From Blastocatellia bacterium (lineage in GTDB: Bacteria; Acidobacteriota; Blastocatellia; RBC074), in the NCBI GenBank assembly GCA_043783625.1, contig JAYVZE010000049.1, positions 32,656-96,655 of the forward strand: DNA of 64,000 nt, given 5' to 3'. Of this stretch, positions 1-64,000 are shown piece after piece; position 1 is the stretch's first letter; every line of letters starts with the position of its first letter. A program made the translations under genes and the position numbers. Under the pieces are notes generated by a model. That model was not told the DNA's origin, did no database searches, and saw only the letters and a program-made list of their open reading frames with translations.

Positions 1-3000
1 CTTGAGCGTTATTTAGAAAGCAAGGATAAGTTCGAGCAATTCAAACAGGCATTTCACGCCGCTGTTGGCAGCGTCTGGGAAGTTGAACGCGATGCTTATC
101 AGTTCAACCGCGATGAAGTCGCCAGGGCGTTGGCTGAAACCTTACATCTAAGTATCGAATCAGCCGAAAAATGGGTGGATGGCGATGAAAAAAGTTTTGC
201 GCTTTCCATCGAAAATTTCTGTAAATGGGTGAAACAATATCTTGATAAAAAAGGGCCGGATCACCACCTTATATTTTTGGTTGATGAAATCGGTCAGTTT
301 ATTGGTGATGACTCACATTTGATGTTGAGCCTGCAAACCATTACCGAAGAACTTGGCACCGTTTGTAAAGGTCGGGCCTGGGTGGTGGTGACTTCACAGG
401 AAGACATTGATGCCGTGCTGGGAGAAATGCCCAAGACGAAAGCCAATGACTTTTCCAAAATTCAGGGGCGCTTTAAAACGCGGCTTTCGCTTTCCAGCAC
501 CAACGTTGACGAAGTCATTCAAGCTCGCCTGCTCGCCAAGAATTTTGCTGCTCAGGATGAATTGACCGCACTGTATCAGGCCAAAGGCGACATCCTGAAA
601 AATCAGCTGACTTTTACCAATTGCGGCATGACGCTCAAGCCGTACAAAGATGTCGAGGACTTCGCCAAAAACTATCCCTTCGCTCCTTATCAGTTTCAGT
701 TAGTGCAAAAGATTTTTGAAGCCATTCGCCGTGCCGGTGCGACAGGCATGCATCTGGCACGGGGCGAACGGTCATTGCTGGACGCGTTTCAATCGGCAGC
801 CATCTCCATCGCCAATCAAGATGTCGGCGTACTGGTTCCGCTCCATTTGTTTTATCCTTCCATCGAAAACTTTCTGGACACCGCAGTCAAACTCACCATT
901 GATCAGGCCCGGCAGAATCCCGGTCTGGAACAACCTTTCGATAATCAGTTGCTCAGAGTGCTATTCCTGATTCGCTATGTCGAGGAAATGAAAGCTAACG
1001 TGGACAATCTGGTCACGCTGTCGCTGGAAGAAATTGACGGTGATCGTTTGGCGTTGCGGCGCAAAATCGAAGAGAGTTTGCAGCGGCTCGAAAAAGAAAC
1101 GCTCATCAGCCGCAACGGAGATTTATATTCTTTCTTAACCAACGAAGAACGCGACATCAACCGCGAGATCAAAAATATCAATCTGGCTGACGGCACAGAT
1201 TCCAAGATGCTGGGCGAATTGATTTTTGTTGATATTTTGAAAGATCAGCGCAAGTTTCGTTTTCCACTCAATAAAATGGATTTTAGTTACAACCGCTTGT
1301 GCGATTCCTATCTGATCGGATCGCGCACCGACGGTGCGTTGTTGGTGACACTCATCTCGCCGCTGAATGATGAATACGATTTTTTTGATAACAGTCGTTG
1401 TGTTTTGGACAGTGGCGCTGAGGGCGGACAGATCATCATCCGGCTGGGCAATGATGCGAATCCCGGTCGTGAGTTGCGCACCTATTTACAAACTGAAAAA
1501 TATATCCGCTCTGACAGTGGTAATTTACCTGAATCAACCCGCAAGATTCGAGCCAATATTGCCGCTGATAATCACAACCGACGTGGCAGGCTCATTACCT
1601 TATTAACAGATTTGCTGAGCGCCGCTGACGTCTTCGTCGTTGGTCAACCGCTGAAATTAAAATCCAGTGCGCCAATGGAAACGCTCAATGAAGCACTCGA
1701 ATATCTGGTGCAAAATAGCTTCACCAAAATGGGATATTTGAAATATCTCAATCCGAACGCGGAAAAAGAGCTGCAAGCTATTTTGCGTAGCAATGATATT
1801 GCCCAACAAACGCTGGCGTTATCGTTACCGGAAGCCAACAAAGATGCGCTCGATGATTTACGCAATTTTATTCAGCTTTGCACTAACACCAGCAGGCAAA
1901 TCATCCTGCACGAATTGCTCGAAAAACGGTATGCCCTGCGTCCCTATGGCTGGCCTGATAATGAAGTCTTGATTTTGCTGGCGCGGCTCCTGGTATTGGG
2001 CGAAATCAGTTTGCTGATGGACGGTAGTTTGATCGCACCGGACAAAATTTATGATGCCATCACGACGCCGGCCAAACGGCGCAAAATTGTTGTCCTCAAA
2101 AAACAAGCTACTGATCCGCAGGCAATTCAAACGGCACGCGCCCTCGGCAAAGACCTCTTTCACGAAATGGGGCCCGAAGGCGAAGACGCCTTATTGAGCT
2201 TTCTCAAAGAAAAATTCAGCCTTTGGAAATTGTCGTTCGAGGGCTTCAAGCCCTTGGCTGACACGGGCAATTATCCCGGCAAAGAGCAGATTAATGACGG
2301 TTTGGCAATCATTAGAAAGCTGCTCAATTTTGATGACAGCTATAAATTCATTGAGGACTTCAACAGCCGCAAAGAGCCGCTAAAAGATTTGTCGGACGAT
2401 TTTCACGACTTGCAAAATTTTTATGAAAATCAAAGACCGTCGTGGGAGCGCTTGCGCAAAGCGTACGAAAAATTCCAACTCAACCGAATGGAATTAGAAC
2501 GTGACGAACGATCCCATGCCGCGCTAGAGCGGATGCAGGAAATTCTTCATGCGCCGCAGCCATACAGCTTGATTCGTGAAATTGATAATCACGTCACAAT
2601 GGTGGGCGCAATCAATGCGGCACTCATTAATGACCAACGGGAACAGGTCTGCAAAACAATTGACGGGCATCTCAAAACCTTGACGAATGACCTTGACGCG
2701 GTGCAGGTTGACGCTTCATTGCGCATGACCTGCTTGCAACCGCTGGAGCAAATTCGCCGTCAGGTTGAAACCGAAGAAAGTCTTGCGCATCTTTCCCAAT
2801 TCGCCGCCGAAGCCTTGAAGTCTTATGACGCCGGGGTACAACGCATCGAAGCAGTGGTTCGACCTGCAATCATGGAACCGGCCACGCCCCAACCCGCCTT
2901 AAAAAAACAGCGCATTGTGGAACCCGCGAAATTGACGAAGGCGGCTTATCTGGAAACCAAAGAGGATGTGCAAAATTTTATTGCAGCGTTGCGGCAGGAA

Positions 3001-3045
3001 CTAGAAACAGCTATCGAAAATAATGAACGGGTTCAGATTCGGTAG
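1..3045 (+). CDS. brxC: BREX system P-loop ATPase BrxC (5'-truncated by window)
   Basis: Frame open from base 1; Walker B LIFLVDEIGQFIG, VVVTSQEDID, DFSKIQGRF, YPFAPYQF, RPYGWP motifs; upstream of pglX-pglZ-brxL. Confidence 0.93.
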   Translation, partial: LERYLESKDKFEQFKQAFHAAVGSVWEVERDAYQFNRDEVARALAETLHLSIESAEKWVDGDEKSFALSIENFCKWVKQYLDKKGPDHHLIFLVDEIGQFIGDDSHLMLSLQTITEELGTVCKGRAWVVVTSQEDIDAVLGEMPKTKANDFSKIQGRFKTRLSLSSTNVDEVIQARLLAKNFAAQDELTALYQAKGDILKNQLTFTNCGMTLKPYKDVEDFAKNYPFAPYQFQLVQKIFEAIRRAGATGMHLARGERSLLDAFQSAAISIANQDVGVLVPLHLFYPSIENFLDTAVKLTIDQARQNPGLEQPFDNQLLRVLFLIRYVEEMKANVDNLVTLSLEEIDGDRLALRRKIEESLQRLEKETLISRNGDLYSFLTNEERDINREIKNINLADGTDSKMLGELIFVDILKDQRKFRFPLNKMDFSYNRLCDSYLIGSRTDGALLVTLISPLNDEYDFFDNSRCVLDSGAEGGQIIIRLGNDANPGRELRTYLQTEKYIRSDSGNLPESTRKIRANIAADNHNRRGRLITLLTDLLSAADVFVVGQPLKLKSSAPMETLNEALEYLVQNSFTKMGYLKYLNPNAEKELQAILRSNDIAQQTLALSLPEANKDALDDLRNFIQLCTNTSRQIILHELLEKRYALRPYGWPDNEVLILLARLLVLGEISLLMDGSLIAPDKIYDAITTPAKRRKIVVLKKQATDPQAIQTARALGKDLFHEMGPEGEDALLSFLKEKFSLWKLSFEGFKPLADTGNYPGKEQINDGLAIIRKLLNFDDSYKFIEDFNSRKEPLKDLSDDFHDLQNFYENQRPSWERLRKAYEKFQLNRMELERDERSHAALERMQEILHAPQPYSLIREIDNHVTMVGAINAALINDQREQVCKTIDGHLKTLTNDLDAVQVDASLRMTCLQPLEQIRRQVETEESLAHLSQFAAEALKSYDAGVQRIEAVVRPAIMEPATPQPALKKQRIVEPAKLTKAAYLETKEDVQNFIAALRQELETAIENNERVQIR

Positions 3046-3091
3046 AGATCGCGTCTTGAATCAACGTTGGCGGATGCAATCGCCCCGTCTT

Positions 3092-3165
3092 CGTCTCGTG
3101 AGAGACGCCTGAATGTAGGCAGGCCGTGAACGACCTGCCTACACTCAACCGCCCCTATGGGGGGC
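3092..3165. repeat. REP-like cluster of GC-rich hairpins between brxC and pglX
   Basis: CGTCTC-GTGA-GAGACG (3092-3107); TGTAGGCAGG...CCTGCCTACA (3114-3143); GCCCCT-ATG-GGGGGC (3151-3165). Confidence 0.65.
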
Positions 3166-3523
3166 AATCATATGATCCGTTAATCCGTAACATCTAATGA
3201 ACCGCACCAAACTCAAAACCTACGCCCCGCAAGCCCGTCGTGACTTCATTCAGTCCATTACGGATCGCGCCGCTTACTATGGTCTCACCGCCAGCCATAC
3301 CGCCGACATCACCGCGCAACAAGGTGACGTAGCCATCATCAATGGCAAACCTTTTCTGCTCGCTGTCATTGAAAAACGCGCCCAATTAATCAAACGAATT
3401 GAACGCAACGGCTTCGCCCCAACCATGGAAGCCATTGCCTACACCTGGTTCAATCGCATCGTAGCCATTCGGTTTATGGAATTGCACGGCTATCTTGAGC
3501 ACGGCTACCGCGTACTTTCAACC

Positions 3524-3588
3524 ACCACGGATTACACGGATAGCACGGATGGAGTAAGAACATCAGTGTTATCTGCGAAATCCGTGGT
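3524..3588. repeat. Palindromic element (CACGGAT family) inserted in frame in pglX
   Basis: ACCACGGATTACACGGATAGCACGGAT ... ATCAGTGTTATCTGCGAAATCCGTGGT; same arms at 6355 and 7121. Confidence 0.85.
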
Positions 3589-4075
3589 TAAGCCTCCTGA
3601 AATCCTGCTCCACGCCGAACACATCGAATTGCCCGGCCTCAATCGTGACAAGGTGATTGAACTCAAACTGGACGGTACAAAAGAAGCGGAGTTGTATCGC
3701 CTGTTGCTCGTCGCGCAGTGCAATGCGCTCAGTGCGGCGATGCCGTTTCTGTTTGAGCGCGTAGACGACGAGACAGAATTGCTCCTGCCGGACAATCTGC
3801 TGCATTCCGATTCGCTGATTCGCAAGCTGGTCAACGACATTGACGAAAGCGATTGGCAACAGGTCGAAATCATTGGCTGGCTCTATCAGTTTTACATCTC
3901 CGAGAAAAAGGACGAAGTCATCGGCAAGGTCGTCAAAAGCGAAGACATTCCGGCGGCGACGCAATTGTTCACGCCCAACTGGATCGTCAAATATCTGGTG
4001 CAAAATTCTATTGGGCGCATGTGGATGGAAGCGAATCCGACCTCAAACCTTGCCAGCAAAATGGAATACTTCGTT

Positions 4076-4171
4076 GGATTGCGGAATGCGGATTTGGGAT
4101 TGCGGATTGAAGAAAATGAAGCCGCAATCCAACCTCCCCAATCGGCACTCCGCATTCCGCAATCCGCACTC
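4076..4171. repeat. Heptamer-repeat palindrome (GGATTGC / CAATCCG family) in frame in pglX
   Basis: GGATTGC GGAATGC GGATTTG GGATTGC GGATTG ... CAATCGG CACTCCG CATTCCG CAATCCG. Confidence 0.85.
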
Positions 4172-4628
4172 TCGCCAGAGGCGATTACCGTGCTTGATCC
4201 GGCGTGCGGTTCGGGACACATTCTGGTCGAAGCGTATGATTTGCTGAAAGAGATTTATCTGGAACGCGGCTACCGATTGCGCGACATCCCGCGTTTGATT
4301 CTGAGCAAGAATTTGTTCGGTCTGGATATTGATGACCGCGCCGCCCAACTCGCTTCGTTTGCATTGCTGATGAAAGCACGCGCCGATGATCGCAGAATTT
4401 TTGACCGAGGGAAGGAGGGACAGAGCGAGGGAGCGAACGAATTGCACTCATCACTCGTGAACGTTCTGACCATTCCCGACAGTTCCGCGCTTTCCCTGCG
4501 TCCGCATCAATTGGCAGAAAGTTTGTTCAGCGACAAAGCCCGACGCGGTGCAATTCCCATTCGTGATCCGAAATATTTATTCGGCGAAATGGAAGCCCAA
4601 CCCTCGCTACTGATGCTGGACGAATCAA

Positions 4629-4670
4629 TTACTCATCACTCATCACTCATCACTCATTACTCATCACTCA
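4629..4670. repeat. Tandem heptamer (T(C/T)ACTCA) x6 inside pglX
   Basis: TTACTCA TCACTCA TCACTCA TCACTCA TTACTCA TCACTCA, 42 bp, encoding about THHSSLITHYSSLT. Confidence 0.9.
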
Positions 4671-6354
4671 CCGAACAGCATCTCATAGATTTGCTCGAAC
4701 GCTTTGAGATGGGCAAAACGCTGGGTTCGCTGATTCGGTTGCCAGCGGGCTACGGCACAACACTCGCCGCCATCGCGGAGTTGATGGCGGACAAACGAGC
4801 GCACGGCGACATCTACGAAAAAACTGCCGCGCGTGAGATTGAGCCGTTTGTGCGCGCGGCGGAACTGCTGCACGCCCAATACGATTGCGTGATTGCGAAC
4901 CCGCCGTATATGGGCGGCAAAGGCATGAACGTCGCCGTCAAAGACTTTGCCAAACGCCAGTTTCCCGATAGCAAAAGCGATTTGTTTGCGATGTTCATTG
5001 AGCGTGTGATGGAAATGGTTAAGCCCAACGGTGAGTCGGGTTTTGTTACACCTTTTGTTTGGATGTTTATTTTATCTTATGAAAAGTTCCGCACAAATTT
5101 ACTGAAAGAAAATGCACTTTCTTCCTTGATTCAGCTTGAATACAACGCATTTGAACCGGCCTGCGTTCCAGTTTGTGCATTCACTGTAGCAAAGGGGAAA
5201 AACGAAAACTTTAAAGGCGATTTTATTAAGCTATCAGATTTTAAAGGGCATCAAGCACAAGCACCAAAAACATTGGAAGCCATACAAAATCCGCATTGCG
5301 GCTGGCATTTTCAAGCTTCAAGTCATGACTTCAAAATGATTCCAGGAAGCCCGATTGCATATTGGATTAGTAGAACTTTGTTCAATTCATTCTCAGTTTT
5401 TCCACTTTTATCTAGTAAAGCAAACGTAAAAGAAGGACTAAACACAGGCGATAATGAAGAGTTCTTTAGGTTATGGTGTGAAGTTGCACTGAAGTTAATT
5501 AAGTTCAATTCTGATTCAAGTGATGATGCGCGGCTAAGTGGTAGACGATGGTTTCCATGTAACAAAGGAGGTAGTTATAGGAAATGGTTTGGAAATCAGG
5601 ATACCGTTATTAATTGGGAAAATGATGGACAAGCTATTCGCAATTTCAGAAACCCTGAAGGAAAAATTTTGTCTTCTGTAAGGAACGCTAGTTTCTATTT
5701 CAAGGAAGGCTTGACTTGGTCAGGTGTCGGATCAAGCGGTTTCAGTGTTCGTAGCTTTGGAAAAGGTTTCATCTTTAATAGCGTGGGACGTTGCTTATTT
5801 CCGCACGAATATTCAAATTATGTTCTAGGATTCCTTAATTCAACTGTATGCGCCTCGTTACTGAGCGTTTTAGCTCCAACTCTACATTTTTCTGTGGGGG
5901 ATGTTTGCAATCTACCAATAGCACCTGTAAGAAAAGATTCAGTGTTAGTTGAAGATCAAGTTCGAGAAATGATCGAGGTCGCCAAAAGTGACTGGAACTC
6001 ATTTGAAATCTCATGGGACTTCCAAACTTTCCCGCTGCTCCGCTCCGACCTGAAAGCCGCCACCGTCGAACAATCCTTTCTCCACTGGCAACACGCTTGC
6101 CAAGCCAACCTGCAACGGATGCAGGAACTGGAGACCGAGAACAACCGCCTGTTCATTGACGCCTACGGCCTGCAAGACGAACTCAGCCCCGAAGTGCCGG
6201 AAGCGCAAATCACGCTTGCCCGCGCCGACCGCAGCGACGATACCAAACGGCTGCTCTCATACGCGCTAGGCTGTAGATGGGCCGCTACCGTCTCGACCGC
6301 GCGGGACTCGTGTATGCGGACAGCGGCAATCGGGACTTTGAGAAGATTTATGAT

Positions 6355-6491
6355 TTAACCACGGATTACACTGATAACACGGATGAAGAACAAGCAAGGC
6401 GTTCTGTGTCATCCACAATAACATTGCCCTCAGACGACAAGAAAGATTCTATTTTTCTTTCATCCGTGCTATCGGTGCAATCCGTGGTTAA
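6355..6491. repeat. Palindromic element (CACGGAT family) in frame in the pglX C-terminal part
   Basis: TTAACCACGGATTACACTGATAACACGGATGAA ... TTCATCCGTGCTATCGGTGCAATCCGTGGTTAA. Confidence 0.9.
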
Positions 6492-7120
6492 TTTCCCTCC
6501 TGACGCTGACGGCATTGTACCTGTCACCGAGATCGAATGGTTCGCCGACGACGCAGCCCACCGCTTTACGGAATTCATCAGCAAAGCGTGGAGCGGCGAA
6601 CAACTGGAAGCGAACCTGCGCTGGATAGCGGAATCGCTCGGCACATCGCGTGACGAAGATGCCCGCACTACGATCAGGCGTTATTTCGCCAACGGTTTTT
6701 TCAAAGACCATTTGAAGACGTACAAGAAGCGCCCGATTTACTGGCTTTTTTCCAGCGGCAAACAACGCGCGTTCCAATGCCTGGTGTATTTGCATCGCTA
6801 CAATGAAGGGACGCTGGCGCGAATGCGGACGGAATACGTGATCCCGCTGCAAGGCAAAATCGCCGCGCGGATTGAACAACTGGAACATGATAAGTTGGCC
6901 GCAAGTTCGACTTCGCACCGCAGGAAATTGGACAAGGAACAGGACATGCTGAAAAAACAGCAGACCGAATTGGTAACGTTTGATGAGAAGCTGCGGCATT
7001 ACGCGGATTTGCGGATTGCGCTGGATTTGGATGACGGGGTGAAGGTCAATTACGGCAAGTTTGGCGATTTGCTGGCGGACGTGAAAGCGATGACGGGCGG
7101 GAGCGAGGAATAAGGGCAAA

Positions 7121-7250
7121 GAATTTAACCACGGATGACACCGATAGCACGGATGGGATGAAGACAGATTTTACACGGCGAAACGATTTGCCCTTTGTCT
7201 GATTGTCTCTGCCTTGATCCGTGTTCTCTGTGTCATCCGTGGTTAAATTC
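7121..7250. repeat. Intergenic palindromic element (CACGGAT family) between pglX and pglZ
   Basis: GAATTTAACCACGGATGACACCGATAGCACGGAT ... ATCCGTGTTCTCTGTGTCATCCGTGGTTAAATTC. Confidence 0.9.
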
Positions 7251-7267
7251 AAAGAATCTAAAAAGGA

Positions 7268-9913
7268 ATGACGGAATCGAAAGTTAATCTGATGGATACT
7301 CGACAAATCACCGCAGCACTGACCAAAATCTATCACGACGAAAAGCAGCGCATTGTTTTTTGGCATGATCCTGAGCGCGAGTTTGAGAGCGTGATTTCAA
7401 TGCTGGAGCTGGATGGCATCAATATTTTGCGGCTCAACGAAATTGGTTCCTTAGCCGTCAAAATTAAACTTGAAGGCGAAGACACGAAGGGTAAATATTT
7501 ACTGTATTCTCCGATGGAAGAGCCTGCTTTCGAAAATGACTGGCTCCTGGACATTCGCCTGTACAGTCGCAGTTTTCGCGCCGACCGTGCTTCGATCCTG
7601 TTGGATGAGTTGGGGCTGGTCAATCAGCATCTGCGTCAACATCTGGCCGACCGTCGCAAGTTTTTCGACAATAAAGAGCGTTTGCAAAAGTTGAAGCAAA
7701 CGGTTGTCGCCACTGATACCGCGCTGGATTTAGATCGCAAAATGATGGCGGTAGTGACCAGGGCCGACCAGCCGGAATTATTCACCCTGATTCGCACCAT
7801 TTTCCACGCGTACACCGAACAGGGCGAAGATCTTGCGCTTGAAAATGAACCCGTCATCTGGGAACAGATGGCGAAATTTGATGTGACGCAATCCTTTTGG
7901 CAAATGGTCAAAACCTCTTTCGGTTATGAAGATGAGACGCCGACGCTGAAGAAATTTTTGCTTCGTTTGTTGGTGGCGGATTTAGCACAGCACCTGAAAT
8001 CAGATTTGCCCGGTGCTGTACAAACTCTTGTCCTGCCTGCCGGAGGCCGCCAGAATGCGACGGTCTGTTTAGGTCAATGGCGTGACAGCCGCAGCCTGAG
8101 CAGCAGCTATGACCGGCTCTCGGCAATCGTGTTCGCCCTCATCCATTTGGAAGATCATTTACACAAATATGAGCTGCGCGATTGGCTCGACGTAATGAGT
8201 TTTGCCGAACTTGAAAAAACAATTGCCAGTGAGTTGCGCAAATTAGTGCAGACGACCTCCGCGACAATTAACGTTGACGAGATCCGCGCCATTGCCGCGC
8301 GACGGCAGAATGGACATTGGGCTTCGCTGAATGTGGCGGGTTCAGCAGATGTTCCGCGTCAGGAATATCACGCGGTTTACGACGCGCTGGTCTATGCCGC
8401 CGGGTTTTATGCGCTGCGCAATCAGTATCAAAACGGCTTTCATTGTGCCGATGCCCGGACAATGTATCAAACCTATGAAAAAGAACTCTATCGTTTTGAT
8501 CAACTGTACCGGCGGTTTTGCGAAGCAGCGGACAAGGCTGAAATCTGGAATATTTTGAAACCGCTGCGCGAAGATATTGAGGCCGTCTATACGAATTGGT
8601 ACTTGCCAAATCTGGCGGTCAGTTGGGGCGCGTTTGTAAAACCTGATGGCAGGACAGCGCTGCTAAAAAATTGGCACATTGATAAAGTCCCGAATCAATA
8701 TCAATTTTTCGAGCGGCAACTAAAACCGCGCTTGGATCCGGCTGAAAATCGTAAGACTTATGTCATTATCAGTGACGCCTTTCGTTATGAGGCGGCGCAG
8801 GAATTAACGGATGAATTGAATGGCAAGTATAGATTTGAAGCCAGCTTGAGTTCACAGCTTGGCGTGTTGCCGTCTTACACAGTGCTGGGCATGGCAAGCC
8901 TAATGCCGCACGAAACGCTGGAATACAAAAGCAATGGCGAGGTATTAGTAGACGGCAAACCGAATGCAACGTTGGAACAACGGGACGAAATTCTGCAAAC
9001 CGTGGGCGGTCTGGCGTGCAAAGCAGATGAACTCATCAAAAAGAAAAAAGAAGAGGGCAAAGAATTTGTCAGCGGCAAGCGCGTTGTGTATGTGTATCAC
9101 AACGTGGTGGATGCGATTGGCGACACGTCTTCCACCGAAGAAAAAACCTTTGATGCAGTGCGAGATGCGATTAATGAGCTTGCCACATTGACGACGTATA
9201 TCATCAACAGTCTGGGCGGCAATCACATTTTGATTACGGCGGATCATGGATTTTTATTTACCGGAAGTCCACCCGGCGAACCGGAAAAAAGTAAGTTGGA
9301 AGAGCGTCCCAATGGAACGGTAAAAGCCAAAAAGCGCTATTTGATTGGATTGGATTTACCCGATCACGAAGCGGTCTGGCATGGCAGGACTGCTTTGACG
9401 GCAGAGGCTGACGGTGACATGGAGTTCTGGATTCCCAAAGGAGCCAATCGTTTTTATTTTGTTGGCGGTGCGCGTTTCATTCACGGCGGCGCCATGTTAC
9501 AGGAAATTGTGGTGCCGGTTGTGACCGTCAAACATGTGAAAGGGAAAGCCGTCAAAGATACGAAAACGAGTGCAGTCACCGTGCAAGTGCTGGGCAATAA
9601 TTTTAAAATCACTACGGCGCGACACCGGTTTGAATTGCTCCAGATGGAACCTGTGAGTGAAAGGGTGAAACCGATGACGCTCAAAATTGCCATTTACGAA
9701 GGCACTGAAGCGGTGACGAATATTGAAACGATTACCTTTGACAGCACTTCAGAAACAATGGACGAGCGTAAAAAATCGCTGACCTTAATTTTGCGCGACC
9801 ATCAATACAATAAAAAGACGACGTACCAACTGATTTTGCGTGATGTCGAAACAGAGATCGAACATCAAAACATACCGATCATAATTGACAGGGCTTTCAG
9901 TGATGACTTCTGA
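7268..9913 (+). CDS. pglZ: BREX-1 phosphatase PglZ (type A)
   Basis: RIVFWHDP, DWLLDIRLY, VIISDAFRYE, LPSYTVLGMASL, ITADHGF, RFIHGGAMLQE; start may be 7292. Confidence 0.95.
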   Translation: MTESKVNLMDTRQITAALTKIYHDEKQRIVFWHDPEREFESVISMLELDGINILRLNEIGSLAVKIKLEGEDTKGKYLLYSPMEEPAFENDWLLDIRLYSRSFRADRASILLDELGLVNQHLRQHLADRRKFFDNKERLQKLKQTVVATDTALDLDRKMMAVVTRADQPELFTLIRTIFHAYTEQGEDLALENEPVIWEQMAKFDVTQSFWQMVKTSFGYEDETPTLKKFLLRLLVADLAQHLKSDLPGAVQTLVLPAGGRQNATVCLGQWRDSRSLSSSYDRLSAIVFALIHLEDHLHKYELRDWLDVMSFAELEKTIASELRKLVQTTSATINVDEIRAIAARRQNGHWASLNVAGSADVPRQEYHAVYDALVYAAGFYALRNQYQNGFHCADARTMYQTYEKELYRFDQLYRRFCEAADKAEIWNILKPLREDIEAVYTNWYLPNLAVSWGAFVKPDGRTALLKNWHIDKVPNQYQFFERQLKPRLDPAENRKTYVIISDAFRYEAAQELTDELNGKYRFEASLSSQLGVLPSYTVLGMASLMPHETLEYKSNGEVLVDGKPNATLEQRDEILQTVGGLACKADELIKKKKEEGKEFVSGKRVVYVYHNVVDAIGDTSSTEEKTFDAVRDAINELATLTTYIINSLGGNHILITADHGFLFTGSPPGEPEKSKLEERPNGTVKAKKRYLIGLDLPDHEAVWHGRTALTAEADGDMEFWIPKGANRFYFVGGARFIHGGAMLQEIVVPVVTVKHVKGKAVKDTKTSAVTVQVLGNNFKITTARHRFELLQMEPVSERVKPMTLKIAIYEGTEAVTNIETITFDSTSETMDERKKSLTLILRDHQYNKKTTYQLILRDVETEIEHQNIPIIIDRAFSDDF

Positions 9914-11951
9914 GATTAACGAAATGGATACAACGCTTGATGCGCTGCTGAATCAGCATTTTGCCGGACGCGTCGTGCGCAAAGACCTGACCAAACTGGT
10001 CAAGGAAGGCGCGAATGTTCCGGTGTATGTGCTGGAATATTTGCTTGGCACTTATTGCGCCTCAAATGATGAAGCTGTCATTCAAGACGGGTTGCAGACA
10101 GTCAAACGGGTGCTGGCGGAAAACTATGTACGCCCTGATGAAGCCGAGAAAACAAAATCCATCATTCGTGAACGTGGCAGCCTGAAAATCATTGATAAAG
10201 TCACCGTGACATTGAATGAACGCCGCGACGTATACGAAGCGCTGCTGGCGAATTTGGGGGTGAAAGGGATTGAAGTAAACAGCGGCTATGTGAAGAAATA
10301 TGAAAAGCTGCTGGCGGGTGGTATTTGGTGCATTGCCACGCTTGAATATTTTTATGAGGAAGACCAGAAGGGGTCGCCATTTGTCCTGCGCGAATTGAAA
10401 CCAATTCAAATGCCGAATTTGGATTTGGAAGAATTGTTTGCAGGTCGCCGCGCCTTCACCGAAGAGCAATGGATTGACGTGCTGTTGCGTTCGACGGGAA
10501 TGGAACCTGCCAATTTTTCTGAACGCGTGAAATGGCATTTGCTGGCGAGGATGATTCCACTCGTAGAGAATAATTACAACTGTTGCGAATTGGGGCCGCG
10601 CGGAACAGGAAAAAGTCATATTTATAAAGAAATCAGCCCGAATAGCATTTTGGTTTCCGGTGGTCAGACGACCGTCGCAAACTTGTTTTATAACATGTCA
10701 CGGCGTGTGGTTGGTTTAGTGGGGGTGTGGGATGTCGTCGCCTTTGATGAAGTTGCAGGCATTTCTTTCAAAGATAAAGACGGTGTCCAGATCATGAAAG
10801 ATTACATGGCTTCGGGATCATTTGCACGAGGCCGTGATGCCATTAATGCGTATGCCTCAATGGTATTCGTCGGCAATATTAACCAGCCGGTTGAGACGCT
10901 TGTCAAAACCAGTCATCTGTTTGCGCCCTTTCCTGAAACAATGATTGATGCTGCCTTCTTTGATCGCTTCCACGCCTATCTTCCCGGCTGGGAAATTCCC
11001 AAAATGCGCCCGGAATTTTTTACGAATCAATATGGATTGATTGTGGATTATCTGGCGGAATGGTTCCGCGAAATGCGCAAACGTAATTGCGGCGATGCCA
11101 TCAATAAATATTTCAAACTGGGGCGCGACCTGAATCAACGCGACTCCATTGCCGTCAAAAGAACTGTCTCTGGTCTGCTAAAACTGCTCTATCCAGAGGA
11201 GGATTATAATAAAGAAGCAGTGCGCCGTTGTTTGGAATACGCCTTAGAATCGCGTCGCCGCGTCAAAGAGCAATTGAAGAAAATTGGCGGGATGGAATTT
11301 TACGATGTTCATTTTTCTTATCTTGCTCAGGAAACATTAGAAGAAAAATTCATCAGTATTCCAGAGCAAGGCGGTGGTTCGTTAATACCGGAAGGTGCGT
11401 TAAATCCCGGCGTTATACATACGGTTGCGACCGGAAGCGGTGGACATCTGGGATTATTTCGATTGGAAACACAAGTCACCGCAGGCAATGGAAGTTTGAA
11501 AATGTCCGGGCTGGGATCAAATAGCGCAGCTAAGGAAGCGATTAAAGTTGGCTTCGATTATTTTAAGGCGAATGCTTCACGCCTCAGAACATCTATCAAA
11601 CCAGGTGAGCATGATTATCATCTGCACATCGTCGAGCTTCATAATTCTGGCGCGACAAACTCCCTCACAATGCTGACCTTGATTGCCCTTTGTTCTGCTG
11701 TCTTGTCAAAATCAGTTCAGTCACAAATTGTTGTGCTGGGCAACATGAGTCTGGGCGGCAATATTCTCTCAGTTGAAAATTTGGCAGAGTCATTGCAAGT
11801 CGCTTTGGACGCAGGCGCAAAACGTATTCTGTTACCGATGGCAAGTGTGCGAGACATTCCGACGATTCCAGGCGAGCTCTTTGCAAAATTCCAAACGAGT
11901 TTTTATGCCGACCCTACTGATGCTGTTTTTAAGGCGTTAGGCGTTGAATAA
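9903..11951 (+). CDS. brxL: BREX Lon-like protein BrxL
   Basis: GRVVRKDL, ANVPVYVLEYLLG, ELGPRGTGKS Walker A, VAFDEVAG, C-terminal Lon-like domain. Confidence 0.95.
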   Translation: MTSEINEMDTTLDALLNQHFAGRVVRKDLTKLVKEGANVPVYVLEYLLGTYCASNDEAVIQDGLQTVKRVLAENYVRPDEAEKTKSIIRERGSLKIIDKVTVTLNERRDVYEALLANLGVKGIEVNSGYVKKYEKLLAGGIWCIATLEYFYEEDQKGSPFVLRELKPIQMPNLDLEELFAGRRAFTEEQWIDVLLRSTGMEPANFSERVKWHLLARMIPLVENNYNCCELGPRGTGKSHIYKEISPNSILVSGGQTTVANLFYNMSRRVVGLVGVWDVVAFDEVAGISFKDKDGVQIMKDYMASGSFARGRDAINAYASMVFVGNINQPVETLVKTSHLFAPFPETMIDAAFFDRFHAYLPGWEIPKMRPEFFTNQYGLIVDYLAEWFREMRKRNCGDAINKYFKLGRDLNQRDSIAVKRTVSGLLKLLYPEEDYNKEAVRRCLEYALESRRRVKEQLKKIGGMEFYDVHFSYLAQETLEEKFISIPEQGGGSLIPEGALNPGVIHTVATGSGGHLGLFRLETQVTAGNGSLKMSGLGSNSAAKEAIKVGFDYFKANASRLRTSIKPGEHDYHLHIVELHNSGATNSLTMLTLIALCSAVLSKSVQSQIVVLGNMSLGGNILSVENLAESLQVALDAGAKRILLPMASVRDIPTIPGELFAKFQTSFYADPTDAVFKALGVE

Positions 11952-11957
11952 TTACGC

Positions 11958-13826
11958 CTACTCCACTGTCACCGACTTCGCTAAATTCCTCGGCTGATCT
12001 ACGTCACATCCTCTTCTGACCGCGATGTGATATGCCAGCAATTGCATGGGGATTGTTGCCAGCACAGGCGAGAGCAATTCGCTGGATGGTGGGACTTCAA
12101 TTGTGAAGGAAGCCATGTCGCGGGTGTCGGTGTCGCCTTCGGTGACGATGGCGACGACGATGCCGTCGCGGGCGCGGACTTCCTGAATATTCGACAGGGT
12201 TTTTTCGTAGCGCAGTTTGGATTTTTCGTCATCGGAATCAAGCGTATTGATGACGACTACGGGCAGGCGCGAATCAATCAACGCGTTCGGTCCATGCTTC
12301 ATTTCTCCGGCGGCGTAGCCTTCCGCGTGGATGTAGGAAATTTCTTTCAGCTTTAATGCGCCTTCGAGCGCAATCGGGAAATTGACGCCGCGACCGAGAT
12401 AGAGGAAATCGCTCGACAGCACAAAATGTTTCGAGAGGTCTTCGTAATCAATGCTCGGATCGTTGAGCAATTTTTCCATCTTCACAGGCAATTCAGACAA
12501 ATGACGAACGTGCCATTTTAATTGGTCTTCGGTGAGCGTACCGCGTTCTTGCGCGAGATACAGCGCGAACAAATACGCCGCGACCATTTGCGAAGTGAAG
12601 GCTTTGGTGGAGGCTACGCCAATTTCCGGGCCGGCGTGCGTGTAAATTGTGCCGTCGGCTTCGCGTGTCATCATTGCGCCTTGCACGTTGCAAATGGCGA
12701 TGGAGCGACAGGCTTTTTCTTTGGCTTCACGCAAGGCTGCGAGCGTGTCCGCCGTTTCGCCGCTTTGCGAAATCACCATCATCAAAGTACTCGGCGTCAG
12801 GATCGGATTGCGATAGCGAAATTCCGAGGCGTAATCAACCTCGACGGGGACGCGTGCGAGTTCTTCGATAAAATATTTGGCAACTAATGCCGCGTGCCAG
12901 GCTGTGCCGCAGGCGGCGATTTTGATGTCGCTGAAGCTGCGGAAATACGCGGCGGGAATATTGATTTCATCCAGGTAAACTTTGCCCGTATCAAGTGACA
13001 CGCGATTTTGTGTGGTGTCACGAACGGCGCGTGGTTGCTCATAAATTTCCTTGAGCATGAAATGTTTGAAGCCACCTTTTTCCGCTTGAATCGGATCCCA
13101 CGTGATGCGCTGAACATCAGGTTTGACAGGTTTATTATTGCTGTCTTCGACCTTCACACCTTCGCGTGTCAGTACTGCCATTTCACCATCGCCGAGAAAA
13201 AACATGTTCCGTGTGTGCTGCAAAATCGCAGGGATGTCCGAAGCTACAAAAGACTCACCTTCGCCGAGTCCAATCACGACAGGAGGGCCTAAACGTGCGG
13301 CAACAAGCTTATTTGGTTCGTCAGCGGAAATCGCGACGAGCGCGTAAATGCCGCGAATTTCTTTGAGTGTGGCACGAAATGCGCCTTCCAAGCCAAGCTC
13401 AGGATTGTGACGCAGATGCTTTTCGATGAGGTGCGCAATGACTTCGGTGTCAGTTTCGGATTGAAAGCGATGATCGTTTTTTTGCAGCTCGCGTTTGAGT
13501 TCGAGGTAGTTTTCGATGATGCCGTTATGGACGACGCAAATGCGTCCATCACTGGAACGATGCGGATGCGCATTCTCTTCGGTTGGGCGTCCGTGCGTCG
13601 CCCAGCGCGTATGACCCAAGCCGTAATCACCTTCAATCGGATTTTTTGCCAGAACGGTTTCGAGGTTGCGCAATTTGCCTTCGGCGCGACGCACATGCAT
13701 TTCGCCAGCCTGATTGACGACGGCGATTCCGGCTGAATCATAGCCGCGATATTCCAATTTTCTCAGACCTTCGATGACAACGTCTACCACTTGCTGACTC
13801 CCGACATACCCAACGATTCCGCACAT
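11958..13826 (-). CDS. glmS: Glutamine-fructose-6-phosphate transaminase
   Basis: MCGIVG N-terminus, [32 protein letters not shown]-terminus. Confidence 0.99.
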
Positions 13827-13866
13827 AAAAACTCCTCACAATCAAACAGATATTTCTTTTGCTTTA

Positions 13867-14646
13867 TCAAGACTTTTGCTCAATAAACTGAAACTGAAAT
13901 TCCTTCACATAATGACTTAAGTAACAAAGCAAGGCATAGATAAAAATCAGAATTCCAGTCATTTCCAAAGATTCTTCAATAATTGTTTCGGCGACATATT
14001 GAAGCGATTCCAGCCCGTATACTTTTCGGATATGTCCGCCCACCATTTCCATTCCGGCGGCTCCGGTAATAAAAACACCTCCGCCTGCAATAAAAAGCCA
14101 ACGAAACTTAGCGGGCAAATCCCACAAGAATCGGAGGTAAAGCGCACCCACAATCGGCACGATCATGACCGCTAAAAGAACCCAGGCATAATAAAAATAA
14201 CCATCTGTTCCAAAAACAGCTCGCAACGGTATGATGGTCATTTCGTGCAATTCAACACCTTCGTCGAGCGCGAGATAAAAGAAGAATCCCGCCAGACACC
14301 ACCAGTGTCGAGCAAACGGATTTTTCATTTTACTGGCTGCCTGCGCAATCATTGCCAGTAAGCCGACGCAGAGGAAAAAACTGAGTGTCTGGTAGAGATT
14401 GGGAACGTTGAATTCACCATCCAGATCGAATTTATCCATCAACCACCAGAGGTGTTTCAGGCGCATGACTTCTTCGCCTAATGATAATCTAAGCGACTGT
14501 ACCGCTATTCCGAGTACGATCAGTAATGAAACTAACCCCGAAAGGACTCGGATGATTTTTTGCGGTGAAATACGAAATGAAACGGCTGTTACCGTTCTTG
14601 CAAAAGGATTTTCTTGATTAACATTGCTAACTGTCTCCAGAATCAT
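13867..14646 (-). CDS. Hypothetical multi-pass membrane protein
   Basis: Several hydrophobic segments; FDLDGEFNVP, LALDEGVELHE, IEESLEM motifs. Confidence 0.75.
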   Translation of the reverse strand: MILETVSNVNQENPFARTVTAVSFRISPQKIIRVLSGLVSLLIVLGIAVQSLRLSLGEEVMRLKHLWWLMDKFDLDGEFNVPNLYQTLSFFLCVGLLAMIAQAASKMKNPFARHWWCLAGFFFYLALDEGVELHEMTIIPLRAVFGTDGYFYYAWVLLAVMIVPIVGALYLRFLWDLPAKFRWLFIAGGGVFITGAAGMEMVGGHIRKVYGLESLQYVAETIIEESLEMTGILIFIYALLCYLSHYVKEFQFQFIEQKS

Positions 14647-14680
14647 TTTTTTCCTTAACCGGGTGCCATAGATTGAATAC

Positions 14681-16060
14681 TTATTTTAATTTTTTCTTAA
14701 CTTTGGCAGGAACGCCTGCGACCAATGAATCTTCGGGAACGTCATCAATAATGACTGAACCTGCGGCGGATATTGAACCACGTCCGACTTTTACCGGAGC
14801 CACCAGCATCGTGTCCGAACCAATTTTCACATCGTCTTCAATAAAAGTCGGGTTTTTATTCTTGCCGTCGTAATTACAAGTTACCGTACCCGCACCAATA
14901 TTGACACGCTCGCCAATCGTGGCATCACCCAAATAGGTCAGGTGCATAGATTTCGATTTGCGTCCAAGTTTAGTTTTCTTAAGTTCGACGAAATTACCAA
15001 CGACGGCGGCTTCATCCAGCACAGAGTGCATTCGCAAATGCGCAAACGGCCCGACTTTATTATTGGCAGTGAGTTTGCTGTTAATCAGAACGCAGGAATT
15101 ATTCACCGTGCATTCATCGCCGATTTCGACGTTGGTCAGATGCGACCACGAATGAATTTCACACTGACTGCCAATCTGCGAAGCACCTTCGATAATGACT
15201 TGTGGATGGATGATGGTGTCGCGCCCGATTTGCACTTCAACGTCAATGTAGGTCGAAGCGGGATCAACAATCGTGACGCCTTCGGTCATCAGCGCATCCA
15301 ATTTTTCACGGCGGAGTTTATTCCAGCCCAGCGCAATTTCAGCCCGATTATTAAAGCCCTGTAACTCCATTTCATCATCGTGCAAAACGGTTCCGACGGC
15401 TTTGTCAGCGGAGCGTAAAATTTCAGGAACATCAGTTAAGTAATATTCACCTTGTGCGTTTTTCGTAGTCAGCCGATCAAGTGTCGGAAGCAATGCCTGA
15501 ATATCAAAGCAGTAAAATCCGGGATTTACTTCTTTGATTAATTTTTGTTCAGGAGTGCAATCTTTATCTTCGACAATTTTAGCAAATTGCCCGGTTTCAT
15601 CGCGGACGATCCGACCATACGCGGGCGGTGCTTCCATTTTCATGGTGATGAGCGTCGCGGCATTTTGCTCAGATTCATGAGTGGTTTTCAGTTTTTGCAA
15701 AGTCGAAGCTTTGACGAGCGGCGCGTCACCGTAGCTAACGATTAAAGCTCCAGTGGCTTTTTCCAGAACTTCGCGGGCACTCATGACAGCGTGCCCCGTA
15801 CCTTTTTGTTCGGTTTGCAGGACGAACACCAACCGTTCAGCCATGTCAGGATCAAGTGCAGCGCGGGAAGCGGCTTCGACCTGTTCGGCTTGATGCCCGA
15901 TAACGACAATTATTTTTTCGGGATTGAGCCGGGCAGCAGTACGCAGGACGTGTGCAATCATGGGCTGACTGCCAAGTTTATGCAGGACTTTGGCCTGATC
16001 GCTTTTCATGCGCGTGCCGAGTCCGGCAGCTAAAATCAAAACGTTAATGGGCTGGCTCAC
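14681..16060 (-). CDS. glmU: Bifunctional UDP-GlcNAc pyrophosphorylase / GlcN-1-P acetyltransferase
   Basis: [31 protein letters not shown], hexapeptide repeats. Confidence 0.98.
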
Positions 16061-16152
16061 TGAATTTTTCCTCGTGGATAGGTACTAATTGGGGTTTTTA
16101 GGAATATGAATGCAATTATTTGAACCGAAACGGGGAATTGCAGGGCATCAGC

Positions 16153-17205
16153 TCAAGCTTCGCTATTATATTGAATTTCAAAAATTGCGCGAGCTAAATT
16201 TGCAGGATTATGACGAACCGAGCGCGCTTCGGCTGCCAGAGGGGACAAGACAAACTTTACTTTGCCACAGTCCGAGTGATTTTTAGCAGGTGGCTCCAAC
16301 ATCATGGCATATTCTTCCGCATAGAGTTCACGCATGGCAGGTGAAATGGGAGCCGAATTAAAAATCGCATAATCCAATTGTAACTTCGGGCAATTTTTCA
16401 TTAATTGTATCAGGTGGTCTTCGGCGGATAAGCCGTCCGTTTCATCAGCTTCGGTCATGATATTACAGATGTAAATCTTTGTGGCTTTTGATTGAGTAAT
16501 GGCTTCGGTGATTCCGTCTATCAAAAGATTTGGCAAAATACTGGTAAATAACGATCCGGGGCCGAGCGTAATCACATCAGCAGCGAGAATTGCTTCGACC
16601 GCTTCAGGCAAAGCTTTGGCGTTGTGTGGTGTGACTTTTAGCTTTTCAATCGGAAGTCCGCGCAAGGCATTCAACGCTTTGATGGCGCGTTGTCCGTACG
16701 CCGTTTGATTTCCAACCTGTGCTTCTAAATCCACCGAATCTAAAGTTGAAGGCAAGACCCGTGCGGAACAGCCTAATAAATCACTGGCTTTATCAATCGC
16801 CTCCAGAAAATTTCCGGTCATTTGGGTCAGAGCTACAATGATTAAATTGCCCAGCGAATGTCCTCCGAGCGAGCCGTTGCCGGTGAAGCGATGTTTGAAG
16901 AGGTTTTTTATTGAGCGATCATCACGCGCCAGTGCGACTAAACAATTGCGCAAATCACCGGGCGGTAAAATATCGAATTCAGAGCGTAAACGTCCTGAAC
17001 TTTTACCGTCATCCGTGACGGTCACGATGGCTGTTAATGAAACCTCTTTGTTTTTGAAGGGATGCGCTCGTTCTTCGGTTAAGTCCAGTTGCGGCGTGTC
17101 ATCAGCACGTTGTGCAGCGTTCAGATAAGGCTTGAGTCCGGTCAGTAAAGTTGATAAGCCCGTTCCGCCGCCGATTGCTACAAGTTTAAATGACTCGGAT
17201 TTCAT
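16153..17205 (-). CDS. yvcK: YvcK/GlmR family (UPF0052) UDP-GlcNAc-binding protein
   Basis: IGGGTGL, VTVTDDGKSSG, PPGDLRNC, GHSLGNL, GPGSLFTSILPNL. Confidence 0.92.
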   Translation of the reverse strand: MKSESFKLVAIGGGTGLSTLLTGLKPYLNAAQRADDTPQLDLTEERAHPFKNKEVSLTAIVTVTDDGKSSGRLRSEFDILPPGDLRNCLVALARDDRSIKNLFKHRFTGNGSLGGHSLGNLIIVALTQMTGNFLEAIDKASDLLGCSARVLPSTLDSVDLEAQVGNQTAYGQRAIKALNALRGLPIEKLKVTPHNAKALPEAVEAILAADVITLGPGSLFTSILPNLLIDGITEAITQSKATKIYICNIMTEADETDGLSAEDHLIQLMKNCPKLQLDYAIFNSAPISPAMRELYAEEYAMMLEPPAKNHSDCGKVKFVLSPLAAEARSVRHNPANLARAIFEIQYNSEA

Positions 17206-17215
17206 GAGCTTCAGA

Positions 17216-17566
17216 TTACTGGCGGTGTGTGCAGGTTTTTGTATTCAGGCATTCGTCGTTAAGTTGTAGGCGCGTGACAGGTTTGCCGTTAACGAGGTGG
17301 GATTCAACAATTTCGGAGATGTCTTCGGCAGTAATTCCACCGTACCAAACTGCTTCAGGATAAATCACCATGACTGGGCCGTGTTCACATTGATCAAGAC
17401 AGCCGGCTTTGTTGGCTCTGACTGCACCTTTCAAGCCGCGTTTGGAAAGTTCCTGCTTGAATTTCAGTTGTAAATCTCCCAGTCCGGTCGCATCACAGCA
17501 CCCGCGCGGATTTTCCGGCGGACGCTGATTCGTGCAAATAAAAATATGATGAGTAAATTTCGGCAT
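17216..17566 (-). CDS. Thioredoxin-like [2Fe-2S] ferredoxin
   Basis: HIFICTNQR...RGCC...RANKAGCLDQCEHGP...YPEAVWY. Confidence 0.9.
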   Translation of the reverse strand: MPKFTHHIFICTNQRPPENPRGCCDATGLGDLQLKFKQELSKRGLKGAVRANKAGCLDQCEHGPVMVIYPEAVWYGGITAEDISEIVESHLVNGKPVTRLQLNDECLNTKTCTHRQ

Positions 17567-17886
17567 TTTTTAGCAACAAAACTAAATTCAGGCTTTGGGG
17601 CAAGCTCCGATAAAAGATGCGACAGTGTGCCTTAGTCATTCGATTTCGGTCAAGTTCTTTTCGCTGGAAAGATTAGCCAAAAATAATCTCAGCGCAAGCC
17701 AACCTTGAAGAGCGAATTGCAACTAATAATTTGGGAAAATCGTTAATTCAGAAGTGTCAGGCTGAAAATGAAGAGTTTGACACAATTCTTCGATAAAGAA
17801 GCAACAGTCGCTCGTTAAGATTTGCGGCAAAGTGGTCAAAGTGAATTAATAATTTATTTTCTGATTTTTCTGAGAAGGAGTAAATC

Positions 17887-18153
17887 ATGCAATTGAGCGT
17901 CTCGAACGATACTTTGAGAAAAGTGAATAGCTTGCCGGACAAGAAGCGCGCTAAGGTCATCAGCATTGTGCGGCGGCATTTGAAAGCTTGTGAGAAAAAT
18001 GGCTGCCCACTCGAAAATCTTGATCGGGTCTATTTAGAAGCCATAGAAGTCGCTGAAATGGAAATGAAATTCCCGGAAATGGAAAAAGTAAAAACTCATA
18101 GTTGGGAACCAGCGCGGCATTATGACCAATACATTAGTCCAAAAGCGGCGTAG
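17887..18153 (+). CDS. Small hypothetical protein
   Basis: AAGGAG RBS upstream, 88-aa ORF, followed by a terminator. Confidence 0.7.
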   Translation: MQLSVSNDTLRKVNSLPDKKRAKVISIVRRHLKACEKNGCPLENLDRVYLEAIEVAEMEMKFPEMEKVKTHSWEPARHYDQYISPKAA

Positions 18154-18184
18154 TATTGGATATTTTTGTCTCCTGTTAAGTGGT

Positions 18185-18221
18185 GACAGAGGGCGCTTCA
18201 CCTAGGGCGTCCTCTGTTTTT
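18185..18221 (+). terminator. Intrinsic terminator
   Basis: GACAGAGGGCGC...GCGTCCTCTGTT followed by T-tract. Confidence 0.75.
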
Positions 18222-18337
18222 CTCTCGTTGCCTTGCCAGACTTTGTTTCGGCAGCGGTTTTGTCGTTCGACAACGTGATAGCCTCTCGGCTATAATCTCA
18301 TCCCTTCTTTAATCTTTACATCCACGTTGCACAGAAG

Positions 18338-20626
18338 TTGGCAGCGTGTCGTTATCAGAGGAGTCATCATAAAGTGAAAGCTTTGGCACGTTTACTCAGC
18401 ATTATGGCAGTGTTCTGCCTTTCAGGTTATCTCATTTCGGTGCAAGCGCAATATGCGCAAACTTCTGACGAGGTTTCCATTTTTCCGGTCACTAATATTA
18501 CTGATACTGCTGTCACGGCGGTACGCGGCGTCAGCGATGATGGCAAGCGCGTTTTGTTTGAATCCGCTGCCAACATTACTGGTAATAATGCAGACCTGAA
18601 CCCTGAAGTTTATATTTACGACATAGATAAGCGAACGGCAATCCAGATCACCAATACAAAAAATATTGTTGATCCGACCGATTCCGCCAAGATTCTGCTC
18701 AGGGTTTCCAACCACAATGCGGCCCTCAGCGGTGACGGTACGAAGATTGTATTTTCATCGAATAGCTCTGAGCTGGCGGGAGCGAATGCTGATGGAAATC
18801 AGGAAATCTTTCTGGCAACATTGCCATTGAATAGTACCGCAGCATTTTTTCAGCGCATTACGACGACACAAGGCTCGACGACAGCCACAAACCAAATTCA
18901 GGTCTTTGACAATATCTATCCGACGATTAACTCAAATGGGTCATTAATCGGCTTTGTCAGTAATCGTAACGCTGCCACTGGTTTGACCGGAGTTGTGAAT
19001 CCCGATGTGATTGCTCAGATTATTCTTTACAACACAACAACCGGAGCTTTTACGCAGGTCACAACCAAAAACGAAGCGGAAGGAATTGACAGTACTTTTG
19101 CTTTCAAAGGTTTCAATTTAAACCCGCAACTCAGTGGTGACGGAAGTACATTGATTTTTACTTCAGGAATGAATCATGCGCCGACTTCGACGATTAATAA
19201 TGCTGATCTCAACGGTGAAGTTTTCATTTATAACGTAGCGACCAAAGTCATTACGCAACTGACGAATACTTCCGGCTTTGCGGGCTATCCCGCGACGGTT
19301 AATCAAACCGGTACAGCTTTAGTACCGGATCAGCCGGTTAATTTTTTCAATCAAAATACCAAGCACATTAGCAACGACGGTAATTTGATTGTGATTGAAT
19401 CCGCCGGGGATTTGGAATCGGGTAAAAATACTGACAAAACGCGTGAAGTCTTTATCTATAACCGGACAACTGCGAAATTTACACAAATCACCGCTAATGC
19501 CAATCTTCCGGCAGTTCCGGTTGCGGCTGACCTGCCGAAGATTGATTACAACTTTACGCCAGGGATCAGCCCGAATGGAAAGTTTGTTTTTATTTCTTCA
19601 ATTCTGAATATTGTTCCTGTAGCAACGGGCGTTACCAGTACTGTTTTGAACGACAATGCTGACGCCAGCCGTGAGGTTTTTCGTTACGAAGTGGCAACTG
19701 CAAAGATCAGGCAAATCACCTACACACCCGTGTCGCCGCGTGTGCTGGATCAACGAGAAGCCTTATTGATGGTGAATTCTAACGCTGCGGGGACAGAAAT
19801 ATTTTTCACGGATGATGTGAATTTGACGGGGAATAATGGCGATACGTCATTTGAAGTTGTGCGCGCTGTTATCCGTCCTGTGACCGAATCGAATGCTGTC
19901 GTCGCAGCGATGGTCAATGGTGCTAGTTTTATTTCACCTGATTCGACAACTCCGGCGTCAAATCCAATTGCCAGTGGGTCTATCGCGTCAATTTTTGGCA
20001 CACGGCTGGCGAATTCTTCGACTGCGACGACGCGCTCAGATTTGGATTATCAACTGAATGGTGTCAGCGTCACCATCAGCGGAATTGCTACCAAATTGTT
20101 TTATGTTTCGCCCGGACAAGTCAACTTTCTAGTGCCTGAAGGTTTTGGCGCAGGCGATAATGTTGACTTCGTTGTCAATAATAATGGTGTCTTATCAGCG
20201 GGGAAATTCAAACTATTAAATTCTTCTCCGGGGATTTTTACCGTGACAAGTGATGGCAAAGGAGCTGGTTCTGTTGGTTGTCAAATTGTGACTAAAGACG
20301 TAGCTGGCGTAGTGCTTGGAACCTCTTACCCGAATCCGCCTTGTCAGGTCAGCACGACTTTAATTGATAGTTATTTATTAATTTATGGAACAGGATTCAG
20401 GTTCGCCGATACTGCTTCGGTAGTCGTCACGGTCATTGCGGCTGATGCGACAACTACGGATTACACCGTGATCTACGCTGGAACGCAGCAGTTTTTCCCT
20501 GGTTTGGATCAAATCAATTTATTACTGCCAGCAGATTTTCCGAAAGGAACACTCAATATCAAAGTTAAAGCGGCGACTTCCGGCACAGCGGTTGAAAGTA
20601 ATGTCTTTACAGTTGTAATTAACTAA
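18338..20626 (+). CDS. Secreted TolB-like beta-propeller protein with TIGR03437-like (Solibacter-type) C-terminal domain
   Basis: Signal peptide (start may be GTG 18374); repeated SxDGxxxxF/E(V/I)F..QIT blades; VNGASF, GSIASIFGT, YVSPGQVNF, PGLDQIN. Confidence 0.8.
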   Translation: MAACRYQRSHHKVKALARLLSIMAVFCLSGYLISVQAQYAQTSDEVSIFPVTNITDTAVTAVRGVSDDGKRVLFESAANITGNNADLNPEVYIYDIDKRTAIQITNTKNIVDPTDSAKILLRVSNHNAALSGDGTKIVFSSNSSELAGANADGNQEIFLATLPLNSTAAFFQRITTTQGSTTATNQIQVFDNIYPTINSNGSLIGFVSNRNAATGLTGVVNPDVIAQIILYNTTTGAFTQVTTKNEAEGIDSTFAFKGFNLNPQLSGDGSTLIFTSGMNHAPTSTINNADLNGEVFIYNVATKVITQLTNTSGFAGYPATVNQTGTALVPDQPVNFFNQNTKHISNDGNLIVIESAGDLESGKNTDKTREVFIYNRTTAKFTQITANANLPAVPVAADLPKIDYNFTPGISPNGKFVFISSILNIVPVATGVTSTVLNDNADASREVFRYEVATAKIRQITYTPVSPRVLDQREALLMVNSNAAGTEIFFTDDVNLTGNNGDTSFEVVRAVIRPVTESNAVVAAMVNGASFISPDSTTPASNPIASGSIASIFGTRLANSSTATTRSDLDYQLNGVSVTISGIATKLFYVSPGQVNFLVPEGFGAGDNVDFVVNNNGVLSAGKFKLLNSSPGIFTVTSDGKGAGSVGCQIVTKDVAGVVLGTSYPNPPCQVSTTLIDSYLLIYGTGFRFADTASVVVTVIAADATTTDYTVIYAGTQQFFPGLDQINLLLPADFPKGTLNIKVKAATSGTAVESNVFTVVIN

Positions 20627-20649
20627 ACAGTTGAAAGCAAAAGGTAGGT

Positions 20650-20682
20650 AAAAAGGCGTAGCCGATCAGGTTGCGCCTTTTT
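20650..20682. terminator. Bidirectional intrinsic terminator
   Basis: AAAAAGGCGTAGCC...GGTTGCGCCTTTTT between convergent genes. Confidence 0.8.
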
Positions 20683-20691
20683 ATTTGGATG

Positions 20692-21111
20692 CTAAAGAAT
20701 GAGCCGCCGCAATGCGCCCTGCCAGATAGCAGAATCCTCTGCCATCACTTTAATTCCATATTTATTGCCTTCTTCAGGATTTTCAATGTCTGCAATGCGA
20801 ATAACAATAGCGCAAATATGTGTATCCTCTTCTGGGTGAATGATCGTAATGATGACACGCTCTTCCCAGGTCAATTCCATCAACGTCTGAATCAGGATTC
20901 CCGTGACGCTGACATCCAGACTGCGCCCCATTCCTTTTTTTTCAGGAGTGGTGATGTGTAAATCAATTTCCGCCGGGATTCGCGCCACATATTTTCTACG
21001 TTCATCAACCAACGCTTCGCCTGGAGTCCAGACTGGTGGTATTTCAGTTGCGTCTTCCGTCACAACTTCTACGCTGATAAGGTTATTAAGGGGATCGTAG
21101 CTACTATTCAC
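20692..21111 (-). CDS. PilZ domain protein
   Basis: ERRKYVAR and DVSVTG motifs resemble the PilZ RxxxR and DxSxxG signatures. Confidence 0.8.
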   Translation of the reverse strand: MNSSYDPLNNLISVEVVTEDATEIPPVWTPGEALVDERRKYVARIPAEIDLHITTPEKKGMGRSLDVSVTGILIQTLMELTWEERVIITIIHPEEDTHICAIVIRIADIENPEEGNKYGIKVMAEDSAIWQGALRRLIL

Positions 21112-21320
21112 AAGTACCCTTTCGAGACAATTTTGGTGAAGGCCATCACGGTGGGGCTAATGAATTGGAGAGCCTGAGCGCAAAGAACTTTAACTCAGTT
21201 TTAGTGTAGCATAGCTTAGGAGTTGCGCCAGCATTAACTGTTGAAGATAATTGTATGGCAGCTTTGTTGCCCTGTTAGTTCCTTAACCTCTGGCTACGCC
21301 TTTTTTCAGGAGATCACTTC

Positions 21321-22481
21321 ATGCCGCAAATCAGACTTATTGTCCTTAAGTTAGTTGCTATATCCTTACTAACGCAATTATTTGCGGGAGTTCCTGTTTC
21401 GCCGCCAGACACTTCGGCGAAATCCAATCGAATCAATTTGATCCAGCTCAGTCAGCGGATTTCTGAACCCGGTGGATATTTCGGCTCTGATAATTTGGTC
21501 TCAAATGAACTTTCTTTACAGCACGTCATCCCGAAACTTAATCAAATGGGAGTGACGGGAGGTGTTTATCTGGGAGTCGGGCCGGATCAAAGTTTTACCT
21601 ATATTGCGGCAATCAAGCCGAGCAAAGCGTTCATGATTGACATTCGCCGTGATTGTTTATTGCATCATTTGTTATTGAAATCATTGTTTCAGTTGTCGCA
21701 TAACCGGATTGAATATTTGTCGCTGATGTTCGCTCGCCCAATCCCGCCGAAATCGAAAGAGTGGAATAAAAAGCCGCTCAAGGATTTGGTGGAATACATT
21801 GACCGCACGCCGTCTGATCCGAAGCTTTATGAAAAATATCGCGCTGAAATCAAGCCTTTGATAAATAGTTTTGGCTTTAATTTGTCTGAGCGTGAACAAG
21901 AGGCGTTGGAAAAAATTCATCGGGCGTTTTATCAATCAGGGATGGAAACACGCTACGTCATCCGGGATCGTCCGATGCCCTCGAACCGGTACTTTCCCAG
22001 TTATCGCAGCATCCTGCTGGAAACTGATCTCAACAACGAACAGCGAAATTATTTAGCGACGGAAGACAGCTATCAGGTTTTGAAAAAAATGCAGGATGAA
22101 AACCGCATCATTCCGGTGACGGGAGATTTATCCGGCGAGCATGCCGTCAAGGAAATTGGAAAATATCTGAAAGAAACAGGCGAAAAAGTTTCAGCGTTTT
22201 ATGTTTCGAATGTTGAATTTTATTTGTGGCGGCAAAGTGGGAGTTTTGATCGCTTCGTCACCAATCTGAAAAGCCTGCCAATTGACGAAAAAAGCGTGAT
22301 TATCCGCAGCTATTTCAACTATGCCTATTACGCCTATCAGCATCCACTAACGATTGAAAATCACTTCAGTGTGCAGTTACTACAAACGATTGACAGCGTC
22401 ATCAAAGATTCTGATTCCAGCACGAATAATTATAATTCGTACTATGACTTAGTGACGCGTCACGTCATTGATTATAAGTAA
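21321..22481 (+). CDS. Hypothetical secreted protein (possible methyltransferase-like fold)
   Basis: Signal peptide; [36 protein letters not shown]; AGGAG RBS. Confidence 0.7.
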
Positions 22482-22585
22482 TGCAGATGGAATTAACCTC
22501 GCAGCACCACTGACAACTGATAAAACGTCGTGGTATAGTACCGCGCTTACGTCCTTCAATTCATTTATTTCTGAGGTAAACAAAC

Positions 22586-23329
22586 ATGTCCGGGCACTCA
22601 AAATGGCACACTATTAAGCACAAAAAAGGCGCGCTCGATGCCAAGCGCGGAAAAGTTTTTACCAAATTGATTAAGGAAATTTCGGTCGCGGCACGTACCG
22701 GCGGCAGCGGTGACATCGCCCTGAATGCGCGATTACGCAAAGCCGTGACTGATGCGAAAGCTGAAAACATGCCGAACGAGACGATTGATCGTGCCGTGAA
22801 GCGCGGCACTGGCGAACTCGAGGGCGTGAATTATGATGAAATCACGTATGAAGGCTACGGCCCCGCCGGAGTTGCCGTCATTATCGAAACGATGACTGAC
22901 AATCGTAATCGGACGGTCGCAGAAATTCGTCATGCTTTCTCGAAAAATGGCGGCAATATGGGTGAATCAAATTCCGTTGCCTGGATGTTTGACCGCAAAG
23001 GTCAAATCATCATTGATGCTGCCGCGAAAAGTGAAGATGAGGTCATGGAAATCGCTCTGAATGCTGGCGCGGAAGACATGCAACCGGATTCTGACAGCTA
23101 CGAAATTTTAACTGCGCCGGAAGATTTTGATGCCGTGCTGGAAGCTGTTAAGAAGGCAGGACTGGAACCACTTTCGGCTGAAATTTCGATGATTCCGCAA
23201 AATTATATCAAGCTCGAAGGCAAAGATGCGCAGCAAATGCTCAAGCTGTATGAAACGCTCGACGATCACGAAGATGTCCAAAACGTCTACGCCAATTTCG
23301 ACATTGATGAAGAAACCATGGGGGCTTAA
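22586..23329 (+). CDS. yebC: YebC/PmpR family protein
   Basis: [38 protein letters not shown]. Confidence 0.97.
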
Positions 23330-23343
23330 GTTTCGAGAAAATC

Positions 23344-23418
23344 AGTTTCGAGTCTCTGGTTTTGAGTTTCGAGGAATCGAACAAGAACCTCGAAACTCAA
23401 AACCCGAAACTCAAAACT
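23344..23418. repeat. Heptamer-repeat palindrome (GTTTCGA / TCGAAAC family)
   Basis: AGTTTCGAGTCTCTGGTTTTGAGTTTCGAGG ... CCTCGAAACTCAAAACCCGAAACTCAAAACT. Confidence 0.85.
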
Positions 23419-23421
23419 ATA

Positions 23422-24126
23422 ATGAAGAAGCGTGGAGCCGAAACAGGGAGCGGATTTCAGGATGCGATTAATCGCACGAATGAGGCTTATGAAAAGCTGG
23501 GTCGCGCCTGTATTACGCGCAAAGCGATTCCCGGAAAATATTTGGTTGATCGCGGAGAAGCGCGGCGCGGTTTATCATTTCCTTCGATGAATCTTTCGGC
23601 ACCTGGCACGCAAGCGCGACTCAGCTCAGCCAATCTCAAAGGTATCGTCAAAGAAAGTAAGGCGACGAACTGGCGCAAATTTATCCCTGAATCAAAAGCG
23701 GAACCCGATTATGGCGGAGCGTTGGCTCCTGATGGGCGCGCTATTTTTTATGATGCCAAGACCACGCGCCGCGAGCTTTTAGATTTCGATAATTTACACG
23801 CCCATCAAATTGAATTTTTGGAAAGAGCCGCCAAAGTCGGAGCCGTTGCCGGATTTCTGGTTGAGTTCAACGCTCACCAAGAAGTCTATTTTCTTCCTAT
23901 TCAAATCGTCGCCATGTGGCGCGATCAGGCAACCCGCAAAAGTATTCCCTACAATTTTTTTGTTGAGCATCTGACGCTTGCGCCGTCCGGGAAAGGTTTC
24001 ATCATGTTTGATTATTTAGCTGCAATTGAAACACAGGAAAATCGTTATGGCATTGGTTATTCAAATTTTTTATGGCAGGAATCCGCGACTAAAATTACCC
24101 GCCGTATACGCATTGCCAGACCTTAA
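23422..24126 (+). CDS. recU: RecU-like Holliday junction resolvase (PD-(D/E)XK)
   Basis: G-SGFQDAINRTNEAY, PDYGG, FYDAKTT, NLHAHQIEFL, GFLVEF, EVYFLP resemble RecU motifs. Confidence 0.75.
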   Translation: MKKRGAETGSGFQDAINRTNEAYEKLGRACITRKAIPGKYLVDRGEARRGLSFPSMNLSAPGTQARLSSANLKGIVKESKATNWRKFIPESKAEPDYGGALAPDGRAIFYDAKTTRRELLDFDNLHAHQIEFLERAAKVGAVAGFLVEFNAHQEVYFLPIQIVAMWRDQATRKSIPYNFFVEHLTLAPSGKGFIMFDYLAAIETQENRYGIGYSNFLWQESATKITRRIRIARP

Positions 24127-24192
24127 AAAATTAACACGGAATTAACTTTAATTTAAGCTCACGATGAGCCTTTCGTCTTACTCTGAAAAGCT

Positions 24193-24894
24193 ATGAAACC
24201 GCATATCTTAATTATTGAAGACGATCCCGATATTGCCGAAAGTATTCGGTACAACATCGAACGCGTTGGAAATTGTACGGCTGAAATCGCCTTGACCGGA
24301 GAAATCGGACTGACAATTGTGCAGCGTGAATCCAATGTTGCACTTGTCATTCTGGATTTACATTTGCCGGGAATTAATGGCTTTGAGCTGTGTCGCCGTA
24401 TTCGTCAGGATGAAGCTTTGAAAAAATTGCCGATCATTATGCTGACGGCGATGGCGAACGAAAATGATAAGGTTCAGGGCTTGGAAGCTGGCGCCGATGA
24501 TTACATCACGAAGCCTTTCAGCATCCGCGAATTAGTTGCCCGAATGCGCGCTGCACTGCGCCGTGCCGGATACGAAGAGGAAGAAAAAGAATCCTTCGAT
24601 GACGGAGAATTGAAAATTGATTATGCTGGATTTACGGTGAATTGCAGTGGCAAAGAAATCAAACTCACCCGTAAGGAATTTGCCTTGCTGGCACTCTTAA
24701 CCCGCAATCAGGGACGAGTACTTCCGCGTGAAAGATTGCTGGATCATGTTTGGGGATTAGCTTATTACGGTGAAGCACGGACGCTTGATGTTCATATGAG
24801 TGGACTGCGTCGTAAGCTCGGCGAAAGCGGAGAAAGCATCGAAACTGTGATTGGCATTGGCTATCGTTTTCGCAGCAAAGATTCATCCGCGTAA
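24193..24894 (+). CDS. OmpR/PhoB-family response regulator (no cognate kinase adjacent)
   Basis: ILIIEDD, LDLHLPGING, GADDYITKPF, RTLDVH, ETVIGIGYRF. Confidence 0.95.
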   Translation: MKPHILIIEDDPDIAESIRYNIERVGNCTAEIALTGEIGLTIVQRESNVALVILDLHLPGINGFELCRRIRQDEALKKLPIIMLTAMANENDKVQGLEAGADDYITKPFSIRELVARMRAALRRAGYEEEEKESFDDGELKIDYAGFTVNCSGKEIKLTRKEFALLALLTRNQGRVLPRERLLDHVWGLAYYGEARTLDVHMSGLRRKLGESGESIETVIGIGYRFRSKDSSA

Positions 24895-24990
24895 ACATTT
24901 CACTCAGCCAAAGATAAAATCTCACCTTGTCTTCTGAAAAGATGTACAATAATTCACCCGCCCCGTTCATCGAATCCGAGGTGAAAAACT

Positions 24991-26154
24991 ATGTCTGTCC
25001 AACGTCACGATTGGTCGCTTCAGCGCAAGGGAATTATAGATCAGGAGCGTCATCAGGAGCGCGTCAAAGATGCGATCAAGAAAAATCTCGGCTCCATTGT
25101 TTCCAACGAATCCATTATTTTGTCGAATGGGCGCAAGAAGGTGAAAATCCCGATGCGGGCATTGGACGAATATAAATTCCGCTTCGATCACACCAAACGA
25201 AAACACGTTGGTCAGGGCGACGGAAAAACGAAAGTTGGAGATGTCATCGGACGCGAAAACCAGCCCGGACAACAGGGCAGCGGACAGGGCGAAGCGGGCA
25301 ATGAAGGCGGACAGGATTTTTATGAAACGGAAGTCAATATTGATGAAATCGCCGCTTTGATTTTTGAAGATTTGCAGCTCCCATTTCTGGAAGAAAAAGC
25401 GCAAAAAGCTGTTCCCGCCCGCACGACAAAATTCACCGAAATCCGTCGTGTCGGAGCGATGTCTAATCTCGATAAGCGGCGTTCGATGCTGGAAAATATT
25501 CGTCGTAATGCGCGTGAACACGGACGTGCCAAAGTTGGTGGCTTCAAAAAAGATGATCTGCGTTTTAAGAGCTGGGAAGAGGATGTGCGCTTCGAATCCA
25601 ACGCTGCCATTATTGCGATGATGGACGTTTCAGGCTCCATGAGCGAATTCAAAAAATACATTGCCCGGAGCTTCTTTTTCTGGATGGTTCGCTTTTTGAG
25701 AACCAAATACGATCAAGTCAAAATCGTTTTTATCAGCCATCACACCGAAGCCAAAGAAGTGACCGAAGAACAATTTTTCACACAAGGTGAATCCGGTGGT
25801 ACGGTCGTTAGCTCTGCCTATAAATTGGCTCTCGACATCATTGACGAACGCTTCCCGACGCGTGATTGGAATGTCTATCCGTTTCATTTTTCGGATGGCG
25901 ATAATTATTACTCCGATAACGATGAAGCCGTTGGATTGGCGGATAAATTAATTGAGCGATGTAATTTATTTGGCTACGGCGAAATCGGTGAAGAAGGCGG
26001 CGGAATGTATCGCCGCAGCTCCGGCGCATTGCTGTCAATTTTTACAGATCGAATCAAAAAACAGGCGCGATTTATTGGCGTAAAAATTGACGAAAAAGAA
26101 GATGTGTATCCGGCGCTGAAAAAGTTTTTTGGCAAACAGGAAACTGAGGCTTAA
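24991..26154 (+). CDS. YeaH/YhbH (DUF444) family vWA-like protein
   Basis: HDWSLQRKG, MMDVSGSM, FISHHTEAKEV, ESGGTVVSSAY, HFSDGDN. Confidence 0.9.
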   Translation: MSVQRHDWSLQRKGIIDQERHQERVKDAIKKNLGSIVSNESIILSNGRKKVKIPMRALDEYKFRFDHTKRKHVGQGDGKTKVGDVIGRENQPGQQGSGQGEAGNEGGQDFYETEVNIDEIAALIFEDLQLPFLEEKAQKAVPARTTKFTEIRRVGAMSNLDKRRSMLENIRRNAREHGRAKVGGFKKDDLRFKSWEEDVRFESNAAIIAMMDVSGSMSEFKKYIARSFFFWMVRFLRTKYDQVKIVFISHHTEAKEVTEEQFFTQGESGGTVVSSAYKLALDIIDERFPTRDWNVYPFHFSDGDNYYSDNDEAVGLADKLIERCNLFGYGEIGEEGGGMYRRSSGALLSIFTDRIKKQARFIGVKIDEKEDVYPALKKFFGKQETEA

Positions 26155-26214
26155 ATTTTTGCTTTCAAATTTGCCACACGCATAACTTTCAGGTACAAAT
26201 AATACCTTAAAATT

Positions 26215-26895
26215 ATGCAACCAATTGTACAAATTTCTCTTGATCTCACTGACATTAACGAAGCCATCGAAACCGCCCGCATCGCACTCGAAGCAGGCGT
26301 AGACTGGCTCGAAGCTGGCACGCCGCTGATTCTTGCTGAGGGTTTGCACGGCGTTCGTGCGCTCCGCAAAGAATTTCCTGACACGCCTATCGTTGCTGAT
26401 TTAAAAACGATGGATGGTGGTTATCTCGAAGCCGAAATGATGGCAAAAGCTGGTGCTACGCACGTCGTTGTGATGGCGCGTGCGCATGCTGAAACCATCA
26501 AATGCGTCGTCAAAGCCGGACGCGATTTCGGCGTCAAAGTCATGGGCGATAATATGGTGTTTGATGACAAAGCCGCTGCCAGTCGAATGCTGGAAGATTT
26601 AGGCTGCGATTATATCGTGCATCACACGGGCTTCGACGAACGCAACGGAATTTTTGCGGACACTGGCAAAATGCTCAGTCCGCTAGATGATCTCGACGCC
26701 GTAGTCAAAGCTGTCAGCATTCCCGTCCAGGCGGTCGGCGGACTTACCATTGAACAGGCGATTTCAATGCCGAAGCGCGGCGCACCACTCGTAGTCATCG
26801 GCGCACCGCTCGCCATTGACGCGCATTCGTTCAGCGTCGCCAGTAATGATCTGAAAACAGTTTTGATGGAAATTACCCGGAGGATTAGAGAGTAA
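26215..26895 (+). CDS. 3-hexulose-6-phosphate synthase / KGPDC (OMP decarboxylase-like) family protein
   Basis: QISLDL, WLEAGTPL, VADLKTMDGG, AVGGL. Confidence 0.85.
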   Translation: MQPIVQISLDLTDINEAIETARIALEAGVDWLEAGTPLILAEGLHGVRALRKEFPDTPIVADLKTMDGGYLEAEMMAKAGATHVVVMARAHAETIKCVVKAGRDFGVKVMGDNMVFDDKAAASRMLEDLGCDYIVHHTGFDERNGIFADTGKMLSPLDDLDAVVKAVSIPVQAVGGLTIEQAISMPKRGAPLVVIGAPLAIDAHSFSVASNDLKTVLMEITRRIRE

Positions 26896-26951
26896 CCACG
26901 AGAGGCGTAGAAGGCACAAAACCTTTGCGCTTTCTGTGCTTTTTGCGGTTA
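26893..26951. repeat. Short imperfect palindromic element
   Basis: TAACCACGAGAGGCGTAGAAGGCACAAA ... TTTGCGCTTTCTGTGCTTTTTGCGGTTA. Confidence 0.7.
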
Positions 26952-26965
26952 TTCCTTTTTGTTTT

Positions 26966-28015
26966 ATGGCAAACTCAATGGCAGCAGTCGTGCAATACGA
27001 CTTAATACCCGGTTCCGTCGAAGTCCGCGAATTACCAATTCCTGAAATTGGCGAAGACGAAGTTCTCTTACGCGTTGGCGGCGTCAGCGTTTGCGGTAGC
27101 GACGTACATCAATACCACGGTTCGCAAAGCTGGGCGGTGAATACGCCGGTAGTGCTAGGTCACGAGTTTGGTGGGACTATTGCGGCAATCGGCAAGCGCG
27201 TGAAAAATTTCAAAGAAGGCGACCGCGTAGTTTCTGAAACCGCATCGTACATCTGCGGCAAATGCATGATGTGCCGTACGGGTGATTATAATTTATGCCC
27301 TGAGCGCAAAGGTTTCGGCTACGGCATCAACGGCGGCATGGCGGATTATGTAAGTGTGCCGGAACGTTGCCTGCATCGCATTCCTGACACGTTGCCGTTT
27401 GAAAGAGCTGCGTTGACGGAGCCGTGCTGCGTGGGCTACAACGCAGTTGCGGTCAAGAGCAACGTCAAACCTGGCGATATAGTTGTCGTGCTTGGCCCCG
27501 GTCCCATTGGTTTGTTGTGCGCAGAAATGGCGCGCTTGAACGGGGCAGGAACTTTGATTGTGACCGGAACTGCGCAGGACGAGTCGCGCTTAGCGGCGGC
27601 GCGTGAATTGGGCGTGACGCATACCGTCAATGTGCAGGAAACGGATTTGATTGAATTTGTGCGCAACCTTGGCGATGGACTCGGAGCCGATTTAGTAGTT
27701 GATGCCGCCGGCTCTTCGGCTGCGCTGAAACAAGCCCTCGAAATTGTGCGTCCCGGCGGACAAATTACGAAAGTAGGCTGGGGGCCGCAACCGTTGAATT
27801 TCTCACTTGATCCACTTGTGCAAAAAGCTGTGACTTTGCAAGGCAGTTTTAGCCATACGTTCCGTAATTGGGAAAAAGTCGTCGCAATATTGGACGCGAA
27901 ACAAATCAATCTTGATCCCATCATTAGCCGGATTGCTTCGTTCACCGATTGGAAAGATTGTTTTGATGGAATGCACGCTGGAAAATATGTGAAGGCTGTT
28001 TTGCAGCCGCAATAA
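26966..28015 (+). CDS. Zinc-dependent alcohol/sugar-alcohol dehydrogenase (MDR)
   Basis: VCGSD, GHEFGG, CGKCMMC...C, GPGPIG. Confidence 0.93.
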   Translation: MANSMAAVVQYDLIPGSVEVRELPIPEIGEDEVLLRVGGVSVCGSDVHQYHGSQSWAVNTPVVLGHEFGGTIAAIGKRVKNFKEGDRVVSETASYICGKCMMCRTGDYNLCPERKGFGYGINGGMADYVSVPERCLHRIPDTLPFERAALTEPCCVGYNAVAVKSNVKPGDIVVVLGPGPIGLLCAEMARLNGAGTLIVTGTAQDESRLAAARELGVTHTVNVQETDLIEFVRNLGDGLGADLVVDAAGSSAALKQALEIVRPGGQITKVGWGPQPLNFSLDPLVQKAVTLQGSFSHTFRNWEKVVAILDAKQINLDPIISRIASFTDWKDCFDGMHAGKYVKAVLQPQ

Positions 28016-28073
28016 TAAATTTGGAGGATTGCTTGTGTTAAGCCTAAGGTCTCTGCGAGAAGTTGGTGATGCA

Positions 28074-28271
28074 ATGGAACGCGAAGAAGTATATCTTCAG
28101 AAAGAGGAAACTCTTGAGCAGCGGGTCACTACCTTTCTTAGTCTGTATCGGGCATCGTTCCCCTTTTTTGCTGAAACGAAAGACCTTTTTTTGCCTGAGC
28201 GCGAGCAACATTTGGTGCAGTTGCAATCCAGACTACAAAAGCTCGACGAGTGGCGACGAAACCAGACATGA
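28074..28271 (+). CDS. Small hypothetical protein (putative antitoxin-like partner)
   Basis: Stop overlaps next ATG (ATGA); start may be GTG 28035 after GGAGG. Confidence 0.55.
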   Translation: MEREEVYLQKEETLEQRVTTFLSLYRASFPFFAETKDLFLPEREQHLVQLQSRLQKLDEWRRNQT

Positions 28272-28855
28272 ACTCAAATCAGAACCCATTTCAAACAGCG
28301 GCTCTTTTTCAGCGAGCCTTACAGGATGGCGGAATTGAATCGGTCGTGATTGGTGGTTTGGCAGTTACTATTTGGGGCGAGCCACGTGCGACAAAAGATG
28401 CTGATATTCGAGTTCACTTACAACGTGAGGAAGCCGAAAAATTGCTTGCCGCGCTTCCATTCAATTTAACTTTTCCGGGGTTGACTTCTAATGAAACCCC
28501 AGTCGAAAAGCTCAAGCGGTATGGCTTTCTCTTCACAGCAACAGAAGCGCAGGATCGCGTAGATCTCATGCTGGCAGACACTGCATTTGATGTAGCTGTA
28601 GTTGAGCGCGGTAAGCTGTATGAAATCCCTGTCTCGAATGTTCAAATCAGAGTCTGCACGCCAGAAGACCTAATTATTTACAAGCTGGTTTCTACCAGAC
28701 CACGAGATCAATCAGATGCAATGAGTGTTGTGAAAAAGCAAATTAAAAACTTGGATCACACGTATATTGAAGACTGGTTGCGCCAATTTGAAATGGCTCT
28801 GGATGATTCAACGCTTGTGAATGCTTATAGGAAGATGGTTACTGGATATAGTTAA
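28268..28855 (+). CDS. Nucleotidyltransferase-fold protein (AbiEii/DUF6036-like)
   Basis: VIGGLAV..WGEPRATKDAD, PEDLIIYKL..RPRDQSD. Confidence 0.8.
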   Translation: MNSNQNPFQTAALFQRALQDGGIESVVIGGLAVTIWGEPRATKDADIRVHLQREEAEKLLAALPFNLTFPGLTSNETPVEKLKRYGFLFTATEAQDRVDLMLADTAFDVAVVERGKLYEIPVSNVQIRVCTPEDLIIYKLVSTRPRDQSDAMSVVKKQIKNLDHTYIEDWLRQFEMALDDSTLVNAYRKMVTGYS

Positions 28856-28865
28856 AAAAGTCGTT

Positions 28866-29744
28866 ATGCCTAAATTAAGTGCTTTCCCGAAATGTTACAT
28901 GGATGATTTGTGTGTCACGAAAACGATGACGCTCTTTGATTGGATTGATCTCGCGGCTACGCTGGGCGTGGACGGTGTGGAAATGTATCCCGGATTTTTT
29001 GCGAGCTTTGACACTGATTATGTGACGAAGATCAAGCAGCACGCTGACTCTAAGGGCTTGGCAATTCCGATGATGTGTTGCTCACCGGATTTTACGCAGC
29101 ACGATTCCGCCGCACGCGCTGAAGAACTCGAAAAAGAAAAATTCTGGATTGATTTGACGGCGCAGCTCGGCGGAAAATTCTGTCGTGTCTTGACAGGCCA
29201 ACGCCGCGAAGATGTTTCTCGCGCAGATGGAGTCTGCTATTCCCTCGAAGGAATTAACGCTGCAATTCCGTACGCTGCCGAACGCGGAATCGTCTTGAAT
29301 ATGGAAAACCATTACAAAGACGGCTACTGGAAATACCCCGAATTTGCGCAGCATTTGGATGTATTTCTCGAAATCATTAACCAGATTGATTCGCCGTGGT
29401 TCGGCGTGAATTTTGATCCATCGAATTCAATTATTTGTGGTGAAGACCCGCTGGATGTTCTTGCCGCCGTCAAGCATCGTGTAGTCTCCATGCACGCCTC
29501 AGACCGCTATTTAATCAGCGGTACGATTGAAGATTTGAAATCACAAGATGGCTCGCTGGGCTATGCAAAAAACTTACGACATGGTGTAATCGGGCAAGGG
29601 CTAAATGATTACGACGCAATTTTTTCGACGCTCAAAGGCGAAGGCTTTGATGGCTGGATTTCAATCGAAGACGGCGAAAACGGGATGGATGAATTGCGAG
29701 AATCCGTACAATTTTTACGCAAGAAAATTGCGCAACATTTTTAA
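28866..29744 (+). CDS. Sugar phosphate isomerase/epimerase (TIM barrel)
   Basis: DGVEMY, NMENH, VNFDPSN, MHASD, WISIE metal ligands. Confidence 0.88.
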   Translation: MPKLSAFPKCYMDDLCVTKTMTLFDWIDLAATLGVDGVEMYPGFFASFDTDYVTKIKQHADSKGLAIPMMCCSPDFTQHDSAARAEELEKEKFWIDLTAQLGGKFCRVLTGQRREDVSRADGVCYSLEGINAAIPYAAERGIVLNMENHYKDGYWKYPEFAQHLDVFLEIINQIDSPWFGVNFDPSNSIICGEDPLDVLAAVKHRVVSMHASDRYLISGTIEDLKSQDGSLGYAKNLRHGVIGQGLNDYDAIFSTLKGEGFDGWISIEDGENGMDELRESVQFLRKKIAQHF

Positions 29745-29783
29745 TATTTACGACAGGCGTCTCGCCTACCCTACTTTAAAACT

Positions 29784-30560
29784 ATGAATCGTTTACAAAA
29801 TAAAATTGCAGTTATCACCGCCTCTACCGCCGGAATGGGCGAAGGCATTGCTCGATTATTCGCCAGCGAAGGTGCGAGCGTAGTCATTTCCGGTCGTAAC
29901 GAAAAAAATGGTCAGGCCATTGTCGAAAGCATTATGGCTGATGGAGGACAAGCTACTTTCCAACGAGCAGACGTGACCAACGAAGCCGAATGTCGCGCTT
30001 TGGTGGATCGTGCTGTCGAAGTGTATGGAAAAGTAGATGTGCTGGTCAACAATGCAGGCGACAGTACCCGCTGCACCATCGAAGACACGACGGTTGAATT
30101 ATGGGATCACCTCTTTGCCGCCAACGTGCGAGGAGCTTTTATTTGTTCTCAGCAATTCGTCAAGCACAACATCGAGCGGCGTACCGGATCAATTGTGAAC
30201 ATCGGTTCTGTGAATGCCTACATCGGTGAACCGAAGCTAATGGCGTATTCATCGGCAAAAGGTGCATTGATGACCTTTACCAAAAACAACGCCAGCTATT
30301 TGACGAAATACCGCATTCGCGTAAATCAGCTCAATGTTGGTTGGACAGAAACCCCGAACGAACATGCCGTCAAAAAGCTGGAAGGCAAGGGAGATAACTG
30401 GTTAGAGGAAGCTGTGAAAACACGCCCGTTTGGACGTTTGTTATTGCCGTTAGATATTGCCTACGCCGCGATTTATTTCGCCAGCGATGAAAGCGAATGC
30501 ATTACCGGGTCAGTGCTTGATTTAGAACAAAATCCAGTGGGTGCTTCGCCGAATTTGTAG
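29784..30560 (+). CDS. SDR oxidoreductase
   Basis: TASTAGMG, NNAG, YSSAK. Confidence 0.92.
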   Translation: MNRLQNKIAVITASTAGMGEGIARLFASEGASVVISGRNEKNGQAIVESIMADGGQATFQRADVTNEAECRALVDRAVEVYGKVDVLVNNAGDSTRCTIEDTTVELWDHLFAANVRGAFICSQQFVKHNIERRTGSIVNIGSVNAYIGEPKLMAYSSAKGALMTFTKNNASYLTKYRIRVNQLNVGWTETPNEHAVKKLEGKGDNWLEEAVKTRPFGRLLLPLDIAYAAIYFASDESECITGSVLDLEQNPVGASPNL

Positions 30561-30579
30561 CTTTAAGCGGAATTCAATT

Positions 30580-30635
30580 AATGAGCGTCTATCAGCTTTC
30601 GTTTGCACTTTGCAGCGACTGATGAGACGCTCATT
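30580..30635. repeat. Intergenic inverted repeat, possible terminator
   Basis: AATGAGCGTCT-ATCAG ... CTGAT-GAGACGCTCATT followed by T-rich tract. Confidence 0.65.
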
Positions 30636-30659
30636 TTTATTTTGTTGATTAAATTATCT

Positions 30660-32036
30660 ATGAAACCAGCTTACTCAAAAATCGGCTTCGTCAGTCTCGG
30701 CTGTCCCAAAAATCTAGTGGATAGCGAAGTGATGATGGGGCAACTAAAATTGCACGGCTACGAATTGACGACTGACCGCGATGAAGCGGATGTGATGGTC
30801 GTCAATACTTGTGGCTTTATTGATTCTGCCAAGCAGGAATCTATTGACACGATTCTGGAAATGTCCGCGTTGAAGGACACGGGCAAGCTCAAACGCTTAG
30901 TCGTCGCGGGCTGCCTCGTCGAACGTTATCGCCAGGACTTGTTAAATCAATTGCCCGAAGTTGACGCCGTACTCGGAACCAGCGAAATCGAAAAAATTGT
31001 CGCGGCGGTTGATCCTGCTGCCGTAGCCAAACAGGACGCAGCATTCGTCGCGTCCAATAGTTGGATGACGCGTGGATTGCCGACGTATCTTTACGATGAA
31101 AATACGCCGCGTGTGCTGGCTACGCCGAAGCATTTTGCGTATGTGAAAATTGCGGAAGGCTGCGATCACACTTGTGCGTTTTGCGCGATTCCGCAAATGC
31201 GCGGTAATTATCGTTCGCGCCGCGCTGCTTCCATCATCAACGAAGCGCACCAACTCGCCGCGCAGGGCGTCAAAGAATTAGTGTTGATTTCGCAGGATTC
31301 TACGCAGTACGGTTTGGATTTAGGCTTGAAAGACGGTCTCGCAGATTTGCTGAAAGGTTTGGCGCAAGTGGACGGCATTGAATGGATTCGCATCATGTAC
31401 ACCTACCCGAATTCGCTGAGCGATGCGACGCTGGCGGTAATGGCGGAAGAGCCGAAGGTTTGTAATTATTTAGATATGCCGCTCCAGCACGCGAGCGCGA
31501 ATATGCTGAAGCGGATGCGACGCGGCGGCAATCGTGCGATGCTTGAAAAATTGCTTGGACGCGCCCGAAAATTCGTACCGGAAATTGCCTTGCGGACTAC
31601 GTTGATTGTCGGCTTCCCTGGCGAAACGGAAGAAGATTTTGAAGAGCTAATGCAATTCGTCAAAGACATCGAATTCGACCGCGTTGGCGTGTTCACTTAC
31701 TCTGATGAAGAAGGTACGCACGGTTTTGATTTGGATGGCAAAGTTCCCGTCAAAACAATGCGCTCACGCCGTGCCAAGCTGATGCGCGAACAGCAAAAAA
31801 TCTCCAAACGCAAAAACAAAGCGATGATCGGAAAGCAATTCCGCGCTTTGTTAGAAGGCGTTTCCGACGAAACAGAATTGTTATTGCAAGCCCGACTCGA
31901 AACACAAGCTCCCGAAGTTGACGGGCATATTTTGATTAATGATGTACCGGAAGATTTTGCTGGAAAGCCGGGAGATTTCATCAATATCGAAATCACGGAA
32001 GCGCACGATTATGATTTGATTGCACGAATTTTTTGA
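30660..32036 (+). CDS. rimO: Ribosomal protein S12 methylthiotransferase
   Basis: SLGCPKNLVDSE, NTCGFI, KIAEGCDHTCAFC, TRAM with APEVDG. Confidence 0.96.
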   Translation: MKPAYSKIGFVSLGCPKNLVDSEVMMGQLKLHGYELTTDRDEADVMVVNTCGFIDSAKQESIDTILEMSALKDTGKLKRLVVAGCLVERYRQDLLNQLPEVDAVLGTSEIEKIVAAVDPAAVAKQDAAFVASNSWMTRGLPTYLYDENTPRVLATPKHFAYVKIAEGCDHTCAFCAIPQMRGNYRSRRAASIINEAHQLAAQGVKELVLISQDSTQYGLDLGLKDGLADLLKGLAQVDGIEWIRIMYTYPNSLSDATLAVMAEEPKVCNYLDMPLQHASANMLKRMRRGGNRAMLEKLLGRARKFVPEIALRTTLIVGFPGETEEDFEELMQFVKDIEFDRVGVFTYSDEEGTHGFDLDGKVPVKTMRSRRAKLMREQQKISKRKNKAMIGKQFRALLEGVSDETELLLQARLETQAPEVDGHILINDVPEDFAGKPGDFINIEITEAHDYDLIARIF

Positions 32037-32048
32037 GGAGTAGCAGCC

Positions 32049-32627
32049 TTGAATTCTTCACCACAAATTATCATCCTTGCCGGGCCGAATGGAGCGGGTA
32101 AATCTACGATGGCTCCGTATTTATTGCGTGATTGGTTAGGGCTGATGGAATTTGTAAATGCTGATGTGATTGCCAGCGGGTTATCAGCGTTTGATCCAGA
32201 ACATGCTGCGATGGACGCAGGGCGAGTGATGCTGAATCGGTTGCGTGAGTTAGCTGTGCAAAAAAAGAATTTTGCTTTTGAAACTACGTTGGCGACACGT
32301 TCTTATGCGAAATGGTTGCGGCAACTCCGGCAGGAAGGGTATCGCATCAATTTAATTTTTGTCGCGCTTGATAGTGCTGACTTGGCAGTGCAAAGAGTGA
32401 ACGCACGAGTGGCTGCTGGTGGACATAACATTCCCGAAGAAACGATCAGACGCCGCTATGAAAAAGGAGTTCGCAATTTTTTTCATTTGTATCAGGAATT
32501 AGTAGAAACGTGGGCTGTCTACGATAATTCAGTTTTACAATCGTCACAGCTTGTGGCGGAAGGAGAAGGGCGAAGCGTCAAAGCGATTCATCTGCCAAGA
32601 CAATGGAGCAGTTTTTGTAATGCCTGA
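32049..32627 (+). CDS. Zeta-toxin-like P-loop kinase/ATPase
   Basis: AGPNGAGKST, FVNADVIA, FAFETTL, RVAAGGHNIPE. Confidence 0.85.
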   Translation: MNSSPQIIILAGPNGAGKSTMAPYLLRDWLGLMEFVNADVIASGLSAFDPEHAAMDAGRVMLNRLRELAVQKKNFAFETTLATRSYAKWLRQLRQEGYRINLIFVALDSADLAVQRVNARVAAGGHNIPEETIRRRYEKGVRNFFHLYQELVETWAVYDNSVLQSSQLVAEGEGRSVKAIHLPRQWSSFCNA

Positions 32628-32635
32628 GAGTTATC

Positions 32636-32836
32636 ATGAAACAACAATCACAGCTTCCCGATAAACTTTTGACTACGCATAGTAAGGAAATCGAAGAAAT
32701 CTTGCGTCGTGCGGTTCAAAATGCCTTATGGAAACATAAGCAATTAGGGCAATCCATCGCCGTTTCGCGTAATGGTAAAGTCGTCATCATTCCACCTGAA
32801 GAAATTCAAGTGGATGAAGAAAATTTGCAACGATAA
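32636..32836 (+). CDS. Small partner protein of the zeta-like ATPase
   Basis: AVQNALWKHKQLGQSIAVSRNGKVVIIPPEEI; 8 bp downstream of the ATPase. Confidence 0.7.
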   Translation: MKQQSQLPDKLLTTHSKEIEEILRRAVQNALWKHKQLGQSIAVSRNGKVVIIPPEEIQVDEENLQR

Positions 32837-32847
32837 AAATTCTATTC

Positions 32848-33387
32848 TTACTGAGATTTTTCTTCTTCTTCGCCTTTCAGCAAAAGATTGATGTACTGCA
32901 CGACGCCTTTGTTGGTAATGCCTTTGTTGATGCGGTCAGTCCAGATGCAGAGGGCGCGTGCCAGTTTCGATTGGGTTTCTACCAGTGTCACTCCGAAATG
33001 GTTCAGGTGAAATTTTGCTCCGCTCAGCTCTACATCCACATCGCCAATTTCTAAAAGCATATCCGGGCAATGCGCTGATTTTTCGATCTTGGCGGAGATA
33101 TTATTCGTGGTGATGTTGGCGGGGATCTTGGCGATTGGCTGATTCAGTGCTTTGGCAATTTTTGTGCGTTCGGCTTCTGGCAAGGTATAGACGAGGTTCC
33201 CGATCAACGTTCCGTCCTGATTCGCAGACGCCAGTGTGAAGACAGCCGCTCCTTTAATTTCTAATTTCTCAGCTTGCGCGACAACAATTTTACTGGCGGT
33301 CGAAAGTGTTTCGGTATGTTTGATTTTGTCTTGAGCGGCGGCAGAAATGCATAACAAACAGATGAAAAGAAAAGCGTGAAAATTCAT
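32848..33387 (-). CDS. Hypothetical secreted protein
   Basis: Signal peptide MNFHAFLFICLLCISAAAQ. Confidence 0.65.
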   Translation of the reverse strand: MNFHAFLFICLLCISAAAQDKIKHTETLSTASKIVVAQAEKLEIKGAAVFTLASANQDGTLIGNLVYTLPEAERTKIAKALNQPIAKIPANITTNNISAKIEKSAHCPDMLLEIGDVDVELSGAKFHLNHFGVTLVETQSKLARALCIWTDRINKGITNKGVVQYINLLLKGEEEEKSQ

Positions 33388-33482
33388 ACAGATAAAAATA
33401 ATAATGGCGCAATCAACCAGAGGGAGCAGTCCTAAAACTGAATGCTCGCAACGAGGGGATTGCGCCAATTTGTTAAGGTTCG

Positions 33483-35396
33483 TTATCGAACCGAGGCGTA
33501 AATCTTGCCGTCCAGAACGGTGATCGTATCTTTAATGCGGTTGTAAATAGCATCCGCATCAATGCCAAATTTTGCGTGCAGCAACGATTGACTGCCGTGT
33601 GGAATCAGCACATCGGGCAAGCCTAAACGGATGACACGCGGACCTGCATATAGAGCATTATTCGCTTCCATCATTTCGAGGACAGCACTGCCGAAACCGC
33701 AATTCAAGTACGATTCTTCGACGGTCAAAATTAAGCGATGAGATTGTGTTAACGCCAACAGTAAATCTTCATCTAAAGGTTTGACGAAGCGAGCGTTGAC
33801 GACTGTTGCGCGAATTCCTTCTTTGGCTAAACGATCTGCTGCTTTTAATGCCGCGTACGTCGCAGTTCCGAACGCGAAGATGGCTATGTCGCCGCTGACA
33901 TCGGTCACGAGTTCTGCTTTGCCAATTTCCAGGGGACGAATTTGTTCGTCCATGGAGACGCCAAAACCATTGCCACGCGGGTAGCGCAACGAAGCTGGAT
34001 GCCCGCAATCAATTGCAGTCAGCAGCATCCGACGTAATTCATTTTCATCTTTGGGAGCCATCACGATTTGATTCGGCATGATACGCAAAAATCCAACATC
34101 CAATAATCCGTGATGCGTCGGGCCATCGGCTCCCGCAATGCCACCGCGATCCATTGCAAAAGTGACAGGCAAATCCATCAGGCAAACATCGTGATAAATT
34201 TGATCGAAGGCGCGTTGCAGGAACGTCGAATAAATTGCGACGACAGGCTTGAAGCCCTGTGTTGCCATTCCGGCGCAGAAGGTGACGGCGTGTTGTTCGG
34301 CAATTCCCACGTCAATGGCGCGTTTGGGAAATTCCTTCATCACCTTGCTTATGCCGGTTCCATCGGGCATCGCCGCAGTCACCGCCGTGACTTTTTCATC
34401 CTGCCGCATGATGTCAATCAATGCACTAGCGAACACCGCCGTGAACGAAGGCGCAGGAGCTGATTCCTTAATAAATTTCCCGCTCGACACTTCAAAAGCG
34501 GAAGTTCCATGCCACGTTGATTGATCGGCTTCGGCAGGCGCGTAACCTTTGCCTTTGACCGTCAGCGTGTGAATGATAATTGGACCATCTGCTTGCTTGG
34601 CTTCTTCAAGAGCTTTTAGTAATGCGCCAGTATCGTGACCGTTGACCGGCCCCATATATCGGAAGCCGAGTTCTTCGACGAAAACTCCCGGGACGATGGC
34701 AGTCTTGATCGCGTCTTTGACATCTTTGGCAGTTTGGAAAACGAGGTCACCAATGCCTGGAATCGCTTTCAGAATTTCTTCAAAATCTTCTTTGAAGCGA
34801 TGATAGGTTTGTCCTTTTCTGAGGCGCGTTAAATATCCTTCCAACGCACCAACTGAAGGCGAAATAGACATTTCATTATCATTGAGAATAATGATGAGCT
34901 TTGTTTTCAAGTGTCCGGCTTGATTAATGGCTTCGCACGCCATGCCTGTCATGATCGAAGAATCACCGATGACGGCAACGACGTGATTTTTATCTCCGGC
35001 GATGTCGCGGGCGACTGCCATGCCGAGTGCTGCGGAAAGCGAAGTCCCGGCGTGTCCGGCTTCAAATTCATCGTAGACACTTTCGTCACGCTTGAGAAAT
35101 CCTGATAAGCCATCGTACTGGCGAATGGTATGCAATTGATCGCGTCGTCCGGTCAGAATTTTATGCACATAAGCCTGATGACCTACGTCCCAGACCAATT
35201 TGTCTTTGGGCGTTTCAAAAGCATAATGCAAAGCAATGGCCAGTTCGACTGCGCCGAGGCTGGCTCCGGTATGACCTCCGATTTTGGAAAGAGTTTCGAT
35301 CATGTATTCACGCGCTTCAGCGGCAACTTGTGGAAGTTGCTCCGGCTTAAGCTGGCGTAAATCGGCAGGGTCGTTAATTTGCTTTAGTAAATTCAT
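33483..35396 (-). CDS. dxs: 1-deoxy-D-xylulose-5-phosphate synthase
   Basis: WDVGHQAYVHK, GHAGTS, LNDNEMSI, GIAEQHA, DGPTHHG, RYPRG. Confidence 0.98.
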   Translation of the reverse strand: MNLLKQINDPADLRQLKPEQLPQVAAEAREYMIETLSKIGGHTGASLGAVELAIALHYAFETPKDKLVWDVGHQAYVHKILTGRRDQLHTIRQYDGLSGFLKRDESVYDEFEAGHAGTSLSAALGMAVARDIAGDKNHVVAVIGDSSIMTGMACEAINQAGHLKTKLIIILNDNEMSISPSVGALEGYLTRLRKGQTYHRFKEDFEEILKAIPGIGDLVFQTAKDVKDAIKTAIVPGVFVEELGFRYMGPVNGHDTGALLKALEEAKQADGPIIIHTLTVKGKGYAPAEADQSTWHGTSAFEVSSGKFIKESAPAPSFTAVFASALIDIMRQDEKVTAVTAAMPDGTGISKVMKEFPKRAIDVGIAEQHAVTFCAGMATQGFKPVVAIYSTFLQRAFDQIYHDVCLMDLPVTFAMDRGGIAGADGPTHHGLLDVGFLRIMPNQIVMAPKDENELRRMLLTAIDCGHPASLRYPRGNGFGVSMDEQIRPLEIGKAELVTDVSGDIAIFAFGTATYAALKAADRLAKEGIRATVVNARFVKPLDEDLLLALTQSHRLILTVEESYLNCGFGSAVLEMMEANNALYAGPRVIRLGLPDVLIPHGSQSLLHAKFGIDADAIYNRIKDTITVLDGKIYASVR

Positions 35397-35547
35397 AAAA
35401 TTCCAGGCTACTTCGTGAGTGACGAATTAAGCGTGAATCGTCATCGAATTGTAGAATTATAGCAGGAGATAGTCTTAAAAATACAATAACCGAAGCGGCA
35501 AAAAAATAATGAGAGACAAATATGACAATCCTGACAATAGTGAAATT

Positions 35548-36414
35548 TTAGTAAGAGCCGGAGGATTTTACACTCACTGGCATTTGACCTTTGGATTCCT
35601 GGACAATAGCGATTCCCGCGCTCGCGCCAATGCGCGTAGCTCCTGCCGCAATCATTTCGCGTGCTGAAGTTAAATCTTTCACACCGCCTGCTGCTTTGAC
35701 ACCGATACTTGCACCGACGGCTTGCCGCATCAATGCGATGTCCGCGACAGTCGCGCCGCCTTTGCTGAATCCCGTCGAAGTCTTGACAAAATCAGCACCT
35801 GCTTCTTTCGCAAGCAAACACGCACGTGTTTTTTCTTCGTCGGTGAGCAGCGCAGTTTCGATGATCGTTTTGACGATGGCGCAGGATTCGTGCGCGGCTT
35901 CGACAACGGCGAGGATGTCGCGGAAAACAATATCAGCAAGCCCGGATTTCAACGCGCCGATATTGATGACCATATCAATTTCGGTTGCGCCGTCGAGGAT
36001 TGCACGGCGCGTTTCATACGCTTTTACGTCGGGCAGAGTCGCGCCGAGTGGAAACCCGATCACCGTGCAAACCTTCACCGGCGAGCCGAGCAACAACAAC
36101 GCCGATTGCTTGACCCACGTCGGATTCACGCAAACCGAAGCGAAACTAAATGTCCGCGCTTCATGACAAAGTTTTTCGATTTCGGCTTTGGTCGCGTCAG
36201 GTTTGAGCAACGTGTGGTCAATGTATTTTGCGACTTCGGCATTGGCGGCGGCGGATTCACCAAACGCTAAGCCAATGCGCGAAGCTCCAGCGTCGAGTGC
36301 GCACGCGAGTGAATGCGGTGTGCATCCGCAATGCGCATCGTTGATTGTGCCGTTCAAGCGCGCGAAGACTAAGTCGGTGATTTGTTCGATTAAGGTATTT
36401 ATTTCAGTAGCCAT
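35548..36414 (-). CDS. deoC: Deoxyribose-phosphate aldolase with N-terminal extension
   Basis: [39 protein letters not shown]. Confidence 0.95.
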
Positions 36415-36532
36415 TAACAACAACTCTTTCTCGGACGTTCTTCATCCGGTGGCTGACCCGCAGTATATCCGCGCAGCACATTACAAATGATATGCCACAG
36501 ATGCTGAACTTGTTGAAGTAGGGAATGATTCA

Positions 36533-37342
36533 TTATTTCAACACAACCTTACGCACGATACCTTGGAACCACGAGAGCGGCAACAATCTGCGCAGTGCCA
36601 ACAACGGCGCAGAGTTCACTTGATACCGCAATTTTCCTGAACCATCCGTAGCCGCTTGATAAATTACTTTTGCGACTTTTTCCGGCCCTGGCGCAGTCTC
36701 GCCGAACTTGTTCATGTTCGCCATCGCTTTGTTGACATAAGCATCATACGCCGTTAAGTCCGGCTTCGTCATGACATCCATCGAGCGATCGTAAAAATCT
36801 GTTTTGATCGCACCGGGTTCGATGATTTTGATGCGGATGTTGAAGGGCTGCAATTCAAACTACAGCGATTCAGAAAATCCTTCGACCGCCCATTTTGTGC
36901 CGTGATAAAGGCTGTAGAGCGGAAACGTCAACTGTCCGCCCATCGAAGCGACGTTGATAATTGTGCCACCGCGTTGTTCACGAAAATGCGGAATAATTTC
37001 GCGGCACACATTCATCAATCCAAAAACATTTGTATCAAATTGTCGTTGAATTTGTTCGTTCGTCGAAGCTTCAAACGCTCCGACTAAACCGTACCCTGCG
37101 TTATTGACAACCGCATCAATACGTCCGAATTTATTGATCGTATCGCTGATTGCTTGTTTGATGGAATCAATCTCAAGCACGTCTAATCGCATTAAGGTGA
37201 CGTTGCTGTGCTGCGCCCACTCACCAGCTTTTTCAGGCGTGCGCATCGTAGCGACCATCTTCCAACCACGTTCCGCAAAATAAATCGCCGTCGCTTTGCC
37301 GATGCCGGAAGATGAGCCTGTGATGAGAATTGTTTGGGGCAT
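36533..37342 (-). pseudogene. SDR oxidoreductase interrupted by an in-frame TAG at 36860-36862
   Basis: TGSSSGIG, NNAGYG, YHGTK...FSESL*FELQPFNIRIKIIEPG, same frame either side of the stop. Confidence 0.85.
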
Positions 37343-37383
37343 AATTTCTCTTTAGTTTTTATTCGCGAAGAAAACAATAGAAA

Positions 37384-37495
37384 TCAAAAGGCAAATATCA
37401 AAAGTCAAAAAGCAAAAGGTCGGAAGATATTTTTCTTTTTATCTGAAAAAAATAAAGTGCCGCCCTTTTGCCTTTTGACTTGCATTTTGTTTTTG
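37384..37495. repeat. Heptamer-repeat palindrome (CAAAAGG / CTTTTG family)
   Basis: TCAAAAGGCAAATATCAAAAGTCAAAAAGCAAAAGG ... CCTTTTGCCTTTTGACTTGCATTTTGTTTTTG. Confidence 0.75.
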
Positions 37496-37501
37496 GAAGA
37501 A

Positions 37502-39217
37502 TTAATCAAATTTCGGATGCATCGTATGCCACTTCGTCGCTTTCTCATACGCCAGCGCAACTCGCAGCGGCGTCACCTCATCGTACAATTTGCCCGTAAA
37601 CATTATGGCTTGCGGCAAATTGTTGATGAAGCCGCAGGGCAAGACAGCTTGCGGATGTCCGGTCAAATTGGTAATCAACAAACTCGCGCTGCCCGGTGCA
37701 GGTGACACGAACGCGTCCCAATTTTGCATGAGCGTTTCCATTTCGCGCATCAGCAAAGTGCGGGCGCGTTGAGCGCGTAAATATTCAACTGCGGGAATGA
37801 AACGCGCAGAGCGAAACGAATTCGGCCAATCGTTCGGGCTTTGTCCTGAAAGCTGATTGATGCCGCCGTCGCGCGTCAAATCGTCAAACGCCGTAGCCGC
37901 TTCTGCGGTCAAAATAATCCGCAAACTATCCGTGGAAAATTTCGGTAATTCGAGAGGTTCTAATTTTGCGCCCGCGCTGCGCAAGGCATCCAACGCTTCG
38001 GCGTACATTTTCTTTCGTGGTTCATCCGTGCCGCTTTCAAATTCTGTTTTGAGATACCCGATTTTCAACTTGGAAATATTGGTGTCCGGCGTCCAATTGA
38101 ATGGCACATCCAGCGCAGTTTCATCGCGTCCGTCCGCGCCATAGATCGCGTCCAGCACCAGCGCACAATCTTCGATGCTGCGACAAATCGGGCCGACTTT
38201 ATCCATCGTCCAACTCAGTGCCATCGCGCCGTAGCGACTCACGCGCCCGTAGGTCGGACGCAAGCCCGCAACGCCGCAGCGCGAAGACGGAGAAACAATC
38301 GAGCCGAGTGTTTCAGTCCCAATTGCAAAGCCCACAAGTCCCGCCGAGGTTGCCGAAGCTGCGCCTGCGGATGAACCGCTGGAACCAATGCGGTCTTCTT
38401 CTGGTTGCCATGGATTGCGCGTCACGCCCGCGAACCATCTGCCGCCTTGTGCTAACGCGCCCATCGAAAGTTTCGCCAATAAAATCGCACCTGCCTCGCG
38501 CAACCGCTCAACGACAGTCGCATCATAATCAATCATCTGATTGCGATACGGCTCCGCGCCCCATGTCGTCGGGATGCCTTTTGTAGCGAACAAATCTTTT
38601 ACGCCGCACGGAATGCCATGCAACGCCCCGCGATATTTGCCGCGCTTGATTTCAGCTTCAGCTTGCGCGGCTTGTTTGAGCGCGAGTTCTTCCGTCAGCG
38701 TGACTACGTTCAGCAATTTGGGCGAATATTTTTTCAGCCGCGCCAGATACATTTTCGTTAATTCAACGGGCGAAACTTTTTTGGTGCGGACAAGTTCGGA
38801 CAATTGGGCTACGGAACAGAACGCGAGGTCTTCAAGCGAATTATATTTCGGGATTTCGACTTTGCCAGCTTTGATCTTGCCGCGTTGTGGTGTTTGCGAA
38901 GGCAATTTTTTGGCAGGCAATGCGGGATGAAACGAAGTCGCCAGCGGCGTATCAAGCGGGACATTAATTTTGCGGAGCGATTCATAGCGTGCGAGATTTT
39001 GATTAACGTTATTCAGTGCCATCATCTCGTGCGCTTCGGTGAATTCGATACCGAAGATTTGCTCGGATGTGCGCAAAATTTCTTTGGTGATTTTTTGCGG
39101 GGACTGTACTTGCTGTGCAGGGCTGTTGATGTTAGTGAGCGATAAGCTTGCCACGCCAGCAGCAGGAAACGTTTTGACGAATGAACGGCGGGTGATAGAT
39201 CGAAACTTCTTTTTCAT
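37502..39217 (-). CDS. Amidase (amidase-signature family), Tat-like signal
   Basis: TRRSFVK, GIPCGVKDL, GSSGSSAG, GTETLGSI. Confidence 0.92.
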   Translation of the reverse strand: MKKKFRSITRRSFVKTFPAAGVASLSLTNINSPAQQVQSPQKITKEILRTSEQIFGIEFTEAHEMMALNNVNQNLARYESLRKINVPLDTPLATSFHPALPAKKLPSQTPQRGKIKAGKVEIPKYNSLEDLAFCSVAQLSELVRTKKVSPVELTKMYLARLKKYSPKLLNVVTLTEELALKQAAQAEAEIKRGKYRGALHGIPCGVKDLFATKGIPTTWGAEPYRNQMIDYDATVVERLREAGAILLAKLSMGALAQGGRWFAGVTRNPWQPEEDRIGSSGSSAGAASATSAGLVGFAIGTETLGSIVSPSSRCGVAGLRPTYGRVSRYGAMALSWTMDKVGPICRSIEDCALVLDAIYGADGRDETALDVPFNWTPDTNISKLKIGYLKTEFESGTDEPRKKMYAEALDALRSAGAKLEPLELPKFSTDSLRIILTAEAATAFDDLTRDGGINQLSGQSPNDWPNSFRSARFIPAVEYLRAQRARTLLMREMETLMQNWDAFVSPAPGSASLLITNLTGHPQAVLPCGFINNLPQAIMFTGKLYDEVTPLRVALAYEKATKWHTMHPKFD

Positions 39218-39248
39218 GTCACTATAAAACTAAGTAGAGGGTACGGGT

Positions 39249-39755
39249 TTAGATTAAATTTCTTAGATGATTAAGATTTATGACATCAATACCGCTATTT
39301 TTCAGGTATCCAGCAAGTCGAGAATCATTAGTTAGCACCAGATACTTTTTACCAATACTGATGATCCCTGTGTCTGCCAAGCCGAATTGGAGAAACTCTG
39401 ATTTTTTTGAGATGGCGGAGCTTGATTCGCAAATCTCACCAAATGCGCTGATTAATTGAGAAAATATCTCGAATAATGCTGAGTTGATTTTATTGGCTTT
39501 GTCGTTAGGTTTGAATTGGGCTGCAAAATCACTAACTTCAGTCAAAATATGAGGCGTGGTGAAAACTTTAGGAAATAAGCCAATAAGTTTGTCTAATAAT
39601 TGAAAGTCATCCAAACTAAATTCACAGGTTTTTTTAAATGTAGAAATTTCATGAGGGGCAAATGTACCGATAATGTAGAGTAAGAGTAAATTGGTATCAA
39701 TTAATACTCCGGTTTTATGATAACGCTGAATTAAGGTTAAAGCGTAATCATTCAC
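39249..39755 (-). CDS. PIN domain protein
   Basis: LIDTNLL, TPHILTEV, GLADTG, VLTND; AT-rich. Confidence 0.8.
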   Translation of the reverse strand: MNDYALTLIQRYHKTGVLIDTNLLLLYIIGTFAPHEISTFKKTCEFSLDDFQLLDKLIGLFPKVFTTPHILTEVSDFAAQFKPNDKANKINSALFEIFSQLISAFGEICESSSAISKKSEFLQFGLADTGIISIGKKYLVLTNDSRLAGYLKNSGIDVINLNHLRNLI

Positions 39756-40039
39756 GCTGTTTGTGCCTCTCTTATCTTCATCGAAACAAAATTGCCAGAG
39801 GTAGAGTCAATCTTAAATACTTTATATATTCTAACGGAAGGTCTCAGCGCATAGCTGATTTTCTGTAAATCATTTTTTGGATTCATCGGTGGAGGTGCTG
39901 TAAAGCCTAAAGTTATGAGCCAAAATTTACCATCTTCTGACTGTTCAATTTCTTCTAGCAATAGATTATCAGGCTCGTAACTATATACTTCTTTAACCTT
40001 ATTAACGGCTGCTGAAACAGCTTTTTTTGCTTCAATCAT
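39752..40039 (-). CDS. Hypothetical protein coupled to the PIN gene
   Basis: LLEEIE..WLITLGF..YKVFKID; stop overlaps PIN start. Confidence 0.7.
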   Translation of the reverse strand: MIEAKKAVSAAVNKVKEVYSYEPDNLLLEEIEQSEDGKFWLITLGFTAPPPMNPKNDLQKISYALRPSVRIYKVFKIDSTSGNFVSMKIREAQTA

Positions 40040-40224
40040 ATTTTTACCTCTGAAATCATTTTTCTTTCAGAAAAGAGAATAAATCAAAAGAAGATCAGTC
40101 ACAATAAAATTGAATTAACCGTGAACAACTTGAAAAAAATGCTGCCCATTTTTGTGGGTCAAGTTTGCTTTCGTTAGCACCTTGATTGCCTTCAATCCGC
40201 TTACGGGAAATCTGGCGTGGGAAC

Positions 40225-40256
40225 AAAAAGAAACAGCAGCCGATCATTGGCTGCTG
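40225..40256 (-). terminator. Intrinsic terminator of the HU/IHF gene
   Basis: Minus strand CAGCAGCCA-ATGAT-CGGCTGCTG-TTTCTTTT. Confidence 0.75.
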
Positions 40257-40287
40257 CTTGCAAAAAATTTCAAATGAGGTGGCTTGA

Positions 40288-40551
40288 TTAAGACTGCAAT
40301 TCTTTGCCGGGCTTGAAGCGAATTGTTTTGCCTTCAGGAATGGCAACTTCAGTTCCGGTGCGTGGATTTCTTCCGATGCCGCGCTTACGGGCTTTGACGA
40401 CAAAGACGCCGAAGCCGCGCAATTCAATTCGCTCGCCATTCTTGATTGCGTCTTTCATGGTTTCAAATAATGCTTCGACGGCAATTTCAGCCTTCATTTT
40501 CGGCACACCTGTGCGCTCTGCAACGTTGTTGATGATGTCCAGCTTAATCAC
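40288..40551 (-). CDS. HU/IHF family DNA-binding protein
   Basis: IELRGFGVF, GRNPRTG, RFKPGKEL; GTG start after GAGGA. Confidence 0.95.
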   Translation of the reverse strand: MIKLDIINNVAERTGVPKMKAEIAVEALFETMKDAIKNGERIELRGFGVFVVKARKRGIGRNPRTGTEVAIPEGKTIRFKPGKELQS

Positions 40552-40645
40552 AAAATCCTCCGATAAGTCGTATTGCTTGCTTCCGCTATGTTTCTGAAAA
40601 GGTTGGGAACTCGGTGCTATGTAACGAGTTATAAATGCGAACCGG

Positions 40646-40674
40646 ATTATAGGAAGCTGGCGGGAGGGTGTCAA
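40646..40674 (-). promoter_or_regulatory. Consensus sigma70 promoter for the HU/IHF gene
   Basis: Minus strand TTGACA-17 bp-TATAAT, perfect consensus. Confidence 0.88.
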
Positions 40675-40843
40675 GAAATGAAACTGAAGAAATCAGGAAA
40701 AGTTAAGAAAGCCCTGAAAAACTAGAGAAAAAGAATTTGCTGACAGCGCATTTTTCTTTGCTGAGAGATGATTGCAGAGCTAGTTTTTTGATTTCCATAC
40801 AGGACTTTGCGTAGCATCGGGTTATTGGGTAGACTGCTTCGTT

Positions 40844-40961
40844 AAGTTTGTAGAGTCTGTCAAGTCCATAGAGTTTTGAGAGTCTGAGGAATCCATTTTC
40901 CCAGCTTCATCTGCGCTCAGGACTTTATAGACTTTATGGACTCCATAGATTCTACAGACTT
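40844..40961. repeat. Nonamer-repeat palindromic element upstream of dcd
   Basis: AAGTTTGTAGAGTCTGTCAAGTCCATAGAGT ... GACTTTATAGACTTTATGGACTCCATAGATTCTACAGACTT. Confidence 0.8.
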
Positions 40962-40976
40962 TTTAGCAGGAGAACC

Positions 40977-41567
40977 ATGAGCGTCAAATCAGATAAATGG
41001 ATTTTGCGGATGTGCCGCGAACAGCAATTAATCACGCCTTTTGATGAAGGCTTAGTCCGCGACATTGATGGGCGTCGGATTATTTCCGCCGGACTTTCCA
41101 GTTACGGCTACGATTTGCGTTTGGCGTCTGACGGCTTCCGCGTATTTTCGCCAATTGCCAGTGCTGAAATTGATCCAAAAAATTTTGACGAAAGCTCGCT
41201 GATTAGCGCACCAGTCCGTACAGGCGATGATGGTTCGCAGTATTGGCTGATGCCGCCGCACACCTACGCGCTGGGCGTGACCGTCGAAACGTTCAGCATT
41301 CCGCGCAATGTAATTGGAATTTGCTTAGGAAAATCCACCTACGCGCGTTCAGGAATCATCGTGAATACGACGCCGTTGGAGCCGGGATGGAAGGGAAGGC
41401 TGGTACTTGAATTTTCCAATTCGGCAGATTTGCCCGTCCGCATCTACGCCAACGAAGGCGTCGCGCAGGTGACTTTTTTTGAATCTGATGAAGAATGCGA
41501 AACGTCGTATTCAGACCGCAGCGGAAAATATCAACATCAGGAAGGTTTGGTGACGGCGCGGTTATAA
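40977..41567 (+). CDS. dcd: dCTP deaminase
   Basis: [42 protein letters not shown]. Confidence 0.96.
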
Positions 41568-41593
41568 GAGATTATTACTGAGACGTTTTTTCA

Positions 41594-42328
41594 CTAATTA
41601 AATTTGTATTCTTGATATTTAGAGGGGGCTTGCAGGCTTTGTTTTGATAAAAAATCCCAAGCCAGTTGATTGATTTTGGGAGACAAATTGTAATAATCGT
41701 GATCATGGTTTTTTAGGATTATCATCTCAACAGGAAACCCTTGCTCCTTCAAAAAATCTTTTGTCTTAGTGACTTGCTCAACAGAAAAAAATCTATCTTT
41801 ATCCCCTACGATAAATCCAATCGGTATTTTACGTTTCGCTCTGGAAGTGACTGAATCGCTTGGCAGTGAACCAGCATGTACATAGATTGAAGCAAAATAT
41901 TCTGATTCTAATAAGCCGATTTCTAACGCGAATAAGGCACCTGCCGAATGTCCGAATAAATACACTCTTTTTTCATCTATTGAAAAATCCCGCTTCACTT
42001 TCTCAGTAATTTTGTAAAGGAATTCCGGGCCATCATCTGGGATACTCCATTCACGGGAGTTTTGCGCGTCGGGACCAATTAAAATAAGATTTTCCTTGCT
42101 TGCAATTTCTTTCCATTTTTCCACCAGTGAAAGACCATTCCGTCCTGATCCGTGAAGCAGGATTAGTAGCCCTATAGGTTTTTCGGTAGCAAGTGACGGT
42201 GGTACGAAAAGGTAGTAATTTCGTTCCTTACCAAGAACGGAAATCTTCTCTTTCGAAATCCCTTCAGTGGAAGGAATGAGCAGATAAAGCAGGATTATCG
42301 TAATTAAAATGGATTTGAATAAGTCCAT
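41594..42328 (-). CDS. Secreted alpha/beta hydrolase (esterase/PHB depolymerase-like)
   Basis: Signal peptide, LHGSG, GHSAG nucleophile elbow, GDKD, HDH. Confidence 0.82.
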   Translation of the reverse strand: MDLFKSILITIILLYLLIPSTEGISKEKISVLGKERNYYLFVPPSLATEKPIGLLILLHGSGRNGLSLVEKWKEIASKENLILIGPDAQNSREWSIPDDGPEFLYKITEKVKRDFSIDEKRVYLFGHSAGALFALEIGLLESEYFASIYVHAGSLPSDSVTSRAKRKIPIGFIVGDKDRFFSVEQVTKTKDFLKEQGFPVEMIILKNHDHDYYNLSPKINQLAWDFLSKQSLQAPSKYQEYKFN

Positions 42329-42348
42329 AGTTTCTCCAAAAGAAAATA

Positions 42349-42371
42349 GAGCCTGTCAACTTGACAGGCTC
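42349..42371 (-). terminator. Perfect inverted repeat, likely terminator
   Basis: GAGCCTGTCAA-C-TTGACAGGCTC, T-rich tract follows on minus strand. Confidence 0.6.
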
Positions 42372-42396
42372 CTTCAAAAAATCAAGCTAACTCACG

Positions 42397-44434
42397 TTAT
42401 TGATGGAGTAAAAACACATCCCAAGCCCAGTGACCGATATGTGTTCCATTTGTATCATCTACTTTAGACCGATATTTGAATTCATTACCATATCTGTCCG
42501 TATAGGCTCCGTGACTGTTATAGTTCAGGCTAAGAGCCGATAATCCAACGCTTTTAAGAGGAATCAATTCATCAGATTCTGAGATACCATTCTGGTTATA
42601 GTCTATCCAAAGTCGAAGGAGTTTATAGATTTTATCTTGATTATCAATAGCTCCATCATTGTTGCCACCTTTGCCTAGTCCATCAAATACAGCCAGTGCC
42701 GCAAATCCATTACGAGTATTGGAATAAGGTTGAGGTGTAAAATTACCAAATAACTCAGTACCATTGTCAATTGTTCCATTTCCATTTCTATCAAGGACTA
42801 GAAATCCTTCATCAGAACGAGCTTTTGTCCAACTGAGTTTCTCTTTAATACCGTCCTTATTAAGATCAAACTTAACTCCTTGTGCAAGGTTGGTTAGTTC
42901 AAACCCATTTCCTTTAAGGTCTATGAGAATCGGGCTATAGCCCAAATTATAAAAATTTCCCATATCGCAATCACAACTTACCGGGTCTGGAACTCCTCCC
43001 TGATACGCGCAATTGTCAGCCTGACCCTGATTGCAGGATTGTTGATAGTCATTATTCGGATTGGGTCTAATCACTGGTGGAGGAAAGCTGCCATTCGCTC
43101 CCACAGTCTCTCCTACTCCCCCGGTAGCACCCCCGTTTGGTCCTTGGGGACCTGGTTCCCCTATTCCTTGGTCAGCTTGTTTTGGTCGGAGGGGGCAAAA
43201 TCCACTTGCGTCACTTCCTCTGTCGCCAGGGACGCCACCAATACCACCTCTACCAGGTTGTGACCCCTCTCCTGGGAAACCATTTGGACCTGGATCCAAG
43301 ATAGGACTTATGGTCCCATAATAATTGTAGGGGACTGGAGACAATGAGGTCGCCGCCATCACCACCTTCACCGCCGTCACCACCATCTCCGCCGTCACCC
43401 CCAGTTCCTCCAGTTCCACCCATTCCCGCAGGACCACCAGCTCCTAGAATAAAAGGACAACAGGGAACTCCATCACCACCATTGCCACCTTTTCCGCCTT
43501 CTCCACCGCGACCACCTGTTTGACCATCTGCACCTACTCCACCTCTTGTGCCATTTGAAGTGAACATAACGTTAGCACCAGGCTCGTTATCTCCTATTGA
43601 AATGTACCCGGTTCCACCCGTTTTACCTTTGCCGCCCCTTCCACCTTTGGCGGGTGTCGAGCCAGGTAAACCTGCGAACCCGAGAGCACCTGGCTTACCA
43701 CTTTCTCCATCGCCGCAAACTCCGTTGTCGGCTTTAGCAGGAACTGCTGTTTGTCGCTCTGGTGTGTTTGGAATTGGTGGTTGCTTGCCGGGGTCACCAA
43801 TCCCTTGGGGTGTCAAATCCAGACCTCGATCATCAAAGACCAATCCTTTAAATAATGTGAATAGTGGTTGTGTAGTAGGAAGGAAACTTGACTTATAGAT
43901 TTGAGGAGATTGATTTTGGCTTATTTTCTTTTTCCGCAAACTACCAGATTCGATTATAAAAATATAGATGTCATAGCCATAGCTTTTCATCAAGGGACTC
44001 TGCCCCTCATATTCTATATTTCTTGCAATTATAACCGTATCTCCATCAAGCTCTACAAGCTCCGGCAAGGATAAAGTATTGGCGATTATTACACCGCTCA
44101 ATCGTCCTTTTTCCTGTCGGTTTTTTCGGAATTCAGGATATGAGTTAAAATGAGGCTGCAATGTTTTACGCCAATTATCCGTTAGCAGCACATATGGGTT
44201 AAATGGCACCCCATGTTTTACTAATAAATCTTTGCCCTTTGAGAATTTCTCAACCATGCCTCGCGGGGTCTTCTGTTTTTTTTCACTCTTAGCGACAGCC
44301 GTATTATTTGCAGAAGCAGCATTATTTTTTGCTGCTGAATTCCATCGGCTGATAGGAAGGCAAATCATTACCGCGATAATAATTAAGTAGACCAACCAAG
44401 TTTGACGATACAGGCGAGTTAAAGCTTTTTTCAT
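42397..44434 (-). pseudogene. Secreted Gly-rich (collagen-like) protein with C-terminal FrpC-type Ca-binding self-processing-like module, frameshifted near 43330
   Basis: ORF 43250-44434: N-terminal hydrophobic signal and GGxGGxG repeats; ORF 42397-43437 continues with GPxG repeats, a Cys-rich linker and SPILIDLKGNG...DRNGNGTIDNGTELFG...LRLWIDYNQNGIS. Confidence 0.75.
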
Positions 44435-44757
44435 ACTTCCTCCATGGATATTGATCCAAGCATTCTCTTAAATATAGAATAGCTGTGAACCAGTGTATTC
44501 TACAAGTAAGAAATATCTTGAATTTTCGTAATCATCTTTATCTCAACATAAATTATGGTGAGTACGATTTTACAAGTAAATTGAAAATAGCAGCTTTTCA
44601 GTAAATCAGGTTTTTACAGCTAAGGAAGTCGTTCTTTTATATTTTCTGTTGTTGTGTTGTGTAAATGCGTAATCTGTCTCTACTAAGATTGTGATAGATG
44701 TCGCCCAAGAACAAAGTGGAGTTTTGTTCTTGGCGAAAACGGTAATTACTTCATACT

Positions 44758-44775
44758 TATACCTTATAAGGTATA
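44758..44775. promoter_or_regulatory. Perfect 18-bp palindrome, candidate XRE operator
   Basis: TATACCTTATAAGGTATA, about 50 bp upstream of the HTH gene in a divergent promoter region. Confidence 0.5.
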
Positions 44776-44824
44776 GCACGGTAGCAATTGATAAACAAGT
44801 GATCTTTTCAGGAGGAATCTCCTG

Positions 44825-45121
44825 ATGGGACACTCAGCACGGCAAAAGCCTCAGCGATTGGCAGAAAAGCTGTTGCAAATTCGAGTATCTTTAAATTTGT
44901 CACAGACAGATTTGTTGAGAAAGCTTGGCTTAGAAGATGCGTATTTCTATACGATTATTTCTAAGAACGAACTCGGGTTACGTGAGCCAACATTGTTGGA
45001 GTTATTAGGATACGCCCAAATCGCAAATATTTATGTCGAAGTTCTTATTGACGATATGCTTGATTTGCCAAACGAAATTCCAAGTGTAAAAAAACACGAA
45101 GGGATAAAGCAGAAAAAATAG
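44825..45121 (+). CDS. XRE-family helix-turn-helix regulator
   Basis: LAEKLLQIRVSLNLSQ...ISKNELGLREP; AGGAGG RBS. Confidence 0.85.
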   Translation: MGHSARQKPQRLAEKLLQIRVSLNLSQTDLLRKLGLEDAYFYTIISKNELGLREPTLLELLGYAQIANIYVEVLIDDMLDLPNEIPSVKKHEGIKQKK

Positions 45122-45138
45122 CTCTATCAGAAACAAGC

Positions 45139-45642
45139 ATGGATATTCGCCAGTCACTTCTCGCCGAACATTCAAAACCGCAAACGATGCGCATCGTCGA
45201 ATTTATCGGCGCGGATGAAAAACGTTTTGCGGAATTGATGAAGATTTTCTTCGCCGGAGAGTACCGCTTAACGCAGCGTGCGGCGTGGCCTTTAAATTAT
45301 TGTGCGGAGCGGCATCCAGAATTGATTCAGCCGTACTTACCAAAATTATTGAATTGCCTGAGCCGTGATGACGTCCACGATGCCGTCAAACGCAACATCG
45401 TTCGCATGCTGCAATTTGTAGAAATCCCTAAAAAATTTCACGCCAAAGCATATTCGCTTTGTGTGGAATTGGTGGACGATCCAAACGAAGCCATCGCCAT
45501 CAGAGTTTTTGCGATGACCGTTGCCGCACGAATTGCGAAACCAAAGCCTGAATTGATGAATGAATTACAGCTCATCGTTCGCCAACATTTACCGCACTCC
45601 ACCGCAGCTTTTCAAAAACGAGCACAGCAACTTTCACTTTAA
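45139..45642 (+). CDS. Hypothetical alpha-helical (HEAT/ARM-like) protein
   Basis: EHSK..QRAAW..HPELIQPYLPKLL..VKRN..AIRVFAM. Confidence 0.7.
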   Translation: MDIRQSLLAEHSKPQTMRIVEFIGADEKRFAELMKIFFAGEYRLTQRAAWPLNYCAERHPELIQPYLPKLLNCLSRDDVHDAVKRNIVRMLQFVEIPKKFHAKAYSLCVELVDDPNEAIAIRVFAMTVAARIAKPKPELMNELQLIVRQHLPHSTAAFQKRAQQLSL

Positions 45643-45665
45643 TCTAAAATCAAAAAAGGAAAAAT

Positions 45666-45762
45666 TTATCCACGAAGTTCAGGTCACGAAGGGAAGAACA
45701 AAGAAGAGATTGCAGGAAAAGGCTTGTCTTTGCTTCGTGACCTTCGTGTACTTCGTGGATAA
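45666..45762. repeat. Palindromic element (CACGAAG family)
   Basis: TTATCCACGAAG...CACGAAG ... CTTCGTGACCTTCGTGTACTTCGTGGATAA; sister copy at 58060. Confidence 0.85.
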
Positions 45763-45816
45763 TTGTTTTGTCCCTACCTGACTTTGCCGCGCAGCATTGC
45801 TAGAATGGAAGCCAAG

Positions 45817-46815
45817 ATGAATACACCCGCCCTAACAGATAGTCACGGTCGCGCCATTCGGGATTTACGGATTTCGATTACGGATCGGTGCAATTTTCGC
45901 TGCTTTTATTGTATGCCGACCGAAGCGATGGAGTGGCAGCCAAAATCTGAAATTTTGAGCTACGAAGAAATCATTCGGCTGACAGAAATTTTTGTATCGC
46001 TTGGCATCAACAAATTGCGCGTGACCGGAGGCGAACCGATGATTCGCCGCGACATCGAAGATTTAATTGCACCACTCGCCGCGATTCCCGGTGTCGAAGA
46101 TTTGGCGATGACTACGAATGCACATTTTTTGCGTGGACGCGCCGAAGGTTTGAAAAAAGCTGGCTTGCAAAGACTAACTGTTAGTTTGGATTCATTGACG
46201 CCGGAGCGTTTCGCGTTGTTGACAGGTCGTAACGAATTGCATCGCGTCCTTGACGGAATTGATGCCGCCATCGAAGCGGGTTTGCATCCGGTCAAAATTA
46301 ACAGCGTCACCATTCGTGGCGTCAATGACGATCAGGCGTTGGGCTTTGCTGAGATGGCACGTAACAAAGGTGTCAGCGTGCGCTTCATCGAATTTATGCC
46401 GCTCGACAACGGCAAAGTCTGGCGGCGCGAAATGGTCATGCCGGGCGATGAAGTCCGCGCAAAAATTAATGCAGTTTTTCCGCTTATGCCTGTGACTTCT
46501 GAAAATCTAAGTGAGACTTCAAGACGCTGGAAATTTGCGGACGGCGCACCCGGCGAAGTCGGCTTCATCAATCCCGTCACACAACCGTTTTGTGGACATT
46601 GCAGCCGCATCCGATTGACTGCCGACGGAATGATTCGCACGTGCTTGTTCTCGAACGTCGAACACAACATCAAACGTCTGCTGCGCGGCGGCGCAAGCGA
46701 TAGCGAATTAGTAGATTTCATCATCGCTACCATTGCCAAGAAAGAAGACCGCCACCACATCAACGACCCCGAATTTGTGCAACCACTCAGAACGATGTCT
46801 TGTATCGGAGGATAA
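45817..46815 (+). CDS. moaA: GTP 3',8-cyclase
   Basis: LRISITDRCNFRCFYCM, FIEFMP, FCGHCSRIRLTADG, MSCIGG C-terminus. Confidence 0.97.
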   Translation: MNTPALTDSHGRAIRDLRISITDRCNFRCFYCMPTEAMEWQPKSEILSYEEIIRLTEIFVSLGINKLRVTGGEPMIRRDIEDLIAPLAAIPGVEDLAMTTNAHFLRGRAEGLKKAGLQRLTVSLDSLTPERFALLTGRNELHRVLDGIDAAIEAGLHPVKINSVTIRGVNDDQALGFAEMARNKGVSVRFIEFMPLDNGKVWRREMVMPGDEVRAKINAVFPLMPVTSENLSETSRRWKFADGAPGEVGFINPVTQPFCGHCSRIRLTADGMIRTCLFSNVEHNIKRLLRGGASDSELVDFIIATIAKKEDRHHINDPEFVQPLRTMSCIGG

Positions 46816-46821
46816 TTTTTT

Positions 46822-47448
46822 ATGTCTGCTGTGATTGAAATGCTTCATACCGTTTCTGTTGCTCCCGGTTTGCGACGATTTACGGCTAAGGATTATTACC
46901 GCATGCTCGAAGCCGGAATTCTGCATGAAGATGATCCTGTCGAATTGATTAGAGGAGAACTCAGAACGATGTCACCCAAAGACCCCAGACACGCATCTGG
47001 AAATACCCGCGCCAATCGTTATTTCACGCGGCTGCTGGGCGATCAGGCAATTATTCGCATTCAAGACCCGATTCACCTTGATGATTTTTCCGAACCGGAG
47101 CCGGATGTCGTGTTAGCAGCTTTGGCAGATGACGAATATGATTATCACCATCCGAAGCCGGAAGAAATTTATTTGGTGTTAGAAGTTTCTGACAGTAGCC
47201 TTGATTATGACCGTGAAGAAAAAAGCAGACTGTATGCGCAAGCCGGAGTTCAACAATACTGCATCTTGAATGTGCGTGATCGTGAGCTGGAAGATTATCG
47301 CCATCCTGGCGCCAACGATTATCGCAGCAAACAAACATACACGGCAGAACAAAGTTTTTCTTTGGCAGCTTTCCCTACCATTACTGTTGAAATAGCGGCT
47401 CTGTTGCCGAGTTCTGGCAAAACGAAACCGCCGCGCAAAAGGAGATAA
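46822..47448 (+). CDS. Uma2 (DUF820) family endonuclease
   Basis: VELIRG..MSP..H, SEPEPD, LVLEVSDSS, YAQAGV. Confidence 0.9.
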   Translation: MSAVIEMLHTVSVAPGLRRFTAKDYYRMLEAGILHEDDPVELIRGELRTMSPKDPRHASGNTRANRYFTRLLGDQAIIRIQDPIHLDDFSEPEPDVVLAALADDEYDYHHPKPEEIYLVLEVSDSSLDYDREEKSRLYAQAGVQQYCILNVRDRELEDYRHPGANDYRSKQTYTAEQSFSLAAFPTITVEIAALLPSSGKTKPPRKRR

Positions 47449-47453
47449 CGTAT

Positions 47454-47909
47454 ATGTTCAGAAAATACTTCACCTGTTTTTTGATAGTCCTGTTATTGAA
47501 TTTACAACTCTTCGCGCAGACGAAAATTGACAAAAAAGCCGCGCAAGAAGCTGCCCGCGTGGTGCAACTAAAAATTGCAATGAATGCGGTCGGGCTTGGC
47601 GATACGGCTCCGGCAGAATTGAAACTGAAAAGTGGCGGCAAGCTGGTGGGTTACATCAGCGAAATGAAAGACGGCTCAATTGTCTTTGCCGAGACCGCTT
47701 TAGTGCGCACCTCGAATATTTCCTACGCCGAGATCAAGTCAATCAGTGCTTATAGTTCTCACCATCCACCGTCAGGAAATAAAGGAATGATTCTTGGAAT
47801 AGTGGCTCTTGCTGTTGGGCTGACAGTTGTAGCGATTTTGGGCTACAAGCACTGCAAAAAATTAGAACGCGAAGGCAAAGTCTGCTCGACTGATGACAGT
47901 ACGAACTAA
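47454..47909 (+). CDS. Hypothetical secreted, membrane-anchored protein
   Basis: Signal peptide and C-terminal hydrophobic helix. Confidence 0.65.
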   Translation: MFRKYFTCFLIVLLLNLQLFAQTKIDKKAAQEAARVVQLKIAMNAVGLGDTAPAELKLKSGGKLVGYISEMKDGSIVFAETALVRTSNISYAEIKSISAYSSHHPPSGNKGMILGIVALAVGLTVVAILGYKHCKKLEREGKVCSTDDSTN

Positions 47910-47915
47910 AAAAAT

Positions 47916-49187
47916 ATGAAGAATAAAATTGGTTGCATAATACTTTTTTTGAGCTTGTTGACAGTGCAGGTTTGGGGACAAAAAATTTCTGTCGAAGAGC
48001 AAAAAATCCTCAGCTACGTTGACGCCCACAAAGACGAAGCTGTCGCACTGCTGGAAAAAGTCGTCAACATCGAAAGTCCGACGCAAAATCTGACAGGCGT
48101 GAAAGATGTCGGACTGGTTTTTAAATCCGAATTTGAAGCGATTGAACTCACGGCGAAATGGATTGAAATGCCGCCGGAGATGAAACGCGCCGGACATTTA
48201 GTTGCCGAAACTAAAGGATCAAAAGGCAAAAAGATTTTGTTGCTCGGACATCTGGATACAGTGCTAAGCGGAGAAAAATTTCGACGCGAAGGCAACAAAG
48301 CTTTCGGTACTGGCTCCAGTGATATGAAAGCCGGCGATGTCGTGATGCTGTATGCGTTGAAGGCTTTGCAAAATTCAGGATTACTCAAAGATTCTCAAAT
48401 CATCGTAATGTTTACGGGTGATGAAGAATCTTCGGGGCGTCCGCAGGCAATCAGTCGCGGTGATATGTTTGCAGCAGCGAAGCGGAGCGACCTGGCTTTG
48501 AGTTTTGAAGGTGCAGTGGGAAATACCGGAACCGTCGGACGGCGCGGCAGCAGCTCATGGTCACTCGAAGTTACAGGCGAAACGGGACATTCTTCACAGA
48601 TTTTCAACGAATACATGGGCAGCGGTGCGATCTTTGAAGCTTCGCGCATCATTCATCAGTTTTATGAACAATTACACGGCGAAAAATATCTAACTTTTAA
48701 TCCCAGTATCATTGTTGGTGGCACGGAAGCTGAGCTGAAAAATTCGACCGGAACAGCGACAGGCAAGGGCAATGTAGTTCCCGCCAAAGTTTTCATCAAG
48801 GGCGATTTGCGTTTCATCAGCGAAGAGCAGAAAGAAGCTGCGCGGGCAAAGATGCGCGAAATCGTCGCGAAGAATTTACCGAAAACTTCGGCAAAAATTT
48901 CTTTTGAAGACGGCATCCCCGCGATGTTTCCTTCGCCTGAAAATTACAAATTGCTCGAACAACTTAGCAAGGTCAGTGAAGATTTGGGTTACGGCAAAAT
49001 CGAAGCCCTTGACCCCGGCGAACGCGGCGCAGGTGACATCGCGTATATCTCACATTTGATTCCGGGACTTGATGGGCTAGGCGCAAGCGGCAGAAATGCG
49101 CACGCGCCGGGTGAGTATGCGGATTTGGAATCCATGCCGAGGTTGATTAAAAGGACGGCAGTTTTGATTTATCGGCTGACGCGGTAA
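47916..49187 (+). CDS. M20 family metallopeptidase (carboxypeptidase G2-like)
   Basis: GHLDTV, DMKAG, GDEES, AHAPGE. Confidence 0.9.
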   Translation: MKNKIGCIILFLSLLTVQVWGQKISVEEQKILSYVDAHKDEAVALLEKVVNIESPTQNLTGVKDVGLVFKSEFEAIELTAKWIEMPPEMKRAGHLVAETKGSKGKKILLLGHLDTVLSGEKFRREGNKAFGTGSSDMKAGDVVMLYALKALQNSGLLKDSQIIVMFTGDEESSGRPQAISRGDMFAAAKRSDLALSFEGAVGNTGTVGRRGSSSWSLEVTGETGHSSQIFNEYMGSGAIFEASRIIHQFYEQLHGEKYLTFNPSIIVGGTEAELKNSTGTATGKGNVVPAKVFIKGDLRFISEEQKEAARAKMREIVAKNLPKTSAKISFEDGIPAMFPSPENYKLLEQLSKVSEDLGYGKIEALDPGERGAGDIAYISHLIPGLDGLGASGRNAHAPGEYADLESMPRLIKRTAVLIYRLTR

Positions 49188-49205
49188 AATGGGCGCGAGG
49201 TATTT

Positions 49206-49835
49206 ATGGAAGTAGTATTGGAGAAAGCCAAGCCAACGATACGATTCAAAAGCAGCACCGAACAGGATATTTTTTCTTCTTCACGGCGCTTTACGGTTGA
49301 CGAATATCATCGGATGGGCGAGGCCGGAATACTTCATCCTGATGAGAGGGTGGAGTTGATTGAAGGAGTGATTTGCCGCATGAGTCCCAAAGGTTCGTTA
49401 CATTCTACCAGTGTTGAAATTGCCCGTGAATACTTCGCTAAAAAACTGAAACGTCAGGCTCACGCCAGAACACAAGACCCGATTTATTTGGGCAAACATT
49501 CGGAACCTGAACCTGATGTAGCATTGGTTATGCCGCCGTTCACGCGCTACCGCGATCATCATCCAACGCCCACTGAAATTTTTCTGGTGTTTGAGGTGGC
49601 AGACACTACGCTGAATCGGGATCGTCGCAAAGGCAAGACTTACGCCAAAGCGGGCATCGTACAATATTGCATCCTGGATTTGAAGCACGAGACGATTGAA
49701 GAATATAGTGACCCGACACCGGATGGGTATGAGCGCAAAAACATTTATCGTGTCGGCGATAAATTCGCCCTTGTTGCGTTTCCCTTCATCGTGGTTAAAG
49801 TCAAAGATTTGTTGGAGCCGGATTACCTCGGCTGA
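49206..49835 (+). CDS. Uma2 (DUF820) family endonuclease
   Basis: FTVDEYHRM, VELIEG, SEPEPD, EVADTT. Confidence 0.9.
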   Translation: MEVVLEKAKPTIRFKSSTEQDIFSSSRRFTVDEYHRMGEAGILHPDERVELIEGVICRMSPKGSLHSTSVEIAREYFAKKLKRQAHARTQDPIYLGKHSEPEPDVALVMPPFTRYRDHHPTPTEIFLVFEVADTTLNRDRRKGKTYAKAGIVQYCILDLKHETIEEYSDPTPDGYERKNIYRVGDKFALVAFPFIVVKVKDLLEPDYLG

Positions 49836-49856
49836 TGCGGTAAAATAAGTGCAAGG

Positions 49857-49967
49857 CAGGACTTACGCAAAATATGTGGCGAGTTCTTGACTCGCCACAA
49901 TTTAGAGTTGACCTGACTCACGCGATTAAAGAAATCGCTCCACATTTCTTTTTTTGCGTAACCCCTA
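49857..49967. mobile_element. MITE-like element with imperfect 16-bp terminal inverted repeats and a CAAGG direct repeat
   Basis: CAGGACTTACGCAAAA ... TTTTGCGTAACCCCTA; CAAGG at 49852-49856 and 49968-49972; empty-site-like paralogous leader at 49182-49205. Confidence 0.65.
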
Positions 49968-49977
49968 CAAGGAAATT

Positions 49978-50619
49978 ATGGAAGCTGTATTAGAAATTCC
50001 CAAGCAGGCAGTTCTCACCAAAGCTGAAGTCAACGGCTTTCCTAAGCTGTATGAAATGACGGTGGAAAAATATCATCAACTCATCGAAGCCGGAATTTTT
50101 TCCAAATCCGATAAGGTTGAATTGATTGAAGGAAGGGTGGTTGAAATGTCTCCTAAAGGTACGCGACACGCGGCAGCGATGCGCCGTATCAATAAAATTT
50201 TCAGTAAGTATTTTGCTGAAAAGGCTGTGATTTGTATTCAAGACCCGATCTTACTCAATGACAAATCGGAGCCTGAACCTGACCTTGTCCTCGCGCAACT
50301 GCCTGATATTCGCTACATGCTGCATCACCCGAAGCCTGAAGATATTTATCTGGTGATGGAAGTTTCGGATAGTACGCTTGCCTATGATCGCAAGGAATTG
50401 GCTCCGTGGCTGGCACAAAATGGAGTGCTACAATTTTGCCTGCTCAACATTCGCGGACGGGAATTAGAAGATTACCGCGAACCGGGCGTTGACGGGTATC
50501 GTGCAAAACGTACCTATTCTGAAGAAGAGAGTTTTTCGTTAGCTACTTTTCCTGATATTTCAATCAGGGTTAGCGATCTGTTGCCTCCCGTACTCACAAA
50601 CGAAGAAGGCAGCATCTAA
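49978..50619 (+). CDS. Uma2 (DUF820) family endonuclease
   Basis: TVEKYHQL, VELIEG, SEPEPD, EVSDST. Confidence 0.9.
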   Translation: MEAVLEIPKQAVLTKAEVNGFPKLYEMTVEKYHQLIEAGIFSKSDKVELIEGRVVEMSPKGTRHAAAMRRINKIFSKYFAEKAVICIQDPILLNDKSEPEPDLVLAQLPDIRYMLHHPKPEDIYLVMEVSDSTLAYDRKELAPWLAQNGVLQFCLLNIRGRELEDYREPGVDGYRAKRTYSEEESFSLATFPDISIRVSDLLPPVLTNEEGSI

Positions 50620-50627
50620 TATTTTTG

Positions 50628-50774
50628 TCTTTTCAGGGGAGCCGCACGCGCGGCTGAGAGTCCTGCCGTGGCGGATTTACGATTGTAGGTTGCGGAACAA
50701 AAAATCCACAATCCACAATCCGCAATCAGGAGACCCTATGAACCTGTACGGGTAATGCCGTCGAAGGGAGAAAG
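50628..50774 (+). ncRNA. TPP riboswitch aptamer with enlarged variable stem
   Basis: GGGGAGCC...GGCTGAGA...ACCC-TAT-GAACCTG-TACGGGTAATGCCGTCGAAGGGA directly upstream of thiC. Confidence 0.9.
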
Positions 50775-50780
50775 GAACCA

Positions 50781-50822
50781 GAAGACTGTTCCGATTTCTA
50801 TATACGCGGAGTAGTCTTTTTT
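50781..50822 (+). terminator. Riboswitch expression-platform terminator
   Basis: GAAGACTGTTCCG...CGGAGTAGTCTTT followed by further Ts before the thiC RBS. Confidence 0.75.
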
Positions 50823-50830
50823 ATTTTTGA

Positions 50831-52735
<1,905 letters not shown>

Positions 52736-52740
52736 ACTAA

Positions 52741-52784
52741 TTTCAGGAGTGGAGGTGTACAAGCTACTGTCTCTACTCCTGAAA
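52741..52784. terminator. Hairpin after thiC, probable terminator
   Basis: TTTCAGGAGTGGAG...CTCTACTCCTGAAA. Confidence 0.55.
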
Positions 52785-52806
52785 AATTTAAAGGTGGTAG
52801 GAATTT

Positions 52807-53770
52807 ATGCAAGTTGTACGATCATTCTACGGAGTTCTCTTTCTTTTTTTCTTGCTCTTCACTTCAAATCAGTCTCTCGCCCAAGATACAAAGAATCCGA
52901 AAGAAGTTGGGAAAAATGACAGCTCGGAAACCAAACTTCGTATTTCGATTCCTATTTCTTCTCTACCCAAAGGCGAGCTAAAAATTGATCAATTTAAAGC
53001 GACGGAAAATGGTGTATCACAAGTCATTGATTCACTGAAAAATCCAGACCAATCCATTAGTTATGGCTTGATCATAGACACCTCTGGGAGCATGCGACCT
53101 CGCTTGCCAGACTTAAAAATTTTGGGAATAAGTTTGATAAATCACCTTAGTGAAAAAGATGAAATGGCGATTGCCTCATTAAAAATAGAGGCTGAATTAA
53201 TTCATAAATTGAGTTCAAGTAAAGTTTTTTTGACAGATGCTTTGAATGAGCTTTACACAGGTGGGGGAACATCCCTGTTTGATGGGATTACCGTCGTATC
53301 GGAATATTTAAAGAAAGCCTCTACAAAAAGAGCGCAAGATTATCATCGTTCTCACCGACGGAGGAGAAGAAAGAAGCACTGTTAAAGTGGACAAAGTCGC
53401 AGGGTATCTTTCAGAAATGAACGTCTCATTGTTCATAATTAAAATAAAAAACACACTATTTCAGGAAGACCAAATGCGCTCTACAACGAAAACAAATGAG
53501 CAACTTGATTTTCTGACAAAAATTTCAGGAGGATTTATTTTGACATATTCTCCACCAGAAAAAATTACTGAAGCCGACATTGAAAAATTATTGCAACGAG
53601 ATAAGGGGTTCACGCTGCCAATCATTGAACGTTCAAAGTCAACTCATCTATCATATTATTCTTCTAATAGTAAATTTGACGGTAAGTCACGCCGTGTACA
53701 AATTCAATGGCAAGGCGAAGGTGGGAAAATTATTACCCAAGACCTCAAGTATGATGTGCCTAGAAAGTAA
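52807..53770 (+). pseudogene. Secreted vWA-domain protein (acidobacterial VWFA-like), frameshifted at A5 run 53325-53329
   Basis: IDTSGSM MIDAS, GGTSLFDG; shifted frame continues RKIIIVLTDG...DGKSRRVQI. Confidence 0.78.
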
Positions 53771-53788
53771 TTCATTTGGGAAATTGGG

Positions 53789-53869
53789 ATGATCCTAAAT
53801 CAAAAAATTGCCATCGTCACAGGGACACATGTGGCATCGGGTTTGCTATCATCACCAATAAATTTTTAG
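53789..53869 (+). pseudogene. Degenerate copy of the 5' end of the SDR gene at 55869
   Basis: AAATCAAAAAATTGCCATCGTCAC...GGCATCGG..TTGCTATC..CACCAATAAATTTTTAG matches 55869-55947 with substitutions and indels. Confidence 0.8.
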
Positions 53870-54054
53870 TACCTGATCCAAACACAATGCCGAAAGTCTT
53901 GCTAGATCGCCGTAGATTAGTGGTAGACGCCTGCTACAAAGCTTCATTTAAGAGCAATTTGGAGCGGGTGAAATTTTGTTCGCAATACACCGAACCGGCT
54001 GGCAGAAGTGGCACGGATCGAAGAACGAGAAGCCATAAATCATCAATCGTACTG

Positions 54055-54091
54055 CGGGCGGCTCGCCCGCAAACAACGGGCGAGCCGCCCG
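54055..54091. repeat. GC-rich REP-like inverted repeat
   Basis: CGGGCGGCTCGCCCG-CAAACAA-CGGGCGAGCCGCCCG. Confidence 0.8.
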
Positions 54092-54111
54092 TTGTTACGC
54101 CGACAAATCTA

Positions 54112-54453
54112 ATGGTAGAGTTAATTTTAAGTTGTGGGTTAGAAGGTGGTGGCTTTGATCTTTACGCGCTCCCCGAAAATGACGCAGCACTTTTTTATTT
54201 ATCAGGCAGTACAATCTATTTAGACGAAAATGATGACGAGGACTGGCGTTCGTGGGAGTCTGAAAAAGTTGCCGGATGGGAAAATGCTTTGCAGCTTTTA
54301 CAACAGCATCAATGGTGGATAACCATCCCGACATACATTCATCCTGCGTATCGTGCAAATGTTTTGGCAGCCGTTCTTGCGCAAGAAAATATCAGATCAA
54401 CTGCTGTTCGTGAGCGATGGTTACAACACTGTCAACCCGAAGCAGATAAATAA
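54112..54453 (+). CDS. Hypothetical protein
   Basis: 3' part of ORF 53776-54453 from ATG 54112; the upstream part reads through repeats and gene remnants. Confidence 0.55.
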   Translation: MVELILSCGLEGGGFDLYALPENDAALFYLSGSTIYLDENDDEDWRSWESEKVAGWENALQLLQQHQWWITIPTYIHPAYRANVLAAVLAQENIRSTAVRERWLQHCQPEADK

Positions 54454-54505
54454 TCCCACAGCTTGTGGCAAAAATTTCTTAGCTTGTGTTTGGAAACTTA
54501 CTGAC

Positions 54506-54693
54506 TGTCGCCAACGGCGACCAACAATATAGTCCAGTGAGAATCGCTAGGTAGGCTAACGACATTGATAACAGACGCTGAAGGTGTCCAACACTGAAGC
54601 TAATATTTATCGCTCGCCTTCAGCGAGCATTCCTTGCTTCTGTTGCACCTGGCGATGCTCGCCAGGCTATATTGTTCGTCGTTTTCAACGACA
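54506..54693. repeat. REPIN-like long imperfect inverted repeat with internal hairpins
   Basis: GTCGCCAACGGCGAC-C-AACAATATAG...TCGCTAGG pairs with CCTGGCGA...CTATATTGTT-C-GTCGTTTTCAACGAC; inner CGCTGAAGG / CCTTCAGCG. Confidence 0.75.
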
Positions 54694-54759
54694 AGAAGCG
54701 ATACTTAAATTTTCTCAACCAGAATTGTGAATTGATGAAAAATTAAGGGAGGATGCACG

Positions 54760-55854
54760 ATGCCGAAAAAGCAAAACGAAATCACAAAACCAATCAAAGC
54801 CACGAAATCTGCTGTAGCCAAAAACTCAGCTAAAGAAATATTAGTGGGTTATGAAGATTTCCTGCGTGACCTAAAAACAAAGATTCATTCGACACAAATC
54901 AAAGCGGCAATCTCCGTCAACACGGAAATGATTTCTCTGTATTGGGAAATTGGTAAAGAAATTATCGAACGACAAGAAACAGCCGGATGGGGTGATGAAG
55001 TCGTTGATCGGTTGAGTCACGATTTGATGCATGAATTTCCCGCCATGAAAGGTTTTTCCCGCGCTAATCTGTTCCGCATGCGAGCCTTTTATCTGGCTTA
55101 TCGAAGCCAATCTGAATTTGTCGCACAAGTTGTGCGACAAATCCCGTGGGGACATAATTTGATGTTAATGGAGAAGCTCAAAGACCCCATCGAACGTGAA
55201 TGGTATGCGCGTAAAACGTTAGAAAATGGTTGGTCGCGGGCGGTGCTGGTGCATCAAATCGAACTCGAACTTTATGCCCGCCAAGTCGTAGCAAAAAAGT
55301 CGCACAACTTCGATAAAACCTTGCCGCCGCCGGCTTCTGATTTGGTAGCGGAAACGCTCAAGGACGAATACATTTTTGATTTTCTCGCGCTAAGTGATGA
55401 TTACAAAGAACGTGATTTGGAGCGCGGCTTGGTCAATAAAATCAGAGATTTTTTGCTGGAACTGGGCAAAGGCTTTGCTTTTCTCGGCGCACAATATCGG
55501 CTTGAAGTCGGTGGACAGGATTTTTATCTTGACCTACTTTTTTATCATATCTATTTGCGGCGGCTGATTACGTTTGATTTGAAAATGCATGACTTCATGC
55601 CCGAAGATGCAGGCAAGATGAATTTTTATTTGGCGGTGCTGGATGATTTGGTGAAAGCGCCAGATGATCAACCTTCAATTGGAATTATTCTTTGCAAAGG
55701 CAAAAATAGTGTCGTAGCCGAATACTCTTTGCGTGATATAAGCACGCCGATTGGTGTCGCAAGTTATAAAATGAAAAGAGAGCTTCCGGCAGATTTGGTC
55801 AAGGCTTTGCCTGCGCCAGAAGAATTCGAAAAGCTTTTACGCGAAGAGGAATAA
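54760..55854 (+). CDS. DUF1016 / YhcG family PD-(D/E)XK nuclease
   Basis: LYWEIG, GFSRANL, IPWGHN, WSRAVL, LELGKGFAF, DLLFYH, GKMNFY. Confidence 0.92.
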   Translation: MPKKQNEITKPIKATKSAVAKNSAKEILVGYEDFLRDLKTKIHSTQIKAAISVNTEMISLYWEIGKEIIERQETAGWGDEVVDRLSHDLMHEFPAMKGFSRANLFRMRAFYLAYRSQSEFVAQVVRQIPWGHNLMLMEKLKDPIEREWYARKTLENGWSRAVLVHQIELELYARQVVAKKSHNFDKTLPPPASDLVAETLKDEYIFDFLALSDDYKERDLERGLVNKIRDFLLELGKGFAFLGAQYRLEVGGQDFYLDLLFYHIYLRRLITFDLKMHDFMPEDAGKMNFYLAVLDDLVKAPDDQPSIGIILCKGKNSVVAEYSLRDISTPIGVASYKMKRELPADLVKALPAPEEFEKLLREEE

Positions 55855-55868
55855 CAAGGATTTCTAAA

Positions 55869-56642
55869 ATGAATACAAATCAAAAAATCGCCATCGTGAC
55901 CGGAGCCGCGCAAGGCATCGGTCTTGCTATCACCAACAAATTTTTAGCCGACGGTTACGCCGTAGCATTGCTTGATATTGATGCAGAGAAGCTGGCGGAT
56001 ACGGCGGCGGAGCTACACGGTCAACCGATTCTTGCCGTTGCATGTGACGTGTCGGATCCGCTGCAAGTGCAATCCTCCATCGAAAAAATCGCGGCGCATT
56101 TCGGACGCATTGATTCGCTTGTCAACAACGCAGGCGTAGCGGTATTCAAGCCTGCGCTGGAAACTACTTTTGAAGAATGGACGCGGGTAATGGCTACGAA
56201 TTTGACGGGGCCGTTTCTTTGTACGCAGGCTTGTGTTCCGGTGATGCTGAAAAATGGCGGTGGTAGCATTGTGAATATTGCTTCGATTTCCGGCTTGCGT
56301 GCCAGCACGTTGCGCATCGCGTACGGCACGAGCAAAGCGGCGGTGATGCACCTCACGAAGCAACAAGCGATTGAATATGGCAATGCCGGAATTCGGTGTA
56401 ATGCCATCGCTCCCGGCCCGGTCGAAACGGAAATGGCGAAACAGGTGCATTCCGCAGATATTCGCACGAGTTATGCTGATGCGATTCCGCTGGCGCGTTA
56501 TGGAACCGTAGATGAAATTGCGAATGCTGTGACGTTTTTGTGTAGTGATGCCGCCAGCTTTATCAATGGACAAATTCTGGCGGTGGATGGAGGCTTTGAT
56601 GCGTCCGGCGTTGGGCTGCCGAGTTTGCGTGGTAACGATTAA
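55869..56642 (+). CDS. SDR oxidoreductase
   Basis: TGAAQGIG, NNAG, YGTSK, VDGG. Confidence 0.93.
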   Translation: MNTNQKIAIVTGAAQGIGLAITNKFLADGYAVALLDIDAEKLADTAAELHGQPILAVACDVSDPLQVQSSIEKIAAHFGRIDSLVNNAGVAVFKPALETTFEEWTRVMATNLTGPFLCTQACVPVMLKNGGGSIVNIASISGLRASTLRIAYGTSKAAVMHLTKQQAIEYGNAGIRCNAIAPGPVETEMAKQVHSADIRTSYADAIPLARYGTVDEIANAVTFLCSDAASFINGQILAVDGGFDASGVGLPSLRGND

Positions 56643-56646
56643 AGCT

Positions 56647-56726
56647 GTTCAGAGTTACGCGTTTACGCGTGAACGTTTTTAACTGTGTGGCAAAAGGCGT
56701 TCACGCGTAAACGCGTAACTCTGAAC
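56647..56726. repeat. Perfect 29-bp inverted repeat (REPIN-like)
   Basis: GTTCAGAGTTACGCGTTTACGCGTGAACG ... exact reverse complement at 56698-56726; each arm contains ACGCGT-TT-ACGCGT. Confidence 0.9.
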
Positions 56727-56797
56727 GGTTGGATACCAATTTTGTGGCGCCTGCATTAGAATCCCATTTACGAAAAAATCCTTTGAGGAATTATCAA

Positions 56798-56983
56798 ATG
56801 AGCATCAAACCCGAATTGCTGAATCTTATTGTTTGCCCCGCCTGTCGCGCTAAGGTTGAATTGAAAGCCGACGAGAGCGGATTGAAATGCACTGCCTGTC
56901 ATCGCGTCTACCCGATTCGTGATGGCATTCCAGCCCTGATGGTAGATGAAGCTACGATTGAAAATACTCCTGCCGCCGCGTGA
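56798..56983 (+). CDS. Trm112 family protein
   Basis: LLNLIVCPAC...LKCTAC.RVYPIRDGIP. Confidence 0.9.
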   Translation: MSIKPELLNLIVCPACRAKVELKADESGLKCTACHRVYPIRDGIPALMVDEATIENTPAAA

Positions 56984-58050
56984 CCGTTCCTTTATTCCAT
57001 CAATTGCCGAAAGGCTCCCGCGTCTTGTTTATTCGCTTGCGGAATTTAGGCGAAGCCGTGCTGGATACGGCGAACCTTCGTGCGCTGAAACACTCGCGTC
57101 CTGATTTAGAAATCACGATATTAGTCGAAGCGATTTATACCGATCTTTATGAAGGCGATCCTGAACTTGAAGCGATGCCGCTGACTCGTCGTGCGACGGA
57201 CAAGCGCAGTTCGTTGCGGGCGCGGCTAAACATCATTCAGGAAATTCGCCGCAGGAAATTTGCAGCCGTCATTAATTTGCATGGAGGCCCGACGAGTGCG
57301 CAGCTGACGTTTGCGAGTGGTGCAAAATATCGGGTTGGCGCAGCTCATTTTCGCAACGGTTATGCCTATAATTTTCGGATTCCAGCGGCGGAAGAAATTC
57401 TGGTTAGAACAAATCTGCATACGGTCGAATCGCAGTTTGGATGGTTCAAATATTTGGGGTTGCCGAATGAAAAACCGGCAGCTTCGCAGCTTTTTGTGGC
57501 ACCGAAATTTCAAACGGCGGCGCGGGAAAAATTGCAGGCGGCAGGAGTTGATTTTTCGCAAGCCTATGCAGTCCTGGCTCCGACGAATGAATTTTATACG
57601 AAGCGTTGGATGGCGGAACGCTATGCGACGATAGCGGAAAAATTGATTGCGCAGGGTTATCAAATTGTTCTGACAGGCGCACCGACGGCGGAGCAAATCG
57701 CACAGGTAGAGAGCGTTCAGGCAGCGACTTCGCAGCGGCTTGCGGCTTTGACGAATCTAAGCATTGGCGAATTATTAGCAGTCATCGAAGGTGCGAAATT
57801 ATTTGTTGGAAATGATAGCGGCCCCGCGCACATGGCGGCGGCAGTGAAAACTCCGCTCGTGGTTTTATTCGGGCCGGCCAGCTCTGAGCGTTGGCGTCCA
57901 TGGTCGGATGGAAAGACGGAACTCGTGCAAAACCATTTCGCCTGCAATCCCTGCGCAATGTACACTTGTGAGGCATTTGATGAGCCGGAATGTATTCGTT
58001 CCATCACGGTCGAACAGGTGCTGACGGCGATAGAAAAAGTATTACTTTGA
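56980..58050 (+). CDS. Glycosyltransferase family 9 (LPS heptosyltransferase-like)
   Basis: RLRNLGE, KRW, FVGNDSGPAHMAAA, LFGP. Confidence 0.92.
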   Translation: MTVPLFHQLPKGSRVLFIRLRNLGEAVLDTANLRALKHSRPDLEITILVEAIYTDLYEGDPELEAMPLTRRATDKRSSLRARLNIIQEIRRRKFAAVINLHGGPTSAQLTFASGAKYRVGAAHFRNGYAYNFRIPAAEEILVRTNLHTVESQFGWFKYLGLPNEKPAASQLFVAPKFQTAAREKLQAAGVDFSQAYAVLAPTNEFYTKRWMAERYATIAEKLIAQGYQIVLTGAPTAEQIAQVESVQAATSQRLAALTNLSIGELLAVIEGAKLFVGNDSGPAHMAAAVKTPLVVLFGPASSERWRPWSDGKTELVQNHFACNPCAMYTCEAFDEPECIRSITVEQVLTAIEKVLL

Positions 58051-58059
58051 AGTAAGAAA

Positions 58060-58178
58060 TTATCCACGAAGGACACGAAGGAACACGAAGATAAGACAGT
58101 CCTATAGTTACCAATCTGCTGACCCTTTTCCCTTTTGACTCTTCCGCAGTGTTTTATCTTCGTGTTCCTTCGTGGACA
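58060..58178. repeat. Palindromic element (CACGAAG family)
   Basis: TTATCCACGAAGGACACGAAGGAACACGAAGATAA ... TTATCTTCGTGTTCCTTCGTGGA. Confidence 0.85.
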
Positions 58179-58200
58179 GTTAATTCAGAAATCACCAATC

Positions 58201-59193
58201 ATGACTGCTGAAAACATCCAAAAAATAATCAATAATTTTGCGAATCAGAGTTTAATCGTTCTGGGTGATTTGATGCTGGACGAATTTATCTGGGGCGAAG
58301 TGCGGCGAATTTCGCCGGAGGCTCCGGTTCCCGTCGTCGAAGTCAAACGCGAAACCTGGCACGCCGGCGGAGCCGGAAATGTCGTTTCAAATTTGCTCGA
58401 ACTTGGCGCAAAAGCGATTCCGATTGGAGTGGTCGGCAATGATGCCGGAGCTGAAAAATTGCGGCAACGATTTAGTGAGGCCGGAGCTGAAACAAAATAT
58501 TTAATTTCTGACGCTGCTCGTCCAACCACTGTCAAAACGCGGATTGTCGCGCATCATCAGCAAATGATTCGGGCTGACAGGGAAAGCAAAGCTGCGATCT
58601 CCGAAGCCATTGAAGATCAAATCATTGCCGCTTTTTCGGAAGCTTTATCAAGCTGTGATGCCGTAATTATTTCTGATTACGACAAGGGAGTTTTGACTCC
58701 GCGCGTGTTGCAAAACGTTTTGCAGGCGGCGCATGGGAAAATTGTCTGCCTTGATCCGAAGATCAAAAATTTCAGTTCCTATAATCCGGTAACAGTGGTG
58801 ACTCCAAATCAAAGCGAAGCTGAGCGAGCAACGGGAATTGAAATTTCGGACGAAGTTTCTTTATTGAAAGCTGCGCATCGAATTCACGAAATGTTGAGTT
58901 GTCCGAACATTCTAATTACGCGCGGAGAGCAAGGCATGACGTTGCTGAATTTTTTGACTGGCGACGCGCAAATTACCCATATCCCGACAATGGCACGCGA
59001 AGTTTATGATGTGACAGGCGCAGGCGATACAGTCATTGCGACGCTGGCGTTAGCCCTGGCTGCGGGGGCTGAAATTGCCGATGCTGCGCACATTGCCAAT
59101 CACGCGGCAGGCATTGTCGTCGGAAAAGTAGGGACTGCGACTGTTTCCAGAGAAAGCCTGTCAGCAAAAATGATTTCTGGAATGGAGTCTTGA
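58201..59193 (+). CDS. rfaE1: D-glycero-beta-D-manno-heptose-7-phosphate kinase
   Basis: GDLMLD, RISPEAPVPV, SDYDKG, DVTGAGDTV. Confidence 0.93.
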   Translation: MTAENIQKIINNFANQSLIVLGDLMLDEFIWGEVRRISPEAPVPVVEVKRETWHAGGAGNVVSNLLELGAKAIPIGVVGNDAGAEKLRQRFSEAGAETKYLISDAARPTTVKTRIVAHHQQMIRADRESKAAISEAIEDQIIAAFSEALSSCDAVIISDYDKGVLTPRVLQNVLQAAHGKIVCLDPKIKNFSSYNPVTVVTPNQSEAERATGIEISDEVSLLKAAHRIHEMLSCPNILITRGEQGMTLLNFLTGDAQITHIPTMAREVYDVTGAGDTVIATLALALAAGAEIADAAHIANHAAGIVVGKVGTATVSRESLSAKMISGMES

Positions 59194-59271
59194 TTGGCAG
59201 TGTAACCTCCCTTGCACTATTTACACATTTGCCATCCTTTGTGGTAAACTTTACACGATTTTGTCGGAGAG

Positions 59272-59440
59272 CTTCCGCTAACGCTGTTTGCATAACCCAG
59301 AATTGCATTAGGAATCAGCGAGCCTCACTTAATGGCGTGTGCTGTTAAGCGCGACTCCACGCAATGACCCTCCACACGGTTTGATTATTACAACCGTGAT
59401 TCGTGCTTGATCCGCACAGAGGGAGACGTTAGCACCGAAG
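59272..59440 (+). ncRNA. Putative structured 5' leader RNA of unknown class
   Basis: Closing helix GCTAACG/CGTTAGC; stems CTTAATGGC/GCTGTTAAG, CCCTC/GAGGG, CACGGTT/AACCGTG, GTGC/GCAC; extended -10 TG-G-TAAACT at 59242-59250. Confidence 0.45.
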
Positions 59441-59477
59441 TAACTATCATAAACTAACAAGGAGTATTACCGATCTT

Positions 59478-60155
59478 ATGCATAGTCTAAACTTTGTCCC
59501 CCGCACTCTCACCAGTGTCTTGTTTCTAATTATTTTTAGTCTTGGAATATTTGCTCAAACTACGTCTTTGAGTGAAGCATGGAAAACTCGACCTACCGCA
59601 CCAGCTACAGAAGTTTCAGGTAAATCATCAAATACCACTAATAAACCCGCAGAAATCATCAATACCCAGAATTCTCAAAATAAAGATTTACCACCGACAG
59701 TTGCCGCCGCGTGGATTCCTCCCACGCCTATTGAGCCGATTGTGAAAACGGCCGTTCCGGTTTTGAACCTTGAAAAAGAAGTGGCGAAAGTCAAAGCTGA
59801 TATTTTGGTTGTTTCCAGACCAGTGCCAAGTACGGAATTAGTTGGTGTCGAACCACCTCGCAGTTATGAGGCGACAGCTTATAGCCTGCGTGGTATTACT
59901 CGTTCCGGCACGTATGTCCGACGCGGAATTATCGCCGCTGATCCACGTGTCCTTCCGTTGGGCAGTGTTGTTCATTTAAAGGCTGGTAATTATTCCGGTG
60001 TCTATACGGTTAAAGATACGGGGAGCGCAATCAAAGGAAAAAGAATTGATTTGTGGGTTGGCTCTTCGCGTGAAGCTTTTAGTTTCGGTCGCCAAAGTGT
60101 CAAGCTCACCGTACTAAAGTATGGTGGAAAATCATCTGCCAAAAAACGTAAATAA
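59478..60155 (+). CDS. Secreted 3D-domain protein (peptidoglycan lytic transglycosylase-like)
   Basis: Signal peptide; ATAYS, IAADPRVLPLGS, DTGSAIKGKRIDLW. Confidence 0.9.
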   Translation: MHSLNFVPRTLTSVLFLIIFSLGIFAQTTSLSEAWKTRPTAPATEVSGKSSNTTNKPAEIINTQNSQNKDLPPTVAAAWIPPTPIEPIVKTAVPVLNLEKEVAKVKADILVVSRPVPSTELVGVEPPRSYEATAYSLRGITRSGTYVRRGIIAADPRVLPLGSVVHLKAGNYSGVYTVKDTGSAIKGKRIDLWVGSSREAFSFGRQSVKLTVLKYGGKSSAKKRK

Positions 60156-60174
60156 ATAGCATTCTTTCTTAACT

Positions 60175-60216
60175 AAAAATCGCCGCTTAATTTTTGCAAG
60201 TTAAGCGGCGATTTTT
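60175..60216. terminator. Bidirectional intrinsic terminator
   Basis: AAAAATCGCCGCTTAA...TTAAGCGGCGATTTTT. Confidence 0.85.
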
Positions 60217-60236
60217 TATTGAAATTTTACTGAAAC

Positions 60237-61376
60237 TTATTTTACCGAAACTAATTTACCGGGCATTTGATTCGCGGACTCTGACTGATCTAAAGAATTA
60301 TCTCTTATGGGCTCTTCGACCGTTGGTAACGAGGCTGTCAAAAGCCTGGAATCGTCTAACGGGTTTGGCGCTAAGGCATTTAATCCGTAGGCTTCTACAC
60401 CCTTTAGTTTGAGCTCGAATAAGTCAGGTCGGTTGTAATGTCCCGTGACATCCATCATCAAACTTTCTTCACGGATACGATTCAGATTGATCCGCGCCAT
60501 CACAATGGCTTCGTAATCGAAGGCTGGCCCCGCAATATATTTTCCGTCCGGGCCAATGACTGCGCTGCCTCCGTCAAGAATCAGTTTTTCAGGATCGTTG
60601 GCAATTTCTAAAATTGGTTCTAATTCTAACGGCAAATCACGGGCGCGCATGATGGAGCCTGCTGAAACGACGAAGCATCTGCCTTCAAAAGCATATTGCC
60701 GACAAGCAATTTGTTCCATTTCGCCAATGGCAGGCCAGGTGGCGACGTGAATATCCTCACCTGCCTGATGCAGCGCCTGACGAGCTAATGGCGTCCAATG
60801 TTCCCATGAAACAAGTCCACCGATTTTGCCAGCCGAAGTCTTCACCGAACGCAATCCGCGTCCGTCGCCTTGCCCGATCAACAGCCGTTCGCTGTAGGTA
60901 GGCAATAATTTTCGATGATGATTGATGAGTTCGCCGGTCGGCCCAAAGGTTAGCAGGGAGCTGTAAAGTGTCCCGCGCCCGGCTCCGTCTTCGACGCGTT
61001 CGATGATGCCAATCACCAATGTCAGGCGATGTTCAGCGGCAACGGCGGCCAACGTCTCAGTGGTGACACTGGGGACGATGACGCTGTTTTCAATCAACCT
61101 GGCATAAAGTTTTTTGACGGGTGGATGATTCCAGATGGCAACATCGCGGCAAAATTCCAACCACGCCGGGTATCCGGGAAGCCAGGCTTCAGGAAACACC
61201 ACCAGTTGAGCTTTTTTAAGTGCTGCTTCTGTGACCAAATTGAGTGCTTTAGCCAGACTTGCTTCAAGGCTGATAAAAACAGGTGTTGCCTGAACAGCAG
61301 CGACCGTAACCATGCGAGGCATCAGAATTGGTGGTGAAGCGGCTCCATTCATATTAGACATCAGCGCATCCTCCAT
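60237..61376 (-). CDS. Carbon-nitrogen hydrolase (nitrilase family)
   Basis: [26 protein letters not shown] (Ser at the usual catalytic Cys), GHYNRPD. Confidence 0.9.
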
Positions 61377-61590
61377 TATGGTTCTTCATGGCAATACCGT
61401 AAAACAAAATATCAATCAAAAAAGGGAGAATTGTGGAAGAACCAGCTTATCTGATCTATTGTGTATCATTGCCACAATTTTTTCGCAACAATTTCTTTTT
61501 AACCAACTTAGTTGAAGGCTTAGGTAACGCAAATAAGCGATGGGGCGAGACAGACCAATATCGTACCCATCATTGAGTCGAAACGCAAGC

Positions 61591-61619
61591 TTGACATCTG
61601 ATTCTTCGATGCCTATACT
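61591..61619 (+). promoter_or_regulatory. sigma70 promoter of rpsT
   Basis: TTGACA-17 bp-TATACT. Confidence 0.8.
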
Positions 61620-61670
61620 CTCTGTTTGCATTGAAATCGTAAGCTATTGTCATTCAGGAGAAAGTTAGAA

Positions 61671-61940
61671 ATGCCGAATCATGTATCAGCAGAAAAGCGC
61701 GACCGCCAAAATACCAAGAGTAACGCCGCCAATACGGCGAGTCGTACGAAGCTTCGTGGTGCGATTAAGAAAATACGAACTGCCATCGCAGCTAAAAACG
61801 TAGAAGTCGCGACGACTTTGTTGCCATTAACTGTCTCTGCGATTGATAAGGCGATTCAAAAAGGTGTGCTTCACCGCAATACGGCTGCGCGTCATAAATC
61901 AAGATTGACGAATCACGTCGCTGCGCTCAGCGCCAAATAA
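61671..61940 (+). CDS. rpsT: 30S ribosomal protein S20
   Basis: MPNHVSAEKR...IDKAIQKGVLHRNTAARHKSRL. Confidence 0.96.
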   Translation: MPNHVSAEKRDRQNTKSNAANTASRTKLRGAIKKIRTAIAAKNVEVATTLLPLTVSAIDKAIQKGVLHRNTAARHKSRLTNHVAALSAK

Positions 61941-61963
61941 AAAGTTATATCCGTAGCGGTCTC

Positions 61964-62000
61964 AAAAAGCTGGATACCATCCCATGGCATCCAGCTTTTT
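61964..62000. terminator. Bidirectional intrinsic terminator
   Basis: AAAAAGCTGGATACCA...TGGCATCCAGCTTTTT. Confidence 0.85.
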
Positions 62001-62005
62001 GCTTT

Positions 62006-62848
62006 TTAATTTAATTGCGCCTGCTTTTGTCGTAATTCATGCAAAACTTTTCGGACTTGCTCCTGATCCTGCGCATTGGGCAGAGCCTGTAAATATGCTT
62101 CGAGATCGGGACGTGCCAACGCATATTTTTTCAGTGCGAAATTCACCAGACCGCGATCCCGAATTTCTTCCCTCGAATCAGGGTTCAACAAGACCAGTCG
62201 CTCAATCACTTCAAATGCTTTGTTCAGCTCCCCAGTATTGAAATACACGCCTTTCAGATTTTGGAGCATCCGACTCAGAATTTGTTTTTTGGTGAAGGCC
62301 TTGAGAAAAGAAGGATGGAAGGGAACGCGACCTTGATACATTTCTTCAACTTTTTGGCGGCAATCATTTTCGGTTAAAATTTTCCCGCCGTTGAAGGGAT
62401 CAAAGAAGACTTCACTCGCCGTATCGCTGTACTTGACCAGAAAATGTCCCGGCAGGCCGACACCATAAAGCTGAATTCCCAGCCGCCGCGCCACTTCAAT
62501 AAATACCACCGAAAGAGCAATGGGAATGCCTCTGCCGCGATCAATCACTTCATTCAAAAAACTGTTACGAGCGTCATAATAATCTTTGGAATTACCAGTA
62601 AAACGGTTCTCACCGAATAAATGGTGCGCGAGAATTTCTGCCCGCAGTAATGAATCGCTTAACTCATCGGCAGTCATCCGCCGCCGCGAATTTTCAGCTA
62701 ATTCATCAAGCCGCGAAAGATATTCTTCTACCTCAAGCGAAGGATATTCTTCGGCGGCAATCAACAACACCGCACGATCCAGTTCAATCATTGAATCTTC
62801 AAGTCGAATGGCTGCGATGAATTGTTGACGAGCGGCAGATTTATTCAT
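62006..62848 (-). CDS. SirB1 / transglutaminase-like protein with TPR
   Basis: NSFLNEVIDRGRGIPIALS, GLPGHFL, FDPFNGG, RMLQNLK, EIRDRG. Confidence 0.88.
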   Translation of the reverse strand: MNKSAARQQFIAAIRLEDSMIELDRAVLLIAAEEYPSLEVEEYLSRLDELAENSRRRMTADELSDSLLRAEILAHHLFGENRFTGNSKDYYDARNSFLNEVIDRGRGIPIALSVVFIEVARRLGIQLYGVGLPGHFLVKYSDTASEVFFDPFNGGKILTENDCRQKVEEMYQGRVPFHPSFLKAFTKKQILSRMLQNLKGVYFNTGELNKAFEVIERLVLLNPDSREEIRDRGLVNFALKKYALARPDLEAYLQALPNAQDQEQVRKVLHELRQKQAQLN

Positions 62849-62856
62849 GTTCTCTA

Positions 62857-63999
62857 TTATCTCACGCCGCGCCACATCGCCTGCGTCTGCACACCAACAT
62901 TACGCGTATTGTATTTGCGCAAATATTCCAAATGTTTTTCATCCGTCGGATAGCTTTCGCCGGGGGCATGCGGGTAACTTTTCATTTTGTGAAACGGTAA
63001 TTCGCCGACAGTGTCAGGGCGTGCGGCGTTGATGTCCATATCTTTGCCGAAGCCATCGGCGTAGATCAAATAATCGCGCTTCCATCCTTTGGCGAGAGGC
63101 GGCAATTTGGTTGCGTCGAAATCAATCTGCATCTCATCGCCGTTGCGCGTGATGACGTACATGTCTTCTGGCGCGATCAACAATGCTCGCACATCACCGT
63201 AGCGCGTGTAATTTCCAAGATGCGCTTTCCACGGAGAAGTGGGATCAATTGTGCGGTAGTCGTAGGCTTTCAGTCCAAATTTATCCAGCGACATTTCGCG
63301 TGGGAAGCCGCGCCAATGTAGGTCGGCACTCATCGGATCAAGCTTCGTAATTTGGGTCGGAGCTTTGCCGTTTGTCGTGTCCACCAAAATTTGATCCCAA
63401 TAAATTCGCATGCTTGTCACGATGCGAACGTGCGAATCTTGCGATAAAAATTTGCCCGTCAAATCTACGGTCATCGTTTTGGTGAGTCCGGCGGGAAAGC
63501 CCATTTGCTCAATCACGGTTTGCCATTCGCCGCGTTTGTTTTTGACTTGTAAGAATGGCGGAGTGACCCCCACTCCAGCTTGTGAAGCCGCTAAATTCGA
63601 TGACGAATCAGCATAATCAATCCACGCGGAGAGCAATAATAACGGGCGTTTGGCGTTCAGTGCATCTTTTCCTAAATCCAATTCCATGGCGTGTTCGCTC
63701 GCGTAGCCTTTGAATTTTAACTTCTCAAAATTCGTCGGATATTGCTGATCTATTTTGGAAATCTGGGGCAAAATATTATTGCCTTTATCGTCAATTGCAG
63801 ACACAGGCGGACGCGGAGATTTCACCGAATAAATTTCAAATGGAGTGTACGGCGGCCCCGGCAATAATTTTTCGTTCGGATAAATTTCCGTGTTGGCAGG
63901 ATGGTCTACGGCTAATAATTTTACGGCATCGAAGTAAAGCACTTCTTCGAGTTGATTGTTCATGCGAATCGAAAGTTTGCCATCGCGTTCTTTCAATTG
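62857..63999 (-). CDS. C-terminal part of a CRTAC1/ASPIC-UnbV-associated large protein (5'-truncated by window)
   Basis: LEEVLYFD..LLAVDHP, GFPAGLTKT..VDL, YTRYGDV, GKDMD, LPFH..YP, YNTR. Confidence 0.7.
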   Translation of the reverse strand, partial: QLKERDGKLSIRMNNQLEEVLYFDAVKLLAVDHPANTEIYPNEKLLPGPPYTPFEIYSVKSPRPPVSAIDDKGNNILPQISKIDQQYPTNFEKLKFKGYASEHAMELDLGKDALNAKRPLLLLSAWIDYADSSSNLAASQAGVGVTPPFLQVKNKRGEWQTVIEQMGFPAGLTKTMTVDLTGKFLSQDSHVRIVTSMRIYWDQILVDTTNGKAPTQITKLDPMSADLHWRGFPREMSLDKFGLKAYDYRTIDPTSPWKAHLGNYTRYGDVRALLIAPEDMYVITRNGDEMQIDFDATKLPPLAKGWKRDYLIYADGFGKDMDINAARPDTVGELPFHKMKSYPHAPGESYPTDEKHLEYLRKYNTRNVGVQTQAMWRGVR

Positions 64000-64000
64000 C

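Follow-up and report, generated by a model that had tools for sequence, protein, structure and literature searches.

Why a single defence gene should contain several kinds of small palindromic repeat read as protein, and whether these repeats do anything for the protein, is the question raised by pglX in the window analysed here, i.e., the whole stretch of 64,000 nucleotides from a Blastocatellia bacterium. The host is a free-living soil or sediment acidobacterium with a 6-Mb genome (assembly 6.09 Mb).

Based on Pfam searches of the neighbouring ORFs, pglX lies in the gene string brxC-pglX-pglZ-brxL that characterizes a BREX type 1 PglX (BrxX) (Table 1), and its translation contains the N6-adenine methyltransferase motifs I (GxG, as DPACGSGH) and IV (NPPY, as ANPPYMGG). 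Such a gene is expected to be one uninterrupted frame of about 1200 codons, whereas two ORFs were found here, for both of which the solved Salmonella PglX (8c45) served as the full-length similarity reference. In the 5' ORF, a helical bundle, the methyltransferase, the recognition domain and spacer helices are followed by a 27-residue out-of-frame tail. The gap between brxC and pglX also contains a hairpin, where 140-nt segments fold at -30 to -32 kcal/mol compared with a local mean of -16.8.

Table 1. Genes, repeat segments and other features of the BREX locus (positions in the window)
Feature	Position	Strand	Details
brxC	1..3045	+	5' end beyond the window; Pfam BREX_BrxC_4th, BrxC_helical, BrxC_wHTH
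Intergenic hairpin, brxC/pglX gap	3101..3156	.	inverted repeat I12; 27-nt arms, 78% complementary
pglX 5' ORF	3197..6358	+	Pfam Eco57I, N6_Mtase, MmeI_Mtase; E 7e-230 to 8c45
Element A, 9-nt-periodic arms (CACGGAT units)	3524..3588	+	arms 3524-3551/3561-3588, 28 nt, 82% complementary
Element B, tandem-heptamer arms (GGATTGC family)	4076..4171	+	arms 4076-4106/4135-4165, 31 nt, 84%
Decayed G-rich heptamer relic (GGGA arm), putative	4405..4455	+	fold not significant
Single-arm array, six heptamers (ATCACTC)	4629..4670	+	14 codons; TRF 4631-4670, period 7 x 5.7, score 73
Low-GC (37-42%) target-recognition module	5000..5950	+	composition profile, sliding identity; swapped relative to congeners
Frame break, 1-nt deletion	6272..6280	+	inside conserved GCMMGRY codons, near 6275
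pglX 3' ORF	6277..7113	+	starts MGRY; C-terminal 278 residues; E 2e-78 to 8c45 residues 982-1222
Element C, 9-mer-armed hairpin	6355..6491	+	71-nt loop; arms 6355-6387/6459-6491, 33 nt, 91%, z -7.5
Free intergenic CACGGAT copy	7121..7250	.	arms 7121-7154/7217-7250, 34 nt, 91%, z -9.6
pglZ	7268..9913	+	Pfam PglZ, E 7e-62
brxL	9885..11951	+	Pfam BrxL_ATPase, BrxL_N, Lon_C

Independently of the repeats, the pglX gene of this strain has lost 1 nt, a deletion that breaks the gene or leaves it as two parts (3197-6358 and 6277-7113 in the ORF list). The deletion lies outside any repeat, about 90 codons 3' of the variable recognition module, and the first ORF (frame 2) then terminates at a TAA (6356-6358) within the first bases of element C. 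An earlier note on this DNA had taken all segments to be stop-free within one pglX, which has to be revised, since only the frame of the second ORF reads through element C without stops. Contigs of three sequencing runs (X1-X3) span the deletion with 0 differences at a depth of 10-14, and an assembly artefact was rejected on this basis, although these runs, all of a single study, are possibly those from which the assembly was made, and rare variants do not show in contigs. Relatives sequenced in run X4 have one extra base here and an intact frame at 6274/6275; together with the lack of a slippery heptamer in the sequence, this led to rejection of a programmed frameshift at 6275 in favour of mutation.

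At least four segments of pglX proved to be repeat-derived, in agreement with the earlier note: hairpins A, B and C fold better than shuffled sequences, and the TCACTCA array was recovered by TRF. Element A (fold of the DNA -18.2 kcal/mol, z -6.0, equalled by 0 of 200 shuffles) puts 75 nt in place of a 21-nt native loop and is read as TTDYTDSTD..SVLSAKSVV; this peptide and LRNADLGLRI..PQSALRIPQS, both quoted previously, are indeed present in the translation. Element B, with a period of 7 x 4.9 on each arm (TRF, 4076-4109 and 4135-4168; fold z -5.9), forms 32 codons directly 5' of methyltransferase motif I, where it substitutes for the native EPAEQT..AAITP loop, and is open in five of six frames. 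Element C, inserted between Salmonella residues 1005 and 1010, is read as TTDYTDNTD..SSVLSVQSVV, and it can be aligned with A in either orientation (inverted repeats I3 and I7). None of the three sense frames of the ATCACTC array contains a stop and every antisense frame does; the fold test found no hairpin partner for the array. The claim of a further, partial GGGA-rich arm (4408-4435) held only in part: the segment does not fold better than shuffled sequences (z -0.6, 54 of 200 shuffles as good), and it is credible as a relic only because relatives have full hairpins at that site.

A free CACGGAT copy lies directly after pglX, as had been described, and the 8-nt direct repeat CAAAGAAT stands on either side of it (7117-7124 and 7250-7257). 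No flanking direct repeat was found at sites A and C; all three CACGGAT copies have inverted ends. An open minus-strand frame of the free copy was discounted, since chance alone would leave one of six frames open over 46 codons in about half of all cases. Searches of Rfam yielded only two plant-miRNA hairpin models far under threshold (27.9 vs 80 and 21.4 vs 100), and no family was assigned. As previously noted, brxC, pglZ and brxL are free of such inserts, as judged by TRF (score at least 30), which detected no period-7 or period-9 array of at least three copies in them; pglZ has one 2.1-copy period-7 match at the threshold score.

Two repeat classes occur across the genome: heptamer-armed hairpins or single arrays, and 9-mer-armed hairpins. 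Strict criteria gave 259 heptamer arrays, 66 of which lie at least 150 nt inside ORFs, and a looser TRF cut gave 613 period-7 arrays (220 inside ORFs), the ORF set being a rough longest-ORF call of 4758 ORFs. The GGATTGC pattern had 40 genome matches compared with 0 in the control. Among 93 hairpins with 9-mer arms, pglX contains the CCACGGAT subfamily, whereas the superfamily is mostly of the CCACGAAG type; the exact CACGGAT subfamily has no further copy in the 6.09-Mb assembly outside this locus, and its more diverged relatives are dispersed. The idea of a repeat private to pglX, which came from a blastn-short search with six segments, was dropped when the TRF listing and looser patterns revealed these diverged genome-wide relatives. 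Only two of the 93 hairpins are well inside a gene, both in pglX; the other seven "in ORF" cases, located towards the called ORF's 5' end (C36 about 450 nt in), resemble over-called starts.

Pfam analysis of 17 host ORFs identified three Ser/Thr kinases, seven PSCyt/PSD-domain proteins, a nonribosomal peptide synthetase (NRPS), a P450 reductase, a GT28 transferase and Mfd, and heptamer arrays are in frame in kinases, PSCyt/PSD proteins, NRPS and Mfd. The suggestion that the inserts are special to PglX or to defence genes therefore largely fails, as arrays are present in many unrelated ORFs, and the proposal that the elements target, or are retained in, PglX linkers survives only as far as retention of hairpin segments in PglX loops, which is not PglX-specific. 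With 3 found vs 0.35 expected (uncorrected Poisson P 0.006), pglX is nonetheless unusually loaded, though not unique, ranking within the top 3 of the 4758 ORFs when counted automatically. Where arrays are found depends on their stop codons. In the strict set, arrays whose units have stops on both strands are ORF-internal in 1 of 28 cases, those with stops on one strand in 30 of 118 (the stop-free strand being the sense strand in 28 of the 30), and those with stop-free units in 35 of 113.

Alignment of orthologues, which the earlier note had recommended as a search for empty alleles, did find them in close relatives: sites A and C are empty in four congeneric or class relatives (G001, G009, G012 and G057), and site A is filled in G008. 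Elements A and B recur in intact orthologues, namely P0003 (1318 aa) and, for the N-terminal part, G008. At identical spots relatives have different repeat families. The GGGA site is occupied by full hairpins in G001 and G012, by heptamers in G057, and the array site contains six different heptamers, as in G001 and G012, in each of three congeners, with a constant length of 14 codons in G000, G001, G012, P0003, P0004 and P0006. At site B, the hairpin of G001 agrees in length and loop and differs in its arms, the identity over 96 nt being 56%, compared with 91-92% in the flanks. The G000 hairpin has 32 pairs, of which 13 are unaltered in G001, three have two-sided changes that still pair, one has a one-sided change that still pairs, and 15 are broken; as G001 folds in another register, compensatory change was rejected in favour of replacement rather than pair-by-pair covariation. 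The 0.70 identity over 300 nt downstream of site B is ungapped and runs into the next indel site, and was not used.

It had also been proposed that the repeats act as recombination handles. In two comparisons, the points where congeners cease to be similar (about nt 4990-5300 and 6000-6075) are the borders of the low-GC recognition module and not the repeats, leaving this proposal unsupported. Joints in run X4 (3513>3599, 4072>4187 and 6384>6461) are compatible with alleles without element A, element B or the C loop, and a low-depth contig of run X2 (depth 3.2 vs 13.7, side 32) connects C, at its left arm, with the right arm of the free copy (6385>7213), compatible with a deletion between C and that copy, but all are single contigs with sides of 27-80 and 85% likeness, too weak to count. 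The contig depth at 4087-4227 and 4510-4791 (1392-4267 in the bins at the array) comes from unrelated contigs sharing heptamers, from which nothing was concluded.

Mapping the inserts on a structure model, also recommended earlier, placed all four sites of the modelled 5' piece in low-confidence loops. The AlphaFold model has a mean pLDDT of 84.9 and a pTM of 0.83, with pLDDT of 43-68 at sites A, B, GGGA and the array (50-52 at element A, 43-68 at element B) and at least 85 in the flanks, and the insert segments are thus predicted to be disordered. The array site adjoins a loop (residues 418-420) that is absent from the crystal-structure model, according to the available part of the structural report (PMC11341690). 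Hairpins were also found at the same loops in the PglX of Pirellulales, Planctomyces, two Chromatiaceae and one Blastocatellia genome, a survey that covered PglX genes alone, and PglX genes of other phyla have their own genomes' hairpins at the corresponding loops; the Pirellulales family is dispersed in its own genome (39 matches vs 1 in the control). On PglX trees, at least six changes are needed at site A, at least three at site B and at least 10 at site C, and this repeated insertion could reflect targeting or selection beyond mere tolerance.

Taken together, the anatomy of the inserts, their spread over the genome, the existence of alleles that are empty or hold another repeat, the filtering by stop codons and the position in loops of the model suggest that the repeats are probably passengers similar to Rickettsia palindromic elements (RPEs), which stem from genome-wide small repeats and supply disordered loop residues without a PglX-specific role. 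Their presence inside many unrelated genes of this genome is the reason why they look like tolerated passengers and not a defence device. The gene would then consist of native sequence interspersed with at least four, and probably five, segments from a genus-wide stock of small non-coding repeats, which may arise or land in many genome places and would be retained only where the frame is kept, stops are absent and the loop is permissive. PglX may have collected several of them because of its size, its dispensability and its several long variable loops. The inserts are presumably neutral or nearly so, and translated, as RPEs are, into disordered loop residues; among the sequencing runs on record that contain this DNA, none is an RNA run. 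In the portion of the literature at hand (PMC10969869), RPEs are described as elements of about 150 bp with a conserved peptide, many of which are in frame in unrelated genes and thought to be compatible with the protein fold. As far as that account goes, they share with the pglX repeats the form of short palindromes in several dispersed families read in frame as extra peptide in unrelated genes, whereas the arms here are built from tandem units of 7 nt or 9 nt, the repeats belong to a free-living acidobacterium, and several sites show both a replaced native loop and a rapid exchange of repeat families at a given spot. Of the features typical of RPE-like inserts, a hairpin with many dispersed relatives and an in-frame, stop-free position with orthologues lacking the insert were found here; sequence homology to RPEs is not expected because phylum and architecture differ.

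REP/REPIN hairpins are mobilised by RAYT (Y1 HUH) transposases. The repeats resemble these and MITEs as small dispersed hairpins without genes of their own, and an 8-nt direct repeat flanks the free copy, but no GTAG/CGTC head, linked transposase or consistent target-site duplication was seen here, and both coding CACGGAT copies substitute for native codons without duplication. A further likeness is provided by the heptameric repeats of Rehm et al. (2015), which, in the sections of the article accessible to us, include convergent inverted pairs such as GGGAATC (Xanthomonas) and GGGGA(C/T)T (Nostoc) (PMC4692102). Units of 7 nt in at least three copies, often with a convergent partner, are what was found here, and both sets share tandem units in about 4-5 copies, often near their reverse complement (stem-loop), that are scattered and mostly non-coding. 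As far as those sections tell, the focus there is on G-quadruplexes and the repeats are depleted in coding regions (PMC4692102), whereas here about a quarter of the strict arrays are in frame in ORFs, GGATTGC arrays are mostly coding and the units are not G4-prone.

Other explanations were considered. That pglX is a dead gene in which repeats piled up under relaxed selection is very improbable: the 1-nt deletion is reproduced without differences in three runs (one study and a possible assembly source), but every insert is in frame and stop-free, A and B are also present in intact orthologues, the frame of the X4 relatives is intact, and, the deletion aside, both pieces are open and highly similar to a solved PglX. 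It is also unlikely that the repeats are switches that turn BREX off and on in a subpopulation, by 7-nt slippage shifting the frame or by palindrome recombination causing deletion or inversion. A 7-nt unit, which is not a multiple of 3, is repeated 5.7 times inside the ORF, elements A and C match in both orientations, and one X2 contig joins C to the free copy; moreover, the available text of Milman et al. (2023) reports PglX as a strongly enriched target of programmed inversion (odds ratio 20.9) and a naturally split PglX (PMC9881135). Like the BREX-1 PglX described there, the present one has a variable middle and constant termini, and its second ORF encodes the C-terminal part, but the split is a 1-nt deletion outside the repeats, and the long inverted repeats shared with partial pglX copies and the recombinase of those inversion systems, as outlined in that text, are absent: between brxC and brxL there is neither a recombinase gene nor, as in a shufflon, a partial inverted copy of pglX, and the downstream genes are glmS-like and glmU-like. 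The array site has 14 codons in six orthologues, while contigs end inside the array and are unable to show variation in unit number; no strand-changing joint was listed in the run contigs, and the sole 6385>7213 joint, at 85% likeness, may stem from another organism.

The third possibility is that the inserts are kept for varying PglX surface loops, allowing escape from phage BREX blockers (DNA mimics such as Ocr) or altering contacts with BREX subunits. Inserts return to the same PglX loops across lineages and phyla, sites C and D map to the C-terminal region, and brxC, pglZ and brxL lack such arrays of at least three copies; charged C-terminal residues of PglX bind Ocr and DNA, and a possible contact with other BREX parts is suggested in the accessible portion of the report (PMC11341690). 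On the other hand, the peptides follow whichever repeat family the genome holds rather than a shared protein motif, the same elements are found in kinases, Mfd, NRPS and others, and the segments are predicted to be disordered. That each genome fills these loops from its own genome-wide repeat families lowers the odds of diversification against anti-BREX proteins, and we regard this explanation as doubtful at best.

With the repeats read as passengers, the locus suggests that selfish or slippage-born hairpin repeats can enter working proteins well outside Rickettsia, that several families may accumulate in one defence gene, and that the same loops are struck in different phyla. Four to six PglX loops appear to tolerate large replacements, which may be useful for engineering or tagging, and odd low-complexity stretches and contig breaks in pglX should be regarded in annotation as repeat-derived.

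How arrays originate and are exchanged at a fixed site is a general rather than BREX-specific question. Instead of decaying at random, heptamer or 9-mer arrays might be rewritten or replaced in place by some process, perhaps targeting existing hairpins, with the PglX loops A, C and D as preferred landing sites in at least three phyla; this is an unlikely idea, and site-directed rewriting that also tuned or switched PglX would, if true, be a new way to vary a defence protein. Sister genomes keep the position of the elements and, at two sites, also their precise length, which is 96 nt for site B and six units for the array, while the unit sequence is swapped for another family common in that sister genome, the elements being 56% identical or unrelated between flanks of 91-92% identity. 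GAACGCG arrays have 44 matches in G001 and 0 in G000. Stop-free GGATTGC-type arrays are mostly ORF-internal (15 of 18), a pattern beyond the prediction of a pure filter.

The BREX locus in the window has the gene order brxC, pglX, pglZ and brxL, all identified by Pfam, and the pglX product matched the solved structures of Salmonella PglX (E 7e-230) and E. coli BrxX (E 2.5e-214). The assembly comprises 6.09 Mb in 240 contigs with 47.4% GC (the window lies on contig C49), and close PglX relatives come from sources named Acidobacteriota, Aridibacter and Pyrinomonadaceae, the best named locus being from a Blastocatellia MAG, in line with the taxon given for the window. An earlier note, based on the sequence alone, had described repeat elements within pglX and a free copy after it, and inverted-repeat search, folding and TRF, which found heptamer arms in element B, agree that these repeats are real. 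DNA folding z-scores against dinucleotide shuffles were -6.0 for element A, -5.9 for B, -7.5 for C and -9.6 for the free copy, with 0 of 200 shuffles folding as well in each case. A partial GGGA-rich arm had also been proposed; this piece (4405-4455) has no fold beyond shuffles (z -0.6), but is treated as a relic because relatives have complete hairpins at the same site. The absence of such elements from brxC, pglZ and brxL was borne out by TRF, which detected no period-7 or period-9 array of at least three copies there, the sole period-7 match being one of 2.1 copies at threshold score in pglZ.

Genes and repeat elements of the BREX locus (window positions)
Feature	Position	Remark	Method
brxC	1-3045	window opens inside gene	Pfam
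element A	arms 3524-3551/3561-3588	CACGGAT hairpin	inverted-repeat search
element B	arms 4076-4106/4135-4165	GGATTGC hairpin	inverted-repeat search
ATCACTC array	4631-4670	5.7 copies	TRF
element C	arms 6355-6387/6459-6491	CACGGAT hairpin	inverted-repeat search
free copy	arms 7121-7154/7217-7250	CACGGAT hairpin	inverted-repeat search
pglZ	7268-9913		Pfam
brxL	9885-11951		Pfam

The earlier statement that all inserts are read through within pglX without stops did not hold, as the gene is split into a frame-2 ORF (3197-6358), which ends at a TAA within the first bases of element C, and a frame-1 ORF (6277-7113), which begins with MGRY. In an alignment with 13 homologues and the congeners, the conserved motif is GCMMGRYSLD; here, GC is followed by a frame change and then MGRY, which is the footprint of a 1-nt deletion at 6272-6280. 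Logan contigs from three sequencing runs of a single study, possibly the runs from which the assembly was made, spanned 4641-7300 with no differences at a depth of 10-14. A fourth run of that study contained relatives in which a single additional base follows 6274 or 6275 and the frame is intact. The identical contigs and the extra base in relatives argue that the frame break is a real feature of this strain. The ATG of the second ORF coincides precisely with the conserved MGRY, and an AGG stands six bases upstream of it, so that a split, two-piece PglX enzyme is conceivable; a natural split PglX is described, together with programmed inversions, in Milman 2023 (PMC9881135).

Orthologue alignment revealed that sites A and C are empty in three congeners (G001, G009 and G012) and a class relative (G057), site A having HPEGKDT-like sequence in all four. 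In the genome studied (G000) and the congener G008, 75 nt replace 21 nt of this HPEGKDT-like sequence; the element at site B takes the place of a widely conserved loop (EPAEQT..AAITP). Since native loop codons were replaced, the loops have been overwritten and not merely lengthened, and it is in this qualified sense that the segments are read as inserts. Site B of G001 contains a hairpin of equal length with the same GAAGAAAAT loop and GAACGCG-type arms, with 56% identity to G000 over 96 nt versus 91-92% in the flanks. The array site has six heptamers each in G000, G001 and G012, the units being unrelated, and another PglX protein (P0003) has a GGATTGC-type hairpin at the position of element C. 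GAACGCG arrays gave 44 matches in G001 and 0 in G000; GGATTGC gave 40 in G000, 88 in G001 and 3-8 in three other genomes. In three congeners contigs end inside pglX (G001:C238, G008:C183 and G009:C707/C488), in G008 at site B, which suggests that the repeats break short-read assemblies.

Placement on the Salmonella PglX structure, using the domain map in Went 2024 (PMC11341690) and HMMER alignments, assigned site A to the helical bundle at the N-terminus, site B to the position directly before motif I, the relic and array to a variable stretch adjoining an unmodelled crystal loop (residues 418-420), and site C to the C-terminal region between Salmonella PglX residues 1005 and 1010. For the 5' piece, AlphaFold2 modelling (116 sequences; mean pLDDT 84.9, pTM 0.83) gave pLDDT 43-68 at all four sites (A, B, relic and array) and 85 or more in adjacent blocks. 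A near-invariant KDEVIGKVVKSEDIPAATQ stretch (residues 238-256 of the 5' piece, window about 3908-3964) is the family's most conserved part, yet was modelled with very low confidence (pLDDT 36-60), and may be a mobile functional loop.

Inserts of at least 8 residues were detected at site A in 9/116 homologues, at site B in 5/116 and at site C in 12/115, requiring minimally 6, 3 and 10 changes, respectively, on FastTree trees built from the flanking conserved parts, counts that recombination may inflate. Among 80 loci from species genomes, 58 of which yielded full-length ORFs, hairpins at site A, B or C or at an additional site, D, were found in one genome each of Pirellulales, Planctomyces, Lamprobacter, Thiocapsa and Blastocatellia, with a weaker case in a Methanoperedens genome. 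PglX of a Pirellulales MAG (L073) carries the CCACGGAT 9-mer-armed family in frame at sites A and D, and this family is dispersed in the genome of that MAG (G061; 39 matches vs. 1 control match). The CCACGGAT hairpin family is common to a planctomycete and this acidobacterium. Site D, which follows the EF..W helix, is likewise recurrent and has no insert in G000; the hairpins of two loci there (L049 and L055) are long and near-perfect (-48 to -60 kcal/mol). Other PglX homologues (P0004, P0008/P0018) have a 3 x 24-residue tandem repeat and a Pro/Ala/Thr-rich insert of about 80 residues.

A restriction of the repeats to PglX conflicts with their genome-wide distribution. TRF identified 613 period-7 arrays in G000, 220 of them within ORFs of a rough call (4759 ORFs); under strict criteria, 66 of 259 lay at least 150 nt inside ORFs. 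Strict GGATTGC clusters were in ORFs in 12 of 13 cases, 11 of these (10 ORFs) in ORFs of 400-1127 codons. Pfam analysis of 17 host ORFs found three Ser/Thr kinases, seven PSCyt/PSD-domain (DUF1549/DUF1553/DUF1592-type) proteins, an NRPS, a P450-reductase fusion, a GT28 transferase, Mfd and others; the repeats are not PglX-specific. A translation filter on the arrays is visible: of 28 arrays whose units contain stops on both strands, only 1 is internal to an ORF, and among the 30 internal arrays with stops on a single strand of the unit, 28 have the stop-free strand as sense strand. By frame check, pglX follows the same stop-codon rule as other host ORFs. GGATTGC-type strict arrays (examples are C129:14370-14457, C152:13486-13547 and C161:9584-9651) lie in ORFs in 15/18 cases in G000, compared with about a quarter for all families, a coding bias not explained by a simple stop-codon filter; one lies inside a protein-kinase domain.

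By automatic count, pglX tied for the top 3 of 4758 ORFs. Only 2 of 93 9-mer-armed hairpins lie well inside a gene, both in pglX; the other seven assigned to ORFs are found nearer the 5' end of the predicted reading frame (in one case about 450 nt into it) and appear to reflect starts called too far upstream. The exact CACGGAT subfamily was found nowhere in the 6.09-Mb assembly except at the pglX locus, and the related hairpins CCACGGAT, CCACAGAT and CCACGAAG are dispersed in the genome. The CACGGAT copies had also been proposed as recombination handles. In comparison with G001 and G012, sliding identity drops at the repeat sites, then breaks off near residues 590-720 and is regained near residue 960; in these two comparisons the breaks coincide with the borders of a recognition module of 37-42% GC, not with elements A or C. 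Because similarity to congeners breaks at the module borders, the specificity module is taken to have been exchanged by recombination. The GC content of this target-recognition module is 37-42% at 5000-5950 vs. 50-59% on both sides.

The favoured explanation is that the repeats belong to a population spread over the whole genome and are passengers that pglX tolerates. The earlier observation is partly confirmed and its interpretation partly supported. As translated hairpin repeats they would resemble RPEs, which are covered in a MITE review (PMC10969869), and heptameric repeats with inverted pairs, under-represented in coding regions, are described in Rehm 2015 (PMC4692102). A narrow search of open-access full text yielded no description of in-frame hairpins with heptamer or 9-mer arms in pglX or in Acidobacteria. 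What stands out is how many families occur together in a single defence gene, and that the same loops recur as sites in different phyla.

An 8-nt direct repeat, CAAAGAAT, brackets the free CACGGAT element (7117-7124 and 7250-7257) and is a possible target-site duplication; the two coding CACGGAT copies have none. Between brxC and pglX, an imperfect hairpin with 27-nt arms (3101-3156) may be a terminator or a further repeat copy. A distance of 7 nt separates the end of the BREX string from the 3' end of a glmS-like gene (GATase + SIS) in convergent orientation, which is followed by a glmU-like gene (11958-16060, minus strand); mobile DNA classically inserts on the 3' side of glmS.
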